A stretch of DNA of 64,000 bases from a virus, in IMG/VR virus record IMGVR_UViG_3300037247_001239, positions 10,579 through 74,578 of that record; one strand, given 5' to 3'. Shown here piece by piece: positions 1 to 64,000 of this stretch. A model generated the notes under the pieces. That model was not told where the DNA came from. It worked only from the letters and a program-made list of their open reading frames with translations, and did no database searches. Positions within the stretch are counted from its first letter, which is position 1. Every line of letters starts with the position of its first letter. Both the position numbers and the translations under genes were made by a program.

Positions 1-65
1 CGCCTGGCAACAGATGTCCGCGTTCGGCCGCCCGTTTTTCGTCCCCCCTCACAAGGAGCAATGTC

Positions 66-305
66 ATGTGTGACCCCCCTACCGTCACGCCATTGACTGG
101 CGAGCAGCTTTTGGCTCTCCGGTCAATGGACGACCCCGATATGTTCACCCGCGAAGAACTTTACGATCTGCGGAGACGGGCCCTTAGTCGGATCCACCCA
201 AGCCAAGATGATGGTTGGGCCCGAGCCTTTCAGCGCCTCGCCGACGCGGCCGACATCCTGGACGCCTTTTATGGTCGTTCATCGGTGCAAAAAGGTCCCG
301 CCTGA
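66..305 (+). CDS. hypothetical phage protein
   Basis: 79-aa ORF preceded by AAGGAG. Confidence 0.7.
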   Translation: MCDPPTVTPLTGEQLLALRSMDDPDMFTREELYDLRRRALSRIHPSQDDGWARAFQRLADAADILDAFYGRSSVQKGPA

Positions 306-312
306 TTGTTTC

Positions 313-341
313 TTGACTCGGCGGGCCGTATCGGCTAGGTT
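313..341 (+). promoter_or_regulatory. sigma70-type promoter TTGACT-N17-TAGGTT
   Basis: -35 at 313-318, -10 at 336-341, 17-bp spacer, just after the stop of ORF 66..305. Confidence 0.6.
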
Positions 342-347
342 GGCGAA

Positions 348-673
348 TGCCAGCCGCCTGGTCGACTCAAATACCGCCTCACCGAAGAGGCAGGGCCCAT
401 CCCGGAGGTCCGAGGGGGTCGCAACCTTTGATGCTACTCTGGTTGCCGGTCGCAAGACCGAGAGGCATCGCGCCAGGCCCGCCATCCGGCTGGAGACGTT
501 CCAGGAGCCCGCGACAACTGGCAAGAACCGAAGCTAGAGCGGAAAGTCCGCTTGGGCACCCGCATACGAAAGCGGCTCGGCATTCGGGTTGTCGCACCCA
601 TTGCCCACGACCAGGGCAGTACGTGGAAGGCTAGCGATGTAGCCACGTCAAAAATCCAGAACGGAGGCCCTGG
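348..673 (+). ncRNA. candidate structured ncRNA or long leader upstream of HNH gene
   Basis: Nested helices 350-356/487-493, 357-361/473-477, 376-380/387-391, 447-451/456-460 (GCAA loop), 511-518/588-595, 538-543/547-552, 602-606/614-618, 621-626/643-648; no credible ORF. Confidence 0.5.
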
Positions 674-685
674 GGGAATTGCAGC

Positions 686-1174
686 ATGGGTGCATACCAA
701 AAGCGCAACAGGCGATTGGAAAAGCTCGGTTACGAGTCCTATGAGGAGTATCTACAAAGCAACCTCTGGAATTCCATTCGCAGCCGCGTTATGACCCGAG
801 ACCAGCAGAAATGCCGCATTTGTGGAGGTCGGGCGTCGAATGTCCACCATTGGGGCTACCGCGAACCCACCCTGCTGGGGAAGTGCTTACTGGAGTTGTG
901 GGCACTCTGCCGCAAATGCCACCTGTTTATCGAGTTCGAGAAAAACGGCGAAAAAGCCAAATTTGGCAGTGCTCGTAGGCGACTGAAAATACTCTGCCGT
1001 CTAAAGGGATTGACATTTGACTCGGTCAACCCGCGGTGGGATGGAAAACCACCCCCTAAACGACGAAAACGGCGGCGATGCCAATTCTGCGGCATACGAA
1101 AGACCTTGGGCACGTTCCGCACTACAGAAAACCCTGTCTGCCGTAAATGTGAGAAGGAACTCGCAATAGTATAG
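686..1174 (+). CDS. HNH endonuclease with C-terminal Zn ribbon
   Basis: YEEYLQS..W..R, CRIC, VHH, LCRKCH; C-terminal CQFC..CRKC. Confidence 0.8.
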   Translation: MGAYQKRNRRLEKLGYESYEEYLQSNLWNSIRSRVMTRDQQKCRICGGRASNVHHWGYREPTLLGKCLLELWALCRKCHLFIEFEKNGEKAKFGSARRRLKILCRLKGLTFDSVNPRWDGKPPPKRRKRRRCQFCGIRKTLGTFRTTENPVCRKCEKELAIV

Positions 1175-1390
1175 CCACCCGGCGCCCAACCCCCATCTAC
1201 ACAAATCCTACACAATTGCAAATAGCAACCACTTACCAGCAAGCAACTTATCCCGTCGCACCGCTCCCCTGATGGTGACGTGCATAATGGGCGGGTGAAA
1301 ATCACGGCGGCGGCGTGGACAGTGACACGTGACACGACTCGGGTGTGCCCATGGTCAGTGCCGAGCAGTTCGCATGGGAGCCGGTGCAAT

Positions 1391-1608
1391 TCCGGCCCGC
1401 CGTGACCTTTGGATCTGTCCTATTTTTGGAAAGGGGGATTCTGATGGCATGGGATCAAACAGGTGATCTGAAGACTTGGGCGGCAGCCGACAGGGCCATG
1501 GCGGCGACCCAGGCAGCGCTCAGAGCCAGAGAGGAAGCCAAGCAGGCCGAATCCGAAAAGGGGCCGGTTGAGAAACCTGACGGCGGTGTCCGGCCCGCCG
1601 TGACCTTT
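1391..1608. repeat. 20-bp direct repeat TCCGGCCCGCCGTGACCTTT
   Basis: Identical copies at 1391-1410 and 1589-1608. Confidence 0.85.
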
Positions 1609-1633
1609 ACCCCCACCCATAAGGGGCGATCCG

Positions 1634-1822
1634 ATGGACCACCGAATAGTGACTGCCGCTCAATTGAAAGAAGGCTACTACGAAAAAGTCGGCCCAATAA
1701 TCGTCCATCGTGGTTTCAGACTCTTGGGGAGCAGGGAAGACGGGACATTCGCTGTAGAGGTGCCAGAAGCCCGTGAATCGTACGACTATTTTGACATGCG
1801 GTGCCCTCAGCCACGAGCATGA
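1634..1822 (+). CDS. hypothetical protein
   Basis: 62-aa ORF, AAGGGG upstream, ATGA coupling to next gene. Confidence 0.55.
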   Translation: MDHRIVTAAQLKEGYYEKVGPIIVHRGFRLLGSREDGTFAVEVPEARESYDYFDMRCPQPRA

Positions 1823-2139
1823 CCATGAACCGCCGAACCTCATTCAAGACCATGCTGGGCGCCATCGTCGCGGCACTCTGGCCCGCAAAGGCGACCGATA
1901 CCCAGGAGTGCCATGCTGCGTGTCACTCGTCTAAATGCCACGTCTGGGGGTACGTCTCGCCAGGGCACTTACGGGCTTGGCACTGCCCCCCAACGGTAAA
2001 TGTTGTCCTCTCGCAACGTACCCGGATCCCCTCGCGTGTCGGGAAGACCATGTTTCCGGAATGCCACGACTGTGACTTGAATGGAGGAACGATATTGTGC
2101 GTTCCGTGTGGTGACAGACGAGTATTCGACCAGACGTAG
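1819..2139 (+). CDS. small Cys-rich protein with twin-arginine-like leader
   Basis: MNRRTSFKTMLGAIVAALWPAKA; start overlaps upstream stop. Confidence 0.55.
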   Translation: MTMNRRTSFKTMLGAIVAALWPAKATDTQECHAACHSSKCHVWGYVSPGHLRAWHCPPTVNVVLSQRTRIPSRVGKTMFPECHDCDLNGGTILCVPCGDRRVFDQT

Positions 2140-2149
2140 GGAAGATTCC

Positions 2150-2374
2150 ATGGACCAGCACGCCAACCCCCAGCGCCGTAAGCCGCCCCTGCCCAGCGCC
2201 GAAGAATTGGGCCTGCCGCGACTGGTCGACCGCGACGGCATTCGCTGCCTGCCGGATGCACCTCAGTGGTGGGAGGAGTACCCGCCTGTCGGGGACGGCA
2301 TTGTCGAGTGTATTATCGATACCGAGGTGCGGCTGAAGAGGCCCGGCGCGGTGTTCTACCATGCCCATGAGTAA
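2150..2374 (+). CDS. hypothetical protein
   Basis: ATG at 2150 follows previous stop; tightly packed operon. Confidence 0.5.
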   Translation: MDQHANPQRRKPPLPSAEELGLPRLVDRDGIRCLPDAPQWWEEYPPVGDGIVECIIDTEVRLKRPGAVFYHAHE

Positions 2375-2543
2375 GTCCCAGCAGAAGAAAGCCCGGAAAC
2401 GTGAGGCCAAGCTGCTCTACCAGTTGGCCGAACTGCATCGGCGCCGGGCAGCGTGCAGCGTGTTTCTGGCCAGGCTGTACGAGGTGAAGGCCCGTAACGC
2501 TTTCGTAACGCCAGCAACGTTACAGAGGAGTGAGGATGCTTGA
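2361..2543 (+). CDS. small basic hypothetical protein
   Basis: Packed between neighbours. Confidence 0.5.
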   Translation: MPMSKSQQKKARKREAKLLYQLAELHRRRAACSVFLARLYEVKARNAFVTPATLQRSEDA

Positions 2544-2769
2544 CAGTGAACTACAGGCAGAATTAGGAAAGCGCATAGCCAGAACGGAGGCACTGTTGCG
2601 AATGTTCCGCCGCGACTCGGCCGCCGCCCATCGACGCCGCTGTGCCATCCACCAAGGCGTCCGGGAGACCGATACCCAGAACTGTCAGCACGACTGGGAC
2701 CCAGTAATGCAGTGGTGCAGACGCTGTGGGCTGGATAAGTTCGAGACCATGGAGAACCGCCATGCCTGA
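2530..2769 (+). CDS. hypothetical protein with CxH..CxxC motif
   Basis: CQHDW..WCRRCG; operon packing. Confidence 0.5.
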   Translation: MRMLDSELQAELGKRIARTEALLRMFRRDSAAAHRRRCAIHQGVRETDTQNCQHDWDPVMQWCRRCGLDKFETMENRHA

Positions 2770-3031
2770 TCACTCGCCCGAACCGTGGTTGATCTCAGCA
2801 TACGGGAGACACTTAGGTGGTCGACCGTGGACAGTTCTTTCTCACCCAACAGGTGGTGCCCAAGTTGTTGCCGGATGCGAGACAGAAAAAGACGCCAAAC
2901 GTATCGTCGCCTGCGTCAACGCCTGTAAAGAGATCTCGACCGACGCGTTGGAGAGCGTCGGCAAACCCATGGACGGCGGCACAGTCGGGCTTGCCCTCTG
3001 CTGGGCAAGTAAAGCATCTTACCCAACTTAA
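2762..3031 (+). CDS. phage 'HTPGPW'-type small protein
   Basis: HSPEPW..DAKRIVACVNAC, common phage family pattern. Confidence 0.65.
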   Translation: MPDHSPEPWLISAYGRHLGGRPWTVLSHPTGGAQVVAGCETEKDAKRIVACVNACKEISTDALESVGKPMDGGTVGLALCWASKASYPT

Positions 3032-3392
3032 CCAGCGGATGCACAGTGGATGTGGCATCGCACCCGGGGTAGGCCAGCCGCATCACCCCCAGTACGCCGG
3101 CCGGGGAAATTCACGAGCGATGGCACCCTGGCGGGCGGTGCTCAGAACAGGGTCGCACCCGGGGAGGTGAGGTCGACTGCGTGGGTGTAGCTACAATCAT
3201 GGGGGGAGCCGGGAGCGTGGGGGGGCAGGCCGGGGGTGCCTTCTACCAGCCTGGTTACATGGAGGCTACATGGAGAGGGCACGGTCGACCGATTGTGCGG
3301 CACCGTTCCGCAGTGCACATTCGAGGCTGAAATTGTCGTAACTCGTGAAGCCGAAACCACTTACGTCGCCTCACATCTGGGGGCCTTTCACC

Positions 3393-3574
3393 CCAAACGC
3401 TGGCCAAAACCCTGCCAAAGTCTGACCAAAGCTCGACCACTTCGCGGATGAGGTGGCGTCGCGCCGATCGCATTGACGGTCTGGCTTGGCGCTGCGCGAC
3501 GGTTTCGGCGAAGTCTTGTCGGTGGTTTGCTCAGGTTTTGGCGGGAGTTTGGCGGGTGCTCGGCGGTGGTTTGA
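3393..3574. repeat. opposed arrays of 11-bp-phased CCAAA / TTTGG-like pentamers
   Basis: CCAAA at 3393, 3404, 3415, 3426; TTTGG-like at 3504, 3515, 3526, 3537, 3548, 3559, 3570. Confidence 0.65.
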
Positions 3575-3766
3575 TCGCATCGGCGAAGGCGACTTCGGGC
3601 CGAGCATCGGCGCGTCGGCCGACTTGACTTCACCCACCGCGACGCCGGTCAGTTGCGGTCGATCACATCGGCCAGCTCGCCCTGCGATTTCTGGGGATCC
3701 TGATTTCTGGCCACTCCCAAAACAGCCAATCCAGAATTATTCTCGCCTTGTAACGTGTTGGCTTAT

Positions 3767-3790
3767 CTCGACTTACAACTCGACTTGCAA
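3767..3790. repeat. tandem 12-bp repeat CTCGACTTRCAA, possible operator
   Basis: 3767-3778 and 3779-3790, 10 bp upstream of the -35 box. Confidence 0.55.
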
Positions 3791-3800
3791 TAGCACAGTC

Positions 3801-3828
3801 TTGACACGTTTGGGATTGCCGATATGAT
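3801..3828 (+). promoter_or_regulatory. sigma70-type early promoter TTGACA-N16-TATGAT
   Basis: Perfect -35 and near-consensus -10, ahead of the cassette-like gene run. Confidence 0.75.
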
Positions 3829-3868
3829 ATCGGGCGAGTCGAAACCGAAACCCTATCGGAGTTGAATC

Positions 3869-4153
3869 ATGAAAATGCGAAGCGAAGACTTTGCAGCAAT
3901 GCGGGAGGCAATCGCAAATAGCTTCCCCCGGGAGTGCAAGACTCCAGGAAAGCGGCTGACCTTTGCGGAGTGGCGTTTGGAGTATTGTGCACGCGGACTA
4001 TCGGAGGAACGGTTCCGGTGGGATTGCTTGCACGCCTCCGGCTACAATACCCGCCCCCTCTATGCCTACCTGCATGACAGCCACATCGACACAGCGCTTA
4101 GGCGCATCATCGTACTACTAGCCAACGCCCCTCCTGCACTCCTGGAGGTCTAA
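3869..4153 (+). CDS. hypothetical early protein
   Basis: Motif-led start; RFRWD..YL.DSHIDTALR resembles a phage family. Confidence 0.75.
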   Translation: MKMRSEDFAAMREAIANSFPRECKTPGKRLTFAEWRLEYCARGLSEERFRWDCLHASGYNTRPLYAYLHDSHIDTALRRIIVLLANAPPALLEV

Positions 4154-4154
4154 C

Positions 4155-4364
4155 ATGCGTCGCCCCGCCCTCATCCCGTCCGCTTTGCGATCCGCCCGAG
4201 AAGACCGGGACTGGTCGCAGCAAACCTTAGCTGTGAAGCTCGGCATCACGGTGACCACGGTTTGCAGGTGGGAAACGGGCGTGAACGTGCCGAACCTACC
4301 CACCCTTCGCCGGGTTGCGAAGGCGCTCGGCGTTACCCTCAGTACCCTAGTCGAGGAGAGTTGA
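4155..4364 (+). CDS. XRE/Cro-family HTH regulator
   Basis: WSQQTLAVKLGITVTTVCRWETGVNVP. Confidence 0.9.
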   Translation: MRRPALIPSALRSAREDRDWSQQTLAVKLGITVTTVCRWETGVNVPNLPTLRRVAKALGVTLSTLVEES

Positions 4365-4368
4365 GACG

Positions 4369-4563
4369 ATGCCAGAATTACTGAAACTGTATGGCGGCGA
4401 GCCTGCCCCGCACACGGTTGAAAAATGCCCCAATACCGGCAAGCTCCTGTTCTGGCCACAATTGGACGGGCCGCACGGTGATGCCCACACCCTGTACTGC
4501 CAGCTCTGTGGCGTAGCCGTTCGGAAGGAGCCGTATCCAGAAGAGACGCGCACTCACCCCTAA
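4369..4563 (+). CDS. hypothetical protein
   Basis: Motif-led start. Confidence 0.7.
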   Translation: MPELLKLYGGEPAPHTVEKCPNTGKLLFWPQLDGPHGDAHTLYCQLCGVAVRKEPYPEETRTHP

Positions 4564-4638
4564 CCCCCCCCACTACAATGCCCCCGCGCTGCAGTAACAG
4601 CCGGGGGCGTGGCCCTCAACTGAGAAGGAGTTGAAAGC

Positions 4639-4824
4639 ATGTCTACTCTACCTTCCCCGCCCGCTCTGGGCAAGCCAATCCTCTGTTGCTGGTGTGATCG
4701 GCCCGCCAGCGCCGCCCCCGTGATCTATGCGGGCATGTCCCACCCGACGTGTCTCGACCACTCAATTCGCTACAACACCCTCCCGCCGCGGCCTCATAAG
4801 AACAGCAAAGGGGGTGCGGTATGA
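4639..4824 (+). CDS. small Zn-finger-like protein
   Basis: CCWC..CLDH; motif-led start. Confidence 0.65.
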   Translation: MSTLPSPPALGKPILCCWCDRPASAAPVIYAGMSHPTCLDHSIRYNTLPPRPHKNSKGGAV

Positions 4825-5384
4825 GAAGCATACGCCTAGAACCCCGCGACGTACCGGCCGTATTCCGCCGAGCTTTCCCGGAGTACAGGGGCCGCACGTT
4901 TGCAGTCGAGACCCGCAACGAAGTGGAGTTCTCCGACAACTACTGGTCCGGCGGTACAAAATACACCTATCGCGGCCTAGACCTGGCAACCGGGGAGGCG
5001 CACGACCCGTTGATCGGCAACGAATCGGGTGGCCACCCCTGCCAGCCAGCATCCCCTACCGTCAAGCTAGAACCGGGGAAAGCCATAGTCTGCCACAAGA
5101 TATTCTGCGGGAAGGATCACGGGCTCGTGTTCTATATCCACCCCGATAACCTCAGCAAACTGCTGCCGGCCCCGGCCGAACTACCGAACGACCAGCGGGC
5201 AGTATTGGAGGTGATTTGCAGTATCAAGGGCGGGCAGTATCGACGGGATGAATTCGACCGGGCCGGGCTGGGCGAGTACTCCGCCGAGCATCCCGGGATT
5301 GTGGCCCTGGCATCGGCCGGGCTGGTCAAGATCAACCGGGCGGGAGCCGTATCGGTCACCGTTGCCGGTCGCAACGCACGTTGA
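4821..5384 (+). CDS. hypothetical phage protein
   Basis: 187 aa, ATGA coupling. Confidence 0.75.
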   Translation: MRSIRLEPRDVPAVFRRAFPEYRGRTFAVETRNEVEFSDNYWSGGTKYTYRGLDLATGEAHDPLIGNESGGHPCQPASPTVKLEPGKAIVCHKIFCGKDHGLVFYIHPDNLSKLLPAPAELPNDQRAVLEVICSIKGGQYRRDEFDRAGLGEYSAEHPGIVALASAGLVKINRAGAVSVTVAGRNAR

Positions 5385-5471
5385 CGACCCCGCCCCCGCG
5401 CTCCCTGGCAACAGGGAGCCGGCGGGCTGGCCGTTGGAGCCAGCGTAACCCTAGCAAAGGAGAGTGAGACG

Positions 5472-5750
5472 ATGAGAACCATTCCCATGAGCCGCAAGCA
5501 TCAGGGACTGCATATCGAAGCACCCGGTTGCATCGTGAACATCCGGAACCTAAACGACAGTGAGGGCCAGCCTATAACCTTCATTGACGTAAACGCTGAC
5601 GGCGACCGATATTCGGGCGAGCCTGAATGGTGGTGTATAGATGCTGGTGCGATTCTGGGAGTCCGAGGGATCGGCATCCGCATCGTCCAAGGCATTGACA
5701 AGCCAACGGAAAGATACGTTCCACTAGACGAACGAGTACCCATACCCTAA
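5472..5750 (+). CDS. hypothetical protein
   Basis: Motif-led start. Confidence 0.7.
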   Translation: MRTIPMSRKHQGLHIEAPGCIVNIRNLNDSEGQPITFIDVNADGDRYSGEPEWWCIDAGAILGVRGIGIRIVQGIDKPTERYVPLDERVPIP

Positions 5751-5837
5751 ATACCCTTGACAACCCCCGGCCCCCGCGCCTCCCGGTGGCGGCGCGGCGC
5801 CGGTAGTTGTACCCTGACCCTAGAAGGAGTTGAGACT

Positions 5838-6059
5838 ATGAACATGCGAGATTTCATCCGCCAGAACCGGGCCGAGATTGACGTGGCGATCGACCGCGCG
5901 GTGGGCTTTGTCCCGCGCACGGCAAGCTGCGATTGCCCAAAGTCGGGCACAGACCACCACCACCAGCCAGAACAACGCAACGATAACGAGCGGCGGCAAT
6001 GGATATTGAACGATGAAGGTTTCTATAACTGGGCGCGGCGTGAGGGCGTCCCAATCTAG
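5838..6059 (+). CDS. hypothetical protein
   Basis: ATG at 5838 after GGAGTTGAGAC; ERRQWILNDEGFYNW. Confidence 0.75.
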   Translation: MNMRDFIRQNRAEIDVAIDRAVGFVPRTASCDCPKSGTDHHHQPEQRNDNERRQWILNDEGFYNWARREGVPI

Positions 6060-6108
6060 CCGCCCCGCCTCCCGGTAGTTGTTACCCTAACAGACTGGAG
6101 TTGAGACT

Positions 6109-6747
6109 ATGAACCTACCCGAAAAGTACCGCCCGCGCACCTGGCAGGATGTGGTGGGCCAAGAGAAGCTGGTCGCAGACCTTCAGCGGATCCGCGACAA
6201 CGGCGGGCTGGGCGGCAACGCCTACTGGCTCAGCGGCAAGAGCGGGACCGGCAAGACCACGATCGGCCGGCTGATTGCGGCAGAGGTGGCCGACGACTAT
6301 TGCACAGACTATCTCCACGCCCGGGAGTTGACCCCCGCGCTGTTGCGCGACATTGACCGGGCTATGGCTTACCGCGGCATTGGCCAGAAGGGCGGCCGGG
6401 CGTGGGTGGTTGACGAATGCCACCTGTTGACGGATCGGCAGGTGGGGGCGTTGTTGGACCTGACCGAACCGATACCGGATCATATCGTGTGGGTCTTCAC
6501 CACAACTACGGCGGGCCAGCTCAAATTCGACTGGCTTGACGACGCGGGCCCGCTCTTGTCCCGTTGCATCCGCCCCAAGATGGCCACAAACCTCGCCCAA
6601 CCTTTTGCCGAACGAGCACGGGAGATCGCCGTCTCCGAGGGCCTGGACGGGCGGCCGATCAGCTACTATGTGGAGCGCGTCAAGCAGAACCGAAACAACC
6701 TGCGCGCCGTGTTACAGGAAATCCAGCAGGGGAGAATGCGACCGTAG
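6109..6747 (+). CDS. clamp-loader-clade AAA+ ATPase (DnaX/RFC-like, short)
   Basis: EKYRP..WQDVVGQ, GKSGTGKTT, VVDECH, PLLSRC. Confidence 0.85.
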   Translation: MNLPEKYRPRTWQDVVGQEKLVADLQRIRDNGGLGGNAYWLSGKSGTGKTTIGRLIAAEVADDYCTDYLHARELTPALLRDIDRAMAYRGIGQKGGRAWVVDECHLLTDRQVGALLDLTEPIPDHIVWVFTTTTAGQLKFDWLDDAGPLLSRCIRPKMATNLAQPFAERAREIAVSEGLDGRPISYYVERVKQNRNNLRAVLQEIQQGRMRP

Positions 6748-6778
6748 CCCCGCCCGCAAGGGCACAACAAAAGGTGAG

Positions 6779-7141
6779 ATGATGGGAACCGACGAACCGC
6801 GCGACTTCATGCTGATGACGGCCCAGGAGCTAGCAGAGTACAGCGGCAAGGTCTATCAGGCCCGCTGCCAAGTGCGTGGGCGTGGCGGCAAGCTGCACCC
6901 CATCGACATCGAGGCGCCGACCGCAGAGCTACGAGAGGCTGGCGTAGCCAACACTCAGCGCGTCGGTCGCCTAGAGTCGCGCGAGGATACGACATACTGG
7001 CGCCAGCAGACCGGCCCCAAGTGGGCTCAGGCGTTCGGCGGGATCTCTGGCCGCTGTGCCACAAACCCCGAGGACGTACCCGACGAGATGATGACCGCCG
7101 AGACGTTTTGGCGGGATCATTCAAACAGCAACAGCGGATAG
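6779..7141 (+). CDS. hypothetical protein
   Basis: AAGGTGAG before ATG. Confidence 0.6.
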   Translation: MMGTDEPRDFMLMTAQELAEYSGKVYQARCQVRGRGGKLHPIDIEAPTAELREAGVANTQRVGRLESREDTTYWRQQTGPKWAQAFGGISGRCATNPEDVPDEMMTAETFWRDHSNSNSG

Positions 7142-7189
7142 CCATCCCGCCCAGCGCTTCGCCGGGCATAACCCCCAAGAGGTGAAAAG

Positions 7190-7465
7190 ATGTACGAATA
7201 CACTCCCGGACCGTGGGAAACCGTTGCCGGGCCAACCGATGGCGACCTCGCAGTCTGTGAGCCAGAGGGAGGCGACGAAATTGCTATAGTCACTAACGGA
7301 TCAATTTGTGACCGTGATTTAATCGCCGCCGCGCCTGAGTTGCTGGAAGCGTGCCAAGCTGCACTCCCAGCATTATCAGCCCATGAGCAAACGGGCTGCG
7401 ATTGTCCTGATAGCGATGCTGCCCGACTACTCCGCGCAGCCATTGCCAAAGTCGAGAACGCCTAA
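7190..7465 (+). CDS. phage 'HTPGPW..IAAAPELL' family protein
   Basis: YTPGPW..DLIAAAPELLEAC. Confidence 0.8.
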   Translation: MYEYTPGPWETVAGPTDGDLAVCEPEGGDEIAIVTNGSICDRDLIAAAPELLEACQAALPALSAHEQTGCDCPDSDAARLLRAAIAKVENA

Positions 7466-7556
7466 CACCCCGCCAGCGCCTCGCCGGGGTCGCGTCCGGC
7501 GGCGGGCCTTGCGTTTCGAGTTTACCATCACTACCCTAATGTGAGGAGTTGAGACC

Positions 7557-8021
7557 ATGAGTACCGTCGAAGACGTGTTCGGGCCCGTTATCAGCCGCTA
7601 CACCCGCCGAGAGGCGATCGAGGACGGGATTCTCGTACAGCTCAGCGGACCGGGCTGCACCATGGACCAGGAAATACAGGACATGGTGGCTGAGGCCGGC
7701 TTCAAGTGGCCTATGGCCATGACTACCACGGCATTCGTCGAGGTCGTAACGCCTATCGAGGGCGAGGGCAACGAGAAGCTGGCCCCCTGCCAGGACATCA
7801 TGGGCCGGCTGTGGGATGTGCTCTGGATGCTCAAGTGTGCCATCCGCTCGGCCCCAGGCGGAACCGAACTCCGCTTCGCCCTGTCTGTGGTGCCCAACGT
7901 GCCCGAGAGCTACAGCAAGGACCACCCGCCCAAGCCGAGGCAGGTGACGCTCAAACTCGTGTCGGGCCCGGGCGACAACGCAGAGCCCGTGCTGACGATC
8001 ATGCTGCCGGATGAGGACTGA
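7557..8021 (+). CDS. DUF6573-like protein
   Basis: YTRREAIEDG..GRLWDVLWM..GPGD..EPVLTIMLPDED. Confidence 0.8.
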   Translation: MSTVEDVFGPVISRYTRREAIEDGILVQLSGPGCTMDQEIQDMVAEAGFKWPMAMTTTAFVEVVTPIEGEGNEKLAPCQDIMGRLWDVLWMLKCAIRSAPGGTELRFALSVVPNVPESYSKDHPPKPRQVTLKLVSGPGDNAEPVLTIMLPDED

Positions 8022-8077
8022 ACCGCCCCGGCCCCGAGTGCTCCCGCTGGGGAGCACGTAACCCTGGAGTTGAGACG

Positions 8078-8218
8078 ATGGACCCAGTAGAACTCCTGGC
8101 AAACGCTGAGCACAACCTTGGCAGTGCCCTCAAAGTGCGACTATGGTCGTTTGTAGAAGTCGCCCGGGAGCAGTTGCAGGCCGCCATTAAGGAGCTTGAC
8201 GTTGACGAGAACGACTAA
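8078..8218 (+). CDS. 46-aa protein not in ORF track
   Basis: MDPVELLANAEHNLGSALKVRLWSFVEVAREQLQAAIKELDVDEND after a perfect start motif. Confidence 0.7.
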   Translation: MDPVELLANAEHNLGSALKVRLWSFVEVAREQLQAAIKELDVDEND

Positions 8219-8263
8219 CCGGGCCGCCGGGTTGCAGGCGGTGAACCAAATGGAGGTGAGACG

Positions 8264-8551
8264 ATGGAACGCAAAACACCCTACATTGCCGCCCTGGCAA
8301 TACACGTCGACAAGCTCCCGCCGGCCTTGCGGGCCGAGTTGCGCGATGCAAAGTGCAGTGATTGCAGTCGCCCCGTCCTGGTGTACGGTCCGAGTTACGA
8401 TCGGGTGGAATCGGCAGTAGGGGCACTCGACCCCGTGTGTGAGGAGTGCATGGAAACACGGTGGGCAGGAATGGAAGAGATTGCAGTCGTCTCGACTGTC
8501 ACCCCGAGAGTTGCGCGGGAGTTTGCGAAAGCAGAAGCAGAGCGGAATTGA
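8264..8551 (+). CDS. Zn-finger-like hypothetical protein
   Basis: CSDC..CEEC; GGAGGTGAGAC start. Confidence 0.7.
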   Translation: MERKTPYIAALAIHVDKLPPALRAELRDAKCSDCSRPVLVYGPSYDRVESAVGALDPVCEECMETRWAGMEEIAVVSTVTPRVAREFAKAEAERN

Positions 8552-8649
8552 CGAGTAGTGCCCCCGCGCCGCGCAACCCGCCGCCGGCTGTTGAACATGG
8601 AACGGCACGGGCACAAGAAAGGCTACGTTACCACTGAAAGGAGCTGACC

Positions 8650-9066
8650 ATGTCTGAAGGCAAATTGCGTTTTGGCGACGAAAATCCAAGCGTTAAGAAA
8701 CTTAGAGAACTTCTCGGAGTCTCTGATTTCGAGGAAGTCACAGTCGTTACACCACAATTCGAGCGTCCAGACGGCAAGGAGATTACGTTTCGGCCGGAGA
8801 AATCCGCAGAGTTCTTTGACAAGCTCCAGAAGGCTCCCGATGATTTGCTGATTGATATCGGCATGGGTCGATGGAATGACCGCCTTCTGCTGTTTCCCCA
8901 TGAGTGGTACGACTGCATCCCAGAGGGTTATATTGTCAGAGACATCAACGAGGAAGACGAGCCGTTCAAGCACGGGGAGACAGATAACGATATCCGGTTT
9001 GGTTGTCTGGCTTATGGTTTTGCACGCGAACCTAGCAATCCACTGGACACAAACCGGGTTACGTGA
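8650..9066 (+). CDS. hypothetical protein
   Basis: AAGGAG RBS; LFP.EWY..IPEG..DIRFGCLAYG. Confidence 0.75.
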   Translation: MSEGKLRFGDENPSVKKLRELLGVSDFEEVTVVTPQFERPDGKEITFRPEKSAEFFDKLQKAPDDLLIDIGMGRWNDRLLLFPHEWYDCIPEGYIVRDINEEDEPFKHGETDNDIRFGCLAYGFAREPSNPLDTNRVT

Positions 9067-9084
9067 CCTGCGAAAGGAGATGAG

Positions 9085-9366
9085 ATGAGTGATAGATTAC
9101 CAGAGGTATGGAAGTTCCGGCTCAACATTGATGATCGGTCAGAACTTCAGATGCCAGTCGGAGCCAAGGTACTGCACATTGCGGAACAGCAAGGCGTTGC
9201 GCGCCTTTGGGCTCTAGTTGATCCAGATGCACCGTTAGAGTTCCGTAAATTCCGCCTTGCCGGTACGGGGCACCCAATCCAGAATGGCTTCGCGCTGAAG
9301 CATCACGGCAGCTTCTTGATGAGAGGAGACAAGCTTGTCTTCCATTTGTTTGAGGATGTGTCGTAA
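9085..9366 (+). CDS. DUF7352-like protein
   Basis: WKF..MP.GAKVL..Q..LWALVD..GTGHP..VFHLFE. Confidence 0.75.
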   Translation: MSDRLPEVWKFRLNIDDRSELQMPVGAKVLHIAEQQGVARLWALVDPDAPLEFRKFRLAGTGHPIQNGFALKHHGSFLMRGDKLVFHLFEDVS

Positions 9367-9389
9367 GGTATTCAGCGAAAGGAGATGAG

Positions 9390-9620
9390 ATGAGCAACGA
9401 AAGCCCCGAGATCCGCACCACGGTGGAACAAGAGGCCGTCAAACTGTTGACTCAGTGCCTGCACGACGCGAGCGACGGCACTCTCCGATACCAGCACCCC
9501 CAGGCTAATGCAAGGATAGAACGTACTGTCCGCCTGATAATCGACGCTGCGGTAGCCCAAGCGAAAGTCCCCGCAGTCTTCCCGATTGAAGCCAAACAAC
9601 CCCCGGGCAAGGGCGCTTAG
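9390..9620 (+). CDS. hypothetical protein, last gene of + arm
   Basis: AAGGAG RBS. Confidence 0.6.
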   Translation: MSNESPEIRTTVEQEAVKLLTQCLHDASDGTLRYQHPQANARIERTVRLIIDAAVAQAKVPAVFPIEAKQPPGKGA

Positions 9621-9628
9621 GGTCGCCT

Positions 9629-9661
9629 GCCGGTCGACGGTCTCAACTCCCGTCGGCCGGC
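9629..9661 (+). ncRNA. 12-bp hairpin with loop TCTCAACTC antisense to the early start motif; may also act as terminator
   Basis: GCCGGTCGACGG/CCGTCGGCCGGC stem (one U-G); 9640-9650 GTCTCAACTCC is the reverse complement of GGAGTTGAGAC. Confidence 0.55.
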
Positions 9662-9673
9662 CGCCCGGGCTTA

Positions 9674-10417
9674 CTAACCCTGCACCAGTTCAGGCACCCC
9701 CTCGCTGGGTGCGGACTGCGGTGTACCCCCGTATAGGGCCAGAACTTGGCGAAGGTACGCACGATGTTGGTCTCCCAGCCACCACTGACCTCGGGCCCAC
9801 TCCTGGCCGAAGTGCCGCAGAGTGTGCTGGGCGTCCCACGTCGAGCCAGGGTGGGCAAACCGCACGTAGACGGCCGGATCGTTGGCCAGCATCGTGAAGC
9901 CCGGCCAGTTGCCCAGGAACACGCTGTCCTCTTCCTTGCCCTGGTGAGGGTAACGGGCGTCGGTCTTGGGGTGCAGGATGCTACCGTGGATCCCCGTGTT
10001 GTCGAAGAACCGCACGGCCGCGGTGTCGCTGCCCCAGTCGTAGCACAACTGATACTGAAGGAGCACGGGAGACCCGGGGTTCTGCTTCCATGCCTCGACC
10101 TGGAGGGCCATGCGGTCTTCGCGGTAGTGATCGTCATCATCCCACTGGGTCACCACGTTCCCATGAGCCTTGTCCAGCCCGATGTTACGAAGCTCCCCGA
10201 GCGACTTCTTACTCTGGACTGCCACCACGCGGACGTTGTCCGTAGAGAAGGGCAGCAGATCAAAGCATCCATCGGCGACGATGAGCAGTTCCCGGCAGTC
10301 TGCCGGATACGTCTGGCGGTGAAAACAGTCAATCGCCGCGGGCAGGAACTTGGCCACTCGGCCCTCTTCTTTTCCCGTGACGCAAACGGCGGTAACGAAC
10401 GGCGGCTGGTTTTTCAT
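9674..10417 (-). CDS. glycosyltransferase family 2
   Basis: RELLIVADG, SLGELRN, QWDDDDHY, EEDSVF. Confidence 0.85.
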   Translation of the reverse strand: MKNQPPFVTAVCVTGKEEGRVAKFLPAAIDCFHRQTYPADCRELLIVADGCFDLLPFSTDNVRVVAVQSKKSLGELRNIGLDKAHGNVVTQWDDDDHYREDRMALQVEAWKQNPGSPVLLQYQLCYDWGSDTAAVRFFDNTGIHGSILHPKTDARYPHQGKEEDSVFLGNWPGFTMLANDPAVYVRFAHPGSTWDAQHTLRHFGQEWARGQWWLGDQHRAYLRQVLALYGGTPQSAPSEGVPELVQG

Positions 10418-10797
10418 TCCAAACTCCTTAGAGTGATACAGTTTTGGGACGTGATAATCTCCGCTTTGTCTCCAGCCTGGCGATACTGGCCGAGCGACCT
10501 GCGAGCTCTCCGCATTGTGGCACAGTATTCGGTGCGAGTGAACCCCCTAGGGTTCTCGCTGAACATATGGACGCTGAGCTTCGCCGGAGACAAATGGCTT
10601 TGTGTTGGGGATGGTTCAGCCGACGCTTTATTGGATGCCACAAGCTCCACGCCTGGCGACATGAGCTTGGCCAATTCGTGGAGCGACACCATCACCGGCG
10701 CTTTCTTTTGCGGGCGCGCAAATGCGGCGCCGGGCAACACGCCCACGCTTCCCACAGCAACCCCCATGCACTCACGACGACTGATTCGACTTTCCAT
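10414..10797 (-). CDS. hypothetical protein with twin-arginine-like leader
   Basis: MESRISRRECMGVAVGSVG; AGGAAAGGA upstream. Confidence 0.55.
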   Translation of the reverse strand: MESRISRRECMGVAVGSVGVLPGAAFARPQKKAPVMVSLHELAKLMSPGVELVASNKASAEPSPTQSHLSPAKLSVHMFSENPRGFTRTEYCATMRRARRSLGQYRQAGDKAEIITSQNCITLRSLE

Positions 10798-10827
10798 CAC
10801 GATTTCCTTTCCTGTTGAGGGTTTCCA

Positions 10828-11886
10828 ATGCAGCCCATTGTACTGAAGAAGGGGGCAACTGCATACGGCTATGTCAGGGTAAGTACCGATCGCCAGGAAA
10901 ACTCGCCCCAAGCCCAGGCCAAGATACTCAACGACTGGGCAGCCGAGCAAGGCTACCCCATCGAACTGGCCTACGACACGGGCGTGTCGGCCGCCAAACT
11001 GGAATTCGAGAAACGGCCCGCTGGGCGAGAATTACTGCGACGGATCCAGCCCGGCGACGTGATAGCGGCGGTCCGGCTCGACCGCTTGTTTCGTCGCGGG
11101 CAAGAGATTGCCCTGTTGCGCCGTCTGGCCCAGCAGGACATCCGGATAGTCACCGTCGTCGACAGCCTGCCCGACACCAGCACACCTGTTGGCAAATACA
11201 TCCAGGGCAATTTCGTGCTGATGCACGAACTGGAGGCCGCCATCATTGGGGCCCGCATCCGGGAGACCATGGCCTGGCGGAAATCCATGGGCCTGCCCGT
11301 CAACGGGGCGGGCAAGTACGGCCACAAGATCGTGCCCGGCGAGAAGGGGCAGGTGTTCGAGGTCGACGAGGAGGAGATGCAACTGATCCGCCAGGCATCC
11401 GAGCGGAGACTTGCCGGCGAATCGTGCCAAGACATTGCCACAGACTTTGGTTGGGACCGTTGCCGGGTAGCACGGGTGACGTTGCAGTATTGGCTGGCCA
11501 ACGACATCGAACCACCCGAACAATCGTTCCGAAAACGGCCCACCCCAGAAGAAGAAGAGCAACGTCGCCTAGAGCGAATAACCTGGGCGCAGGACAAGCC
11601 GGTCTGGATCATCCACGGCCAGAGGTGCAAGCGGCTGGTCTATGACGACGTAGACCAAGACTGCCCCGACTGCGGCGTGAGCCAGGGCATGTACCACGTC
11701 CCCGGGTGTAGCCAGGAAGAATGTCCGCTCTGCAAGGGCCAGGCCGCCACCTGCAACTGCAAACCACGGCTACCACACAAGAGGCCCAAACGGAAAGAGA
11801 AGCCCGTCAAGCGGAAGGCAAAGCCTACTTGGAAGGACGCGGGGTGGATTGACTCTCCCGAGCCGCCTTCCGACGTTGCTGGATAA
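10828..11886 (+). CDS. small serine recombinase (resolvase/invertase) with C-terminal Cys-rich domain
   Basis: YGYVRVSTDRQ, RLDRLFR, E..IIGARIRE; CPDC..H..GC..EECPLC..CNC. Confidence 0.9.
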   Translation: MQPIVLKKGATAYGYVRVSTDRQENSPQAQAKILNDWAAEQGYPIELAYDTGVSAAKLEFEKRPAGRELLRRIQPGDVIAAVRLDRLFRRGQEIALLRRLAQQDIRIVTVVDSLPDTSTPVGKYIQGNFVLMHELEAAIIGARIRETMAWRKSMGLPVNGAGKYGHKIVPGEKGQVFEVDEEEMQLIRQASERRLAGESCQDIATDFGWDRCRVARVTLQYWLANDIEPPEQSFRKRPTPEEEEQRRLERITWAQDKPVWIIHGQRCKRLVYDDVDQDCPDCGVSQGMYHVPGCSQEECPLCKGQAATCNCKPRLPHKRPKRKEKPVKRKAKPTWKDAGWIDSPEPPSDVAG

Positions 11887-14800
11887 GCAGGTTCAGAATT
11901 GACAGGTCCTCGACTAGATCCGGGTGGGCATCCTTCTGGTCCTTCGGAAGGTAAAGGCGAGTAAACTCCCTGATCTCGGGGTGCGCCTCCAGGAGTTCCA
12001 TCTGGGCCCGCTCCATTTCTCGGAGCTTCTGAGCTGGCAAGTCAACCGTGTGAAATTTGAGCCCCGTAGTCAAGTCAGCCAAGCGAGCCGAACGACTCTT
12101 TCGGGTATCCAGAGCCCTCCTGGTCTCGAAAATCTGCCGAGAGAAAGGGCTGCGGGTTAGCATGAAGTCTACCTCGGGTTGCCCAGTGATCGGCCGCAGA
12201 TCCTTGAGCTTGCGCCCAGTCCACATCTGGCGGCCAGCAAACGCCTCCACGGGAGACAGCAGCAGGGGGTGTATGTCCGAAGCGAACCGGCGGGCCGTTG
12301 CACCCATCGCGGGACGGCCACCAGTAAACTGAAAGCGGCTTAGGTCTTCTAGGGGTAGTCCAGCCTGAGTTAGGAAGGTGGCCTTTTCGGCAGGACCACC
12401 CCAGCGAACTGCCATCCGTTCTCGCATCCACGGAGGCAGATACCCACCCTCGCCCGACTCTCGTTGAATACCCGCCAGCAACCGCGTCGTCTGGGCAGCA
12501 CGCCCACCAGGCCGGCTGATAACCAACTCAATCTGGCGGGGAATGTTGTTGCGCGCCCATCGCCAGAAGGGGATCATTCGGGTCATCACCTGCCGCTCGA
12601 ACTTTGACGCCTGGCCGTAGTCGAATTGGGTACGAAACGTGATGTGTCTCGCCTGTGCCGGACTGTAGCCCCGCTTTCGCAGCCGGTCGTAAGGCCCGGC
12701 CCGTAACAGAAACTCGATGAACCCGTATGCTTTCTCTCCCATTGCAGCCGGGATGTTCTGCCGTCCGGTCACAACCTCCCCGCTGGGCAGCCGCACGCCC
12801 CGCACTCCTCGACTGGCTGTGGGGTCGAGCATCCGCCACGCTGAACCGGCCTTACGTTCTGCGGGCAAGTTTTGGTAGGGCCTAAAGATCCCACCCAAGA
12901 AACCCCGGGGGACCGCCCCCAATTCTTCAGTGACCTCGGCACCGGCCACCTGGATCGAACCGGCCCCCCGTAGTAGGTCGCTGTCAAGAACTTCGTCGAT
13001 GTGAGTCAGGGGCGTCTTACCGCCGCTATGAACGTGCTTTGCCGCATCCCCAATACCGCCCAGTACATCCTTGAGGCCCATCACGCCCTCGGACCACCAC
13101 TGCCAGGTACCGCCAGCCAGGTTGCGGGTATGGAAGGCTGGGGCCATGACCAGCCAGCCCTTATACATCGAGTTGATCTTGTCGTAGGTCTCGCCTATCT
13201 TGCCAATGTTTAACGGACGCATCGACTCGACATAAGCCTCCATGACCCGTTCGGTGCGAGCATCGGTCATCAAGTCGTTGAGTTTGGGTATCGCCTCGTC
13301 TAGCGGACCGTCGAACTCACCGGGATACTTGCGTTTGGCGAAGTTCAGCAGGCCCTCTTCAGTGAAGCCGGCGTTTTGCCAGACCTCTCGCAAACTCTTG
13401 CCGTCAGTGATCGCCTCCCCTGCCTTCCACACCACCTTCTCGCCCGCCAGGAAGTGGTGCGCCGCCAGTACGGTACCCAGCGATCGGGAGATGTGTGTAA
13501 CGTAGTCGCCCAGATCGTCGACCATCCGACGATCGAAAAGTCCGGTCTTGAGGATCTCCGGGGGCAGCCCGGCAAAATAGTCCACCACCCGCCCCAGCCG
13601 TGGTCCCAGTTCCTTGCCGCCGATCGTCTCCCCGACTCGCCAGTTGTCTCCCTGTTTAGCCAAGTCCTCGGGCGATAGGCCAGCCCGCATCAACTCTGGT
13701 TCGATATGCTTGCTCCAAAGGTACGCCTGTTGCATCTCCCGGACATTCAGCTTCTCAGTAGGGATGCCTCTGGAATCAAGAACGTCGCGCAAGCCATCTT
13801 GGAACGCCTTCGTACCCCGCACGTTCTGGCTAGCGGTAATCCATTGGTCTTGGGCTGTTCGGTTCACCGCCGCCGTGCGACCAGGCCACTCACGCAAGAG
13901 CGGGTTCCGGGGGGAGGCAAAGGGGAAGTAATGTCCAAACAGCTTTTCGTAGTCTTTGGCAGCCTGGGCGTCCTTCCGTTGGGCCGCCAGCGAACTGGCA
14001 CGCCGGGGATGGTAGCCCTGCATGAACATATCGTCCAGGTTTTTGACGTTGGCCCCCAGTTGCTTCAGCATCCCATACTGGCCGTCAAGGATCTCCATGT
14101 TGGCGTTGAGGTACGTGTGAAACCTCTGCGAGAACTCGCTGACCTGGGCCTCCCATGCCGCTGCGGGAGTGTTCTGCGGGGTGCCCAAATACTTGAGGAT
14201 GTCCTCGTGTAATACCTGCATCCCATCAGCCTGCCGCAACAACTCACCGCCCTTTTCCTGGGCGTCTCGGGCAAACACCTCGAAACCCACTTGGTCCCCG
14301 GCCGCCGCCCGGCTCTTAGCCAGATCATCCCACATCTTCGTCAATGACGCGGTTTCGGCCCGCATTGCCGGCATAACGTCCAGGGACAAGTCCGCCAGTT
14401 GGGCGGAGTGGGAGAACATCGCGTCTTTTGCCATCTGGGCGGCACCCACCGGCGTACCCCATGCCTTGTGGCTGAAGGCGTAGCGAGCCCAGGGCACCAC
14501 CGAGAGCGGCGAGTACCACAGCTTTTCCAGGGTCTTCGCCGACAACTCGCCTTTACCTAGCGTGGCAAAGGGGGCCTTTCCAGGCAGCCCGAAGCCCAAC
14601 AGGGCTCGCTCACCGCTGCGGATCTCGCCGGCCATTTCGGCGGCCGTGCGACCCATCACCCGCTGATATTGTCTTCCGCCCAGACTGCCCACCGTCTTTC
14701 CAGTGCCACGAACCTTTTCCAGTTGGGCCAGTCGCTCTTGAAACTGAGGAAGGGCCTTCTTTAGCGTGCCAGACATTTTGATGCCACGAAACGCCTCCAG

Positions 14801-15229
14801 GCCCTTGGTCGTCAGCGCACCAGTGGGGCCCCGAACCAACATTAGCGGATCGGTGACCACCTCCGCCCCCAGGCCGGCTACGTCCCAGACGAAGTCCTCG
14901 AAGGAATTGAACAGTCCGGGACGGTTGCGTGGGGCTCCAGCGTACATCTCCAGCAGGTCACGCCCCCAAACCCGCTCGTCTGGATCGGTCCAGCCCATGG
15001 TGTCCGAGCCGGGCACCAGATTCAATAGGGCCTCAGGCTTACCTGCAAGCAATCCCCGAACCGCTGCCCCGGGCTTGTCGAGAGTTAGCCCCAGCCACTC
15101 CAGGCCGCCAACCGCCTTCTGGCCAGCCCAGCCCAGCAGCGATTCCTCCTGTTCAGGCGTCAATGTAGGCACCGGCGGCCGTACTCGTGCAGCGGCCAGA
15201 CCCAGGGGATCGAGATAGTTGGGAGGCAT
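11825..15229 (-). CDS. large internal virion / DNA ejection protein
   Basis: 1134 aa at end of tail module; C-terminal TQFDY..RMIPFWRW pattern. Confidence 0.65.
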   Translation of the reverse strand: MPPNYLDPLGLAAARVRPPVPTLTPEQEESLLGWAGQKAVGGLEWLGLTLDKPGAAVRGLLAGKPEALLNLVPGSDTMGWTDPDERVWGRDLLEMYAGAPRNRPGLFNSFEDFVWDVAGLGAEVVTDPLMLVRGPTGALTTKGLEAFRGIKMSGTLKKALPQFQERLAQLEKVRGTGKTVGSLGGRQYQRVMGRTAAEMAGEIRSGERALLGFGLPGKAPFATLGKGELSAKTLEKLWYSPLSVVPWARYAFSHKAWGTPVGAAQMAKDAMFSHSAQLADLSLDVMPAMRAETASLTKMWDDLAKSRAAAGDQVGFEVFARDAQEKGGELLRQADGMQVLHEDILKYLGTPQNTPAAAWEAQVSEFSQRFHTYLNANMEILDGQYGMLKQLGANVKNLDDMFMQGYHPRRASSLAAQRKDAQAAKDYEKLFGHYFPFASPRNPLLREWPGRTAAVNRTAQDQWITASQNVRGTKAFQDGLRDVLDSRGIPTEKLNVREMQQAYLWSKHIEPELMRAGLSPEDLAKQGDNWRVGETIGGKELGPRLGRVVDYFAGLPPEILKTGLFDRRMVDDLGDYVTHISRSLGTVLAAHHFLAGEKVVWKAGEAITDGKSLREVWQNAGFTEEGLLNFAKRKYPGEFDGPLDEAIPKLNDLMTDARTERVMEAYVESMRPLNIGKIGETYDKINSMYKGWLVMAPAFHTRNLAGGTWQWWSEGVMGLKDVLGGIGDAAKHVHSGGKTPLTHIDEVLDSDLLRGAGSIQVAGAEVTEELGAVPRGFLGGIFRPYQNLPAERKAGSAWRMLDPTASRGVRGVRLPSGEVVTGRQNIPAAMGEKAYGFIEFLLRAGPYDRLRKRGYSPAQARHITFRTQFDYGQASKFERQVMTRMIPFWRWARNNIPRQIELVISRPGGRAAQTTRLLAGIQRESGEGGYLPPWMRERMAVRWGGPAEKATFLTQAGLPLEDLSRFQFTGGRPAMGATARRFASDIHPLLLSPVEAFAGRQMWTGRKLKDLRPITGQPEVDFMLTRSPFSRQIFETRRALDTRKSRSARLADLTTGLKFHTVDLPAQKLREMERAQMELLEAHPEIREFTRLYLPKDQKDAHPDLVEDLSILNLLIQQRRKAARESQSTPRPSK

Positions 15230-15242
15230 TTAGGTGGACCTT

Positions 15243-16721
15243 CTATCTACTCGGCCGCCAACCACTTTGCGGCCCCTGGTTACTCGGCCGCCACTTGGCA
15301 GCGCCTGGATCAACCTGCATGACTCTCGCCCTGGCAGCTTCGCTGGTTTGGGCAGGTTTCGGCGGCCCACCTCCGAATGCTTTATTGATCTGGTAGGCCA
15401 GATTTGCCAACAACCCTGGCGGCGTGTACCAAGATTCACTGGTCTTCTTGAGGTTTTCCCACGTTGTCGGGTCCCTGGTTGCCTTGATTAGCCTTTTGCT
15501 CTCCTCTACATCCTCGACAGGTACTCCAGCACGCTCCTCTAACTGCGCGACCGTTTCCTCATCGTCGTTTGCACGCGCTTCATCGTAAGTTGCCACTTCA
15601 GCCGGGGTAAGGTTTGCTTCAACAATCTTGCGGTTCCGCTTCAGCACGGAAGACATGCCTTCAGCAGCGGCCTGCCCTGCCGCTCCCGGAAGGCCAAACA
15701 TCGGGCCAAGCCGCTCCATGAGTTCCTGCGGGACCTGCCCTCCGCCCTGAATGATGGCCGTTATCATCGAGGCGGCAGCCTTCGCTTGGTCCGACTTCAC
15801 TTGTGCGTCCGCCCGCATCTGCTGTGCCTCCGGCATCGCCAGCAATGCGTCCGGCCCGGCCAGCATCGCCAAGTCTTCCGGCGAGGTCGTGCCCAAGGCC
15901 ACGCGGGTCTCCAGCGGCGACTCGCCCCGGGCCCGCGCCATCACCAGTTCGCGGCGTTTGGCGTCGGGCACACGGGCTTCCTTCCGTTCGGCAAACTTCT
16001 CTTCCCGTCGAGTCTTGAGCGCCGCACGGGCCCCTGCACTTTCGTCCCGACTTAGGGGGTTCGCGTTGGCCTTCTGCCGTAGCCGTAGGATCTCTTGTTC
16101 CGAGGGTTGATATGCTTCGGGGATGGGCCCGCGCTTGGCAGCCGCCGCGGCAATGACTGCGTCAAGTCCTCTGATCCGTTCCTGCATGGCTAGGTCGGGC
16201 AGCGGGAGAGGTGCATCCGAGACCCCGGCCCCAGAAGTCCCGTAGCCTCCTGGCCCAGAGTCCAACGGCATTGGCACGCCACCGCCGAAGAGTCCGGGGC
16301 CGAAGGGCGCCATCTCGGCATACGCCTCCGCCTTGGCCTGGGCGACAATGCCCTCTACATCCAGTGGAGGAGGGGCCGGCGGCGGGTCCGGCAAGACGTT
16401 CCAGACGGGCTGTGGTTGTGGCTGCGCGCCGGGAAACGGGCCTTGAGGCACGGCCTGTGGCGGCGGCGCGCCGGGCATCTGGGGCGGCGGACCACCGAAC
16501 GGTCCCTGGGGTGGACCCTGTGCCTGCACGCCCACTGGCTGTTGTGGCAAAGGAACACCACCCATCGCACCCGGAACGGGGACGGGGGCGGGAATTCCCG
16601 GTGGGGGCGGCGTTGCCATCGACAGGGGCACCCATCGTCCATCGGCAAGCTGCACCATGGGCTCCGACTGGGGACCCCCAGGTTGCATCATTGCGGGCAT
16701 GGGCCCGGGAAACTGTGTCAT
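15243..16721 (-). CDS. Pro/Gln-rich putative internal virion protein
   Basis: Position and low complexity. Confidence 0.55.
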   Translation of the reverse strand: MTQFPGPMPAMMQPGGPQSEPMVQLADGRWVPLSMATPPPPGIPAPVPVPGAMGGVPLPQQPVGVQAQGPPQGPFGGPPPQMPGAPPPQAVPQGPFPGAQPQPQPVWNVLPDPPPAPPPLDVEGIVAQAKAEAYAEMAPFGPGLFGGGVPMPLDSGPGGYGTSGAGVSDAPLPLPDLAMQERIRGLDAVIAAAAAKRGPIPEAYQPSEQEILRLRQKANANPLSRDESAGARAALKTRREEKFAERKEARVPDAKRRELVMARARGESPLETRVALGTTSPEDLAMLAGPDALLAMPEAQQMRADAQVKSDQAKAAASMITAIIQGGGQVPQELMERLGPMFGLPGAAGQAAAEGMSSVLKRNRKIVEANLTPAEVATYDEARANDDEETVAQLEERAGVPVEDVEESKRLIKATRDPTTWENLKKTSESWYTPPGLLANLAYQINKAFGGGPPKPAQTSEAARARVMQVDPGAAKWRPSNQGPQSGWRPSR

Positions 16722-16731
16722 TTCGTTCTCC

Positions 16732-17796
16732 TTACGTCCACCAGGGATTTTGCCCCAGGAGCATGTTCAAGACGGTCTGCTGCTGCATCCGGTTCAGTTG
16801 ATCCGCATTCGCCTGCTGCTGGATTGACTGCCCGGCCCACCCCTGGGCCTCTTGTTCACGGGCCTGCTGGCCGGCGAGCATCTGCTGCATGTTGGCGAAC
16901 TGGTGTTGCTGGGCTATCTGCGGACCGGCCATCTGGGCGCCGGCCATCTGCTGGCCCCACTGGTTCGCCTGGCCCTGCTGAATGGACGGGCTCTGCAACG
17001 AGTTGAAGCCTCTCGCACCCTGCCCGCCCGTGAGTCCAGATCGCGTCGGTACGCCCATCGCCATGGCCAGGTTACCCTGGGCCTGGGTGAAGTCTTGCGA
17101 GAACATGGGCTGGGGGGTGATCGAGGTCTGGATGTTCGTGGGCTGGCCTGCGACACCAGGCGCGCCGCCGCCAGGTGCGCCACCGCCCCCAAGGACGGAC
17201 GATTGGCCGCCGCCCATCGGTTGCTGACCACCACCCTGCTGGTCAAGTATGTACTGCGGAGTCTTATGTCCGCCAGGCCCTGGATTGCCGAACATCCGTA
17301 GGGATCGTTCTTCTGACGTTAGCTTCGACCAATCAAGGGGTGGGCCACCCTCTGGGAGTCCATACCACGCATTGCTGCCTGGTCGCGGAGAGCCGCCTCC
17401 GCCGGCTGCTCCGAATCCGCCCACTCCAGATTGCGGGGTGCCAAACTTATTCCTCAGCACGCCGCTGGCGTCAGGCAGGTAGGGACCTTGCTGTCCGCCT
17501 TGCTGCCCGCCCTGCTGCATCCAGGGAAAGGTGTCCGGGAGACCGCCGCTCATGCCGCCTTGCTGTTGCCCACCGCCCGCGCCGCCGACCGGCTGCTGGC
17601 CACCGCCCGGAGCCTTGGCCAACCACTCTTCCCAGGACAATCCAGCCTTCTTGCCGCCAGGGCGGGTCAAATAGCCCTCTGCCACCCCGGGCACTTTTGC
17701 CCAGTCCACTGGGCGTCCCCCAAAGGGGCTGCCGCCCAGCTTACGACTGCTCCCCGCGGGCTTCGGTACTGTAGGTGTCTGTGGAAAAGTGGCCAT
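16732..17796 (-). CDS. Gly/Gln-rich putative pilot/ejection protein
   Basis: Position and composition. Confidence 0.55.
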   Translation of the reverse strand: MATFPQTPTVPKPAGSSRKLGGSPFGGRPVDWAKVPGVAEGYLTRPGGKKAGLSWEEWLAKAPGGGQQPVGGAGGGQQQGGMSGGLPDTFPWMQQGGQQGGQQGPYLPDASGVLRNKFGTPQSGVGGFGAAGGGGSPRPGSNAWYGLPEGGPPLDWSKLTSEERSLRMFGNPGPGGHKTPQYILDQQGGGQQPMGGGQSSVLGGGGAPGGGAPGVAGQPTNIQTSITPQPMFSQDFTQAQGNLAMAMGVPTRSGLTGGQGARGFNSLQSPSIQQGQANQWGQQMAGAQMAGPQIAQQHQFANMQQMLAGQQAREQEAQGWAGQSIQQQANADQLNRMQQQTVLNMLLGQNPWWT

Positions 17797-18518
17797 TATG
17801 CAAACCTCCCCAACATGCCGGCGAAGTCACCGAACTGTTGCTGTTGGCGTAGACCCTGCTGTTGGTTCATCATCTGCCAGAGTGCCGCCCAGCCCAGCCC
17901 GGCCTGCGACTGTGCCTGCTGGGCGCCCAGTTGCAACGGGGCCGCCTGTTGGTAATACTGCTCGGCCAACTGGCCCATCATCGGCTGGATGGCCTGGGCG
18001 AAGGCATCGCCACCTGCACCGCCACCGGCCCACTGTGGCGCCTGGGGCATCTGGGGAGCCGCTGCCGGGCCGCCGAACTGCGGTTGCGTGATCCCCGTGC
18101 TGATCTGCGGAGGCGCAGGGGCGGCCGCTGGAGGCGGCTGGGGTGCTGTGCCACCGCCTCCAGCGCCGGCGTAGCTCGGCAAAGTCCACGCACTTGCCCC
18201 GTAAGACCCCAGGGGATCGTACCCTGGCATCATGTTGAGCATCTGCTGAAGGTCCATGGCCTGGGGCAGAGGCGGGGGTTGCGGCGCCAGGACGGGGTTC
18301 TGCGATGCCCACCGCCCGGCCTCGGCCGAACTCTGTGCCATCTGGGTCGAAGTGGGGCCAGCGCCGCCCTGCGGGACGGTGCCTTGCGGCACACCGCCAA
18401 CTATGCCGCCGCCGATTGGCCTGGGGGCTATGCCCTGGACAGATTGCCAGTATTCCAGATTGCCCCCCCTGGGGGAGCCGCCAAAAGGATTCTGGTTCGA
18501 TTGAGCGAATTGAGGCAT
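17796..18518 (-). CDS. Gln/Gly/Ala-rich putative ejection protein
   Basis: TAATG coupling; position. Confidence 0.55.
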   Translation of the reverse strand: MPQFAQSNQNPFGGSPRGGNLEYWQSVQGIAPRPIGGGIVGGVPQGTVPQGGAGPTSTQMAQSSAEAGRWASQNPVLAPQPPPLPQAMDLQQMLNMMPGYDPLGSYGASAWTLPSYAGAGGGGTAPQPPPAAAPAPPQISTGITQPQFGGPAAAPQMPQAPQWAGGGAGGDAFAQAIQPMMGQLAEQYYQQAAPLQLGAQQAQSQAGLGWAALWQMMNQQQGLRQQQQFGDFAGMLGRFA

Positions 18519-18533
18519 GATGCCCTCCGTGTG

Positions 18534-19091
18534 TTAGCCGACCCCTGCGCCGTAGTTCGTGGTAAAGCCCGGTGCTTGCTGCGGCGGCTGCATCATGGGC
18601 TGAAGGGCCTGAAGCATGGCGTATAAGTTTGCAGATTTTGCTTCGTTCCCGAGTTGCATCAAATCGCGTGCCGACTGCGCACCGACGCCGGTCTGGTACA
18701 TGCTGGCCGCGGCCGGAAAATGTGCTCCCTGGATCTGCGCTGCGGCCGGGGCGTACGCCTGATACATACTCGCCTGAGATTGGGGTACCACCGCCTGGGC
18801 CGTTTGCGCGAGATCCCAGGGGTTCTGTTGGAGCTGGTTCAGAAATCCTAACTGTGCCCCGTACATACTGGCTTCCGCCCCTTGCCGCCCCTGCATACCG
18901 GCGGCCTGGACGTACGGCGTCTGTTGAGCGTACGGCGTCGGCGTCCAAGCGTTGGACTGCATAGCGGCAAGTACTTGCGGCCACTGCTGTCCGCCCTGTA
19001 TTTGCTGCCGCACTGCTCCCATCTGTGCATTGCGTGCCGCCCCACCGCCACCTGGACCAGCGCCACCAATGTTTACATTCGGATCTGCCAT
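18534..19091 (-). CDS. Gln/Ala-rich putative ejection protein
   Basis: GGAGGA RBS; position. Confidence 0.55.
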   Translation of the reverse strand: MADPNVNIGGAGPGGGGAARNAQMGAVRQQIQGGQQWPQVLAAMQSNAWTPTPYAQQTPYVQAAGMQGRQGAEASMYGAQLGFLNQLQQNPWDLAQTAQAVVPQSQASMYQAYAPAAAQIQGAHFPAAASMYQTGVGAQSARDLMQLGNEAKSANLYAMLQALQPMMQPPQQAPGFTTNYGAGVG

Positions 19092-19103
19092 CGTTCGTTC
19101 CTC

Positions 19104-20879
19104 CTAATCGTTATCAGGTCCCACCCGCTTTATCATCACCATCACGACGCCCGGACTGCGGAAGTCCTCTTCGGCGTGGACGAGTGCGGGGGTGGCGTGT
19201 GCGTGTCCGTCGTCCGTTAGCGAGTGGGTCAGTATCGGCGTGGTGTGCAGATGGGCCGACTCGACCACCGCGTGAGTCAGTATCGGCGTGGTATGGCTGT
19301 GCGAGGTCTCCAATATCTCGTGGATAAACGCTGGCGTGGTGTGGTGATGCAGTTGCACCGAGTGGGAAAGGATCACGCTGGTACTGGTGGCCCCTACATT
19401 AAACACGCCTTCACTGTATCCCGTTGCCGGACTAAAGCCCACTTTGTAGAACCACGTCACCTCTGAGGTGTCACCAGCGCTATCCGTCGCTGGCGAGCCG
19501 GCCGGACCACTGACCCCACCGATACCGCTGATAAAGTAACCATCGTCCGGGCCGCGGTGAGCGTGATCCAGGTGATCTTCTATAATCACGGCCGAACTAC
19601 TCACATCGGACGAAGCGTGATCCGAGATAATCAGGTTCGTGGTCTCAAGGGACACGGAGGTGGAGGCATGGTCCTGCACCGAGAGGTTCGTCTTGGTGGT
19701 GGTGACGTGCTCCGCATCGTGATCGTTGACCTCAATCCCGGTAGTGTTGACGGTTGTATCCTGGGGGGCGTGGGGCAGCGGGCGGATCGGGTGTCGGCCC
19801 AGCAACCCGCCGGGCGTGCCGTAATCGCCGCCAGCCGCGTAGCCGATCAGGTACCGTCCCGCCCCCTCCGTGCTGGAGGTTATCAGCGACCAGCCTCCGG
19901 GGATGCTCCCCACCCCGCCCAGCCACGGCTTGACCGAGCCGATCTTCTCGTCGTAGACGTTGGCCGTGATGACGACCCTGGAGCCCGCGTTCCAAGTGTA
20001 GCCGAAGACGGTATCCTTCTGGCCGTTGGGGTCGGTGCCCGGCCCGGAGGGCGCCAGCGCAGAGTAGGTTCGCGTGGTATCCACGCTGCCGTTGAGCATC
20101 GCGGTGGTGGGATTGAAGGCAATCCGTCCCATCACGTTGGTCTGCCCCGTCACCCACGTCCAGCCGGTGGTGATCTTGCCCGCCCCCAGTTTTAGCCCAT
20201 GGCCAGGCCCGCCCCCCCAGGGGAGGCCGTGCTGGTCCTGCATAAGCTGAAAGATGTAATCGCCCACCGCCGGCAGGTCCGACTCCTGCATGTAGAAGAC
20301 TCGGGTGGGGATGTCGGTCAGGTCCCGGCCCTTGGAGTCTCCGCAAACGGTGCCGTCGGCGTAGTAATGTTCCGGATCCACCCCCGCGGCCAACTCTCCG
20401 GCTCGAGTGTCGGTGAAGTTGCCCACCCCATCGACCCTGACCCATCGCCCAGCCCAGATCGGCCCGTCGAACCGCGAAACTCCTTGTTCGACGTGTAGCG
20501 CGTAGCCCTGTTCGCCCATTAGGTTGCCGGTCCCGTCGTCGGCGTTGGTCACCGACAACACGGCCCGGGTGATCGAGGGGTCGGCCATCGGCAACGTCGG
20601 ACGCAGCGCACTGCTGCCGGTGTGGGGCGAATAGCCCCGCGACTCTCGGGGCAGCCCGCCGATCAGCCGCAGGCTACCCCGGTGGGTCATAAAGGCATTG
20701 GGCTGCGCGAGGGCCTGGGCCGCATTGGCCCCCGCCAGGTTTCCGCCGGTGGGGGTACTGGGAACCCAGGAATGCTCCCGATCGCCGGTCGGCACATCGG
20801 AGGCGCGGAAATCGGGCTGCCCCTGCTGCTGTTGCAGGGCTGCGAGAAATCGGCTGTATCCACCCTCTAGGAGACTCAT
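19104..20879 (-). CDS. tail fibre/spike-like protein with His-rich C-terminal repeats
   Basis: Repeated HxH units (SHSHTTPILTH, AHLHTTPILTH, GHAHATP). Confidence 0.55.
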   Translation of the reverse strand: MSLLEGGYSRFLAALQQQQGQPDFRASDVPTGDREHSWVPSTPTGGNLAGANAAQALAQPNAFMTHRGSLRLIGGLPRESRGYSPHTGSSALRPTLPMADPSITRAVLSVTNADDGTGNLMGEQGYALHVEQGVSRFDGPIWAGRWVRVDGVGNFTDTRAGELAAGVDPEHYYADGTVCGDSKGRDLTDIPTRVFYMQESDLPAVGDYIFQLMQDQHGLPWGGGPGHGLKLGAGKITTGWTWVTGQTNVMGRIAFNPTTAMLNGSVDTTRTYSALAPSGPGTDPNGQKDTVFGYTWNAGSRVVITANVYDEKIGSVKPWLGGVGSIPGGWSLITSSTEGAGRYLIGYAAGGDYGTPGGLLGRHPIRPLPHAPQDTTVNTTGIEVNDHDAEHVTTTKTNLSVQDHASTSVSLETTNLIISDHASSDVSSSAVIIEDHLDHAHRGPDDGYFISGIGGVSGPAGSPATDSAGDTSEVTWFYKVGFSPATGYSEGVFNVGATSTSVILSHSVQLHHHTTPAFIHEILETSHSHTTPILTHAVVESAHLHTTPILTHSLTDDGHAHATPALVHAEEDFRSPGVVMVMIKRVGPDND

Positions 20880-22960
20880 TAACGCTCTACTCCGTCAATA
20901 CGCAGTTCGTAAAACTCCGCCCGCTGTTCGCCCGAAACGCCCTTTAGTTCGACCTCGATACTGCGTTGCGCTGGCCCACTAGGATCGAACCCGTCGTCAA
21001 ACCGGGTTTGCAACACACCCTCGTCGCGTTCTAAATTAAACTGCATGTTCCCCGAGCCGGCCTTCACCTCCATCCCCACGTTGTCGCTGTAGGCTATGTG
21101 GGCCGTCTCCACCACGGTGCTGTGGTTGAAATACTTCCGCACGTTCACCTTGCCGGTTCTGGACAGCGGCTTGAACCGCAGCAGTATCCGGCGAGTCTGC
21201 TGCACTTCTTCCTCTGGCAGGCTGAACGCGCCCCACTTGGCCTCGTATTGAATGCCGCCAATCTGGAACCTGTTGCCCACCGCCGGCGTGGTGCCGAACG
21301 CATTCTGCACCGTGATGGTGGTGCTGGTGGCGTTGATCGAGGCAATTCGCCGAGCCTGGTAGTCGCCATCGGCGTCCAGCACGTACAGTGGCGCCCCCAC
21401 GCTTTGCGGCGAGGCGTGCCATTTGCTGAAATCCAGGTCGGCCGCACTGGCGGTGATGGTAGTGGTGTCCGCGGCCGTCACCGTGCCCCGTGTGGTCTGC
21501 GAGACGGACAACAGCGTCTTGTCGTGCGCCCCCAGTCCCGGCGACGGCCCGTCCAGCACGCCTTCGGAGATCACGGCCACCGAGTTCTCCATTGCCACCA
21601 ACGCCCGGTCTTGCCCGTCGATCGGCACCAGGGCCGACGCGCCCAGCTTGTAGGGATACCGCTCGTGGTGCCACTGGCCGAGCTGGTAGTCGAACGCAAA
21701 CACGTCCTGGGGCCACCAGTCCTCGTCCACCGCTACGATGCAGCGGATGGTGTGCTCCTCCGGTGAGTGTTCCAGGTGGAACCACCGTGATGCCGACCAG
21801 TTGACCCGTTCCCGCCACCAGTCCTCGATCGCCGAGGAGACCGACACGGGCTCGCTGCCGTCAAACAGGTAGCAGCCCTGTTGGTCCAGGATGAACGCCG
21901 CCCCCTGCACCTTGGCAAAGCACCGCTGATTCAAACACCCCCGCTTGGCCGCCAGCATGGCGATCGCGTCCCGCCGTGGGTCGCCAGCGGTGGATACCTG
22001 ATAGATGTGCCGCTGCTTCAGCAGGAACAGATAGGGGCCCAGCGCCAATTCGCCGGTCAATCGGTCGCCGTCCTCTTGCAATGTCAGTGCGTTGGTCGTA
22101 GGGCAACTCTCCGGCTCATCGGCCTCGGAGAACTGCACAGTGTTCTGTTTGGCCGCGCTGGTGCTGATCGAATACCAGTTGCCCACGCTACCGAACCCGA
22201 CCGCGGGCTTGGCGGTCAGGGTCAGCGACGTGTTGCTGTCAACCGAGCTGATCTTGGTGCCCTTCAGCCCGGAGGCGAACAACGTCCGTCCGACCATCTG
22301 CTGGGTCAGCCGGGCCCCGGTGATCCTGACGTAGGTGGTGGTGGTCGAAGCGGTGCAGTCGCCTACATCGTAGTCCACCGGTACGCCCCACCAGGAGCGG
22401 TTCTGGTAGCTCTCCACCACGCTGGCCCAGTCGGGCGGCTGGGTGAACCGCATGGCATTGGGCCAACCCTCGGGGGTCAGGTAGCGGATGGCCTGCTGGT
22501 TTACGAGCGTGCCGTCCGTGCGAACGCTGGTAGCAACGGCACCCGCATCGGCCACGTCCCGGTAGTAGGTGATGAATTGGCCTCGGGTATTGCGCCATAC
22601 CTCTGTTTTTGTAGCCCTCCCGCCCGGCTGGGGCACGTTGGTGTAGCGAAAGCCCGTCGTCTTGGTCCCGGTGGTGAGAGTCAGGCTGGTCAAGGCCGAG
22701 AAGTTGCCCGGAATCCCGGCATCGTCCACGTAGCGGCAGTAGACTTTGTAGGCCCCCCAGATCGTACCAGCGGTAGTGAGGGCGGCCACGGTGCAGACGG
22801 TCGACGGCGAGGTCACGCCGGCATCTTCGGCCAGGGCAGTCTGGCCGTCCCATCGCTGGGGCTTGTCCAGACCGTTGGCGAGGTATGCCGCCCCGTCAGA
22901 AGCCACCGCCATCGAAACGGCGTGCAGCCGGCTCATTCCTGTCTTGATTGTTGCCACCAC
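20879..22960 (-). CDS. tail nozzle / DNA-stabilisation protein (T7 gp12 / P22 gp10-like), main body
   Basis: YLANG.DKPQRWDG, FSEADEPES, LFLLKQRHIY, GCLNQ beta-propeller pattern. Confidence 0.7.
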   Translation of the reverse strand: MVATIKTGMSRLHAVSMAVASDGAAYLANGLDKPQRWDGQTALAEDAGVTSPSTVCTVAALTTAGTIWGAYKVYCRYVDDAGIPGNFSALTSLTLTTGTKTTGFRYTNVPQPGGRATKTEVWRNTRGQFITYYRDVADAGAVATSVRTDGTLVNQQAIRYLTPEGWPNAMRFTQPPDWASVVESYQNRSWWGVPVDYDVGDCTASTTTTYVRITGARLTQQMVGRTLFASGLKGTKISSVDSNTSLTLTAKPAVGFGSVGNWYSISTSAAKQNTVQFSEADEPESCPTTNALTLQEDGDRLTGELALGPYLFLLKQRHIYQVSTAGDPRRDAIAMLAAKRGCLNQRCFAKVQGAAFILDQQGCYLFDGSEPVSVSSAIEDWWRERVNWSASRWFHLEHSPEEHTIRCIVAVDEDWWPQDVFAFDYQLGQWHHERYPYKLGASALVPIDGQDRALVAMENSVAVISEGVLDGPSPGLGAHDKTLLSVSQTTRGTVTAADTTTITASAADLDFSKWHASPQSVGAPLYVLDADGDYQARRIASINATSTTITVQNAFGTTPAVGNRFQIGGIQYEAKWGAFSLPEEEVQQTRRILLRFKPLSRTGKVNVRKYFNHSTVVETAHIAYSDNVGMEVKAGSGNMQFNLERDEGVLQTRFDDGFDPSGPAQRSIEVELKGVSGEQRAEFYELRIDGVER

Positions 22961-22966
22961 GGTCCC

Positions 22967-23434
22967 CTACGAGGGATTCTGCCGAGCTACTAACTCCCCT
23001 GATATCGTTTGCGCTATCACATGCCGGGCGTCTGGCCTGGGAAAGTAGTGCATCGCCACGATTCGCCCGTCGCCGTTCGCACTGGGCGAATAGCTGGCAG
23101 GCGTGGCGTAGAAATGCGTGATCCCGTAGGCCGTTACGCCCCCTAGTTTCCAGGCGAACACTCCGACGTGATCGCCGGGGACGGTTGGCGTGTAGCTGGT
23201 GCTGGCACTCACCCAACTGTGGATGGTGCCCGAAATGGCGGCGTTGGAGGTGTTCAGTATTCGCGTCACACCGGTGGGGGTGTAACGCCAGAGACTTACC
23301 TTGCACTGGCCTTCACTCAGTGCAGGGGCGGCGTAGCCGTAGAGCGTCGGGGCGACGGCCAACGGCGGCGCATACTCGAACTTGACCGTCATGGCGGTGC
23401 TGGTAACGTATTCGCCTTGATGTTGAGTGCTCAT
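22967..23434 (-). CDS. hypothetical, possibly virion protein
   Basis: 155-aa ORF in tail operon. Confidence 0.55.
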   Translation of the reverse strand: MSTQHQGEYVTSTAMTVKFEYAPPLAVAPTLYGYAAPALSEGQCKVSLWRYTPTGVTRILNTSNAAISGTIHSWVSASTSYTPTVPGDHVGVFAWKLGGVTAYGITHFYATPASYSPSANGDGRIVAMHYFPRPDARHVIAQTISGELVARQNPS

Positions 23435-23448
23435 TCTTGTCGCTCAAC

Positions 23449-24453
23449 TCAACTTATCTTTGTCGCAGTAATCGGTCGTCGGACCGCGGCCGGCATTATG
23501 CCGCTTTTCATTGCGGCGAGTAGGCCGGCCGCTTCGAGATAGTTCTCCACCACGATAACTTCCGGCGGTATTACATCGTGGCAGTACGTCGCATTTTCGC
23601 GTACGGCGATCACCGGGATACCGGCCTGAAGGCACGCACGGTGGGGCCTGCCAATGCAACCGAACGGAGACACCAAACATGCTACTTCCGCCACGGAGAA
23701 CCCGGAATGCGGATCGAGTCGGGGCGCACGATGGAGTCCCTTTAGTACGCAGTACAGATAGCACGTCGATACGCATTCAGCGCCCATCCGCGGGTCGACT
23801 ACTTTGTCCCAAACAGGTAGTCGCTGATCGTCAACCGGAGCATGTGCCACGGGTTTGTCGAGCGCCTCGGAAATCAACCGCGAGCAAATCGCTTCGACGC
23901 CGCCCCAGGGATTCAGCCCACCGCTCCGAAGGTAATGCTGCTCAACACTCCGCTCCACGTCGATTGGCGTCGCAATGGCCAGGGCGTCGAATCGTCGGGA
24001 TTTGACCTGCGCCACGAGTGCCTCCCATCCGTGAACTTCCCCGCTGGCCACCGTCCCCAGGCGAGCAATCATTTTCAGTGGGGTCTCCAATTCCACGATT
24101 TCGGCATCAAGGCCCAAGGTTGTCCGGGCCGCCGACACTGCATTGACCGTCTCCGGCTTGACCGGAGCATTCACTGCCACCAAAACCCGGTTTGCCGACA
24201 CCGGCCGCAGGCGGAGTTGTCCTTCGAGAAAACGATCCAAGGTCGACCCCTCGACATACCAGGAGTTCTCCGGCATCTCGTTGATGTCCGAGGCGTTGAC
24301 GACGTTCGGGTGCAGAATCAACAGGTCGCAGACGGAAGCCAGGAGCCTCGCAACGGGGGTTGCGTCGCCAGCATGTCCGCCGATCTCCGCGCCGATGCCG
24401 GTGGGGACGATCAGGACCACATTGAACTCAGAGCCTGTCGATGAATAGCTCAT
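23449..24453 (-). CDS. DUF3326-family protein
   Basis: IVPTGIGAEIGGHAGDA, HPNVVNAS, YVEGSTLDRF, NPWGGVEA, AHAP, ENYLEAAG. Confidence 0.8.
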   Translation of the reverse strand: MSYSSTGSEFNVVLIVPTGIGAEIGGHAGDATPVARLLASVCDLLILHPNVVNASDINEMPENSWYVEGSTLDRFLEGQLRLRPVSANRVLVAVNAPVKPETVNAVSAARTTLGLDAEIVELETPLKMIARLGTVASGEVHGWEALVAQVKSRRFDALAIATPIDVERSVEQHYLRSGGLNPWGGVEAICSRLISEALDKPVAHAPVDDQRLPVWDKVVDPRMGAECVSTCYLYCVLKGLHRAPRLDPHSGFSVAEVACLVSPFGCIGRPHRACLQAGIPVIAVRENATYCHDVIPPEVIVVENYLEAAGLLAAMKSGIMPAAVRRPITATKIS

Positions 24454-24793
24454 TCACTACATCCCCTCGGAACCACTGGGTGGTAAGTTCCCTGACGACA
24501 ACCGGATCAAATGGTTTACAGGAAAACACGTTGACGCGAACCGCTCGCTGGAGGTCGAGCGCATGGATGGTGATGTTGCTTGTGCGAATGAACTGGACAG
24601 CGGTCGTGCCCTTGATGTGCGGTTCAGTTTCTCGCCACCAGGGCAGTGTCCAGTAATCATCCCACCATCGCAACGGCCCTCGGACCATCTCGATGCGTCG
24701 GCACAATTCTTTGCAGTACCGCCGGATACTCCGTCGCGTAAACGTGGAGGCTTCACAGTTGTGCAGATCAAGTATCAGTTCCTTCCCATACAC
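24428..24793 (-). CDS. speD: S-adenosylmethionine decarboxylase-family proenzyme
   Basis: GKELILDL..C, GTTAVQFIRTSNITIH, NVFSCKPFD. Confidence 0.85.
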   Translation of the reverse strand: MYGKELILDLHNCEASTFTRRSIRRYCKELCRRIEMVRGPLRWWDDYWTLPWWRETEPHIKGTTAVQFIRTSNITIHALDLQRAVRVNVFSCKPFDPVVVRELTTQWFRGDVVNELFIDRL

Positions 24794-24990
24794 TTCGCAC
24801 CCAGGGTAAACCTTTCCGTAGTTTGTGGTTCACACGCAATCGGTGGCCCGTGACCGTCAATCGGTGGCCCGTGATCGTACCCCGCAAGCTCAAAGCCGCG
24901 GACTGCATTCCATAAGCACCGCAGTCCAACGCGAACCCCTTGATAGCGATAGCGAAACCTACCGCAACCAACAAATATCGGACCTGGCAT
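24775..24990 (-). CDS. small hypothetical protein with 21-bp in-frame tandem duplication
   Basis: AAGGAG RBS; repeat at 24837-24857 / 24858-24878. Confidence 0.45.
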   Translation of the reverse strand: MPGPIFVGCGRFRYRYQGVRVGLRCLWNAVRGFELAGYDHGPPIDGHGPPIACEPQTTERFTLGAKCMGRN

Positions 24991-25000
24991 AGCTTTCTCC

Positions 25001-25381
25001 TTAACTACGTTCGGTAATTCTGGGCCTCCCCTTCGGGACCCGCAACAACTTATTTCTACCCAGGGTGTCATGCAGCAATCGGCATAACTCCGTGAGTATG
25101 GGTTCTTTCTCTTCCTCAGTTTTGCTGCCAAACACTTCTCTTGCCAGCATGGGAGCCGCTTCGAAGATGCCATGCAATAATTCGTGCAGGATGGTTTCCA
25201 GGATGTCATCGCTGCCGCGCTTGCGTACCTGCTTCCCAACTAAAATCCGAATCGCGCGTGGGCAATAGACGATCTGCCCCTGTGCGCACTCGGCAACATC
25301 GCGGTCAACCTCCTGATCAAGCGCCACGTACTCCACCGGGTATTCTATTCCCGCAATGTTCAGCTTGTCTGGCCATCCCAT
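25001..25381 (-). CDS. HExxH metallopeptidase-like phage protein
   Basis: LETILHELLHGIF. Confidence 0.7.
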   Translation of the reverse strand: MGWPDKLNIAGIEYPVEYVALDQEVDRDVAECAQGQIVYCPRAIRILVGKQVRKRGSDDILETILHELLHGIFEAAPMLAREVFGSKTEEEKEPILTELCRLLHDTLGRNKLLRVPKGRPRITERS

Positions 25382-25382
25382 T

Positions 25383-25556
25383 TCACGCCTCGAACTTCAC
25401 CGGTCTGATCCCCGCCCGAACTTCGAGCACCCCGGGCGTACGGCAGCGCAGGTTTTTCATCACCCGCGCATCGCCCGGCTTGCCGACCAACGGGCCCCGG
25501 TTGCTGACCAAGCCCGTGAAGTCGCGGATCGCAATCGTGTTGCGGGGACGTTCCAT
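25383..25556 (-). CDS. 57-aa protein resembling the N-terminal segment of tail nozzle proteins
   Basis: IRDFTGL..N....PG..KN....G.LEVRAG; TAATG coupling. Confidence 0.55.
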   Translation of the reverse strand: MERPRNTIAIRDFTGLVSNRGPLVGKPGDARVMKNLRCRTPGVLEVRAGIRPVKFEA

Positions 25557-25825
25557 TAGGAAGCCATGTGGCTCTTTGCTTGCAGGCTTGTGATAACCGC
25601 TGCGACTCTTGACTTCAGCCACGTCGTCGTGGCGGTAGTGCTGGTTGCCGTTACCACGGCGCAGGTCGGCATACTCGTCTTGGCGGTGTTCAACACCACT
25701 GCCGCCGAGGCAGAGAAACTGGTCTTCAGCGTGTTGGCGTCAATCGCCGTGGCCACGGCCGCCCCTGTACCATGCGCCGCGCAGGCGTAGCTCAGGGCCC
25801 GTTTTACTTGGTCACTTAGTGCCAT
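25556..25825 (-). CDS. small Ala/Thr-rich virion-associated protein
   Basis: AAGGAG RBS; position. Confidence 0.6.
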   Translation of the reverse strand: MALSDQVKRALSYACAAHGTGAAVATAIDANTLKTSFSASAAVVLNTAKTSMPTCAVVTATSTTATTTWLKSRVAAVITSLQAKSHMAS

Positions 25826-25836
25826 CGAATTCTCCT

Positions 25837-26991
25837 TTAGGTTAAGTCCGTCCCAATCGGTGCGGTGAGCCGGCGTCTTATCCGCCGGCCCCCGCCCATT
25901 ACTTGCGGCTGGCGGGTTCGCTGGTCGTTCTGTCTGCCTCGCCGCAGCTCCTCCTCGTAGAGCGCCACGTACTCGACCTTGTTCTTGAGGTTCCGCTGCA
26001 CGGCCAGCCGCTTGCGAATACAGGCCAGCATCGCGTTGGCCAGCGAGAGGTTGATGTCCACCGGGTCGGTAACAACGTACTTCACGTTGTTGCGAGCGGT
26101 GGTGGTGCCGTCCAAGGTCAGCGCGGTGGCGCTGGTGTAGGTGGCAATGATCCGCTCATCGCTGTAAGGGTAGAGCCCGTCCAGGCCGGTGGGGGTGTTG
26201 GTCCCGTCCGTGCCGATCCGCAACACCGAGCCGGCCATCTTGCTGTCGAACGTGGTACTGCTGCCGGTCACCACCCCGGCGGCCGTGACACTGATCGTGC
26301 CCACGGTCTCGGCGACGTCGTGGCCCGTGTACCTCAACTGCCGGCCCCGCCGCTGGTAGATGTAGTCCACCGTCTTGGCCGCGTCGGCGGCCGGGTGGAG
26401 GTAGAGCCCGTAGCTGCCGTGCAGATCCTCCACCTCCCGCACACAGAACGCCCGCATGGCACCGGCCGTGCTGCGGTAGCGGTCCAGGGCCATCATCTCA
26501 TCGTAGCTGACCTCCTCGACTCCCCACCACTCTGACTCCGGCTGGGGCTGTATCATGTTCAGGAAGTCGTGCTCCAACGTGTAACAGGTGGGGTATACCT
26601 GGTAGGACGTGCCCGAGGCCACCGCTTGGCCGGGGTTCATCGTGCTGTCCAGCACCAGGCTGGTGTTGTTGGTCCGCGTCTGGACCCGGTGGGTCGCATC
26701 GCCGATCCTCACGGTGGCGTCGGCCGCCCAACTCGGCCAAGAGCCAGTGGCCAGGGTCAGGACCCGGCTGGTGTTGTTGTAGCCTACCGTCCCGGTGGAA
26801 TAGGTGGCCTTCAACTGCACCCGCCCGTGCCGGTGCAGCCAGCTCCAACCGAACGCCTCGCCCAGTTCGCGGTACGCCTCGTGGATCACACGGCGCACGT
26901 CCCGCATGGCGCTAATCACATTGGCGCCGCCCAGGAAATCCTGCGCAGAGGCCACGCAATCGTAGTATGTGAACAGTTGAGGTTGACTCAC
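25837..26991 (-). CDS. head-tail adaptor / tail tubular protein A-like
   Basis: IHEAYREL..WSWL, LYLHP, helical C-terminus; downstream of portal. Confidence 0.7.
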   Translation of the reverse strand: MSQPQLFTYYDCVASAQDFLGGANVISAMRDVRRVIHEAYRELGEAFGWSWLHRHGRVQLKATYSTGTVGYNNTSRVLTLATGSWPSWAADATVRIGDATHRVQTRTNNTSLVLDSTMNPGQAVASGTSYQVYPTCYTLEHDFLNMIQPQPESEWWGVEEVSYDEMMALDRYRSTAGAMRAFCVREVEDLHGSYGLYLHPAADAAKTVDYIYQRRGRQLRYTGHDVAETVGTISVTAAGVVTGSSTTFDSKMAGSVLRIGTDGTNTPTGLDGLYPYSDERIIATYTSATALTLDGTTTARNNVKYVVTDPVDINLSLANAMLACIRKRLAVQRNLKNKVEYVALYEEELRRGRQNDQRTRQPQVMGGGRRIRRRLTAPIGTDLT

Positions 26992-27296
26992 GCCTTGTGC
27001 CCCTGGAAGTCAAGGTTCAGCACGGCATCGGTACTGGCCTCACGGATCACCCGGATGTCCGCCACTGGACCCGCCGGGTACTCCACGTCGCCCGACGACA
27101 TAAGGTTTCCCGTATTAGCCATAGGAGAGGTGTTGTGCCGGTAGCGAATGCCGGCCCCCGTGGGCTGCATCCGCACCGTGACCGCCTCGGCCGGGACGGT
27201 GACCAAGTCACTCAAGAGCCGGGCCGTGCTGGTGACCGCCATCTGCTGGTACAGCAGATGCTGGTACGAACTGCCAATCGCAAATTGATATCCCAC
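26988..27296 (-). CDS. small virion protein
   Basis: Beta-rich, IRYR..P..G pattern. Confidence 0.55.
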   Translation of the reverse strand: MGYQFAIGSSYQHLLYQQMAVTSTARLLSDLVTVPAEAVTVRMQPTGAGIRYRHNTSPMANTGNLMSSGDVEYPAGPVADIRVIREASTDAVLNLDFQGHKA

Positions 27297-27309
27297 TGTG
27301 GTTTCCCTT

Positions 27310-27795
27310 TCAATCTTTCCCGGAGGCCCGCCGCCGATGCGACTGCTCCAGGTCCGCGCGTTCTTGTGTGCTGACCTGTTGGCCGGCCAACTCCTTATCG
27401 ACCGACTCCTGCACGACGTCGTCGGCCACCTCGTAGGGTTCGTCCCACGGGTCGGGTGTATCGACGGGCCGGGCCCTGACCTTCACAGCCCCGTCGCAAC
27501 TGTAGCCTCCCTGCTCGCAGGCCCGCCTCGCGTCCGCGGTCGTGTCCATCCACGCCTTGGGGTCGCCCAGGCTGTCGGCAAGCTGCGAAATGTAGCGGCC
27601 CGAGGGGGTCACACCCGCGGCGGCTGCCCTTCGATACGCTATCTGGCGGCTCATCTCGTCGCTGCCGAACCCATCGTCGTCGTGTGTACCCTTGAGAAAC
27701 TGCGAGTCCGTGCCCTGGATGGCTGGTATCGGTATCGTTCCCCGCAGTTCGCGGCGGCGTTTGGCACGATATTGTTTTTGTTCGACGGTAGCCAT
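27310..27795 (-). CDS. hypothetical protein
   Basis: GAGG RBS; follows portal. Confidence 0.65.
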   Translation of the reverse strand: MATVEQKQYRAKRRRELRGTIPIPAIQGTDSQFLKGTHDDDGFGSDEMSRQIAYRRAAAAGVTPSGRYISQLADSLGDPKAWMDTTADARRACEQGGYSCDGAVKVRARPVDTPDPWDEPYEVADDVVQESVDKELAGQQVSTQERADLEQSHRRRASGKD

Positions 27796-27803
27796 GGTTT
27801 ACC

Positions 27804-29777
27804 TCACATCGGCTGGGGCGCCGGCTGCTGTCCGGGTTGTGGCGGACCGGGCGCTGGCTGCTGGCCCGGCATCTGCGGTTGCATCGGCGGCGGGGCCAGC
27901 ATCATGTCGTCCAACCGCATCCCGTAGGCATCGCCCAGGAACCGCACCAAGGCGTTCCAGGGCGCCGGGTTTATGGCAACGTACTGAAGCAGCGTCGGCC
28001 CCAGCGCCTGCATCAACATCTCGGCGTTGGCCGTCATCGTCTGCTTATTTCGCCGCTGGGCCGTGCCCGCCTCGATCCGGTAGGAGAGTTCCGCGGCGGC
28101 CACCTCTGGCGGCGCGTTGACCAACTGCTGCCACGCCTGGGTGAACGGACCGGGCTGAGCCCCCAACACGGTCTCCTGCTGCTGTTCGCCGAACAGTGGG
28201 GCCACCACCTCGCCAGGGACCAGCACCCGGGTCGCGAACCCCTCGGCTCTGGCCAACCTTGACTGCCAGTCCTCGGCACACTCCGACATATCCTCCGGCC
28301 GGTTCATACTGTGGCCCTGGCGAATCTGGGCCTCGGAGGCCGAACGAATCTGGGTGCCACCCTGGGCACCCTGCAACAGGGATGTCATGCCAGTAGATTT
28401 CTCAAACGCCAACTCGACCATCTGGACTACTTTCAATAGGTCCGCGTGGAGTTGCTTGAACTCCACTTGGGCGAACTTCTTTTGAAGGTCTTCGGCGACG
28501 TGGCCCTTGACTTGGATGATCTGCAGATCGACGCCACTCTTCAGCCAATTGGTAAAGTCCTCTTCCAGTCCCGCGTCACAGACCAGCCCCAACTTACAGG
28601 CAGCCCGCACCCGGCCCATCATAAAGCTATAGGTTCGGTCGATGAATTCCTGTAACGGCAACGCCGCCTTGATGGGACTCTGGGCCCAACACGAATCGGT
28701 GTCGGGATAGAAATCGCAGACCACGAACGGCCAGGGATTGGACTGTTCTTGATGGAAGGGGATGGGCCACTCCAGGCGGGCCTTGATCTCGGCGTCGGTC
28801 GCAGTCTCCATGACCTCCGGCGGAAGGTTGGCCGGGTACGGCAGGCCCGGTACGATCACCAGCCAACAGTTGTGGCCCAGCGACTCGACTATCTGGGCCA
28901 GCCGGCCCACACCGCTGTCCAGTTCGCGCAGGGCGTCGTCGCCACCCAGGAGCTTCTGTCCCAGCCCCAGGCCACGGGTCCACATGATGTCGTACTCGGC
29001 TACATCACCCTGGCGATCGTCGCCCGTTCGCCCATCGTCCGCTACCGGTGGTTCCCCCTCTTCCTGTCCCGCCTGGTTCTGGTAGGAATGGATGCGGCCC
29101 TGCAGCTCCTTGCGGGGCAGGCCATACTGTTCGGCCAGCCGCCACACGCTGCTACGGCGGTGTCGGCTGCACCAGCCCGCCTCGTTCAGGCGGTCGGCGT
29201 CGGGGTCGATGTTCAGGTCGTTCACGCTGCCGTACATGGCCGCGGGGATCAGCCCGCCCGTACTGCCCGGGACCATCTCGATCCACTGCACACCGCGGCC
29301 CTTGACCAGGGCCTCGATCAGACTGCGGCGGCACTCGCCCCGGTAGTCGTACTCGGTGGGCGTGTAGTTCAGCCACCACTGCATCAGCCAGGCCCGGGTG
29401 CGGTCCTGGATGGCCAGCGGCCCCGGTGGCATCGGTTGCCCCGGCGGCATCCCGAACATCTCCGGCGGCGGATCGTGCCTCGACGGCTCCACCTGCCGGT
29501 GTGGCACCTGGTGGAACACGAACGGCAGGAACGTGGCCACGTAGTCGAACGTCAGGTTGCGGCGGATCTTGTAGATCGGCTCCTGCAGCTCCGGATACTC
29601 TTCCCCATCCACCGGCAGCGGCGGTTTATACAGGTCCCCGTAGTCTGCCCCCAAGAAATCCCAGCAGCGCGCAGCCATCTTCCCGAACCGGCGGTGCTTG
29701 ACCTCGGCCGCGACGTTCAGTTGTCGCCGCCAGAGGCCCACGATACTGCTCAGGATGTCCCTAGGACTAGACGGCAT
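27804..29777 (-). CDS. portal protein
   Basis: 657 aa after terminase; ALVKGRGV, PWPFV, TG..LLQG..IRSASEA. Confidence 0.8.
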   Translation of the reverse strand: MPSSPRDILSSIVGLWRRQLNVAAEVKHRRFGKMAARCWDFLGADYGDLYKPPLPVDGEEYPELQEPIYKIRRNLTFDYVATFLPFVFHQVPHRQVEPSRHDPPPEMFGMPPGQPMPPGPLAIQDRTRAWLMQWWLNYTPTEYDYRGECRRSLIEALVKGRGVQWIEMVPGSTGGLIPAAMYGSVNDLNIDPDADRLNEAGWCSRHRRSSVWRLAEQYGLPRKELQGRIHSYQNQAGQEEGEPPVADDGRTGDDRQGDVAEYDIMWTRGLGLGQKLLGGDDALRELDSGVGRLAQIVESLGHNCWLVIVPGLPYPANLPPEVMETATDAEIKARLEWPIPFHQEQSNPWPFVVCDFYPDTDSCWAQSPIKAALPLQEFIDRTYSFMMGRVRAACKLGLVCDAGLEEDFTNWLKSGVDLQIIQVKGHVAEDLQKKFAQVEFKQLHADLLKVVQMVELAFEKSTGMTSLLQGAQGGTQIRSASEAQIRQGHSMNRPEDMSECAEDWQSRLARAEGFATRVLVPGEVVAPLFGEQQQETVLGAQPGPFTQAWQQLVNAPPEVAAAELSYRIEAGTAQRRNKQTMTANAEMLMQALGPTLLQYVAINPAPWNALVRFLGDAYGMRLDDMMLAPPPMQPQMPGQQPAPGPPQPGQQPAPQPM

Positions 29778-30237
29778 CGCCGGCCTCTACCGGGGTTTGT
29801 TTGGGGGGCCGTCCTCTGCGAGGCTTGGTGGGCTCGGAGCTTGGGAGGACAGTTTCCGACGGGGCGTTGCCCCCCGGCGGAACATGCACGTCGGCCAACA
29901 GCCGGGCGAACTCCGCACAAGCGGCCACCGCCTCCTGCGACTGCTTCACGGCCAGGCGAACCTTTTCTTCCGAGTCGGCCAGCTTGTACAGACCGTAGTG
30001 ATCGTTCTCGAAGAGCGTCGGCTTCCTGCCACCGGGGTCATCGACATGCCGGCACATCGTCCAGCACTGGGGGAGGCCCCGTCTGAACGTGACGATGTCA
30101 CACGTCTGGCCCGACACCTCCACTACAAAGCCCATCATCCTGCGCGAGGTCTCCATCTGTGCCGGGTGCCTGACAAAGTAAACCCGGTCTCCTTGTTCCA
30201 TCTGGGGGCCCTTCCACCCTTGTTTTTCTTCATTCAT
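29767..30237 (-). CDS. hypothetical protein
   Basis: AGGAG RBS; C-terminal RRGRPPK. Confidence 0.65.
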   Translation of the reverse strand: MNEEKQGWKGPQMEQGDRVYFVRHPAQMETSRRMMGFVVEVSGQTCDIVTFRRGLPQCWTMCRHVDDPGGRKPTLFENDHYGLYKLADSEEKVRLAVKQSQEAVAACAEFARLLADVHVPPGGNAPSETVLPSSEPTKPRRGRPPKQTPVEAGDAV

Positions 30238-30262
30238 CACGATACTCCTACTGGTATGGCGG

Positions 30263-31930
30263 CTACACGACGGCTGGCTGCCGTCTCCTGCGACTGGCGT
30301 TCTTTTGCTTCTTCTCCCACATCCGTTCGGCGGCGGTCTGGGTCTTGACGGGGATCTGTTCGGGACGCTGGTAGCGGGGCGCGACCGATGCCCCGTACTC
30401 CAGGGCCTCAATCAGGTCGGACAACCGCAGCTTGACCCGCTTGTCGGGCCGCTTGCGATCGTAGTACGCCTCCTGGATTTCCTTATGCAGTTCGGGGCAG
30501 ATGTTCTTGAAAACCCGCAGCTTGGCACTGCCCTCAAACGGCCCGCACTCCCGTACCCGCATCCAGTCCAGCAGGGCCTCTTCGCGGAACATGATGTCAT
30601 CGCTGCCGGCAAAGAACCCGGCCAGCGGCCCCATCACCCGCGGTTCGACGCCATGGTCTTTCAGCGCCTGCCAATACTGTTCGGCCACGCTGCGGTCGTC
30701 CTGTCCGGCCCGCCCTTGGCGGCCGAATCGCTTGTCGATCACCATCGCCTCGAACTTCCAGTCGCCTTGCCGCTCGGCCACCAACTCCGCCCAGCGGTTG
30801 GCATTGGCATTCTTCAGTGGGAAGGCGTCGTAGATCCAGATATGTTTCTCGTCCGGATCAATGGCCGCGAAGATGGTACCCGCCCGCTGGCGGCCCGGGT
30901 CCAGGAACACGTACCGCGCCCAGTCCTCCGGAATATCAAACGGTTCGCACCCGTGTTCACCCTCCGGGCGGTAGCACGAATAGACCCGGCGGCCAAACAG
31001 CGAGAACCGACCGTAGAACTTGACCTCCAGGTCTTCCTCGGTCGTCAGGCTACGGCGAAACTCTTCCTTGGCCTCCGGCGAAAGGAACGGGTTGTCGGAA
31101 ATCTGGACCTCAAACGACTCAATGTTCTGCGTGGAGTCGGCGGCCCGCTCGTAGAGTTCGGCCAGTTGGGGCGTCGACACGTCGGGCGTGGCCGACCAGA
31201 TCCCCACCCCTTCGCGGTCGACCAGCCGGGCGTTGCTCTCGGCGTAGAACGCCAGGTTGTCGAATTCCTCGTCGAACCAGACTATATCGAGCTGGATGCC
31301 CCGCGGCGGGTCGGAACCGCCACTGCGAAACCACATCTCCCAGCCGTTAGTCAGCGTTACCATCCGCGGGATGCCCCGCTTGCGTTCCTCCCATGCAATG
31401 TTTCGGATCATCCTGGGGGGGATCAACGGCTCGCTGGGCCGCCACTCGGCGCGGCGTGCGAGATCGTCCGGGTCGAGCCGCGCGGGGTCATCGGTGCGCG
31501 GCCGCAGTGCCCGCAGCTTCCCGGTCTGCCGGTCCCGGACGGTATTGAACGCACCCGGCCTGCCCAGCAGAGACCAGATCGGGTTGCCCAAATGCTCTAC
31601 GTCCTTCCCCACGATCAGCACGCGCCCGTCCCTCTTGCGATACTTGTCGTGTGGGTCCTGGCCGGTCACGGCCCTCGCTATTTCGGCGGCCACGGCCACG
31701 CTCTTGCCGGCCCGGTTACTGCCCACCGCCAGCCGCCAATGGGCTCGGGATCGGTGAAACTCCTCCAGCCCGGGCAATGGACAGTAGGCCAGCAGACCTT
31801 CCCGTTGACGTTGGACCAACTGCACAGCCAGCGCGCGAATCTCGGCCATCTTCAGCCGCCTCAACGGCGAAGGGCTGCGAGGAGGCGGTTTGGGCGTCCC
31901 CTCTACCATGCTGGTCCAGTCAACCGTCAT
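30263..31930 (-). CDS. terL: terminase large subunit
   Basis: GSNRAGKS Walker A, VWFDEE Walker B, WSATP, FLDPG nuclease motif. Confidence 0.9.
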   Translation of the reverse strand: MTVDWTSMVEGTPKPPPRSPSPLRRLKMAEIRALAVQLVQRQREGLLAYCPLPGLEEFHRSRAHWRLAVGSNRAGKSVAVAAEIARAVTGQDPHDKYRKRDGRVLIVGKDVEHLGNPIWSLLGRPGAFNTVRDRQTGKLRALRPRTDDPARLDPDDLARRAEWRPSEPLIPPRMIRNIAWEERKRGIPRMVTLTNGWEMWFRSGGSDPPRGIQLDIVWFDEEFDNLAFYAESNARLVDREGVGIWSATPDVSTPQLAELYERAADSTQNIESFEVQISDNPFLSPEAKEEFRRSLTTEEDLEVKFYGRFSLFGRRVYSCYRPEGEHGCEPFDIPEDWARYVFLDPGRQRAGTIFAAIDPDEKHIWIYDAFPLKNANANRWAELVAERQGDWKFEAMVIDKRFGRQGRAGQDDRSVAEQYWQALKDHGVEPRVMGPLAGFFAGSDDIMFREEALLDWMRVRECGPFEGSAKLRVFKNICPELHKEIQEAYYDRKRPDKRVKLRLSDLIEALEYGASVAPRYQRPEQIPVKTQTAAERMWEKKQKNASRRRRQPAVV

Positions 31931-31931
31931 C

Positions 31932-32249
31932 TTAATCTTCGTCTATCTTGAGTAGTTCCCGTATCTTGGCCTTGATCGCCCGTTCAACCTCATCCTTATC
32001 CTGGCCTTCACCACCAGAGGCATCTGTAACAGTTGCGTGCCCGATGAGCCGCAACACGTTCGTCAACAACCTTTCGCGTGAGGGCGACTTTGCAGGCAAT
32101 TCGCAGTAGTCGGTGAACAGCAGCTTGGCTATGCCCTCGTATCCACCAAACTCGCGAATAATGCAGGCCAGCATCGGCCTGATATCACACTCACTTCCCT
32201 TGGCCTTTGCGATCCCTTCGAGCGTTTCGTCCGGTTGGAGTTGCGTCAT
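31932..32249 (-). CDS. possible terminase small subunit
   Basis: Helical 105-aa ORF directly upstream of terL; position only. Confidence 0.4.
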   Translation of the reverse strand: MTQLQPDETLEGIAKAKGSECDIRPMLACIIREFGGYEGIAKLLFTDYCELPAKSPSRERLLTNVLRLIGHATVTDASGGEGQDKDEVERAIKAKIRELLKIDED

Positions 32250-32608
32250 GCCCGGTCCCCTCCGAACACCATCTCCGGCTCAGGTGACTGCACCGACCGG
32301 ATGTTGCGGCACAGCACCACCATCCGCCGCCGGGCGCCCCGCCCGCCGTTGTTCCACTCGTAGTGTTTCAGTTCACCCTCCAGCACCACGTTGCATCCCT
32401 TCCGCCAGCGGGCTATCTCCTGGGCCTGTTGGCCCACGAACCGTACGGGCAGGTTGCCGTCCCCCGCCCAGACCTCCGCCTCGCAGAAGTGCCCTTGGCC
32501 CGGCTTGATCTGCTTCAATACCGGTGTGGTCTCCAGCCGCCCGGTGAGTCTCACGAACGCTTGGGCTCGTTGATCTTCGGGTAGGGCATCCGGTCTACGC
32601 TCAGCCAT
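32246..32608 (-). CDS. ssb: single-stranded DNA-binding protein (OB fold)
   Basis: VRLTGRL..P, KG..VVLEGEL...W. Confidence 0.65.
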   Translation of the reverse strand: MAERRPDALPEDQRAQAFVRLTGRLETTPVLKQIKPGQGHFCEAEVWAGDGNLPVRFVGQQAQEIARWRKGCNVVLEGELKHYEWNNGGRGARRRMVVLCRNIRSVQSPEPEMVFGGDRA

Positions 32609-32889
32609 CGCTGTCCCTCGCATTTCTCACACCCGTAACGGCTGCCGACACACTCGCACTGCCCGAACGGCGCGCCGTGGAGGACCAGCACGCGGGCCGC
32701 CTCCAGGTGACGCACTGCCCGCCGAACGTCGACGTGGTGGCAGTAGGGCAGGTTGCCGATTTCTGCCAGGTCATTACGAATCGCCTCCAGTCCCTTGGCC
32801 AGCCTCACCAGGTGGCGACGGCCCGCAAACGTTTTGGACAAATGCCACGGGACCAACCGGCCCGTAGCGTCGTACTCACGCCGGTCCAT
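32551..32889 (-). CDS. hypothetical protein with C-terminal Zn finger
   Basis: CEC..GCEKCEG. Confidence 0.6.
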   Translation of the reverse strand: MDRREYDATGRLVPWHLSKTFAGRRHLVRLAKGLEAIRNDLAEIGNLPYCHHVDVRRAVRHLEAARVLVLHGAPFGQCECVGSRYGCEKCEGQRWLSVDRMPYPKINEPKRS

Positions 32890-33649
32890 CTCGCAACACC
32901 GGGATCGAGGGATCGGGCGACATCGGTTCCTCGAACCGAGCTTCGCCCGGCTGTTGAAAACCGGGTCGCTCCACGCACTGGCTTTGCCAATGCCCAGCCC
33001 AGGTGTCGAAACTCACGTAGATCGGTATCCCGGCCGCCCGACACCGCAGCGAAAACTCCACGTCGCTGCTGTGCCGCAGGTCGTCCTCCCGGGGCGAGGT
33101 AAACGTATCCTTGAAGTACGGTTCCTTGAGTCGCTTGAAGATCGAGGTGTCCATCAGCATCGAACCGGCCCCCACCGCCTCCACGCTGGCGAACCCCCGT
33201 TGCTGCTGGGCCAGTTCGCGGCTCAGGCGCGTCAGCGAGCCCTTGGGCGTCTTGACAAAAATGTGGATCGGGTGCCCCGGCGCGCCGCCGCAATAGGGCA
33301 CGGCCACGATCGAGCCGGGATGTGCCTTGATGAACGGCCACGCCTCGTGCCACCACGCCTTGGTCCCCTCGGCCGGCATCCCTTCCGGGTTCCACTTCAC
33401 GTAGCGGTCCAGCGCCATGTCCGGGTCCAGCCAGAGGATGTGCGTACACTCGTGCCTCAGCGCGAAGCTCACGCAGTTGTTGCGGCACATCGCTACGCGG
33501 TGGTTGGTGATGTTGAATGACAGCACCTCTGTCAGTTCGGGGCTGACTCGTGGAAGGGTGAACCCAAAGTGAAACAGCCAGGTCCCCATGTCGGCGGCCT
33601 CCAGGTTCCATCCCGTAGGCCGGGCAATACACAGTCTGTAACGCTCCAT
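32876..33649 (-). CDS. GT-A fold glycosyltransferase
   Basis: CRN, THILWLDPDM, VGAGSMLM, SDVEFS, IYVSFDTWAGH. Confidence 0.8.
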   Translation of the reverse strand: MERYRLCIARPTGWNLEAADMGTWLFHFGFTLPRVSPELTEVLSFNITNHRVAMCRNNCVSFALRHECTHILWLDPDMALDRYVKWNPEGMPAEGTKAWWHEAWPFIKAHPGSIVAVPYCGGAPGHPIHIFVKTPKGSLTRLSRELAQQQRGFASVEAVGAGSMLMDTSIFKRLKEPYFKDTFTSPREDDLRHSSDVEFSLRCRAAGIPIYVSFDTWAGHWQSQCVERPGFQQPGEARFEEPMSPDPSIPVLRDGPA

Positions 33650-33706
33650 GGCTGGCGCGTCCTTTCGTTCTGTTGGCTGGTGTTGTTGGCTGGTGTAAAA
33701 GTCGCC

Positions 33707-33730
33707 CCCCCGGTACCGGAGTACCGGGGG
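33707..33730 (-). terminator. 10-bp hairpin after capsid genes
   Basis: CCCCCGGTAC-CGGA-GTACCGGGGG with a short T run downstream on - strand. Confidence 0.5.
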
Positions 33731-33741
33731 AGCGCAGTGGT

Positions 33742-34290
33742 TTAAGCGTGGTGCGAGACCACGGACAGCCCGCGGGTCACACGGATAATCATGTTGGTTG
33801 CGGATGCCCCGGCCGTGGTAACAGCCGTACCGACCACAACGTCCCCGGCAGCAGCGCGGTACGCTTTCCCCGACGCTCCTGCCTGGATAGCCATCCCGGC
33901 GGTGAACGAGGTGCTGGTCTTCAACACCCGGCACAGGCCCTCTTCGACGACAAAACAGACATCGTTGTCAACAATGCTGCTGAGTCCCGAGATTCTGTTG
34001 TAGTCGTCCAGCGGCTTGCCCAGCTCACCGTCGCCGGTAGCCACGCCGTCGATCTTGGCCCCCCACTCGTCCTTGGTTGCACTCTGGAACGAGTAGAACT
34101 TCAGCGCGGGCGTGATGGCCGACCCCTTGGCGTTCTGCACCGCCCGGAGCGTAACCCGCCCTCCCCCGCCGTGCAGTACATCGGGCACCTCGAAGGTCTG
34201 CCCGATAATCTCCTTGGCCGCGTCATCAACCGGGGTGGTCACCTCCGCGAAGAGGGTCGAGCCCCGCTGAAACGGCAAAATTCTATTCAT
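33742..34290 (-). CDS. capsid decoration/cement protein
   Basis: Directly after MCP; small beta-rich protein. Confidence 0.6.
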   Translation of the reverse strand: MNRILPFQRGSTLFAEVTTPVDDAAKEIIGQTFEVPDVLHGGGGRVTLRAVQNAKGSAITPALKFYSFQSATKDEWGAKIDGVATGDGELGKPLDDYNRISGLSSIVDNDVCFVVEEGLCRVLKTSTSFTAGMAIQAGASGKAYRAAAGDVVVGTAVTTAGASATNMIIRVTRGLSVVSHHA

Positions 34291-34302
34291 CTTGACCCTC
34301 CT

Positions 34303-35403
34303 TTACGCACTGTTGTTGAGTTTGGCGAAGAACGCGGGCGAGTCGTAGCGCATCTGACCGTAGAAGTCGATCAAGATCTTCTGTGCCCCGCCGTAGTCGA
34401 TATCGAAGTCTTTGGTGATGTCCCAAAGGGTCTTCTGCATCGAGAGAAGCTCCATGTTCTTCCACGAGAGGCCGTAACAGGCCCGCGGGGTGCAGCCAAA
34501 TTCCGCCATAAATGCAATTCCGTCTATTCGTATGTGACGAAATCCCAACTTGACGAGATCCTGGTCCTGGTCACCCACCACCATCCGTTCCTTCTCCTCC
34601 AGGGAGGTCAGCGCCTCCTCGTAAGAGATCGGGTCGGTCAGCCAGAGGTCGGGCGTGACCCCGTGCATCGCCTCCATGAAGGTGCGGGCTTTTCTCTGGG
34701 CCTCCCGCCAGGTGTTGATCCAGGTCTTGGTCGTGGCCGTGAGCTTGGTTGCCTTGTAATTGACCACCATCGGGTGCCAGAAATGGTAAGCAAGGTCTGG
34801 CGTACCCATGGGATACGTGTCAGTGGAGGTGGCGTTGTTGGCCGCACCCCCGTAGGTTCCCAAGTCCATGGTCAGGTTGGCGTAGGTACCAGTGACGCTC
34901 GCGTGCCAAGTGTTGGAGTCGATCACTGTACTGGAGGTCTGGAACAACGTCTCCAGCCCGTCCAGGCCGTCCGAGTTGGACGAGTCCTGGGAGTTGTTGT
35001 AGATTTCGGTCCGCGCGAAATACTCCTGGCAGTTCTCCTGGACCTTCTCCACCACGGTGGCGAGCAGTTTGTACCGGGCGGTCTTGTCGCCCTGGAACAT
35101 CAACTTCTCGCCCTTGGAAATCAACTCGCCCTTGTTCAGGGTCGAGTAGCCCGCCGAGGCTTTCTTGTGGCGGTTGACCCTCACGAACGACGCCGGCTCC
35201 AGGTCACCGGACCGGGAAGGCGGATCGCGTTGGTAGACCGTCAACCAATCGAAGTCGGCGGCGCTTGCGCCGTACTTGATGCGGCCATTCTTGCGAAGCA
35301 TCGCTGGAATGACCGTCTTGCGCATCCCCACCTCGGTAATCTTCTGGAGGTGATCGGTGATAACACCGATTGCGGGACGACTCCATGCTACTAAACCAGC
35401 CAT
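34303..35403 (-). CDS. major capsid protein
   Basis: 366 aa after scaffold; DGLDGL, KLGF..I.IDG, FYGQMRYDSPAFFAKL. Confidence 0.8.
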   Translation of the reverse strand: MAGLVAWSRPAIGVITDHLQKITEVGMRKTVIPAMLRKNGRIKYGASAADFDWLTVYQRDPPSRSGDLEPASFVRVNRHKKASAGYSTLNKGELISKGEKLMFQGDKTARYKLLATVVEKVQENCQEYFARTEIYNNSQDSSNSDGLDGLETLFQTSSTVIDSNTWHASVTGTYANLTMDLGTYGGAANNATSTDTYPMGTPDLAYHFWHPMVVNYKATKLTATTKTWINTWREAQRKARTFMEAMHGVTPDLWLTDPISYEEALTSLEEKERMVVGDQDQDLVKLGFRHIRIDGIAFMAEFGCTPRACYGLSWKNMELLSMQKTLWDITKDFDIDYGGAQKILIDFYGQMRYDSPAFFAKLNNSA

Positions 35404-35594
35404 TAGCTGCTCCTTAGCAGTTGTTTTTCAGTGTCGTGTGACAATTCATGGCGGTGGGGCGGCATGGCTGGCGACGGGTGGGGTGGGGTCTGTGGCTTAT
35501 AAGCGGCGACCACGGACGGGCTCCCGATGGGGAGGTGTCCGTCCGCGGTCGCCTAACACCAGCCGCCCCCACCCGGTCGGCTGGTGCTTTTGAT

Positions 35595-36734
35595 CTATCC
35601 CAGTTGTCCTTGTGTGGCTTCTCGCTGTGCGGCAAGTTTTGCTAGGTGTTCACCCATACCGCCCGGCGTGCCACCCCATTTTTCCAGGTCCGCCCGGTAC
35701 TCCGCCTCGGGGTCGCCGGCGACCGGCGCGGCCACGGCCGGTTGGTGGACGGCGGCGGGCTTCACTGCTTGCGTTGACTGGGCCGGCTGGGCCTGCTGTT
35801 GCTGGATCCGCCGCTCCATCAATATCAGCCGGGCATGACTGAATGCGTTGACTCGGTTGGGCGCAGCCTGCATCCCCATGGCCTGTTGTTGTGCGGCTTC
35901 CGCCTGCATGATCTGTCCCGCGATCTCCATCCACTCCGCACCGTCGGGGGTCACGTTGTTGGGGTCCTGACGGTTGGCCTGTGGGTTGCGAAATGCCCAA
36001 GATGCGTTGGCCTCCACAATCTGGCCGATCGCCGCGGCCTCCTGCTGCTGGGCCGTCTGTTGCTGATTGATCTGTTGAACTACAGGCGCGGAGAGTTGCT
36101 GCACCGGCTCGGCCAGCGCCTCGTTGCGGTGGTAGGCGAAGTCGTAGGCCGCCCGTTGGATCTTTTGGGTGGCATCTTCCAGGCTGCGCTTCACGTCCGG
36201 CGGGGCGTTCTCGCCTTCGCGGGCCACGATGTCTTGCCAGCGGCGGATGTCATCCCACTCGGGCGACTGCTGCGCGGTCGGCTGTGGCTGCTGGACTTGC
36301 TGGCGTTGCTGCATGAACTCCCGGAAAGCGGGCTCGTGCCCTCTCACCGAGCGGCCGTACTCGGCGTCGGCGTCGCGGCGGCCTACCAGGCGGTAGGCTT
36401 CAACCAGGCCGGTGATCGTGGCGTTATCGCCGGTGTACTTCTCGCCGAGCTTCTCGCCCCAGCCCTCGTCGATGAATCGAGTCAGCTTCAGGGCCTCGTC
36501 ATCGGTGGCTGTGGGCTCGCCGTCAGTCGGTCCGGCAGCGGTGGGCTGGACTGGCTGAGGTTCTGCGGGTGGCGCGGCGGGCTCGACCGGTGGGGCGGCG
36601 GGCGGAGTCTCGGGCGGAGTCTCGGGCGGCGAGGCCGGGGCCTCGGCGGCCACGAGCGCGGCCACCAGATCGGGAGATGCGGTAGTTGGATCCTCGGACA
36701 TATCGTCCCCCATGTACCAAGGGCTGCTGGTCAT
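35595..36734 (-). CDS. capsid scaffolding protein
   Basis: Pro/acidic N-terminus, helical Gln-rich body, upstream of MCP. Confidence 0.65.
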   Translation of the reverse strand: MTSSPWYMGDDMSEDPTTASPDLVAALVAAEAPASPPETPPETPPAAPPVEPAAPPAEPQPVQPTAAGPTDGEPTATDDEALKLTRFIDEGWGEKLGEKYTGDNATITGLVEAYRLVGRRDADAEYGRSVRGHEPAFREFMQQRQQVQQPQPTAQQSPEWDDIRRWQDIVAREGENAPPDVKRSLEDATQKIQRAAYDFAYHRNEALAEPVQQLSAPVVQQINQQQTAQQQEAAAIGQIVEANASWAFRNPQANRQDPNNVTPDGAEWMEIAGQIMQAEAAQQQAMGMQAAPNRVNAFSHARLILMERRIQQQQAQPAQSTQAVKPAAVHQPAVAAPVAGDPEAEYRADLEKWGGTPGGMGEHLAKLAAQREATQGQLG

Positions 36735-36838
36735 GGTGGGGGACTCAGCGGAGCGGCGCGGCTATGCCACTCCGCCGCCAGTGTAGCGGACACTGGAGAG
36801 TAGTGCAATACCCCTGCCCAGGTTTTCTGGAAAACTGG

Positions 36839-37708
36839 CTAGGGGACTATTTGCCAGTTCTTTTGGGTGGCCTGAGTGGCCAGGGGGGATGGGGTTTGAG
36901 GGGGTGAGTCAGCTGGCCCGCACTCGTAGATGGTCTTGATGGCGGGGTCGGCGTAGTGCATCTCTGCCAGCTTGACTGCCTGCTCGTGCTTGCCGGGTGT
37001 CGCCGTGCCCCCTAAGTTCCATTTATCAATCAACTTACGTCGATTCTCTTCCCACACCCGGGCGTTCTCCGGCTGGGTCGCGGGGTCGACGGTGGCGTGG
37101 CGGGTGTGCTGAATGGGGATGTCTACCTGGCGGATAGTGCCAGGGTTGAGCGATTCCACGGTCAACCCCAGATCCATATCCTCGCAGAGCTGGGGGGCAT
37201 ATTGAGGATCGAAAAGCCAAAGTAGTGAATAGCACGGATTGCTCACCCGCCGGAAGTCGAGCTGCACCATCAAACACCACCCCTCGATATAGGGGGGGTC
37301 GTTGGGGCCGCCCCAGCAGCCGTCGGACCCCACTGTCGTGAGGCTCGGCCCCACCAGCTTGGCGCCGGCGTCCAGGGCCGCCACCAGCGGTTCGGCCCAC
37401 CGCCCCTGAATCACCACGTCGTCGTTCAGCACGGCCACGCAGTCGTCAGTCTCGGCCTCCAGCACCCGCCAGCCGAGGTTGCAGGCCGGCGTGTAGCCGA
37501 TCTTCTCGCCCACGTCGATGATGGTCACCCGCCAGCCGTTGTCCCGCAGGCACAGCGCCTGGGGTACCACGGCAGCGTGCCGCCAGTCCTCGTGATGGTT
37601 CACCACCAGTACCAGGTGGCAGGGTTCGGTGTGCTCGGCCAGCGAGGCCAGCATGTTTTTCAGTAGCGGCTGGGCGCCACAGGTGGGAACGATGATGTGG
37701 ACTGCCAT
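36839..37708 (-). CDS. glycosyltransferase family 2
   Basis: IIVPT, GYTPACNLG, VLNDDV, EDMDL. Confidence 0.85.
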   Translation of the reverse strand: MAVHIIVPTCGAQPLLKNMLASLAEHTEPCHLVLVVNHHEDWRHAAVVPQALCLRDNGWRVTIIDVGEKIGYTPACNLGWRVLEAETDDCVAVLNDDVVIQGRWAEPLVAALDAGAKLVGPSLTTVGSDGCWGGPNDPPYIEGWCLMVQLDFRRVSNPCYSLLWLFDPQYAPQLCEDMDLGLTVESLNPGTIRQVDIPIQHTRHATVDPATQPENARVWEENRRKLIDKWNLGGTATPGKHEQAVKLAEMHYADPAIKTIYECGPADSPPQTPSPLATQATQKNWQIVP

Positions 37709-38748
37709 CACAAAAACTCCGCATGGGTCTTGGGCTGCACCGCGTCTTTCAGCTCCCGGTTGATATGATCCGCCCGACAGAACGGCACGCACTTCTGCAC
37801 GTCGGTCCGCTCGATCAGGTCCTGCTTCTCCTGCGACTCCCAAATCTCTGCCAGAGGATGCTCCAGTACGTTGCCGATCTCCATCCCCGCCACGTCCCGG
37901 TAGTGGCAGCAGAGCGGCATCGAGCCGTCTGCCTGGACCACGCCCACGAAATGGGCCCCGTGGCAGAGCTTGTAGGGCCGCCGCCAGTTGGCAAAGTGCC
38001 GGTACTTCTGTTCGGAGGCCAGTACCTTGAACGTCTCCGTCTCGTATTGCCGGCAGACGGGCAGCACGTCGTCGATGTCCGTCTCGTCGTACAGGCAGGG
38101 CCGGAACTGGATGTAGTCGGCACCCCTATTTCTGACCTCTTTTGTTGCACTGAGCATTCCGCGTTTTGTCTCGGCCGAGGTGAGGTACCCCACGCCAATC
38201 GTACAATCGGCATCGGCGGCCGTCTTGGAGGGACGCAACGCCCCTATCGCGTTCAGCGCTTCATCAAACCCGTCCACCCCATGTACCGCTTGGTACATCA
38301 CCGAATCGCTAGCATCCAGACTTACCCGAATCCACTCACAAGCCCGGACCAGGGTTTTCATTTGCTGCACTTCCTGGAGGGCACGCTCAAGACCACGCAA
38401 GGGACCCGCCGTGCCTATCAACGTCCCGTTCGTAATCAGCCCCACCCTCAGCCCCTGTTGGGCCGCAAACCCGCACAGTTCCGCACAATCCTCGTGCATC
38501 AACGGCTCGCCCCCGCCGGTGAACATCACCCCCTGCACCCCGTACTCGGCCATCTCGACCAGGATGTGACGGGCGTCGTCGGCGTTCATCTCGCGCCCGG
38601 CCCGTCCGCCGATACACTGCGGACACTTGTGGTTGCAGCGGTCGGTCAGGTCCAGTTCCATCGTCACCGGCGGCGGGACCTTGCCGTCGCGGTACGCCAC
38701 GACCCGGTCGGCCCAGGCCCAGAGCTTGTTGGTTCCGAAGATGTTCAT
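37708..38748 (-). CDS. radical SAM / SPASM protein
   Basis: CNHKCPQC, FTGGGEPL, ITNG, C-terminal C..VQADG..CC..GN..IW..C..C. Confidence 0.9.
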   Translation of the reverse strand: MNIFGTNKLWAWADRVVAYRDGKVPPPVTMELDLTDRCNHKCPQCIGGRAGREMNADDARHILVEMAEYGVQGVMFTGGGEPLMHEDCAELCGFAAQQGLRVGLITNGTLIGTAGPLRGLERALQEVQQMKTLVRACEWIRVSLDASDSVMYQAVHGVDGFDEALNAIGALRPSKTAADADCTIGVGYLTSAETKRGMLSATKEVRNRGADYIQFRPCLYDETDIDDVLPVCRQYETETFKVLASEQKYRHFANWRRPYKLCHGAHFVGVVQADGSMPLCCHYRDVAGMEIGNVLEHPLAEIWESQEKQDLIERTDVQKCVPFCRADHINRELKDAVQPKTHAEFL

Positions 38749-38888
38749 CGCTTCTTCTTTTCTCGACTCTTTCTGGACTTCCTTACTACTGCGGTAGCCT
38801 TGGCCCCCGAGCCGGTCGACTCGTGGACGTGCTCCCACATTCTGTGTTCCTTCGCCGACAGTTTTTTACCGCCTAGTTTCTTGGGCAT
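38745..38888 (-). CDS. 47-aa very basic protein not in ORF track
   Basis: MPKKLGGKKLSAKEHRMWEHVHESTGSGAKATAVVRKSRKSREKKKR; ATGA-coupled to the radical SAM gene. Confidence 0.6.
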   Translation of the reverse strand: MPKKLGGKKLSAKEHRMWEHVHESTGSGAKATAVVRKSRKSREKKKR

Positions 38889-39861
38889 CGTTTTGCCTCC
38901 GTATCCTGGCCTTCAACTCGGTCGAGTTGTAGCCCGGGGTGTACGGCACCTCGACCAGCTTCCCGCCCCAGTGTGGCAGGGCGTCTATCACGAGTTGCCG
39001 AGACGCCGCCTGAACACCTTCCCGCCAATCGTCGCCGTGTACCACGTAGGCCGGCTTGTGGGCCAAGAGGCTCCGGAGGTAGTCTCCCTGACACGTCACG
39101 TGGGCCACGCCCTTCAGTCCCGTGGCCACCGCCAGCCGTGCGGAATAGCCGAACGCCGGCTCTGGCTTGTATTTGCAAATTGCCTCGTCGGATAGCAGCC
39201 CTATCCAAACCTCCTTTGCGTCCAGCGAGGCAGCCACACTCAATACGTTCAGGTGTCCCGGATGCACCACGTCCAGACACATCGGCACGTAGGCGATGTC
39301 CTGTTTTGTCAAGAAGTGCGGCTTGTACGCTCGATGCTCGCACGGCTGATTGTACTCTGTGTCGGGAACTTCCCACTGGTCGTAAAGTTCGTGGAGGATG
39401 TACACATAATCGCTGGGTACATTGAACAGCCTGCCGTATAGCACCCCCGGCCGCCATGCGCCAAACGCCTCGGCGGCAAGCACGATACAAAACGGATCGG
39501 GGCTGCCGTGGGTAGGGTTGTAGCGGTACGGCCCGAGCTTGGTAAACGCCGTCAGGTCGCCGTGTTCGCCGTACCCCTTGAACTTCACCGCGTAGGGCCG
39601 CCCGTCCCAGTAGCCGGCGTGGCGGTGGTCGATCACCTCGGTCTGGATCCCCCGCCGCTGTATGGCCTTGACAATCGCCTCGACGGCCGGCTCGAACTCC
39701 TCGGCCCTCGCCCAGAGGTCGATGTCGCGGTCGATTGCAATGAACTTGTCCTCACGGGTCCAGCCCAACAGCGTGCCGGCCCCCAAGCAGAACGGCAGCC
39801 TAACATCCTTCAGGGCATCGGCCACATGGAACAGCAGCTTGCAGGCGTTGTGTTCGTTCAT
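38866..39861 (-). CDS. LicD-family transferase fused to cytidylyltransferase
   Basis: GTLLGWTRE..I..DRDIDL; HPGH, VVHGDDW, EVPYTPGYNST. Confidence 0.85.
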   Translation of the reverse strand: MNEHNACKLLFHVADALKDVRLPFCLGAGTLLGWTREDKFIAIDRDIDLWARAEEFEPAVEAIVKAIQRRGIQTEVIDHRHAGYWDGRPYAVKFKGYGEHGDLTAFTKLGPYRYNPTHGSPDPFCIVLAAEAFGAWRPGVLYGRLFNVPSDYVYILHELYDQWEVPDTEYNQPCEHRAYKPHFLTKQDIAYVPMCLDVVHPGHLNVLSVAASLDAKEVWIGLLSDEAICKYKPEPAFGYSARLAVATGLKGVAHVTCQGDYLRSLLAHKPAYVVHGDDWREGVQAASRQLVIDALPHWGGKLVEVPYTPGYNSTELKARIRRQNDAQETRR

Positions 39862-41207
39862 CCGGTTGCGCTCACGGTCTGTTGTCGAAACGCGAGATTG
39901 CCAATACACCCCCGGCAGCAATCATGTCGAGTCCTAGGGAACCCGGCCAGCAACTCCAGGTATCCCACCTGTAGACGGCAGTGGCTCTCGGGATACCGGG
40001 CCAGATCCAGGCCAAACTCATTCGCCACCGTGACCAGCATTGCGCAGCCGTAGACGCGGTCGCCCAGCAACGCCGGACCCTCGCACCCGCATCGGGCCGG
40101 CAGCACCTCGCTGCCGGCCAGTTCACGGGGGATCAGGTAGTGCCGCCGCCGGGGCGCCACCTCGACCTTGGCCCCGTACCGTTCTTGCAGCCGCCGAATG
40201 GCCCGGTTGTTGTCGCCATAGTACGAAATCCGCAACGTCGACAGCGATTCCATCAACCCATCGGTCACCCGGTCGACGGGATCCCCATTCGTAAACAGGT
40301 TCACCTGGTCGCCCAGTCCCGACTCCCGCAACAGCCGGGCTCCCTCCTCGACGTGCGGCCACAGCAGCGGTTCGCCACCGGTGAGGATCAGCGAGCGGTA
40401 GGGCGGATAGCCAGACGCCTTGGTGAGCTGGATCCATTCCACAAGGTCGTTCAGCGATAGTTCGTAGTCGGGGGCCCACCGGCGAAACCCCCGCTGCGAA
40501 CACTCGGGGCAGTCCCGCGTGCAACGGGCGGTGGTGAAGAAATTGAAATGATTGTTCTGGTGGTCCAGCACGGGCAGCCTATTCGTGAGATAGTTCTTCG
40601 GCGGCTGCATCCGGCCAATCCGCAGATTCTCCAGGTTGCCCCCGAGGATCCGCTGGTCGCGCGGCGGATGATCAACGTGCATCAAGGGAAACTGCCGCAA
40701 CTCCACGGTCTCGATCCCACGCTCCCTCCGCCGCAACGCTAGGATGTCGTCCTCGCCGCCGTGGCCGGTCAGCCGCTCGTCCCAACCGCCCACCCGCAAC
40801 CAGTCGGCCGCGGTCATGGCCACCCAGCTACCGGTCCCGTCCTCTCGGATTGGCAGCCCCAGCCACCCTTTCCAGTCCAGCTCGCCGGCCCTCTCCGCAG
40901 GCAGGTTGCGACACTTGGCCCACACGGCCGTGCCGTCCGCAACCGTGCGCCGCGTATGCTCGACCAGTCCCGGGGGCACCAGCATATCTACGTCGGTGCA
41001 GACGATCGCCCGGGAGGAAGACAGGGCCGCAAGAATCCCGTCGTTGCGGGCCTTGGCTCGGCTGAACTCGTCTAGTTTAATTGCCATGTGGAGATTGATT
41101 AGTTCGTAGCCAAGTGTTTTTTGCAGCGTGGCCTTGAAGCGATCCCGGACTTCGTCGGAGATCCCCACGGCAGCAACCACGATTCCCAACGGGCGGTTAT
41201 CCATCAT
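39858..41207 (-). CDS. glycosyltransferase - radical SAM fusion
   Basis: SRAKARN, DVDM, GGWDE..GHGGEDD; CTRDCPEC, LTGGEPL, FTNG. Confidence 0.85.
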   Translation of the reverse strand: MMDNRPLGIVVAAVGISDEVRDRFKATLQKTLGYELINLHMAIKLDEFSRAKARNDGILAALSSSRAIVCTDVDMLVPPGLVEHTRRTVADGTAVWAKCRNLPAERAGELDWKGWLGLPIREDGTGSWVAMTAADWLRVGGWDERLTGHGGEDDILALRRRERGIETVELRQFPLMHVDHPPRDQRILGGNLENLRIGRMQPPKNYLTNRLPVLDHQNNHFNFFTTARCTRDCPECSQRGFRRWAPDYELSLNDLVEWIQLTKASGYPPYRSLILTGGEPLLWPHVEEGARLLRESGLGDQVNLFTNGDPVDRVTDGLMESLSTLRISYYGDNNRAIRRLQERYGAKVEVAPRRRHYLIPRELAGSEVLPARCGCEGPALLGDRVYGCAMLVTVANEFGLDLARYPESHCRLQVGYLELLAGFPRTRHDCCRGCIGNLAFRQQTVSATG

Positions 41208-41800
41208 AGATGGTGCTTTCGTCTAATGTACGCACTGCTGGCCGGGCCGTAATCCTGCGCGCTGATCCCCCGGTCAAGGTAATGGGCGTCGAATAGAACA
41301 TCGTCCACCAGCACGCCCCGCCAGTCAGCCTCAAGCATTGTCAGCCAGCAGTCCCAGTCGATGAAACTCCTGAGATGCTCGTCCCAGCCGCGAAACGCAG
41401 GGGCACGCATCAGGCTCATCACGCTGATACTGTTGCGACCCCTGAGATGTTTCCAGGTAAACGGTTCTGCCACGATGATCTTGCCGTCCGGTACCTTGCA
41501 TTCGCCGCCCGCGTGGACGACCCGGTAGTGCCCGTAGGCCACGCCCACCGTGAGGTCCTCCTTGATAGCCTGATACAAACGCCGCAAAGCATCCTGGTGC
41601 AAAACAACATCATCGTCGCAGAAGAACAGGAAGGGTTGCGTGGCCTTCCGCCAGCCTCGGTTGCGTTTCTCCGACGCGCCCCCCGGCCCCAGCTCGATAA
41701 TGATCTCCGCCGGCCTGTTCTCCACGATCGCCCGTATCACCGGCAAACAGAAGAAGTCTTGCCTCGACTCCTGGAGGGTCACGATCACGCTGATCGGCAA
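41204..41800 (-). CDS. glycosyltransferase family 2 (start approximate)
   Basis: ISVIV, KRNRG, FFCDDD, WDE..F.DWD.WL. Confidence 0.85.
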   Translation of the reverse strand: MPISVIVTLQESRQDFFCLPVIRAIVENRPAEIIIELGPGGASEKRNRGWRKATQPFLFFCDDDVVLHQDALRRLYQAIKEDLTVGVAYGHYRVVHAGGECKVPDGKIIVAEPFTWKHLRGRNSISVMSLMRAPAFRGWDEHLRSFIDWDCWLTMLEADWRGVLVDDVLFDAHYLDRGISAQDYGPASSAYIRRKHHL

Positions 41801-41804
41801 GGTT

Positions 41805-42467
41805 TCAGATTCGTTTTTCAGACACACCGTACTTCTCTTTCTGCACGTAGGGAAGATCATGACCACGAAAGCCCTCGATTTGCTCACAGGTAAGCGACGT
41901 AATCTTCATCGCAGGTTTGCCGATGGCCGCAATCAGGTACCCGTCGCCGGTGACCTTCGGAGCGAATTGCCTGAACACGCTGCTGCGGCACACGTAACAG
42001 GCATGTACCGTGGACACCCTTCCGGCACGGCACGCACAGGGGAAGTCGCGTTCGTTGGACACACGGAGCGAGGCGCCCACACCAACTCGTTTGAGCATTA
42101 CCGCCGCCGCGTCGGTCTCTTCCAGTAACGCAACCATACTGCCCAGCCATCCCCAAGGCACCAGGATGTCGTTGTCGTGCTTCACGATGTACTCCGAGTC
42201 GTCGGCGATATGTTCCAGCGCTGCCAGCATCCCGCCGAAGTCGCCGGTGTTCTCCGGCAAGTGGATCGCGCGGACCCGGCTGTACCACTTGCTCGGCATT
42301 GCGGCGATCCAGTCCAGCCACTCACGGGTCCCGTCGGTCGACGCCTGGTTGATGACCAGGTGCTCGTAGTCGGGGTAGTGCGTGTTGTTGCGTATGGCCG
42401 CCACCGTCTGGACGGTGTACTCCAAGCGGTTGCGAGCCCGGGTCACGATGCTTACTTTGCCGTTCAT
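41805..42467 (-). CDS. glycosyltransferase family 2
   Basis: VSIVT..NR, NQASTDGT, KHDND. Confidence 0.85.
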   Translation of the reverse strand: MNGKVSIVTRARNRLEYTVQTVAAIRNNTHYPDYEHLVINQASTDGTREWLDWIAAMPSKWYSRVRAIHLPENTGDFGGMLAALEHIADDSEYIVKHDNDILVPWGWLGSMVALLEETDAAAVMLKRVGVGASLRVSNERDFPCACRAGRVSTVHACYVCRSSVFRQFAPKVTGDGYLIAAIGKPAMKITSLTCEQIEGFRGHDLPYVQKEKYGVSEKRI

Positions 42468-43186
42468 GCAGAAGCCACCTCGTCCCAGTCAATCAATGGG
42501 CTCAACCACTGCGCCTCGCAGTGCGTGGCGTAGGCGGGTACGGCCGAGCCGATGGTAGCTCCCAGCCTGCACAACTCTCGGAATATATCGAAATCCGGGG
42601 GCACGATTTCCCCCTTGCTCATCTCGTAGAACACCCCCGCGTCCTTCCGCAGCGTCCCCAGCCGGCACGCAAACGTCATGGTGGTGGAGTTGGTCAGCTT
42701 GAAGTGACAGCGTGGCCCCAGGTAGAGTCGCGTGTTCTCCGCCCTGAAGGCGACCAACGGGTTGGGGCCGCCATCGAGATACTTGTCCGGATGGTCGTAG
42801 AGTGTGAGGTAGTGAAAGTCCAGGGCCATCCCCTCGTGGATCACCTCCGCCGCGCCCGGCCGGTGCAGGTAGTCGTCCTCTACCAGGTAGACGATCTCGT
42901 CGTCGGAGGCGTCGAGGCTGAGGGTGTAGTCCAGTGCCCGCAAAAACGCCTCGGCGCCGTTGGCGGCCTGGATGGGGCAGAGGTGAGCGGGTTCGTGCGG
43001 GCAAAGAACCGTAAGAAAGGCGTCAAATTGGACAGGGGTACCAAAACCATGGGCAACGAAATGGAGGCTGGCCTTGCTGCCAAGCACCTTGACGCAGCTA
43101 GCCAAGCACTCTTTCTTAGAAAACCACCCTGGCCGCGGCTTGCCCGTATCCTTCTCGGGAGAGATCCGGTACACAATCTGCATCAC
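42464..43186 (-). CDS. GT-A-like glycosyltransferase
   Basis: VYLVEDDYLH, YDHPD, STTMTF, ATH. Confidence 0.75.
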   Translation of the reverse strand: MMQIVYRISPEKDTGKPRPGWFSKKECLASCVKVLGSKASLHFVAHGFGTPVQFDAFLTVLCPHEPAHLCPIQAANGAEAFLRALDYTLSLDASDDEIVYLVEDDYLHRPGAAEVIHEGMALDFHYLTLYDHPDKYLDGGPNPLVAFRAENTRLYLGPRCHFKLTNSTTMTFACRLGTLRKDAGVFYEMSKGEIVPPDFDIFRELCRLGATIGSAVPAYATHCEAQWLSPLIDWDEVASA

Positions 43187-43449
43187 ATCACCTCCAATTC
43201 CCTGAGTTTCTGGAGCAACCCCGGGGGCGGCGGTCCCTCATTGAAGTTGCAGGTCCCGTCGTCGCCGCGAATCAGCCGCAACGTGAAGTCGTACGCACGG
43301 GCCGCCTCTTCCGGGCTATCGAAGTAACCCAGGTTCAGATGGCGATCGCCACCCCAGCGGATCTTGGCCCTCCACCGCCGGTTGGTGCAGTGCCAGGAAA
43401 CTCCGCGATAATGTGGTGCATCGCTGGGCGGCTGATGCTTCTTCGTCAC
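43183..43449 (-). CDS. stand-alone AP2/ERF DNA-binding domain protein
   Basis: YRGVSW..WRAKI..LGYFDSPEEAARAYD..NF. Confidence 0.85.
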   Translation of the reverse strand: MTKKHQPPSDAPHYRGVSWHCTNRRWRAKIRWGGDRHLNLGYFDSPEEAARAYDFTLRLIRGDDGTCNFNEGPPPPGLLQKLRELEVM

Positions 43450-43450
43450 G

Positions 43451-43660
43451 TCAGGTTCTCCGCAAAACGTCCTCCGACCCGCTCCCGCGCGCCATGGTGG
43501 TCTCGGCCGAGCGGGCCGCCTTCCCCAACGTAGCCTCGGTGGTGGCAACGCGACGGATCGTGGTGGGGAGGGTGACTGGGGGCGCCACGCCCAAGCCAGT
43601 CCACGTCCCACTGGCAAAGGTATCGCTCGCAAACGTGTTGCTGGCGAAGCTGTTTTTCAT
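43451..43660 (-). CDS. small protein associated with fibre gene
   Basis: FASNTFASDTFAS repeats; ATGA coupling. Confidence 0.5.
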   Translation of the reverse strand: MKNSFASNTFASDTFASGTWTGLGVAPPVTLPTTIRRVATTEATLGKAARSAETTMARGSGSEDVLRRT

Positions 43661-46539
43661 CCGTAGCTCACCCCAGTCCGATCTCCATCTTCTGTCACGG
43701 TCACAGTAACCCGTGTAGTACTTCCGTCGACCCCCTTGAAGACCTCCGTTCCCGTCCCGGCCCCCGAGACCTTGCCCGCACACGCCGCCGCGATAATCCG
43801 CAATGCCGCCTGGATCGACTTGCCGTCGATGGGCGTGTCGGTCTGGAGCACATCGACCATCTCGGTATTGACCTGGGCGGGCGTGGCCAGCAAGGCGTGG
43901 GCCGTATCCATTTCCGCCTTCGTGGGCCCATCATAGTCTGACAATGCTGCGTCAGCCTCAGCGTTGATGTTCGTGAGGTTGATCGCCGCATCCTGCGTCA
44001 GGCTCGTTGTCGTGCCGTTGTCGGTGATCGAGCAGTTGCCCCGGACGACTACTGTCAGGCTCGTACAGGTCGCGTCTATGATAAGCTGCCCATCTGTTTC
44101 AATCGATATAATGGTCGTGGCAACAGCATTGTTGATCTGAACCCCCCCCGAACCGTGCCGCATATACAGGTCTATATCTGCAACACTATTGATGTTCACG
44201 ATGGGTGTGCCGCTGCCAGCAACGGCAGACGACCAATAATCGAAGTGGCAATCCGCACGGATTGTCAAAGTTCCAGCGGCAAGAAGACAGCTTACCGATG
44301 TAACTTCCAATCCCGTAATTGCAGAGAGAACACAGCATTCGGCTTGGAACCGCCCCGTCCCGCCTTGGGCACCTGTAATCAGCACGTGCCTGAAGTGGCT
44401 GTTATCCACATCCTGAGAGCCAAGATTGACCGAGTTCGCCATCATTTCGCCAATACCGATGAATTCATAGTCCTCCATCGTCGCGGTGAGGGTGACAGAC
44501 GAATTGTTGACAAGGTAGATGCGGTCTACGCCAAGACTGTCCGCGATAGTCTTTGCTGCGGCAATCGTCGATACCTTGTTCGCCCAAGTGCCATCGGTCC
44601 CGTTCACCGTGTTCGTGTTCGCTGCGGCGTCGTCAAGATAGACACCGGGACCGTAGGGACCCGCGTAGGCTGAGCCAAAAGTTCCTACTAAAGTTGCTGC
44701 GATATCAGCACCCTTCCATGCACCATCTGTGTTGACAGTAGGACTTCCGGTTAGGTTGTTGACAATACTCTTGTAAGACCCTCTGATCTCAACGCTAGCG
44801 TCTGCACCGTTCAGCGTCACTGTCCCGAGACGACCATTGATGGTAATTGTATCACCAGACTGCAATCCAGAGACCGTAATACTGTCCATCCAGTTGCGCC
44901 ATTCAGCGGTGATAGCCTGACCAGCGGTCTTTGTGAAAGTCGGGGCACCAGCTCCCGCAACGTTGCTATAGCAATTATGGTATTCATAGTCACCCGCAAG
45001 AGTTTGAGTGACAGTACCGCTGAACGCACAGAAATCAAAGTGCCCAATCTGAACCGACATTGTGCCGACATCGCAACCCTCATAATGGACTTCCGTTGCT
45101 GATGTCCCAACTCCTGTTACATGAGCACCCTGGAAATAAGCCCCGTTTACATCCTGACCGCCGAGCGCAAGCGTCCAGTTGTCGCCAAAGTACGATTCAT
45201 TGACCGTACTTTCTGCCAAAGTGAACGAGGAACCGTTGATGATGTGGAAATCCATCAAATTAACGGCAGAATTACCTGAAAGCGTCTTTGCATCGGCCAA
45301 GGTTAGCACTGCCTTGTCAGCTACACCATTAACAAAAGGCTCTGTTCCTGCCACACCATTAACGGTATTCACCCAAACCCGTCCATTGGCGTATCCAACT
45401 GACTGGCCGATGTTCACCGCCTTTACCAACACCTTATCGACGCTCAGGTTAGAAGGTGTTGTGGTGTCGGTCTCGAAGCGGATGTAAACCTTACCTAACT
45501 CTGTTCCTGTTCCCGTATGTTTAAGCAATAGAGGTAGATCAAGGGCCTTGAATGTTGACCCTCCAGACCCTTCCACCGTGCCTATAATCTCCCAATCTGA
45601 ACCAACGTGATCGAATGCCTTAACCTTAATTTCATCAGCATTTCCGCTTACATTGGCAAGTATTGAAACCTCACTGGCCGTACGACCACCACCTACCGAA
45701 GCCCCGTAAACAATGTCTATGTCGTTGGGGCCGGCATCGTCGATGTCATGCACCACGCCATCCGCCGCTTCAAGATTTGCAAAGGTAGTAGCACCCTGCA
45801 CCGAACCCACGAACACTTCGCCCTTGATCGACGATACAATAGTCTCCGATCCTGTAAACGTCTCGGACACAAAAGTATCTGTGATGACAACCTCATTCAC
45901 TGTCTGGCTGATGATCGCGAAGGCACCGTTGTAATTCACGGTACCCGCGATCGTTACCTCACGGCCCGCAATAAATGCATGGCCTGTGACCGGAATACCG
46001 ACCAGACCGCCGCCCTTATCTACCGCAGCGGCATTGTCGATAGTGTCCGTTGTTGTATTGTCCTCGGATATGTTGATATTTACCGAGCCGCCTGACGCCG
46101 CGCCGATATTGTCAACTTGTGACTGCGTAGCCGGCATTTGGCTGCTCTCCGTTGCATCGACGAGGATGTCGTTCAGTGCCGAGTTACGGAATCCAATCAC
46201 CGGTCCGATCCACGGCAAAATGCCGGTCGCGAATCCCGAGAACCATCCGAAACCCTCCGCATCGTTGTTGATCGAACCCCCGCCCGATGCGGGAATCTCA
46301 ATCGAGTACATCCCATTGCCCTTATTTGTCCAATCGTACACTCCGGCAGTCGTCGGCGTTACGGCGGTCTGTGTGTAGGCTCCAGCAGTTGTGACGAAGT
46401 TCCAAACTAGGTCCATGCCTGCCTGGTCATAGGTTACGGACTCCTCCCGCGTCTTGAAATCTGTGTCGTCAATTAACGCGACGATATTCACCGGTACTGC
46501 CGCTAGGGCTGCATCAACGTCCATCCATATCGCAGGCAT
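43657..46539 (-). CDS. large fibre/adhesin-like virion protein with two beta-helix-like modules
   Basis: Start MPAIW at 46539; twice VxV..G....TxA.AKT motif; Thr/Gly/Asp rich. Confidence 0.6.
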   Translation of the reverse strand: MPAIWMDVDAALAAVPVNIVALIDDTDFKTREESVTYDQAGMDLVWNFVTTAGAYTQTAVTPTTAGVYDWTNKGNGMYSIEIPASGGGSINNDAEGFGWFSGFATGILPWIGPVIGFRNSALNDILVDATESSQMPATQSQVDNIGAASGGSVNINISEDNTTTDTIDNAAAVDKGGGLVGIPVTGHAFIAGREVTIAGTVNYNGAFAIISQTVNEVVITDTFVSETFTGSETIVSSIKGEVFVGSVQGATTFANLEAADGVVHDIDDAGPNDIDIVYGASVGGGRTASEVSILANVSGNADEIKVKAFDHVGSDWEIIGTVEGSGGSTFKALDLPLLLKHTGTGTELGKVYIRFETDTTTPSNLSVDKVLVKAVNIGQSVGYANGRVWVNTVNGVAGTEPFVNGVADKAVLTLADAKTLSGNSAVNLMDFHIINGSSFTLAESTVNESYFGDNWTLALGGQDVNGAYFQGAHVTGVGTSATEVHYEGCDVGTMSVQIGHFDFCAFSGTVTQTLAGDYEYHNCYSNVAGAGAPTFTKTAGQAITAEWRNWMDSITVSGLQSGDTITINGRLGTVTLNGADASVEIRGSYKSIVNNLTGSPTVNTDGAWKGADIAATLVGTFGSAYAGPYGPGVYLDDAAANTNTVNGTDGTWANKVSTIAAAKTIADSLGVDRIYLVNNSSVTLTATMEDYEFIGIGEMMANSVNLGSQDVDNSHFRHVLITGAQGGTGRFQAECCVLSAITGLEVTSVSCLLAAGTLTIRADCHFDYWSSAVAGSGTPIVNINSVADIDLYMRHGSGGVQINNAVATTIISIETDGQLIIDATCTSLTVVVRGNCSITDNGTTTSLTQDAAINLTNINAEADAALSDYDGPTKAEMDTAHALLATPAQVNTEMVDVLQTDTPIDGKSIQAALRIIAAACAGKVSGAGTGTEVFKGVDGSTTRVTVTVTEDGDRTGVSYG

Positions 46540-47333
46540 TAGACGGCCCCCGCTACTTGTTGCTGGTAGTAATACCAAGGATTGCCTACCGCCGGAGCCG
46601 CCGCTGCCGGATACACCTGGCTGCGGAGACGGGGAATGGCGGAGGGGTCGGCGACGTAAATGCCAATTTCGCTGGATGTAAGAGCACGGTTGTAGAAGTA
46701 TAGTCCGTTGATCGTTATCCAATCCGGTGCAAAAAAGTTGGAGACGCCAATCTTATTGATGTTTGCCCAATCAAACGTCTGAGCCGACACCTTTTCTGGC
46801 GACTGCCATACCCCATCGATGTACAGATTGTATGCCGTACCCTTCTTCGTTACTGCCCAAACACGACTGCCGGAGATCAAGTCATCGCCAACAGTCCAAG
46901 TATGAGAACTACCGTCGTCGAAACCGACAATCACAGTACCATTTGATCTGATTTGCAGAAGGCTGTTGGATACTTCACCCGTAGCTTTCCCCAGAAACGT
47001 GAACCTCCTGGTCCCGGTCAAGTCGGGATTGGAGTCTGCTACAGCAACGACCGTCCAATCGCCGGGATCAGCCATTGCCGTAATCAGTGTGTGGTCCGTT
47101 TCTGTGTGTTTTAGTCCCCATCCAAACCGACTCGCCATCCAAGCCGTCGCCGGGTCCATGTTGGTCAGCGTGCCATGGTTGCCGTAACCGCTCCAATCCC
47201 GCAGCGTCAACCCCGTCGGCCCCAAAGTCGGAGCCCACAGGCCCTTGAGTCCGGTCCAGAGATTGGGATTCTCAGACTCGGCAGCGTTGCGAGCGAAGCC
47301 CTGTTTGTACGATGGGATTAAGAGACTGGACAC
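46539..47333 (-). CDS. LamG / concanavalin-like domain protein
   Basis: LRDWSGYGNHGTL, LYIDG, FYNRALTSSEI. Confidence 0.8.
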   Translation of the reverse strand: MSSLLIPSYKQGFARNAAESENPNLWTGLKGLWAPTLGPTGLTLRDWSGYGNHGTLTNMDPATAWMASRFGWGLKHTETDHTLITAMADPGDWTVVAVADSNPDLTGTRRFTFLGKATGEVSNSLLQIRSNGTVIVGFDDGSSHTWTVGDDLISGSRVWAVTKKGTAYNLYIDGVWQSPEKVSAQTFDWANINKIGVSNFFAPDWITINGLYFYNRALTSSEIGIYVADPSAIPRLRSQVYPAAAAPAVGNPWYYYQQQVAGAV

Positions 47334-47926
47334 TATTGACTTTCTGGCACAATTGGCTGAAGGACTTGGTGCATTTCAACATCATCGTCCTCGAAGGGCT
47401 CGCTGCACTTGTTCACGACTATCAACTGGCCGTGCCGAGTTGTTGAGCGCAGTATGCCTACGGGACCGCACTGAACTGAGGCCCCATCGTGGAGTGTAAG
47501 TGAACCAAGAAGTACACATTGGGCCAAGAACTCGGCTTGCGTGATGCCTCCGACGGCACCGCCGGGAGCATCGGCGTCAACACCAGAATTGCCGGCCACA
47601 TTACTATTAGCGTCCGCCTCGTCTGTTGAGGGTGCCCAATAATACTCGACAGTGCCCGGTGTCGTGATCGTCTCGCCCGAGAAATCGACTACGCCTATCA
47701 GAAGATACTCAGCGGCCCTGAGTGCTCCAAGATCAACCTTGTTGCTTTGCCTGGCAGCGGCAGCGGCAACGCCGGCAAGGGTCAGGACTACATCAGCCGT
47801 ATCTGTGCCAATGTCGTCTGTAAAATTCGTTGCGTCATCCACTGGGTTCAGGGAGGCGTCCACCCCAAACACGATAGGAGACAGCGAACTACCAGCAGCG
47901 TCTTGAACCAACTGTTCAGAGGGCAT
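47333..47926 (-). CDS. acidic putative virion protein
   Basis: Coupled to LamG gene. Confidence 0.6.
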   Translation of the reverse strand: MPSEQLVQDAAGSSLSPIVFGVDASLNPVDDATNFTDDIGTDTADVVLTLAGVAAAAARQSNKVDLGALRAAEYLLIGVVDFSGETITTPGTVEYYWAPSTDEADANSNVAGNSGVDADAPGGAVGGITQAEFLAQCVLLGSLTLHDGASVQCGPVGILRSTTRHGQLIVVNKCSEPFEDDDVEMHQVLQPIVPESQ

Positions 47927-48324
47927 TATCTCCGAGCCTCCTCTACGTGACCTGCTTTGACCTCTCCGCCTAGCACAAGTTCTACCGCTCGGCTCACCTG
48001 CTCGGTTTGCAAGGCGGCCAATGCGTTGAGAGTGGCCGTGGCACCTGCGAACATCGTTGTCAGGGCCAGTTTTGTGTTCGGGTCGTTGACCAGAATAGTT
48101 TGCATTCCCACGATCACTCCAAACAACTGCTTGTAGTCAGCGGAGAGGGCATTCCAGTGACTTGGCACTACTGCCCCGAATATCTGCTGGCCCGTGACCG
48201 ATTCAACGTCAACGGTGCGGTTGGCCATGTTGAGGCTGACCGCTGCCTCTGTGTCCGTCATGCTGGAATAACCCAGTACGAGCGGATCGTCGGCCAATTC
48301 GGCCTTCAGTGCGTCTATATCCAC
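47926..48324 (-). CDS. hypothetical phage protein
   Basis: LKAELADDPL..GY; SRAVEL. Confidence 0.65.
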   Translation of the reverse strand: MDIDALKAELADDPLVLGYSSMTDTEAAVSLNMANRTVDVESVTGQQIFGAVVPSHWNALSADYKQLFGVIVGMQTILVNDPNTKLALTTMFAGATATLNALAALQTEQVSRAVELVLGGEVKAGHVEEARR

Positions 48325-48347
48325 GTCACCCTCCCCCGCCTCAGCGG

Positions 48348-48518
48348 CTACTTACTACAATTTGGACAAGTCCAATACGGTTTAGATTCCAAGATGTGCT
48401 CAATACGTGGAGTGTAAACCATCTGCTTGCCACATCTCTCGCAACGATGTTTACGCTTAAACGGGTTACCACCCGTAGCGACCTGCTGCTGAAAACGAAC
48501 CAAGGTGGTTCTTGCCAC
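48348..48518 (-). CDS. small Zn-ribbon protein
   Basis: CERCG..WTCPNC; GTG start after GGAGGAGG. Confidence 0.5.
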   Translation of the reverse strand: MARTTLVRFQQQVATGGNPFKRKHRCERCGKQMVYTPRIEHILESKPYWTCPNCSK

Positions 48519-48544
48519 TTCACCCTCCTCCCGCCTCGGCGGGC

Positions 48545-49531
48545 TTAGTTGTTCGCGTTCTCTTTCTCCGCCCACTCGCGGATGCGCTGCCAGCGGCGTG
48601 AAGCCCTCAACTGATCGTTGGTTTCGCCGATGCGACTTGGCGCTGCAAAGATACAGGCGCCGTCGGCGTGCACCTTCAACAGGTCCAGTTGCTTCACCAC
48701 CCAGCGTTCGTAGACGTACTCACCACGCATGGGCCGTTGATCCCCGGGGATGTACCCGCCGATCCACCACTGCGGCGAAATGGCCGGGATGATCGGCTTC
48801 TTGGGATAGTTCCGCCGCGTCAGCCGAAGCCCGACCGTCGCCACGTCCATCCACACGTCCAACGCCGTGTGCTGCGACTCCTTGATCGGTGAAAACCAAT
48901 CATCCGTGCTGAAGTACCATGGCGTGGATCGGGTGTAGTCCCACTCCCAGGCCGTCAGGTAGAGACTCGGGTTGTACCAATCCAGCAGAGATGCGATGGC
49001 GCGGTGGTAGCGATTCACCCGCACCGCGTTCTGCCACTCCCGGTATCGAGCACCACGGTCGCCGGCCTCGGGGTTGGCGTGGAAACCGTTCAAGTGCCTG
49101 GCCTCGAAATGAGGGATGCGGCCGAACCAACTCAGCTTCCAGTCGGGCTGAACTTCACGAATCGCGGCGATCACCCGCTTGGCGAGTTTGGCGTGCTCCG
49201 CCCATTGCTTTGGGTCGGTAGACCACGAGGTAAGCCCCCGGACTCGTTTGTCCTCCAAGTCGATCGACACAATCCCGTGGGGCGGGTCAATCGCCAGGCA
49301 CCGCTTCTTCAGGTACTCCAAATCGACTGGCTCGCCATTCGGACCCTCCCGGAAAAAGTCTTCGCCGAGGTAAGTGAATTTCGGGATCAACGGATCAGAG
49401 GGCTTTTCGGTGATCTCTGCCAGCACGATAAACTCGCCCGCCTCGATCCGCTCCCAGACGGTGGGCTGCTGGGCGGCATAGCCGAGGGCTGTGAACAACG
49501 ACAAGAACACAAGAAGGATGAGGGTTTTCAT
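48545..49531 (-). CDS. secreted glycoside-hydrolase-like protein (hyaluronidase/TIM-barrel-like)
   Basis: Signal peptide; VSIDLE, WKLSWFG..P, LDWYNPSLY. Confidence 0.5.
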   Translation of the reverse strand: MKTLILLVFLSLFTALGYAAQQPTVWERIEAGEFIVLAEITEKPSDPLIPKFTYLGEDFFREGPNGEPVDLEYLKKRCLAIDPPHGIVSIDLEDKRVRGLTSWSTDPKQWAEHAKLAKRVIAAIREVQPDWKLSWFGRIPHFEARHLNGFHANPEAGDRGARYREWQNAVRVNRYHRAIASLLDWYNPSLYLTAWEWDYTRSTPWYFSTDDWFSPIKESQHTALDVWMDVATVGLRLTRRNYPKKPIIPAISPQWWIGGYIPGDQRPMRGEYVYERWVVKQLDLLKVHADGACIFAAPSRIGETNDQLRASRRWQRIREWAEKENANN

Positions 49532-49543
49532 TTTGATTCGCCA

Positions 49544-51490
49544 CTAATTATTCGAGAAGGAGACTTCGATCCAGTCGGTGCCGTCGTAGAGTAACGCCAG
49601 GCAATCAGTCCCACTGATTGCCCTGGTAGCAGCCCCGAGGTGCACGCCGCTGGCGACATCGCTATGGTTGTTAAGCGTTATGGTGTTTGCCTCGGCATTG
49701 GCACAGGTGATGTAGAGCAACTGCCCGGCCATCACGCCGTTTGTCACGGATGGATTTACAGTAAGCGTATAGTCTCCATCCGGATTTATTACGATCACCG
49801 ATGCGTTAGAAATAATCGCAACGCCGGCTCCAGTGATCGACTGTGCGGCAGTGGGGGTAATAACGATCGGGGCCCCCAAAAATCTCGCCGCCTTGTCCCC
49901 ATCCTCACACAGGCGAACCTCGATGTCTACTGCCGGCCCAGTATCTACAAAGATGCCGGCCGCTTTATCGGCCGCACCGTCCAAAACCTCAGCCCAGATT
50001 CCAAAAGACGTTCCACTTCCGTCGTCGTTATCTGCACGGGTGAAGATGCCGCGATTAAAACCAGCATGGTCACCGACGGCTTCCGCCCTAAGCCCGGACG
50101 GCTGACCGGATGTCGTGTTGTTTCTCGTGAAGATGCCGTGTGTCCTGTTCGTGCCGGAGTACCCGTCGAGGAAATTCACCTTCAGGCCGTTCAACCAGTG
50201 GGTATCATCCGACCCGGCCCCAGTCACGCTTATCCGAAACGCATCCTCGTCTTCCGCCCGTGTGGCCGCAAAGGTGTGGGGGAATGTCTTGTTGTCGAAC
50301 TCTCCCGTGCTATCCAATACGACTACTGGGTCACCCTGAATGAAGTAGCCCCGAAAGACATTGTCCATGTAGGCCAGGTTCGTCCGGGCACCCGTATCGT
50401 TGCGTGTACCGCTGACAGTCCCGGTCGCCGTATCGATGTCCATGTAGTAAAGATCGGCGTTGACGTGCGTAACGGCCCAGATGCGATCCTCGACGACCAA
50501 GAAGGAGTGGAACCCATCGGTATAACCACCAGTGGGCAACTCTCCGAACTCCCGCCAGCTTTTACCCGCGTCAATCGAGCAGACCCAGTAGGATTTCGTC
50601 TCGGACTGATAGATGCTGGCGTAGATCACGCCGTCGTAGACCACCGCGGCACCCATACGGTCGCCGCCTGCACCCAAGTCCTGTGCGGCCAAGGATGCGT
50701 CGGTGGTTACCGGGCCAAATTTCTCGAAAGAGTAGCCCAAGCCGTGCGAGTCATTGGCGACGGCCAGCATCGTATCGAAGCTGGTGTGCACGACGTTGCC
50801 GTCCCGGGCACCGTACAAAAGATGAACGGAGCCACCCCAGATGAACGCCTCTGGAGGGTGCGTGTCAGCAGAATCGAATCCCTCGAATTTGGTCCCGGTT
50901 TCCCACGCAATCACGATGTCCGTAACGCTGTTGCTGTCTAAGTCCTGCTTCGTCCAGCTTGCCGGTATGTGCGGATTGTCCGTAGCAGTGGCGTGCCCGA
51001 TAGTCCATCCGGTGTCGTCATCCATCATACCGAACCACATGTGCCACGGCGTTGCCGACCAGGGGATGTAGAGCACCGTAGGGTCGGAAACATCGTCCTC
51101 GTCCGGATCGCCGCCGACGCCGGTCGGTTCAAGCAGATCAGGTACGTCCGTCCAAGTGCCGGCGAGGTCGGTCGCGTAGGCTACACCGATCTTAAAGGCC
51201 CCCGCGTCAGTATACTCATAAAAGCAGTAGTAGACTCCATCTTGGAACATCAGGTAGGGCTGGAGAATCCCACTCCCATCGTGCACGTTGTCCCCGGAGT
51301 CCGTCCAGGTTCGCTGGAGTGGCAGGTAGCTCATGAAGCCGTCATCGTACTTTGGCTTCAACGGTCGCCAGTCTTGCGATTGGTTATCCCGAAAGCTGCC
51401 CCGCCTCCAACTTGGCCCACCGGCCCCGAACGAGAAGACCGCCAGCCCGACGGCGACGACGATGATGATGAGAAGTGAAAGACGCTTCAT
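49544..51490 (-). CDS. exported five-bladed beta-propeller glycosidase-like protein with fibre-like C-terminus
   Basis: Signal peptide; QPYL..GVYYCFY, DPTVL..WHMWF, IGHATA. Confidence 0.55.
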   Translation of the reverse strand: MKRLSLLIIIVVAVGLAVFSFGAGGPSWRRGSFRDNQSQDWRPLKPKYDDGFMSYLPLQRTWTDSGDNVHDGSGILQPYLMFQDGVYYCFYEYTDAGAFKIGVAYATDLAGTWTDVPDLLEPTGVGGDPDEDDVSDPTVLYIPWSATPWHMWFGMMDDDTGWTIGHATATDNPHIPASWTKQDLDSNSVTDIVIAWETGTKFEGFDSADTHPPEAFIWGGSVHLLYGARDGNVVHTSFDTMLAVANDSHGLGYSFEKFGPVTTDASLAAQDLGAGGDRMGAAVVYDGVIYASIYQSETKSYWVCSIDAGKSWREFGELPTGGYTDGFHSFLVVEDRIWAVTHVNADLYYMDIDTATGTVSGTRNDTGARTNLAYMDNVFRGYFIQGDPVVVLDSTGEFDNKTFPHTFAATRAEDEDAFRISVTGAGSDDTHWLNGLKVNFLDGYSGTNRTHGIFTRNNTTSGQPSGLRAEAVGDHAGFNRGIFTRADNDDGSGTSFGIWAEVLDGAADKAAGIFVDTGPAVDIEVRLCEDGDKAARFLGAPIVITPTAAQSITGAGVAIISNASVIVINPDGDYTLTVNPSVTNGVMAGQLLYITCANAEANTITLNNHSDVASGVHLGAATRAISGTDCLALLYDGTDWIEVSFSNN

Positions 51491-51822
51491 GGGGTTCTCC
51501 TTTCCGAGCACTCCCGCTGAACGTCGCGGCAGTTGTCCCGTAAATCGCTGATAGCATCCCGGAGTTGACCGCTCTCTTGCAGCCTGTCCTTGTGATGTTG
51601 TTCATCACGGGCCACGATGTTGTCCAGCGTGGTCGTAAACTGCTTCTGTTGTTCGGACATGTATCTTAGGAGATGTTGCAGGGCCCACACGAGCGCGCCC
51701 AGCGCGACTGCCAGGGCGCCCTCCTTCGCGTACGGCACGCTCGACGCCGGGTCGACGGTCTGGGCAAACACTACCAGTGTGGAACCACCGAACAACGCGC
51801 CAAATACCAGTAGCATTTTCAT
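51487..51822 (-). CDS. membrane protein with coiled coil (holin-like)
   Basis: Two hydrophobic segments then coiled coil. Confidence 0.5.
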   Translation of the reverse strand: MKMLLVFGALFGGSTLVVFAQTVDPASSVPYAKEGALAVALGALVWALQHLLRYMSEQQKQFTTTLDNIVARDEQHHKDRLQESGQLRDAISDLRDNCRDVQRECSERRTP

Positions 51823-52103
51823 GCCTCGCTCCTCGGATAGTTGTTTATCAGTGAGCGAATCAGGTCGTCTGGCGTCATTTCGTCAAACAACATCACCGTG
51901 AACTCTACAGTACAGCCACGTATCCGTTCCTGGCGATAGTTGTCTTGTACCATTACGGGGCAAACAGGTGGATGTGGCAAATCAACGTCAAGCAACGCCT
52001 GAGTTTTCATCCGAGGATGAGGAATAGATATACAGTCGCAATCATCTTTGACGACAATGCGTCTCCCGTCCGCCACGCCGCCGACAAATAGCAGTACGCT
52101 CAT
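51819..52103 (-). CDS. hypothetical protein
   Basis: LFVGGVADGR; flanked by 16-bp direct repeats. Confidence 0.65.
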   Translation of the reverse strand: MSVLLFVGGVADGRRIVVKDDCDCISIPHPRMKTQALLDVDLPHPPVCPVMVQDNYRQERIRGCTVEFTVMLFDEMTPDDLIRSLINNYPRSEA

Positions 52104-52462
52104 GCCTCGCTCCTCCGCCGAAATCCCCACCGCGCCGGCCCATCGTCGAACAGTTGGATCCGCAAGCCTCCGAGCGTCGAGAGTGAAAACGGTTGACTTA
52201 CCGTGGCCCTGGGCAGCCGTTGCAAAACCTCCCAGATGTGCCGACACACCTCCAAGGTATCTCCGTGCCCGGCGTTGGTGACAGTCACCTTCCTGCCGCA
52301 CACCTCGCATTTCATCTCGGCCAACTCGGCCAGGCCCTGCAAGCTCTTCTTTCGGAGGGCCTCCATCTTGGCACACGCCCGACGCATATCGTCCATCGAG
52401 AAGTTCGCGGTGCCAGGGACGGTCGTTGTGTCAAGGCGTTCGGTATCGGTCAGGGGCATCAT
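52100..52462 (-). CDS. hypothetical protein
   Basis: AAGGA RBS; CEVC. Confidence 0.5.
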   Translation of the reverse strand: MMPLTDTERLDTTTVPGTANFSMDDMRRACAKMEALRKKSLQGLAELAEMKCEVCGRKVTVTNAGHGDTLEVCRHIWEVLQRLPRATVSQPFSLSTLGGLRIQLFDDGPARWGFRRRSEA

Positions 52463-52671
52463 CGTCCTTTCAGCGGCGAGACCGTGTAGTACCGGATCAC
52501 CGCCATCAACACGCCTGCACCCAGCCCCAGGCCCGACACGGCTTCCGGGTACGCTTGGATCCACTCCTCGCCCGCCACCAGCCCGAGCACCGACACGACC
52601 GTGGTAGCCGCGGCCAACCGGAGGGTCTTGCTCTTCCACCAAACCGTGGGCTTGGGCTCGGGCTTAGTCAT
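52459..52671 (-). CDS. holin-like two-TM protein
   Basis: WWKSKTL then two TM helices, RYYT. Confidence 0.65.
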   Translation of the reverse strand: MTKPEPKPTVWWKSKTLRLAAATTVVSVLGLVAGEEWIQAYPEAVSGLGLGAGVLMAVIRYYTVSPLKGR

Positions 52672-53086
52672 CGGGGGACTCCTTGGGGAAAGCCACGTCC
52701 GTTATCGTATCTGTGTCCACGACAGCCGGGGGCGGAAGCGGAGGATTGCTCGGCAACAATTGGCTCACAAGCGCACCCACCCCACCTCCACCTGCCAATA
52801 ACGACGCCGCCACGACCAGCTTGCCCAGCGACCCAAGCGACTTGGGCGCGCCTGCGTAGTGGTTGTGCGTTTCGTTTCCAATCGACACGCCCATGTCCTC
52901 ACCCTCCGGAACGGACGGCACTGGACCGCCGGTGAACTTCCCGTCCCGCGTCTGGGCCGCCAAGTGCTCAACGATTCGGTTCTGCCGCTGAATCTTCTCC
53001 AGCATCATCCCCTCGTGGCCCAGCCGCATCCTCGCCCAGTTCAGCTCGAACTTCTGTCTCTGCGCCTCCGTCGCCTGCGTCGGCAT
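52664..53086 (-). CDS. membrane-anchored hypothetical protein
   Basis: GAGGAG RBS; C-terminal hydrophobic helix. Confidence 0.6.
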   Translation of the reverse strand: MPTQATEAQRQKFELNWARMRLGHEGMMLEKIQRQNRIVEHLAAQTRDGKFTGGPVPSVPEGEDMGVSIGNETHNHYAGAPKSLGSLGKLVVAASLLAGGGGVGALVSQLLPSNPPLPPPAVVDTDTITDVAFPKESPDD

Positions 53087-53246
53087 GATAGAACTCCTCC
53101 TCGACTTGCTTGTGGTAGTCGGCAAGCCACTCACCGTACTTGCCGGCCATCCAGGCGCGGTCCATCGCCACGGAGTCGGCGACGAAACGCTCGTGCGTCT
53201 CGACGCCGGCCGTTGCGACGGACTCAAGATCGGGGGCGGCGGCCAC
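52968..53246 (-). CDS. possible hypothetical protein overlapping neighbour
   Basis: GTG start just after upstream stop; long 3' overlap. Confidence 0.35.
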   Translation of the reverse strand: MAAAPDLESVATAGVETHERFVADSVAMDRAWMAGKYGEWLADYHKQVEEEFYHADAGDGGAETEVRAELGEDAAGPRGDDAGEDSAAEPNR

Positions 53247-53249
53247 CGG

Positions 53250-53474
53250 CTATGCCGTCTGCCCGGAAGCAATCGGAATACCGATTTGCCCAGACTTGCT
53301 CGTCACCTCGCGCACGCCAAGGCTCTCAACCAGGCTAACCATCTTGCGGTCCGCCTCGTAGGCGTAGTCGAGAACCTTGCCGAACTGGACAAAGTGTTCG
53401 TGAGCTTGGGATCCAGCGGAACTGAGCCGGCTTAGGGCATGTTCGTGGACGTTTGCGGGTACATCAGAAGCCAT
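53250..53474 (-). CDS. 74-aa helical protein
   Basis: AAGGAG RBS before MASDVPAN. Confidence 0.7.
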   Translation of the reverse strand: MASDVPANVHEHALSRLSSAGSQAHEHFVQFGKVLDYAYEADRKMVSLVESLGVREVTSKSGQIGIPIASGQTA

Positions 53475-53530
53475 AATAGATTCTCCTTGCGTTGAAACGG
53501 TAACTGGAATTGGGTCCGCTGCTGGGGACA

Positions 53531-54634
53531 TTACTTCCTCGCGTCTATCTCGACGCTCTTGAAACGCAACGCTTCGCCGAGCGGTTTTTCCTGAAACAGG
53601 ACCGTGCCGTCGAGCGTCTCCCACTCGACACGCTGGGGCGGCAGTTTGGCGAGCACCTTCGCGGCCAAGGCGTCAAGGTCAATCGGCGACATGGAGGCTG
53701 CCTCCCCCGGCGGCCCCTTCTCGGCGGCACACGCTGCGACCTGTTCCTGCAGCGCCTTGACCTGGCTCTCCAACTCGGCCACCCGCGCGAGCAGCGCCGC
53801 ACAGGCCGGCGCGACCGGCGTACCGGTCGGCGGTTGTTTAGGCTCCATGGGCACCACCTGCCTGGGCTTGGGGAGCACGATACCGGGACGGTTGGGATAC
53901 GGCGGCAGAACTGCCCGCAGAATTCGCCGCAGACGGGGGAAGCCACAGCCGACGGTCGTACGCTTGTCTGTCCCGCTGATCACACCCACAATCCGGCCAC
54001 GGGGACCTAGCATCGGCCCGCCCGAATCTCCCTGGCGGCACACGGCCGAAATCTCTGCCAACTCAAACGGCGTTGACCGGGACGGTGCGGAGAAGCCGAC
54101 TAATTGGCCGCGGGTGTGCCGGTAGGTCCCAAGTCCCCAGCCCGCAACCCAAACCGTATCCCCGCGCGTCGGTGCCGTGTCGGCCACGGGCAAGGGCTTG
54201 ATCCCGGGGTCTTTGATCCTCAGCACAATCACATCCCAGAGGGCATCCTGCCTCACGATGGTTGCTGGGTATTCCCGCCCGCCGGCCAGAACGAACATGC
54301 CCTGCTTGGGGCCGTGTTCGCAGGTCACCACGTAGGCCACGCCGTCGCGGCGGTCGAAAATCGTACCGCTACCGGCGCCAGTCACTTGGACCTGCCGGCC
54401 CTCTTTCACAACTCGATACCGACAGATCACTCGCACGATCGCCGGGTTGCCGGTCTGCCGGGGCTGCTGAGGGCGCTGAAGCTGCCGAGGCCGTGCGGGC
54501 GCTGCCGAGCCCGCTCGCCAGCCATCCGTGGGCAGTGGACAGACCTGTTCCGGTGGGCACGGAGCTTGTGCCTCGGCGACGGCCAGCGTCAGGGCAATCA
54601 GCGTCAGGGCAGCGGCAATGGTGGAGAGTTTCAC
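53531..54634 (-). CDS. secreted trypsin-like (S1) serine protease
   Basis: Signal peptide; VVTCEH, DVIVL, GDSGGP; C-terminal coiled coil. Confidence 0.9.
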   Translation of the reverse strand: MKLSTIAAALTLIALTLAVAEAQAPCPPEQVCPLPTDGWRAGSAAPARPRQLQRPQQPRQTGNPAIVRVICRYRVVKEGRQVQVTGAGSGTIFDRRDGVAYVVTCEHGPKQGMFVLAGGREYPATIVRQDALWDVIVLRIKDPGIKPLPVADTAPTRGDTVWVAGWGLGTYRHTRGQLVGFSAPSRSTPFELAEISAVCRQGDSGGPMLGPRGRIVGVISGTDKRTTVGCGFPRLRRILRAVLPPYPNRPGIVLPKPRQVVPMEPKQPPTGTPVAPACAALLARVAELESQVKALQEQVAACAAEKGPPGEAASMSPIDLDALAAKVLAKLPPQRVEWETLDGTVLFQEKPLGEALRFKSVEIDARK

Positions 54635-54657
54635 GGCGTCTCCTGAAAAACTGGCCA

Positions 54658-54707
54658 AGAAACACAAAACGCCCGGATTCTCAGCCGGTTGGCTGAAAAC
54701 CCGGGCG
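54658..54707 (-). terminator. intrinsic terminator at head of late region
   Basis: 17-bp stem (two G-U) CGCCCGGGTTTTCAGCC-AACC-GGCTGAGAATCCGGGCG followed by TTTTGTGTTTCT. Confidence 0.8.
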
Positions 54708-54734
54708 CGGAGTGCTTCCTCTGCCCGAGGGTCG

Positions 54735-54923
54735 CTACTTGTCGGTGGCGGTGATTAGCCGCCGAACAGTCATGGCATCACCATCTTCTGCTCGGATCTC
54801 AATTGCAACTGTGCCGTGAAACCCCGGCTCAAAGGCTATTGCGGCCACCTCATCAAGCCGCGTGTGGGCCTGCCGGAGCAACCGGACATTGGTACTCTCC
54901 ATGCCTACCACAGCCTTATCCAT
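54735..54923 (-). CDS. small DUF2292/YezD-like protein
   Basis: GFHGTVAIEI..DG..VRR. Confidence 0.45.
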   Translation of the reverse strand: MDKAVVGMESTNVRLLRQAHTRLDEVAAIAFEPGFHGTVAIEIRAEDGDAMTVRRLITATDK

Positions 54924-54977
54924 CCGTCAACCCCTGTTTGCTACCCGTTCGGGGGGATATGTCTGGCATCCGTCGCC

Positions 54978-55679
54978 TCACCTTTCGATCGCCGCCAGTA
55001 CGGCCTTGGCCAATGCCCGCCCCATGGCCATCGGCACCCCATTGCCAAGCACCTCCCATTTGCCTTTCGCCGTGAACGGTGAATCGGAAAGAAAATCGGC
55101 TGGTAGCCCTTGTGCTTCGACAGCATCCGACCAGGTCCGGAGCGAATTGGTTGATCTCGGACGTTGCCGTAGTTTGTCCCAGCGGAGATTGCGAGTAGTC
55201 ACAGTCCCATGCCGTGGCTCGGGACGCAGACCAAGAATCTCGACCGGAAGAAACACGCCGCTTGCCGTTCCGAAGGTAAGTCGACGTATCCGTCTCTGAT
55301 CGGCTCCTACATCCGTCGCGTCAAGAAGAAACGATTTGGACACATACCCGTCTACACTCGGAACTGGCGCTCGCCGGACGTTCTCCATCAACCACCATTG
55401 CGGTCGAGCCTCCGCCACGCATCGTTCATATTCTGGTATCATATCCGGCTGCACGTTCTGCCCACGTGCTTTGGCGATATTAGCGGCACTGGACCACCAC
55501 TTACAGGGCGGTCCGCCGATCACGCCGTCGAAGCGGCCCGCCGGTGGGTGGAAGCTGTGAATGTCGCCTCCCCACAGGACATCGGGGCCACGAACCACGC
55601 AACAGCCGGCCTCCTCGAAGGCCCGCCCCAACATGTCGATCCCGGGGAAGATTGATAGTACCAGCATCCGTCGCCTCAC
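54978..55679 (-). CDS. DNA (cytosine-5) methyltransferase
   Basis: SIFPGID, GGPPC, MENV, QRRIR, LGNGV. Confidence 0.9.
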   Translation of the reverse strand: MRRRMLVLSIFPGIDMLGRAFEEAGCCVVRGPDVLWGGDIHSFHPPAGRFDGVIGGPPCKWWSSAANIAKARGQNVQPDMIPEYERCVAEARPQWWLMENVRRAPVPSVDGYVSKSFLLDATDVGADQRRIRRLTFGTASGVFLPVEILGLRPEPRHGTVTTRNLRWDKLRQRPRSTNSLRTWSDAVEAQGLPADFLSDSPFTAKGKWEVLGNGVPMAMGRALAKAVLAAIER

Positions 55680-56206
55680 TTCGTTTTCGCTTTGATGGCC
55701 GCCTTCTTCTCGCGAAACTGCTGAATCTCGTCCTCGTAGTCACTGATAACTCCGCCCCTCTCCTCAAACCACGCGAACAACTCCCGCTGGTCGGCGCGAG
55801 ACAACGGCTCTCGTGCTTCGCAGCGGTTCAGGAGACAATTGCTATCATCGTCGAGCGGACGGTCTTCGATGGCCTCGTATTCCGCCACCTTCCCGTCCAG
55901 CCCCCTGACGTACCGCCGATATGCGTCAAATTCAGCGAGCAACGACTGGGCCAGACTGCTATCCTCACGGGCCAGTTGGGCAAGCAGTTGCATCGGCTTT
56001 GTGGCCGCGGCGAACGTTTCTGTTCTCGGGTACGTCTCGATCCTGTCTAGTTCGCCGCGGAGCTGCTCGATCTCTCCGGCCGCCTCTGTGAGCGTGTCGC
56101 TTGCCGCTTTCAGTACACCTTGACACGTCTCTGGGGCATCGTCCCATGCAGCCCCAGCCCCATCCGCAACTGTGCGGCACATATCGGCAATGTCATTCAC
56201 ATTCAT
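55676..56206 (-). CDS. coiled-coil hypothetical protein
   Basis: EAAGEIEQLR. Confidence 0.65.
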   Translation of the reverse strand: MNVNDIADMCRTVADGAGAAWDDAPETCQGVLKAASDTLTEAAGEIEQLRGELDRIETYPRTETFAAATKPMQLLAQLAREDSSLAQSLLAEFDAYRRYVRGLDGKVAEYEAIEDRPLDDDSNCLLNRCEAREPLSRADQRELFAWFEERGGVISDYEDEIQQFREKKAAIKAKTK

Positions 56207-56209
56207 CGC

Positions 56210-56425
56210 TCAATTCCTTCCTCGCTTCAGGTCGCCAACCATAACCTCAATCAGCTCTCTCGCCCGCAACTGAATTGACTCCCCCGTCTGCTCACCCTCG
56301 ACCGCAATTGCCACCTGGTAGATGAGTTCTTCCACCGCGTCCGGTGGCGCGCCACTCTCCACTATCGTGCGGAGGCTCGTAAGAAACCCCTCGGACAACA
56401 CTGGGTCGCGGTGCTGTCGGTCCAT
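56210..56425 (-). CDS. hypothetical protein
   Basis: TGATG coupling. Confidence 0.55.
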   Translation of the reverse strand: MDRQHRDPVLSEGFLTSLRTIVESGAPPDAVEELIYQVAIAVEGEQTGESIQLRARELIEVMVGDLKRGRN

Positions 56426-56889
56426 CACTTGCCCTTGCCCGCCCGTACGGCTTTCAACGCGGCCCGGCAGATGGCCAGGGGAAGGTCGGCGTTGAGCATG
56501 AGCCAATAGGCGACGCTCTTGCGAATGGTCTGTGTATAGTCCCACTGGTCGCGCTGCCCGATTAGCGCATGGTGAAACATACCCCGTGTCGCCTCGTCTT
56601 GTTGACGGACCCACTGGACCAACTCCCACGCTGCGGCAATGTCGCAGGACCATGCTGGGCCGTGATAGCTCGGCGACAACTCCCGCTGGCGAGAATCTGT
56701 CAAATCACATTCAACGTACTCTGGCGGCTCAAGCCAACGCTCACTGGGGTCCACCAACGTCCGTCGTAATGGCCCATCTGGACTCTGATAGTCCAGGTCG
56801 AAGTACCGCATCCACTTCCACTTTTCTACCTCGACCGCCACCACGACATCCAGCTCCCACCCCGCTTCCATCGTGTCGATATCGCTCAT
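56425..56889 (-). CDS. phage ABA-sandwich-like domain protein
   Basis: AGWELD..VA, DIAAAWELV, PLAICRAAL. Confidence 0.7.
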   Translation of the reverse strand: MSDIDTMEAGWELDVVVAVEVEKWKWMRYFDLDYQSPDGPLRRTLVDPSERWLEPPEYVECDLTDSRQRELSPSYHGPAWSCDIAAAWELVQWVRQQDEATRGMFHHALIGQRDQWDYTQTIRKSVAYWLMLNADLPLAICRAALKAVRAGKGK

Positions 56890-57131
56890 CGCTTTCTCCC
56901 CATCCTTTGCAAGGTTAGCCACATCTCTGGGCCCGTCCCAAACGCACGGCCAATAGCCTCGGCGTCCATCGCACGCATCCCGTTGGTTCCGTTGATGATG
57001 CTCGACACTTCGCTCGGCGACAGGCCAGTGCGGCCAGCCAGGTCGGCGTGCGACCAGCCTCGCTCATCCAGCTCCTCTTGGATGAGTTCGCCGACGGGAA
57101 ACGTCTCGGCGGGGATGCGTTTTGCGTTCAT
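56886..57131 (-). CDS. HigA-like XRE HTH protein
   Basis: PVGELIQEELDERGWS..LA..IING..FGT.PEMWL.LQ. Confidence 0.85.
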   Translation of the reverse strand: MNAKRIPAETFPVGELIQEELDERGWSHADLAGRTGLSPSEVSSIINGTNGMRAMDAEAIGRAFGTGPEMWLTLQRMGRKR

Positions 57132-57418
57132 CGCTTCTCCAACAAGAAATCCATGACCGCCAGCATCCTGCCGTCGGAGAACCGCACACCCATCTGCACG
57201 CCGTTCTCGATCCAGTCAATCGAATACTGACCGGCAGGCTCCTGCTGCAGTCGGAGGTCATTGGCGGCCGAGAGGAACGCCGGAACATCGACCACGGTGT
57301 CGTTCAGGCCACTTCCGTTGCATGAGCTGCAATCTGTGTCCTGTTCGCAGTGCGGGCAGACGTACTCGCCCTCGCCGGCGCACTCGGGGCAAGCGTAGGG
57401 TGATCCGTATCTGGTCAT
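57128..57418 (-). CDS. CxxCxGxG Zn-finger protein
   Basis: CPECAGEG..CSSCNGSG. Confidence 0.7.
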   Translation of the reverse strand: MTRYGSPYACPECAGEGEYVCPHCEQDTDCSSCNGSGLNDTVVDVPAFLSAANDLRLQQEPAGQYSIDWIENGVQMGVRFSDGRMLAVMDFLLEKR

Positions 57419-57624
57419 GGTTTTTCCTCGTCTTCTACGTTGACCGAAACAGTGGACTCCAATAGCTCCGCATGGAAGTTCTGCAATCGCTCCATTGCCT
57501 CCAAGTATTCTCGTGGAATCGTCAGGCCGAACGCATGGAAGAACTGGGCAACCTTAGTAAGTGCGATTGACAGGTTGTTTGCGTCGTGCTTTGCCTGACT
57601 CAAGTCAGATGCTTTCATCGCCAA
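57415..57624 (-). CDS. hypothetical protein
   Basis: Coupled ORF. Confidence 0.5.
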   Translation of the reverse strand: MAMKASDLSQAKHDANNLSIALTKVAQFFHAFGLTIPREYLEAMERLQNFHAELLESTVSVNVEDEEKP

Positions 57625-58001
57625 AACTCCTCTACTTCCCAGCCGCCGCCGTCCTTCTTTTTGCGACGGCTAACCATGATGAAATGAAATGGGTATTTAC
57701 TGGCCGCTACCTTGATCTTGTTGATGTTCTTTTCGTCTCGGAACCCCTTCAACTCATGTAGTTCAAGCCGCCCGCCCGGAAGCATTACAACAAAATCTGG
57801 CGTGTACGTTTGGCCTGGCCTGCCTGGTGTGCTGAACGTCAGCCGAAACGTCAGCCCCTCGTAGACGTACCACTCGATGTCGCCAGCCCGCCGTCGCAGT
57901 TCCAACAGCTCGGCGTAGGCGGTCTCTAGTTTGTTCATCTGGCCCGGCGGCGTGCGTCCAGTCCTGCCCTGGGCAAATGTTTTCCACGGCGCGGTTCGCA
58001 T
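57615..58001 (-). CDS. DUF1064-like PD-(D/E)xK nuclease
   Basis: MNKLE..Y, YTPDF, HELKG. Confidence 0.8.
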   Translation of the reverse strand: MRTAPWKTFAQGRTGRTPPGQMNKLETAYAELLELRRRAGDIEWYVYEGLTFRLTFSTPGRPGQTYTPDFVVMLPGGRLELHELKGFRDEKNINKIKVAASKYPFHFIMVSRRKKKDGGGWEVEEFWR

Positions 58002-58107
58002 CACGTCGCCTCCGTTTCTGTTGTGGGTTCTCTCATCCACGGCCCGACTTCCTGGTCGAGCCGGCGGGCCCAGATCACTTCCTCACAGCGGTAGCAGTTG
58101 GGTAGGG

Positions 58108-58770
58108 TCACGACTGCACTCCCATCGTCTCCCGCGTCCGGCAAGCCAGGCAGATGCCGCCCGGTAAAACAATCTCGACTCTCACTCGACACCGGACACA
58201 CCTAACTCTCTGCCCCTCGACGTTGCGGCCAGCTTGCGCGGGCTCGCTTTCCGTAGCAGCCTCGCCGTTATCAACGTAAATGATTTTGCGTTTCAACTTC
58301 AAACTCTTAATCCAATGGTAGACCACTGCGGTGCTGACCCCGTAATGTGCTGCCAATAAGCCTACCCCTCCCACGGTCAGGCATCGTACCCGAAAATCAA
58401 CAGGGACAACCTTCTTCGCACGAGGCACCGCGAGACCCTTCTTCGCGCGAGGCGCCGCAAAGCTCTTGCCCTTCATGGCCAATCTGACTTCTTTTGTGCT
58501 CATACCTTCATCGTTCTGTAATCGTGATATGAGCCGTCCCACCCAATGTCGCCTGCGAGGGCCACGAGATTTGTGACAAAGACATGCCTTGCCCTCTCCC
58601 AGCCAGATGAGCTTGCCCTTGCACTTGTGACAGAGCCCCTTGGCCCCCAAGAGCAAGCACCACCGACGCTGTTTTGTTATCCGACGAAATCGGTCGATCA
58701 CCTCATCCCTAGCCTCTCCCGTGAGCGTTACGTACTCATTAATCTGCGATTCAAGTATCACGGTCCCCAT
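58108..58770 (-). CDS. basic hypothetical protein with HTH-like segment
   Basis: LAAHYGVSTAVVYHW. Confidence 0.5.
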   Translation of the reverse strand: MGTVILESQINEYVTLTGEARDEVIDRFRRITKQRRWCLLLGAKGLCHKCKGKLIWLGEGKACLCHKSRGPRRRHWVGRLISRLQNDEGMSTKEVRLAMKGKSFAAPRAKKGLAVPRAKKVVPVDFRVRCLTVGGVGLLAAHYGVSTAVVYHWIKSLKLKRKIIYVDNGEAATESEPAQAGRNVEGQRVRCVRCRVRVEIVLPGGICLACRTRETMGVQS

Positions 58771-58985
58771 CCTTTCCGTTTCTTCGCCGGCTGCACTAGC
58801 TCGGCTTCTTGGCACCGCCGATGTTCTCGCTCAAAGGCTTTCGCCACGTCGCACCAATACGTGACCGACAGCGGCACCTCGAACCGTTGCCTCGCACCAC
58901 AGTGCTCACACGACAGAGAGTAGGCATCATCCCCGCCAGTGCCGTCCTGAATGACAATCCAGTCGGGGGTGGTTTTGGGGCTCAT
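58758..58985 (-). CDS. Zn-binding hypothetical protein
   Basis: CEHCG..F..EHRRC. Confidence 0.65.
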   Translation of the reverse strand: MSPKTTPDWIVIQDGTGGDDAYSLSCEHCGARQRFEVPLSVTYWCDVAKAFEREHRRCQEAELVQPAKKRKGWGP

Positions 58986-59785
58986 CGCGTTTCCCCCTTG
59001 TCGAGGGCCGTGAGTGCGTCGTGGACAGACTCCAGTTCACAGCGGGCTGCAGCAATAGCCCTCAAGAGTTTTGGGGGCACGGCTTTTTGTAGGTCTCGGA
59101 TCCTATTCTCTGCACTCCACTCACACACATGGCCATCATCCCCGACCATATTTAGGTCCCGTAACAACTGCTGGACAGCGTCGTAACTCTTCATCTGCTG
59201 CTTCAGATTACGGCTCTCTGTTTCGACGACGGTGATACGTTTCTCGACAACCTCTCGAATTGCCTTGCTCACCCGCCAGCCAAAATCTGCGTCAATCTCG
59301 CGTTTGTTCATCCAGTCCTGCCAATACTCCTTGCAATACTGACGCTCATCCCGTTCTCCCACGACGCGGGTTCGGGAGAAGAGAAGGTACCGATAGAGAC
59401 TCTCAGGGATCTCGACATTGCGGTATGGTGCCTCCTTTTTGGAGTACAGCCGGGCCGCGTTCACGGACGACCACAACAGCCCGGCGTCCGCGGGCACTTC
59501 CTTGGGGTCTATCATCTTCGCGGGGCACACGAAATAGAACTTATTGCAGTACGGCAGATAGCCTTGCCACTTCTCGTCCTGTAAAAAGTCGCCCCGGCTG
59601 ACCTTGATTTCGTAGCCCACACACAACGGGTGACGGTACGACTTCTTTAGCGCCCACGCATCAAGCCGTTGGTGGCGTATGCCCGAAAGTTGAGACGGTC
59701 CATTCTTGCACTCCGGCACAAACACATCCCCGCCGTGGCGGACGGCCAGCAACTTCAGTAGGTCGGTGGCACAAATGGTTTTCAT
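58982..59785 (-). CDS. MmcB-like PD-(D/E)xK protein
   Basis: RLDAW, YEIKVSRGDFLQDEKW..Y..C..FYFV, GLL. Confidence 0.8.
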   Translation of the reverse strand: MKTICATDLLKLLAVRHGGDVFVPECKNGPSQLSGIRHQRLDAWALKKSYRHPLCVGYEIKVSRGDFLQDEKWQGYLPYCNKFYFVCPAKMIDPKEVPADAGLLWSSVNAARLYSKKEAPYRNVEIPESLYRYLLFSRTRVVGERDERQYCKEYWQDWMNKREIDADFGWRVSKAIREVVEKRITVVETESRNLKQQMKSYDAVQQLLRDLNMVGDDGHVCEWSAENRIRDLQKAVPPKLLRAIAAARCELESVHDALTALDKGETR

Positions 59786-60339
59786 CGCTTCCTCCTATCC
59801 CGGTCAACCAACTCGCGCACCGTCCCACTGGTCAATCGGGACTGAAGCCGGTGGTCGTACATTCGCCAAATCTCCGTTGGCTTGTCGTTGCTGACGTAGA
59901 TCGCCGGCCGGCACTCTCGCCAGTCCACGAACTGCTTCACAGCAGAGTAGTCAAACTCGGCGGCGTTGCCGGGCCGTGGCAGCCCTAGTTCGTCTAACAC
60001 AGCCAGATCGGTTCGCAGTATGCCCCATGGCGGATCTCTGGCGATGATGTCGCTCATCACGCCGTCAACCGTCCAATAGCGGGCGTAGGCTGTACGGTCA
60101 CAAAACGCCAGCACAGCCCGCGTCTTACCGTGGCCGACGGGACCGTGGAGGTAGAGCGGCCACGGCTTGCGCCCGATAGCCAACTCAACCAACACCCGTC
60201 GCAGGGGCTCGGCCACCATGGTCCATTCACGGGGTAGGCTCTGGGGGTAGATTCGCTTGGGTTCCGGGAGTCGCCTCAGAACGCGGATCCCTTCGTCGGG
60301 CACACGGTTGGGAATGTCGGCCGGATTGATGCGCGTCAT
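59782..60339 (-). CDS. DnaC/IstB-like helicase loader ATPase
   Basis: GPVGHGKT, VLDELG, YVSN, RLQSRL. Confidence 0.85.
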   Translation of the reverse strand: MTRINPADIPNRVPDEGIRVLRRLPEPKRIYPQSLPREWTMVAEPLRRVLVELAIGRKPWPLYLHGPVGHGKTRAVLAFCDRTAYARYWTVDGVMSDIIARDPPWGILRTDLAVLDELGLPRPGNAAEFDYSAVKQFVDWRECRPAIYVSNDKPTEIWRMYDHRLQSRLTSGTVRELVDRDRRKR

Positions 60340-61142
60340 TCGTAGATCCCCCCTCGTAACCAGCGGACGGGCGGGGTAGCCGTCCCGGACTTCGGCACTT
60401 CCATGAACTGCTGGACGTGTTTGGAGTCGCGGACGATGAGTTCGAGCGATTGGTAGACCGTCCTCCGTTCATTCTCGCCGCAGTGGTGTGGAGAGCGGTG
60501 GCAGCCGTCGATGGCCTGGCGAAGGTCCTGGACGGTCCAGGACTCCTGGAGGCGGTCCGCGATTTTCTTCCGCTCTTTGTCGCCGGGACGGGCTTGGGGG
60601 TGGTGGGTCTGGTAGTGAGAGATCACCGCGTCGATGTCTTCCGTCGCCACCGTCCCCCTTGGGGGACTAAGGGGGGGTTTCTTCTTCTTGTCATTCTTTA
60701 CATTCTTATCATTCTTGGTTGTTGACACCTGTTCGACACCTGTTCGACACTTGTTCGACACTTGTTCGACATCCTGTTTGACATCATCGCCAGGCACATC
60801 TTGGTATCTGCTGTAGTTGCAGATAGTTACGACGGAGAACCTCTTAGACGTTTCGACGGTCAGATTTTCCCACTTTTCCAATTCTTTGAGCCACCGCCAC
60901 ACCGTCCGGGACGATTTGTCTGATTTCGTCTTTTTGGGGTAGTAGGCTTTGTGGAGCGCAAACTGGCCTGTGATGAACTGGCCACGCTTTACCAGGACGG
61001 GCGAGAGTACCCTCTCTTCCTCGACCCACTTGTCTCTGTGGTTTGCCAAGATGAGGCAAAGGCTCCAGAGTTTCCACAGCTCCGGGCGCGCAAAGACACG
61101 ACTGTCGATGCTCTTTCGATAGAGTTTGACCCAGCCGTCCAT
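60336..61142 (-). CDS. phage replication initiator (lambda O / DnaD-like)
   Basis: GWVKLYRK, RGQFIT, VTICNY..YQ; internal iterons. Confidence 0.85.
   Translation of the reverse strand: MDGWVKLYRKSIDSRVFARPELWKLWSLCLILANHRDKWVEEERVLSPVLVKRGQFITGQFALHKAYYPKKTKSDKSSRTVWRWLKELEKWENLTVETSKRFSVVTICNYSRYQDVPGDDVKQDVEQVSNKCRTGVEQVSTTKNDKNVKNDKKKKPPLSPPRGTVATEDIDAVISHYQTHHPQARPGDKERKKIADRLQESWTVQDLRQAIDGCHRSPHHCGENERRTVYQSLELIVRDSKHVQQFMEVPKSGTATPPVRWLRGGIYE
60680..60785. repeat. replication-origin iterons TGTTCGACAC(C/T) plus AT-rich CATTCTT repeats
   Basis: 11-bp units at 60730, 60741, 60752, 60763; degenerate at 60720, 60775. Confidence 0.85.
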
Positions 61143-61188
61143 CCATCACCTCCGTGCTCTGCCGCCTATTTGGCTTCCTCTCCGTCGC

Positions 61189-61425
61189 TCAGTCCTCTGG
61201 CCACTCAACCCGCTCGAGCGCCTCCCACACGGCGTTGGGCACCCGCGACAGCCGTTCGCTGCCATCCCGGTTGACGGGCATCCAACCGCAGCCTCCAGTC
61301 CACTCAAAGAGGTAGGTGCGGCCGCCGTGGTTGATTTCAATGGGCTCACGCCCAACACAGACAAAACCGACTCGCCGGCGCTTGCCGTTGCCGGCCGGGA
61401 CGCTCAATGGTAGGCAGGGCATCAC
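61189..61425 (-). CDS. hypothetical protein
   Basis: Coupled ORF. Confidence 0.55.
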   Translation of the reverse strand: MMPCLPLSVPAGNGKRRRVGFVCVGREPIEINHGGRTYLFEWTGGCGWMPVNRDGSERLSRVPNAVWEALERVEWPED

Positions 61426-61721
61426 GCTTCCTTTCTCGCCACGGCCTCGGCGGCCTTGAGCACGCGAATGATCGTGACTCGTGATGTGTCGGACGGATCG
61501 AGAGAATTGCCGATGGTGTCGAGGCCAAAACCGTCGCGCTCCTTGTACTGCTGATGGCTCGGTTCGTAGCTGAACACATCCAGGATCACGGCCCGCAACC
61601 GCTCGACCTCATCGGCCAGCACAATGCAGTTGAGCCTGGCATCGCCGTTGCCCAGCGTAGCGGCGGGATACGTCTGCTTCCAGTACGCGGCTCGCTCTAT
61701 GGCATCAGCTATGTTCATCAC
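61422..61721 (-). CDS. hypothetical protein
   Basis: GGAGGTGA RBS; LADEVERLR. Confidence 0.65.
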   Translation of the reverse strand: MMNIADAIERAAYWKQTYPAATLGNGDARLNCIVLADEVERLRAVILDVFSYEPSHQQYKERDGFGLDTIGNSLDPSDTSRVTIIRVLKAAEAVARKEA

Positions 61722-61948
61722 TCACCTCCTGGGAATTCCCGCCGCTGTATTCGTCTGACTTTTACAACCACACTCAATTGCACGCAGAGGCATGCCACTC
61801 CTAGTCCGCATTCGCCGCGCCTGCAATCAAACCAGCCGATCGGCACCGGCAACAGCGGAATCCAGTTGTGCGGCCAGAGATACCGCACACGCCTGCACGC
61901 GGCCACCAGCACTATTGACTTCCCGTGGTAGCTTCTAGTTGCCATCAT
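61718..61948 (-). CDS. hypothetical protein
   Basis: GGAGGTGA RBS before ATGATG. Confidence 0.45.
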   Translation of the reverse strand: MMATRSYHGKSIVLVAACRRVRYLWPHNWIPLLPVPIGWFDCRRGECGLGVACLCVQLSVVVKVRRIQRREFPGGE

Positions 61949-63017
61949 CACCTCCGGGAAACTCTCGCCGCCGAGCCCACTCGGGAAACTCGGCCATGTT
62001 TGCGGCGACCTTGCCGTTGATTTCGAGCTGCTTGACGAAGACCGGCACGCCAGCCGCGTCGGCCTGGTCGACGAGCGACTTGACCCACTCCGGCTTGCAC
62101 GGGCGGCGGTGGGGGCCTGATTCGCAGCCGATGATGAGCCAATCGATGACAGGCGGCGTCGGATATTTCCCTTCGCAGCCGTATTCGCCGAACTCTTCGA
62201 TTGCACCACACCGCGGGCAACTTGTGTCGTAAGCATCCTCACCACAGCGACAGACCTCTGCGCACATCTCGTCGCCACAGCGCTGGCAAAACAGATGAGG
62301 TCCAGTAACATTGCCCACGTACTTACAGTCGACGCACGAGTAGTTTCCAGCCAAGTAGCCGTCGAGATCCAGCTCCTCCAGCAATGGTTCAATAGACAAG
62401 AATCTGAATACCGCCGGAACCTTCAGCAACTCCTCGACCCGCCACAGGCTGTCTGGGTGGCCGACCGTGGTGCCAAGGCCGACGTTAGGTGGCAGCAACT
62501 CGCCAGTCTTCTGCCAGCGAGCAAGCACGCAATCGCCGTGCGGATGACTGTACGCTACCACGGCTGACCTCTCGGCCACCATGTACGCAAATGCCGAGCT
62601 GCACAACAGTTTCGAGGCTCTGTCTGGCCGTTTTGTGAGAATCAGGAAGTGGTGACCAACTCTTCGCGTTCTCGGCGAGAGACATACGGCCAGCGTGCGG
62701 GCAATGTTGTCGTCAGACACCCCCTCATGGAACAAGTCATTCCACACCGACCAGACCGTCGGCTTGCGGACCCGCAGCGGCTTGTCGAGGTCGCCTTCTA
62801 TGAAGCGGACCTTACCGTTGAACTTGCCCTGCGCATTGAGCAGGCCAGCGTAGCGGGCTCGTATCTTGGCGTTGGGGTTGTGTTGGCGCATGTTCGATGC
62901 CGTCGCCGACCAGCAGTGGAGGCACTCGGGAGCGCAGGGAGTGCAGCCTGCGACTAACTCCCAGCCTTGGCCCCACCATAGCCCTTTCGCAACTCGTGCG
63001 GCGTCAACTTGCATCAC
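61935..63017 (-). CDS. DUF5131 (phage Gp37/Gp68) family protein
   Basis: GCTPCAPECLHCW, DLFHE, LTKRP, FLSIEPLL, WLIIGCESG, FVKQ. Confidence 0.9.
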   Translation of the reverse strand: MMQVDAARVAKGLWWGQGWELVAGCTPCAPECLHCWSATASNMRQHNPNAKIRARYAGLLNAQGKFNGKVRFIEGDLDKPLRVRKPTVWSVWNDLFHEGVSDDNIARTLAVCLSPRTRRVGHHFLILTKRPDRASKLLCSSAFAYMVAERSAVVAYSHPHGDCVLARWQKTGELLPPNVGLGTTVGHPDSLWRVEELLKVPAVFRFLSIEPLLEELDLDGYLAGNYSCVDCKYVGNVTGPHLFCQRCGDEMCAEVCRCGEDAYDTSCPRCGAIEEFGEYGCEGKYPTPPVIDWLIIGCESGPHRRPCKPEWVKSLVDQADAAGVPVFVKQLEINGKVAANMAEFPEWARRREFPGGDDGN

Positions 63018-63493
63018 TCACCCCTTTCCTTCGCAGTCTCGGTAGCTTTCATTTTCCGCTCCATGTGCATGGCCATTCTGGCAGCAGCTATCACGTTGCC
63101 GGCACAGCCCTCGAATTTACCGTCTGTGTACCCACGCTTATCTAGATGTTGGATAAACATTTTCCTGGACTGGCCACTTTGCCACACAGAAACGTCAGGC
63201 CGGGATAGGAATTCGACCAGTTTGATTTCCTCGCTGGCCCGCAGCCTCTCGACTTCGGCCGAGAGTTTCTTATTCAGGTCTTGATACTGCTCAGTCCAAA
63301 CAGCCATGAAGTCCAACAGCGTCACGCCGTGCGGATTGCGATTGCGTGCCTTGTCGCGTATCACGTCCATGAAATGAAGGGCTTTGTCGTGCTCCTCCCG
63401 CAGTCGCTCAATCTCCTTCTCCAAGCATCTTTTACACGGCGCGTGGTCCGTGGTCTGACCGCAAGCACATTGCTTCCAATAGCCTGTCATCAC
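63014..63493 (-). CDS. coiled-coil hypothetical protein
   Basis: EIERLR / AEVERLR. Confidence 0.65.
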   Translation of the reverse strand: MMTGYWKQCACGQTTDHAPCKRCLEKEIERLREEHDKALHFMDVIRDKARNRNPHGVTLLDFMAVWTEQYQDLNKKLSAEVERLRASEEIKLVEFLSRPDVSVWQSGQSRKMFIQHLDKRGYTDGKFEGCAGNVIAAARMAMHMERKMKATETAKERGE

Positions 63494-64000
63494 TCACCCC
63501 CTTCCTTCGCGGCCTCGGCGGCTTCCTCGTGGATCTGGTCGCACAACGAGCGTGCGAATTTGGCCCCTACGCAATCCTTACTGTCCCCATCGTCGGGGAA
63601 CAGGTCGGTCGGGTAGTAGCTCCGCACTTTGTCCACTGCCGCAGGGTATGCCCGCAGCCGCTCGACCTCGGCCGTCAGGGCTCGGTTATTTTCTTGGGTA
63701 GCAGCGTTTTCCTGAACTACTTCCGGAATTCCCCCGTAAGCTTCCAGGTCGTGAAGCTTATTTTTCAGCCACTCGACCTTCCTGACGACTGCATCCGGGG
63801 CGAAGTGATCCTTATTATTGCCCCAGAACAACTGACCAATCTGGTTGATGGCACCACAGAATCTATTACGAGCCTCTGTCATTCCGTCACGCTCGGCCTG
63901 TAGCCGCTTGACCTCGGCCACGGCATTGACGCGAGCTGTTTCAGCGATTCCCCATTCGGTGTGCCGAGCATTTCGTTCAGTCCGCAGCCGCTCGACCTCG
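63490..64000 (-). CDS. coiled-coil hypothetical protein, 5' end outside window
   Basis: Frame continues to the window edge with further EVERLR units. Confidence 0.6.
   Translation of the reverse strand, partial: EVERLRTERNARHTEWGIAETARVNAVAEVKRLQAERDGMTEARNRFCGAINQIGQLFWGNNKDHFAPDAVVRKVEWLKNKLHDLEAYGGIPEVVQENAATQENNRALTAEVERLRAYPAAVDKVRSYYPTDLFPDDGDSKDCVGAKFARSLCDQIHEEAAEAAKEGGE

Follow-up and report, generated by a model that had tools for sequence, protein, structure and literature searches.

A candidate cis-acting 5′ leader, partly structured, ahead of a free-standing HNH endonuclease gene in an orphan marine-sediment phage

The window analyzed here—one strand of 64,000 nucleotides—comprises bases 10,579–74,578 of a 74,578-base IMG/VR virus record (IMGVR_UViG_3300037247_001239). 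The sole public sequencing run that contains DNA of this virus is a marine-sediment metagenome, a DNA run that is probably its source; among RNA runs, none is listed as containing it. Among the proteins encoded by the contig are the large terminase subunit (TerL), a serine recombinase, and, at 4155–4364, an XRE-type repressor; many others have no family. Searches of IMG/VR with the HNH, TasA, and TerL proteins as queries gave no close match, and the contig is without close relatives; relatives were also sought with two HNH relatives, P0004 and P0007, as queries. The focal DNA (positions 313–1174) has no match among cultured-phage records, and the HNH protein, compared with these records at the level of both DNA and protein, finds one distant match only. 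A word-index protein search with the HNH protein returned the self-match alone, and its alignment found no match in genome contigs.

The focal region features a promoter box, a long stretch poor in open reading frames (ORFs), and the gene of a small HNH endonuclease (Table 1). The sequence motifs listed for it by the first-pass annotation all lie where they had been placed, the ATG at 686 included. Box and palindrome occur a second time at the left edge of the window, ahead of a 79-aa ORF. Directly left of the window, on the opposite strand and divergent from the focal region, lies a TIGR-Tas system. Its TasA is a 416-aa protein that scores 111 bits against the NCBIfam model TIGR_Tas_endo (NF052498; cut-off 100 bits). 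After it come, in this order, a 17-unit array in which GAGTGAACCG and GAGAGTCTG repeats alternate and the spacers are 8 nt long, a ParB-like gene, and a 3-unit array—both arrays being situated left of the window. The gene cluster adjoining the focal region is a nuclease-less TasA with a guide array.

Table 1. Features of the HNH locus and its left neighborhood (window positions unless contig positions are given)
Feature	Position	Strand	Remarks
Promoter box, copy 1 (P1)	contig 10,520–10,553, just left of window	+	same 34-nt box as P2
Palindrome, copy 1, GCCAGTCGCCTGG	contig 10573–10585; 3′ half = window 1–7	+	
79-aa ORF	66–305	+	downstream of first promoter copy; GGAG ribosome-binding site 8 nt before ATG; no family match
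Promoter box, copy 2 (P2), CTTGAC-N15-GGCTAGGTTGGCG	312–345	+	−35 TTGACT 313–318; 17-nt spacer; −10 TAGGTT 336–341
ORF-poor candidate leader	348–685	+	GC about 0.63; no + strand terminator before HNH start
Palindrome, copy 2 / 5′ hairpin GCCAG-CCGC-CUGGU	349–362	+	pairing probability 0.56 in 348–685 context
Predicted hairpin GCAACC (421–426) / GGUUGC (441–446)	421–446	+	14-nt loop; p > 0.9 in all contexts
Predicted hairpin CGGUC-GCAA-GACCG	447–460	+	GNRA-type tetraloop; in minimum-free-energy folds
Predicted anti-Shine-Dalgarno strand	473–494	+	pairs with 655–673 in minimum-free-energy fold, 3/4 contexts
Predicted three-way-junction domain closed by GCGACAAC/GUUGUCGC	511–595	+	inner hairpins GCGGA-AAG-UCCGC and CCGC-N8-GCGG
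Predicted hairpin GGCUA-GCGAUG-UAGCC	629–644	+	extended by ACGU/ACGU; p 0.8–0.98
Candidate Shine-Dalgarno region	655–678	+	GGAGG 663–667 (18 nt before ATG); GGGGGA 673–678 (7 nt before ATG)
Free-standing HNH endonuclease, 162 aa	686–1174	+	CxxC...HH...CxxCH zinc-binding core, residues 43–79; C-terminal CxxC...CxxC ribbon

Judged by its sequence, the 162-aa protein is a zinc-binding, free-standing phage HNH endonuclease of a large phage family. The residues C43, C46, H54, H55, C75, C78, and H79 are invariant in the family alignments, and the C-terminal ribbon is common to some of the relatives. Among cluster representatives, 5,653 relatives were found at E ≤ 1e-3, the best with 40–48% identity. 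PHROG HNH families are matched at an E value of about 1e-8; no Pfam model is matched at E ≤ 1. Among structures, the family profile matches Cas5(CasD)-HNH Cascade best, in its HNH domain (E 2.4e-7), and an IscB more weakly (E 0.033). The NCBIfam IscB model NF040563 gives 18.2 bits against a cut-off of 175 (E 0.0011) and covers residues 18–85 only, i.e., the HNH part. IscB itself was discarded as an identity for the protein: the HNH fold excepted, neither RuvC nor any other part of IscB is present. The earlier description of a compact HNH nuclease lacking RuvC is borne out by the PHROG match and by the restriction of the protein to the HNH core. The GC content of the ORF is about 0.53, as opposed to about 0.63 in the stretch upstream of it and about 0.60 in the contig.

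The contig contains two copies, and no more, of the promoter box CTTGAC-N15-GGCTAGGTTGGCG; they are 370 nt apart, and 0.01 occurrences are expected by chance. Downstream of both boxes stands the palindrome GCCAGNCGCCTGG, at a distance of 20 nt from the first and of 4 nt from the second. P1 lies upstream of the 79-aa ORF and P2 upstream of a 340-nt gap and the HNH gene; transcription from P2 is predicted to start near 347–349. A tandem duplication was considered and rejected: the 370-nt units after P1 and P2 share box and palindrome only. DNA-level repeats or iterons were not found within 300–700. A scan of metagenome contigs for the box returned 10 unrelated GC-rich loci; in one of these it precedes a seven-tRNA operon by 39 nt, and several others have the start of an ORF no more than about 100 nt away. 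Because the same box stands before a tRNA operon and before ORFs in unrelated GC-rich contigs, it credibly looks, as far as sequence tells, like a common sigma-70-type promoter from GC-rich bacteria. The motif TTGACT-N17-TAGGTT matches the consensus at 5/6 positions of the −35 and at 3/6 positions of the −10 hexamer, and it is this poor −10 hexamer that explains why a generic sigma-70 scan does not call P2. The promoter annotated at 313–341 thus gains from the duplication of the box together with its palindrome, which is beyond chance, but is not seconded by the generic scan.

The repeated palindrome may serve as an operator or as an RNA hairpin like the lambda nut site. Like lambda-type nut sites, it is short, can be read as a hairpin or palindrome (GCCAGNCGCCUGG), and recurs shortly after two early promoters of the same strand; unlike them, it features no boxA, a different loop, and two copies only, and no N-like protein was identified.

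Between the predicted transcription start and the HNH gene, no supported ORF is found in any of the six frames, and the stretch 348–685 is treated as non-coding. On the + strand, each frame is interrupted by stops or is short of a start codon. In frame +0, stops fall at 336 and 429, and the first start thereafter is a TTG at 552. Frame +1 is open to 537, but the one start it offers past the predicted transcription start would coincide with the −35 hexamer. Frame +2 contains a 95-aa ORF from an ATG at 347—exactly at the predicted transcription start. Pfam and PHROG searches with the ORFs of the gap on both strands gave no match, nor did frame +0 read through its stops from 66 to 794 find a homologue. 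A weak three-base periodicity continues the frame of the upstream ORF; it stays within chance and would fit a decayed coding remnant. The first-pass annotation had seen no credible ORF across the region, which agrees with these results, and the conserved protein in one frame that would have spoken against a structured RNA was not found.

An unrecognized small protein gene in the gap is accordingly improbable. Its candidates are the 95-aa ORF, which would be read from a leaderless mRNA with the ATG coinciding with the predicted transcription start; an 81-aa minus-strand ORF (524–279); and an 80-aa ORF (552–794). The hexamer scores of frames +0 and −2 (−0.13 and −0.07) come near those of real small genes of this phage (−0.08 to −0.10), but antisense frames of real genes score as well in the hexamer model. 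In the 95-aa ORF, moreover, Arg, Pro, and Gly abound, the codon-position GC is inverted (GC2 > GC1 > GC3), and the hexamer score is the poorest among the + frames. Neither of the other two has a ribosome-binding site or a family match, and they overlap the promoter or the HNH gene.

The + strand of 348–685 folds at −143.4 kcal/mol with z = −2.31 (3/100 dinucleotide shuffles as good) and, in a second run, with z = −2.56, whereas the − strand stays at chance (z = −0.49). Same-length background windows across the contig, 50 in number and taken on both strands, have a mean z of 0.08 (sd 1.2) and a minimum of −1.99, so that none of the 50 folds as well. The predicted fold is, hence, modestly better than chance and on the + strand only, its z lying in the tail, some 2 sd away from the background of the contig; the comparison with shuffles that had been proposed earlier is passed to this modest extent on one strand. 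The excess is unevenly distributed: z is −1.71 for 348–496 and −2.95 for the domain 511–595 (folded as 505–600; 0/200 shuffles as good), and the last 90 nt, 596–685, fold at chance level (z = −0.5). Other gaps of the same phage fold differently, with z = +1.3 at 1175–1443 and z = −4.6 at 3401–3868.

Pairing probabilities were computed under four choices of flanking sequence. Three elements are robust across the flanks: the helix GCGACAAC (511–518) / GTTGTCGC (588–595), which pairs with a probability of about 1.0 in all contexts tried, and the hairpins 421–446 and 629–644. The second domain of the first-pass annotation, closed by this helix, is thereby confirmed in the model, its minimum-free-energy fold making up 30% of the ensemble, and the hairpin with the GCAA tetraloop is likewise recovered. 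Two further elements did not hold. The bulged GGTTGC at 441–446, which had been put forward as one side of a potential pseudoknot, proves to be just the 3′ strand of the plain hairpin 421–446. The helix CCAGCCG (350–356) / CGGCTGG (487–493), thought to close a first, multi-hairpin domain, reaches a probability of 0.17 at best and falls to 0 with more flank: its 5′ strand is competed for by the local CCAG/CUGG hairpin of the repeated promoter module and its 3′ strand by the predicted pairing of 473–494 with the Shine-Dalgarno region.

This latter pairing would bear on how the HNH gene is translated. Other early genes of the phage carry a GGAG 8–9 nt upstream of their start, as against the GGAGG at 18 nt of the HNH gene, whose ribosome-binding site is, on sequence grounds, poor and weakly placed. 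In all four contexts, the Shine-Dalgarno region 663–673 is predicted to be paired, with an unpaired probability of at most 0.24 per position and mostly of at most 0.05. Its predicted main partner is the strand 473–494, and the pairing of 473–494 with 655–673, present in three of the four contexts, encloses the domain 511–595. The energy of the duplex (−38.0) compares with −33.5 ± 2.9 for shuffled leaders, 73/1000 of which are as good, and is therefore not significant.

What stands is a predicted transcript that would be driven by P2 and precede the HNH gene, non-coding and structured in part. As its best explanation, held tentatively and with a confidence slightly short of even, 348–685 would be a long, partly structured, cis-acting 5′ untranslated leader of the HNH mRNA. 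P2 of the duplicated module, in the rightward early region of the phage, would start an RNA near 347–349. This RNA would run on into the HNH message, since no + strand terminator-like site lies between 306 and 686. It would form the stable hairpins and the three-way domain, followed by the weakly placed ribosome-binding site, which would be paired with the upstream strand 473–494. Synthesis of the HNH nuclease would then be low or conditional, as is known of homing endonucleases, both free-standing and intron-encoded, in T4-type phages. A transcription start at P2, this fold in vivo, and the restraint on translation are steps that we infer—the last of them because the duplex is no better than with shuffled leaders.

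In favor of such a leader speak the recurrence of box and palindrome well beyond chance, the absence of a + strand terminator and of a supported ORF on either strand, the strand-specific folding excess with helices stable across contexts, and the predicted pairing of the Shine-Dalgarno region in every context. Against it speak that it rests on a single sequence whose z of about −2.4 is only a tail value, that shuffled leaders match the duplex, that the 3′ 90 nt fold at chance, that the −10 hexamer is poor and the generic scan calls no promoter, and that homologous HNH genes have no comparable leader. Its length of 340 nt is, in addition, far greater than that of the T4 hairpins.

These T4-family leaders are the nearest known counterpart. 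I-TevI, I-TevII, I-TevIII, segB, and Aeh1 mobE are controlled by hairpins in which the ribosome-binding site is sequestered (PMC2988022); these are single hairpins of 30–60 nt with a late promoter nested inside (PMC2988022). The locus described here resembles them in having a candidate promoter of its own and an RNA structure predicted over the Shine-Dalgarno sequence of a phage nuclease gene, and the common logic would be that a potentially harmful nuclease is kept low. It differs in featuring about 340 nt with several domains and a long-range pairing, a predicted pairing that is statistically indistinguishable from chance, and no nested promoter that could be found.

Several of the same observations can be accommodated by a stretch that does nothing. 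The gap could be a non-functional spacer, with the duplicated promoter module on one side and an acquired HNH cassette on the other; it might, for instance, be what is left of a gene that was lost or disrupted, and its fold would be a by-product of high GC. This is a possible reading, yet a doubtful one. No homologue was found in any collection searched, the folding excess is modest and its 3′ part at chance, and the phage has other long non-coding gaps. The lower GC content of the HNH ORF relative to leader and contig suggests separate origins, and the codon-phase GC weakly prolongs the pattern set by the frame of the upstream ORF, which is what one would expect of a decayed coding remnant. 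Frame +0 read through its stops, however, has no protein relatives. A high-GC by-product is also at variance with an excess that is confined to one strand and matched by none of the background windows and with a domain 511–595 as well defined as described above, and the second copy of the promoter at this very place implies a stretch meant for transcription.

Relatives of the RNA were sought in phage records, IMG/VR, metagenome contigs, and public sequencing runs, and none was found; nor does the contig contain a second copy. A covariance model of the domain 511–595 returned the self-match only. Rfam gave no match at gathering score across the whole window and none at E ≤ 10 across positions 1–1500, as might be expected of something uncatalogued, which is what had been suggested earlier. 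The HEARO model RF02033 and the RNase P model RF00010 had no match at E ≤ 10 either in 1–1500 or when run alone over the whole record. A tRNA/tmRNA search was likewise empty. Two exact, collinear words of a sort typical of bacterial RNase P RNA, GGAAAGTCCG and CCCACGACCAG, are common to the leader and the annotated record of E. coli rnpB. Bacterial RNase P RNA was nevertheless dismissed, as the RF00010 signal is missing and GGAAAGTCCG corresponds to the local hairpin GCGGA-AAG-UCCGC; the shared words were judged a coincidence.

The lack of relatives also weighs on a reading in which P2 drives an independent RNA, or one processed from the HNH message, that acts in trans on targets, in host or phage, with no relation to the HNH protein. 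Its own promoter copy, the compact stable domains, and a GC content above the phage average would suit such an RNA. It should, on the other hand, have a terminator or a defined 3′ end before the HNH start, which is absent, and neither a second copy, nor a relative, nor a match to a known sRNA or ribozyme family could be found. It is therefore unlikely, if not to the degree of a hidden protein gene.

If the RNA worked together with the HNH protein, it might be expected to accompany its homologues. Nineteen IMG/VR loci that encode HNH homologues were compared, the closest relatives P0003, P0004, P0007, and P0008, at 43–48% identity, not being among them. In these 19 loci, nhmmer and blastn detected no similarity to the focal RNA, the covariance model of the domain 511–595 had no match, and the upstream gap is not constant but varies by locus. 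A linkage of the RNA to HNH homologues, which had been named as a check on the original idea, thus fails to appear. Upstream of 17 of the homologues, the 338 nt have a mean z of −1.06, a slight advantage over shuffles. The strongest homologue case, L022, was examined as a shared leader RNA and discarded, its fold being explained by a terminator and a minus-strand ORF.

The first-pass annotation had seen in the RNA a new non-coding class—a guide or partner of a minimal HNH protein in the manner of an omega RNA, a ribozyme, or a mobile-element RNA. Its appeal lies in the position directly upstream of an HNH gene, as with HEARO/omega RNA and IscB; in the resemblance of the HNH profile to RNA-guided enzymes given above (Cas5-HNH and IscB); and in the nuclease-less TasA with a guide array next door. 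HEARO RNA of IscB (RF02033; NF040563) is a structured RNA of 200–300 nt immediately upstream of an HNH-domain gene, and in this the present locus is alike. It differs in having no RF02033 match, a protein of 162 aa with the HNH core only and no RuvC, and neither multiple copies nor transposon ends. HEARO and all other Rfam families are without a match at E ≤ 10, the protein reaches 18 of the 175 bits of IscB, and the homologue loci carry neither the RNA nor Tas or ParB. The contig, furthermore, holds one copy and no terminal repeats, and the region has neither a match to the TIGR spacers nor TIGR repeats. With no Rfam match, no linkage to HNH genes, and a family of more than 5,000 free-standing HNH proteins, the proposal finds no support and is considered very improbable.

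Equally remote is a variant that joins the two neighboring systems: a leader RNA bound by the small HNH protein, or working with the nuclease-less TasA, as a split RNA-associated nuclease module. If true, this module would be a trans-acting counterpart of TasH or a minimal pair like IscB and omega RNA.

The TIGR-Tas cluster itself is of a known kind. Operons of tasA and tasParB with variable flanks have been described (PMC12045711), and the neighboring cluster, with TasA, dual-repeat arrays, and a ParB-like gene, is one such system; the focal RNA differs from it in having no TIGR repeats and in not being targeted by spacers. According to a 2026 preprint, TasA is an RNA-guided repressor. Paired TIGR spacers match the contig no more often than shuffled sequence does, with 0 matches in 313–1174. 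The TIGR unit GAGTGAACCG-N8-GAGAGTCTG, sought with up to 3 mismatches, has no match anywhere in the window, the focal RNA included. A TIGR array or tigRNA was therefore ruled out as the identity of the focal RNA, which lacks the alternating edge and loop repeats. Neither Tas nor ParB is found within 2.5 kb of the 19 HNH-homologue loci. Since no spacer targets the region, no TIGR repeats occur in the window, and the homologue loci are without Tas and ParB, the adjacency of the HNH gene and the TIGR-Tas system is most simply coincidental.

The more notable biology of this locus lies in the adjoining TIGR array with the TasA and ParB-like genes, a kind of system that has already been described, and in the duplicated promoter–palindrome module, which may be a regulatory neighbor of it. 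The value of the leader is limited by its being a singleton in an orphan marine-sediment phage and a thermodynamic prediction only. Restraint of phage nucleases by RNA structure is a theme known from T4; if the leader throttles the HNH nuclease, it would be one more, and unusually long, case of phages using RNA structure to rein in nucleases that are selfish or risky.

The 162-aa HNH protein encoded on the plus strand at window 686–1174 belongs to a family of free-standing phage HNH endonucleases that is widespread (>5,000 members) and, despite this size, is recognised by no model of Pfam. Among solved structures, the family comes closest to HNH-Cascade, in which an HNH domain is joined to Cas5 (CasD) and gives the match (E 2.4e-7). 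The putative structured leader upstream of the gene (window 348–685) contains GGAAAGTCCG at 541–553 and CCCACGACCAG at 604–614, two exact words of the kind seen in bacterial RNase P RNA and arranged in the order of E. coli rnpB. These shared words were judged a coincidence because a covariance-model match was lacking.

Upstream of each copy of the direct repeat TCCGGCCCGCCGTGACCTTT lies a strand containing CGGCGG (1293–1310 and 1573–1586) with which the copy can pair, and the start of one small ORF follows the copy after 25–35 nt, at 1444 and 1634. A related end, ATTCCGGCCCGCC, is located near contig position 7400, after the shorter of the two TIGR arrays described below.

The second half of the ORF-free gap (3401–3868) folds far better than shuffled sequence on the plus strand (z = −4.6, negative values denoting better folding), and z is −2.0 on the minus strand. 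The early genes have a leader motif in common—ACCCTA...GGAG(A)(T)TGAGAC, within window 3840–6110—that is positioned 8–9 nt upstream of the ATG.

Features of the window and of the full virus record (L003, in contig coordinates)
Feature	Position	Strand	Remark
TIGR-Tas system	L003 7590-10339	minus	left of window
Promoter box, then palindrome GCCAGNCGCCTGG	L003 10520-10585; window 312-362		duplicated module
TCCGGCCCGCCGTGACCTTT	1391-1410; 1589-1608		exact 20-nt direct repeat
Stretch with excess predicted folding	3401-3868		second half of ORF-free gap, ~830 nt
TTGACA-N17-TATGAT	3801-3829		strong promoter at end of gap; heads next early operon
Early genes with leader motif	starts 3869, 4369, 4639, 5472, 5839, 6109
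448-aa ORF	39858-41207	minus	glycosyltransferase-like N-terminal part, radical SAM domain
Trypsin-like peptidase	53531-54667
DUF5131	61935-63017

The TasA-like gene of the TIGR-Tas system encodes 416 aa and scores 111 bits against NCBIfam TIGR_Tas_endo. After this gene come a dual-repeat array of 17 units (GAGTGAACCG / GAGAGTCTG, 8+8-nt spacers, period of 35 nt), a ParB-like gene, and an array of three units—the same layout as in the tasA–tasParB arrangement (PMC12045711). Targeting of the own contig by the spacer pairs was not above chance. In the second copy of the promoter–palindrome module, the last pair of the palindrome is G–U, with the RNA pairing kept and the DNA palindrome broken. The palindrome could serve as an operator for the XRE repressor (4155–4364) or the ParB-like protein, or as an RNA hairpin resembling a lambda nut site.

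Follow-up and report, generated by a model that had tools for sequence, protein, structure and literature searches.

A Y-shaped RNA element at the end of a phage early operon carries loops complementary to the start tag of the early genes

In RNAIII and RsaE of Staphylococcus aureus and in LhrC of Listeria, C-rich or anti-Shine-Dalgarno loops mask Shine-Dalgarno sites, and OxyS regulates fhlA through two kissing loops. Other small RNAs derive from 3' untranslated regions or terminators, examples being DicF of prophage Qin, CpxQ, and SroC. The phage RNA c4 is cut from the operon under its control, and two short exposed segments of it pair with two short segments around the ribosome-binding site. 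Between P1 and P7, matched changes in the c4 RNA and its target make the specificity co-vary. This antisense RNA of phages P1 and P7 is the subject of Citron and Schuster (1990, 1992), as cited in PMC8546580.

A private sequence at gene starts is known from cluster K mycobacteriophages, in which Pope et al. (2011; PMC3203893) described start-associated sequences (SAS/ESAS) and reported a single reverse SAS that was left unexplained. The role of SAS was still called unknown in PMC11373665 (2024) and PMC12699233 (2025), and none of the sources accessible to us connects the reverse SAS with a hairpin or with any RNA.

The locus described here belongs to an uncultured marine-sediment phage (G000; record of 74.6 kb), of which we analyzed a stretch of 64,000 nucleotides (the window). 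A megablast search of positions 8000-12000 against GenBank phages gave no match. The element of interest lies where the last early gene (+) meets a late glycosyltransferase gene (-); the stops of the two genes, as a first-pass annotation of this DNA had recorded, converge (Table 1).

Table 1. Positions of the features discussed, numbered within the window
Feature	Position	Strand	Details
Promoter	3801-3828	+	Sigma-70-like, TTGACA-16-TATGAT (11/12); precedes first tagged gene
Target 1	3850-3871	+	ACCCTA-N2-GGAGTTGAATC-ATG; gene 3869-4153
Target 2	4344-4371	+	ACCCTA-N7-AGAGTTGAGAC-N-ATG; gene 4369-4563
Target 3	4609-4641	+	CCCTCA-N12-GGAGTTGAAAG-N-ATG; gene 4639-4824
Target 4	5811-5840	+	ACCCTGACCCTA-N3-GGAGTTGAGAC-N-ATG; gene 5838-6059
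Target 5	6084-6111	+	ACCCTAA-N6-GGAGTTGAGAC-N-ATG; gene 6109-6747, P-loop ATPase-like
Target 6	7533-7559	+	ACCCTAA-N5-GGAGTTGAGAC-N-ATG; gene 7557-8021, DUF6573
Target 7	8061-8080	+	ACCCT-GGAGTTGAGAC-N-ATG; gene 8078-8218
Last early ORF	9390-9620	+	76 aa, no family match; stop TAG 9618-9620; 3' end overlaps P1 and H1
A-rich run just outside P1	9590-9599	-	AGCCAAACAA on +; U-rich tail after the structure on - strand; from alignment and terminator scans
P1 outer helix, 5' strand	9602-9608	+	CCCGGGC; pairs with 9663-9669; within last codons of ORF 9390-9620; from folds and descriptor parse
H1 small hairpin	9611-9628	+	Stem GGGCG/CGCCU; loop CUUAGGGU (9616-9623) complements ACCCTAA, the upstream tag word
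H2 large hairpin	9629-9661	+	Stem 9629-9640/9650-9661 (12 bp); loop UCUCAACUC (9641-9649); in minimum-free-energy fold and centroid
P1 outer helix, 3' strand	9663-9669	+	GCCCGGG; followed by weak tail CUUACUAA, where L126 and G003 have UUUU
GT2 glycosyltransferase	9674-10417	-	Pfam PF00535; last gene of converging late operon; stop TAG 9674-9676

A three-way junction between converging operons

The hairpin from which the first-pass annotation started, a 12-bp stem between the converging stops, is recovered by folding and proves to be a single arm (H2) of a 68-nt three-way junction on the + strand (9602-9669), composed of an outer helix, P1, and two hairpins, H1 and H2. The Y fold has a predicted energy of -46.1 kcal/mol (z = -3.5). 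The H2 loop together with its closing pair is the exact complement of GGAGTTGAGAC, and the stem holds one non-Watson-Crick pair, T9634-G9656, which is U.G on the + strand and C.A on the - strand, as had been pointed out. The stop codon of the last early ORF sits in the H1 loop. In minimum-free-energy folds the complement in H1 is partly paired, so its accessibility, only partial there, is uncertain.

The junction itself had been missed in the first-pass annotation, which had noted that TTAGGGT at 9617-9623 is complementary to ACCCTAA; these bases, whose complementarity is real, sit in the loop of the second arm. No Rfam family reached the gathering score in the window, and nothing relevant appeared at E values up to 10 in 9300-10000. 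A hammerhead or another known three-way-junction RNA was dropped as a candidate for want of an Rfam match.

With 24 GC-rich pairs at the end of a transcription unit between converging stops, the structure meets the stem-loop criterion of an intrinsic terminator. The tail on the + strand is a poor U-tract in G000, and it reads GUUUUAC and UUUUAG in the relatives L126 and G003, which are introduced below. On the - strand the tails are UUGUUUGG in G000 and UAUUUUUGG in L126. They come from an A-rich run that L126 keeps (as AGCCAAAAAUA) despite unrelated ORFs around it, and that thereby provides the converging late operon with a terminator tail; an A-run 5' of P1 is present only in the two phages with such an operon and is absent in G003. 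It is well supported that the element is the intrinsic terminator and 3'-end structure of the early operon, and that it also stops the converging late operon in G000 and L126. A closing helix that is part of a branched structure, as here, is atypical of terminators. The first-pass annotation had given a plain terminator role too little weight.

An alternative hypothesis is that the element does nothing beyond intrinsic termination in both directions, and that its loop complementarity has no role in trans and arose as a by-product of leader-word homogenization, or by chance and common descent. The position between converging stops, the GC-rich helices, the U-tracts 3' of the element in L126 and G003, and the U-tail that the upstream A-run gives on the - strand all fit such a hypothesis. 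Terminators require no special loop sequence, and those of actinobacterial type often lack U-tracts. A three-way junction is more than a plain terminator needs, however, and we consider this hypothesis unlikely in view of the loop sequences, to which we return below.

The two-word start tag of the early genes

The word complementary to the H2 loop occurs on the + strand in exactly four copies (5826, 6097, 7545, and 8066), every one of them a single base ahead of an ATG, and on the - strand in one (9640-9650). The count for the whole 74.6-kb record is the same, 4+1, in agreement with the earlier claim that the loop complements a motif before four start codons (5838, 6109, 7557, and 8078). With up to one mismatch the count rises to 8 sites, where 1.2 are expected; none of 100 shuffles reached 8. 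The slightly altered copies that had been reported before further early starts were also found: AGAGTTGAGAC at 4357, GGAGGTGAGAC at 8252, GGAGTTGA at 3858 and 4627, and GGAG(C/A)TGA variants at 8640, 9076, and 9381. The Shine-Dalgarno-type tag accompanies 7 to 9 early genes (3858-8252), all non-structural and all on the + strand. Late genes on the - strand lack it and use GGAGGTGA instead (window positions 61955, 61729, 61153, and 43195).

A second, C-rich word lies upstream. All eight + strand copies of ACCCTA fall in the early block (3850-8278), the gap between this word and the Shine-Dalgarno word is variable (0-12 nt), and 7 early genes have both words just before the ATG. The leader of Target 3 is homologous to an L126 leader, TCCCCA...GGAGTTGTGAA. 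The complement, TTAGGGT, has no other copy on its strand in the genome. The operon that carries the tagged genes and ends at the element probably starts at the promoter listed in Table 1, and L126 has an equivalent promoter site before its first tagged gene.

Two other interpretations of these words were set aside. TACCCT, which fits TANNNT, would allow the upstream word to be a -10 promoter box, and a promoter for a single-subunit RNA polymerase was considered as well; both were dropped in view of the TCCCCA that L126 and G003 carry there and of the variable distance to GGAG. We also dropped the idea that the reverse motif precedes a - strand gene, since no start codon comes after it in G000 or L126. 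An IMG/VR scan for GGAGTTGAGACNATG returned at least 119 contigs, with a single match in each among those listed, which is the level of chance.

The complements in H1 and H2 follow one another 5' to 3' in the same order as the two tag words. Since the order is kept and not reversed, an inverted leader copy does not account for the element, and simple leader duplication or gene conversion does not produce it, which counts against a by-product origin of the complementarity. The same arrangement makes a continuous duplex impossible, so that two separate loop contacts must be assumed.

Conservation and loop-tag co-variation in related phages

The same Y shape was predicted independently in G000 and in two other phages: L126, a 30-kb metagenome contig from a close relative (glycosyltransferase 74% identical), and G003, a complete 72.8-kb phage that is distant (terminase 41% identical). 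In L126 the element occupies the same place, with a late operon converging on it (-53.8 kcal/mol; z = -4.9), and in G003 it occupies the gap between two genes that are both on the early strand (-47.7 to -50 kcal/mol). MAFFT gave no structural alignment of G003 and left the helices out of register even between G000 and L126; we therefore used a descriptor search (P1, GGG in the H1 loop, and CTCC in the H2 loop) and no covariance model. It gave exactly three matches in 909 kb, namely these elements, against 0.1 per Markov-resampled control set.

The first-pass annotation had made its antisense reading depend in part on finding the hairpin in relatives with compensatory stem changes and with a loop that follows each phage's own start motif, and L126 and G003 satisfy both conditions. 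None of the three helices keeps its bases across the three phages. P1 is conserved between G000 and L126 and becomes GACCGC/GCGGUC in G003; the H2 stem differs between G000 and L126 by 3-5 double changes, and compensatory pairs occur in the L126 and G003 stems. The loops change with the tag. In G000 the H2 loop, written as GUCUCAACUCC or TCTCAACTC, faces GGAGTTGAGAC, and the H1 loop UUAGGGU faces ACCCTAA. In L126 the corresponding pairs are ACAACUCC with GGAGTTG(T/A) and UGGGGA with TCCCCA, and in G003 they are CGUGUAGCUCC with GGAGCTACA and GGGG with (T)TCCCC, the G003 tag being given also as CCCC plus GGAGCTAC. Reduced to their cores, the H2 loops CAACUCC, CAACUCC, and UAGCUCC of G000, L126, and G003 face GGAGTTG, GGAGTTG, and GGAGCTA. 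We thus observe, in addition to the structure, its strand, and its conservation, that both loops co-vary with each phage's own tag.

The G003 hairpin was predicted before it was found: GGAGCT was read as the tag, AGCTCC was then sought in hairpin loops, and the one copy of 23 that lies in such a loop is the Y element. Predicted loop-to-target duplex energies favor each phage's own genes. For the H2 loop alone on its own targets they are -17.0, -11.3, and -13.8 kcal/mol in the three phages, and they lie between -6.1 and -11.0 kcal/mol for the pairs in which G003 takes part. Loop-only probes were used because the duplex energies of whole elements are dominated by the GC-rich stems and do not discriminate. 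As only three phages have the element and two of them are close, the weight of the co-variation rests mainly on G003.

No Y element was detected in the clade contigs G001, G002, G004, G005, and G009 or in G006-G008 and G010, which have more distant terminases; all of these are fragments, 26-70% complete. The junctions after the 1134-aa homolog in G001, G002, G003, and G004 are without it as well, and 20 other metagenome loci with a glycosyltransferase 30-44% identical showed no comparable junction. Searches of IMG/VR gave nothing with the DUF7352 protein as query, only a 27% identical protein with the glycosyltransferase alone, and only distant, non-syntenic matches with the glycosyltransferase alignment. 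An alignment of the 1134-aa protein found nothing in IMG/VR or in the genome collection, and of five IMG/VR matches to a P1-loop-P1 DNA pattern none had the structure. The comparison leaves out relatives known only from Logan/ENA, such as P0002 (glycosyltransferase 79% identical), and the relatives P0025-P0081.

These data bear on the terminator-only hypothesis, which leaves unexplained why two loops track different tag words in three phages in which every helix has been rewritten, why TTAGGGT is unique in the genome, and why a loop predicted from the tag led to the G003 hairpin.

They also bear on the choice of strand. The first-pass annotation had favored the + strand from one wobble pair and had mentioned, as its alternative, a decoy on the other strand. 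As we formulate it, the 3' end of the late operon would be the functional RNA, its loops displaying copies of the tag (GGAGUUGAGAC and ACCCUAA) that titrate a tag-binding factor (a protein, the 30S subunit, or an antisense RNA) away from early messages. The - strand likewise folds into a Y (-43.6 and -45.7 kcal/mol) with both tag words fully in loops, and in G000 and L126 the late operon does enter the element and has a U-rich tail on that strand. The + strand folds, however, are 2-5 kcal/mol more stable. All five non-Watson-Crick pairs across the three elements are G.U on the early strand and would be C.A or A.C mismatches on the other; the U-tracts of L126 and G003 follow the + strand; and the G003 element stands between early-strand genes, with its U-tract on their strand and no A-run opposite. 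A decoy would moreover show the tag words in the order opposite to real leaders, and the equivalent hairpin of cluster K1 is on the strand of rightward transcription. The preference for the + strand is thus upheld, and the decoy appears highly improbable.

Another possibility is that a regulator of phage or host origin binds the tag words in duplex DNA, as with stoperators, and that the terminator copy is an inverted site. On DNA a complement is simply the same site turned round. Protein binding was considered for SAS/ESAS by Pope et al. (PMC3203893), and the stoperators of cluster A, as cited in that paper, are asymmetric 13-bp sites across intergenic gaps. The main word in G000, however, keeps a fixed distance of one base from the ATG and includes a Shine-Dalgarno core, and its spacing to the other word varies (0-12 nt). 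Both words lie exactly in the loops of compensatorily kept helices, which points to single-stranded reading, and a DNA site would leave the bias toward G.U pairs unexplained. We consider this possibility highly improbable as well.

A proposed antisense gate and its relation to known systems

We postulate that the + strand Y RNA terminates transcription intrinsically and that its 3' RNA then base-pairs with the ribosome-binding sites of early genes, so as to repress or time the translation of these genes, and we lean toward this reading with slightly more confidence than doubt. The early operon (promoter near 3801-3828, genes 3869-9620) would be closed by the 68-nt Y RNA, and the terminator fragment, as a stable 3' RNA, would serve as an antisense regulator. 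Its H2 loop would pair with the private Shine-Dalgarno word GGAGUUGAGAC and its H1 loop with the C-rich word ACCCUAA, 0-8 nt upstream of the former, acting in trans once the 3' fragment accumulates or by folding back on the same long mRNA. Such pairing would hide the ribosome-binding site, so that translation of the whole early set would be shut off or timed. Late genes use GGAGGUGA, which is mismatched to the loop at its center, and would escape.

Both loops match their own two-word tag in all three phages and in this respect meet the seed-target criterion of a trans-acting antisense small RNA. The concerted change of loops and tag in two related phages makes it probable that a single RNA shuts off the early set at the level of translation. 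The comparative part of the original antisense proposal (hairpin and co-variation) has held on the + strand; RNA and functional data are lacking. That the RNA accumulates, pairs with its targets in the cell, and represses them is inferred in the absence of transcript, 3'-end, or phenotype data: no RNA runs containing this DNA were found, and the sole run that contains it is the probable source metagenome. If the proposal is true, a private ribosome-binding code and an antisense gate in the terminator separate early from late translation without a protein regulator. Tag/anti-tag pairs of this kind are natural orthogonal translation switches, and a loop that mirrors the tag is an aid in annotating the early regulons of uncultured phages.

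The tag of G000 resembles the SAS of cluster K in being an asymmetric word with a Shine-Dalgarno core a few bases before the ATG, in serving many non-structural genes in a single orientation, and in having one extra reverse copy away from gene starts (in G000 at 9640-9650, with no start codon after it). In K1 a conserved hairpin on the gene strand, at about 59,847-59,900 of the Anaya record and with a homolog in Adephagia, has that reverse copy as its loop, CCUCCUAUCC (checked in Anaya, LastHope, CrimD, Niklas, and SgtBeansprout). The outer stem of this hairpin shows compensatory changes, and the design is the same as in G000. In the non-K1 subclusters of cluster K (Amgine; K5/K6) the loop of the homologous hairpin complements the unchanged SAS only in part, so the rule is not strict there. 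The words differ, GGGATAGGAGCCC in cluster K against ACCCTAA...GGAGTTGAGAC in G000, and hosts and phage lineage are unrelated. G000 has a two-part tag answered by two loops of a Y-shaped terminator at the end of an operon, whereas K1 has a hairpin in a long gap. Given the different word and the absence of a GenBank phage match, we regard the G000 system as an analog of SAS and not as a member.

A wider generalization, that unrelated phage lineages, among them the clade of G000 and cluster K1, use a private start tag departing from the Shine-Dalgarno consensus of the host and one loop-mirroring RNA to gate a whole temporal gene class, and that SAS has such an RNA partner, seems to us possible and somewhat short of probable. 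In the clade of G000 the gate would be a two-loop Y RNA in the early operon's own terminator, giving early messages a built-in expiry. Were the generalization true, the partner of SAS would be a phage-encoded RNA, recognizable from sequence alone as a hairpin or Y element with loops that mirror the tag. A test in K1 is within reach because these phages are cultivable and engineerable and already have RNA-seq data, published for Adephagia and ZoeJ.

Among antisense RNAs, c4 is like the proposed Y RNA in being derived from an operon, in making two contacts at a ribosome-binding site, and in having co-varying specificity. It differs in acting on one target, icd-ant, for immunity, in lying upstream of that target, and in not being a terminator, and no sequence or structure match links it to the window (Rfam, including the C4 family). 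DicF, CpxQ, and SroC share their terminator with an mRNA, and the Y RNA would likewise be released as a stable 3' fragment; their seed usually lies upstream of the terminator hairpin, whereas the seeds of the Y RNA would be the terminator loops themselves and its targets would lie in the same operon. With RNAIII, RsaE, LhrC, and OxyS-fhlA the Y RNA would share loop pairing at the ribosome-binding site, two loop contacts on one message, and many targets per RNA. Those are host RNAs directed at generic Shine-Dalgarno sequences, whereas G000 has a private GGAGUUG (not GGAGGUG) and a second private word, and a regulator that reads both would therefore address only the phage's own early genes.

Early-gene tags and their complements at an operon junction

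G000, the phage of the 74.6-kb IMG/VR virus record from which the window derives (bases 10579-74578), is 66% complete by CheckV estimate and has a GC content of 61%. A single sequencing run, a marine-sediment metagenome that is probably its source, contained G000 DNA, and no GenBank phage matched in a megablast search with window bases 8000-12000. Small genes occupy the + strand from 3869 to 9620 behind a promoter, and the - strand genes from 9674 on include a GT2 glycosyltransferase, a 1134-aa protein, a virion structural protein, and the large terminase. The predicted 68-nt three-way junction RNA described here, termed the Y element, therefore lies at the convergence point of the early and late operons.

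The first-pass annotation had proposed a + strand hairpin RNA at this junction that is antisense to the ribosome-binding motif of the early genes, and all of its sequence statements were correct on checking. The converging stops are present at 9618-9620 (+) and 9674-9676 (-), as is the hairpin with its 12-bp stem (9629-9640/9650-9661), a single U.G pair that would be C.A on the - strand, and loop TCTCAACTC. The motif GGAGTTGAGAC precedes four + strand starts (genes 5838, 6109, 7557, and 8078), each time followed by one base and ATG, with weaker variants before additional early genes; the whole 74.6-kb record holds no extra copy. Its one - strand copy is in the loop of the large hairpin, H2. 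With one mismatch allowed there were 8 sites versus 1.2 expected, a number reached in none of 100 shuffles. The late-gene start word is GGAGGTGA.

Early leaders carry a tag of two words, a C-rich word (ACCCTAA in G000) and then the Shine-Dalgarno word. All eight + strand copies of ACCCTA fall inside the early block 3850-8278, and TTAGGGT occurs once on the + strand of the entire genome, at 9617; the specificity of this second word equals that of GGAGTTGAGAC. GC-rich hairpins (e.g., GTGCTCCCGCTGGGGAGCAC) were also observed directly upstream of some tagged starts (window 8030-8060 and 8200-8250).

Folding of 9585-9680 gave a three-way junction (-46.1 kcal/mol, z = -3.5) with outer helix P1, small hairpin H1, and H2. 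An A-rich run just 5' of P1 forms a U-rich tail on the - strand. The + strand reads anti-ACCCTAA and then anti-GGAGTTGAGAC, the same 5'-3' order in which the words stand in the leaders. The Y element is therefore not an inverted leader copy, and each loop would need a separate contact with its word.

Coordinates of the Y element, the early promoter, and the Cluster K hairpins
Feature	Position	Strand	Description
Promoter	3801-3828	+	TTGACA-16-TATGAT; precedes small + strand genes
P1, outer helix	9602-9608 / 9663-9669	+	CCCGGGC / GCCCGGG
H1, small hairpin	9611-9628	+	loop CUUAGGGU
H2, large hairpin	9629-9661	+	loop UCUCAACUC
Anaya reverse-SAS hairpin	L219 34848-34900 (record ~59,847-59,900)	gene strand	conserved, bipartite; in long non-coding gap near right genome end
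Homologues of Anaya hairpin	L220-L222 and L226		

Y elements in relatives and loop-tag co-variation

Relatives were found by pattern-based scans. One syntenic relative, the 30-kb metagenome contig L126, was retrieved with the glycosyltransferase alignment (glycosyltransferase 74% and 1134-aa protein 73% identical; shared genes approximately 70 to 75% at the DNA level). The window DNA best conserved in L126 is 371-678 (86% over 311 nt), above every coding region. At the same junction L126 has a Y shape (-53.8 kcal/mol, z = -4.9) in which P1, followed by UUUU, is retained and H1 and H2 are both rebuilt, with loops (U)GGGG(A) in H1 and ACAACUCC in H2. Its early-gene leaders read TCCCCA, 6 to 8 nt, and GGAGTTG(A/T). 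The open reading frames upstream of the element are unrelated in the two phages, yet their final bases (the A-run and P1) align.

Ten further IMG/VR contigs, reached via the terminase clade, were read whole. In one of them, the complete 72.8-kb G003 (terminase 41% identical), early genes use (T)TCCCC...GGAGCT(AC). From this tag, hairpin loops carrying AGCTCC were sought. Of the 23 copies of this word on the early strand, only 1 occupies the loop of a hairpin whose stem has 7 bp or more; this hairpin has a 12-bp stem and loop CGUGUAGCUCC, and folding again gave a Y shape (P1 GACCGC/GCGGUC, H1 loop GGGG, UUUU after P1). Both neighboring genes are on the early strand in G003. A GGAGCTACA-GTG start follows 16 nt downstream of the element, which also matches GGAGCTACC-ATG some 900 nt upstream of it. 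G003 has a second strong terminator about 650 nt upstream of the Y element, directly after the first small tagged gene (reverse-complement 11242-11284 in L278). Its stem is 16 bp and is followed by UUUU, and the canonical anti-Shine-Dalgarno core is part of its loop, UCUGCCUCCUC.

In the remaining nine contigs, all of them fragments (26 to 70% complete), no Y element appeared. C-rich words just 5' of Shine-Dalgarno sites nevertheless occur at early-strand starts of more distant clade members, such as G004 (L279; CCCTAACCCGAGAGGAGAGATC-ATG, repeated) and G001 (L280; TTACCCCCGATGTAGGAGATTGAGACA-ATG), and the two-word leader is therefore clade-wide. A descriptor search of 909 kb returned only the G000, L126, and G003 elements, compared with 0.1 hits per Markov-resampled set. 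Because the descriptor was drawn up with all three already known, the search was not blind; the RNAfold predictions do not depend on it.

The first-pass annotation had asked whether the stem shows compensatory changes in relatives, and different base pairs maintain all three helices. Its preference for the + strand held: across the three elements, all five pairs that are not Watson-Crick are G.U when read on the early strand and would be mismatches on the other, and + strand folds are more stable by 2 to 5 kcal/mol. Its alternative, a - strand RNA acting as a decoy, is disfavored by these wobble pairs, by the G003 context, and by the word order.

Co-variation of loop and start motif was reflected in the binding energies of loop-only probes, which were strongest on each phage's own tagged start regions. 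H2 probes gave -17.0 (G000), -11.3 (L126), and -13.8 kcal/mol (G003) on their own targets, and -6.1 to -11.0 kcal/mol for pairs including G003; the G000 H1 probe gave -9.8 kcal/mol on its own targets versus -6.0 and -8.3. The length of the loop-tag match (11 nt in G000, 7 to 8 nt in L126) tracks the extent of tag conservation. That the words are instead protein sites on duplex DNA is disfavored, since the tag is locked to the start codon, the spacing varies, and the words are placed in loops.

Terminator and proposed antisense regulator

A terminator role is well founded because of the position, GC-rich helices, and U-tracts of the element; an A-run is found only in those elements that a second operon runs into. 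We consider it unlikely that the Y element is only a terminator, which would leave unexplained the branched structure, two loops that follow different private tag words while all helices are rewritten, and the fact that the tag of a distant relative sufficed to predict its loop. The last early gene ends within the element, in the H1 loop (G000, 9618-9620) or at the P1/H1 junction (L126). A terminating ribosome would therefore keep P1 and H1 open, and translation of this gene could be coupled to terminator folding.

Most likely, the early transcript ends in an RNA that regulates the tagged ribosome-binding sites by antisense pairing, an interpretation supported by every available comparative test, in the absence of expression or functional data. 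Pairing over the Shine-Dalgarno word should prevent 30S binding. Transcription would reach the regulator last, 5.8 kb beyond the first target, and the structured 3' fragment would persist; we infer that delayed shut-off of early translation would be the natural outcome. Late genes carry GGAGGUGA, inferred to be mismatched to the loop center.

Start-associated sequences and other known systems

No Rfam family matched the window. Among described systems, the start-associated sequences (SAS) of Cluster K mycobacteriophages come closest. Four K1 phages each have one opposite-orientation SAS away from a gene start, and whether RNA or protein binds SAS was left open (Pope et al. 2011, PMC3203893); its role was still termed unknown in 2024 (PMC11373665) and 2025 (PMC12699233). 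The Y element is of high interest because it offers a concrete, testable partner for such sequences.

We found that the reverse SAS of Anaya forms a 10-nt loop, CCUCCUAUCC. Its hairpin is on the gene strand between gp96 and gp97, and 182 Cluster K records conserve this region. LastHope, CrimD, Niklas, and SgtBeansprout all retain the hairpin, whose outer helix differs among phages by compensatory changes, with G-C replaced by A-U and with wobble changes. Provided that gene order matches, we infer that it would be made late, consistent with a shut-off role. In other K subclusters (Ekdilam, Amgine, Krueger, TClif, and Unicorn; L223, L224, L225, L227, and L228) a homologous hairpin has pyrimidine-rich loops, e.g., CUUCCCUUCCC, that pair with SAS over only 4 bp, 2 mismatches, and 4 bp. 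In Keshu and Pixie this position is occupied by another insert. The parallel is good for K1 and loose in other subclusters, where SAS is unchanged but the loop complements it only in part.

On this interpretation, the Y element would be a new form of an established mode of regulation, the control of ribosome-binding sites by antisense RNA. Its functional analogues are the c4 RNA of P1/P7, in which two short segments face two segments at a ribosome-binding site and specificity co-varies; small RNAs whose C-rich loops mask Shine-Dalgarno sites; OxyS-fhlA, with contacts via two loops; and several small RNAs derived from 3' UTRs. Distinctive in the present case is that two loops answer a two-word tag and that the Y-shaped terminator of the early operon is itself the proposed regulator.
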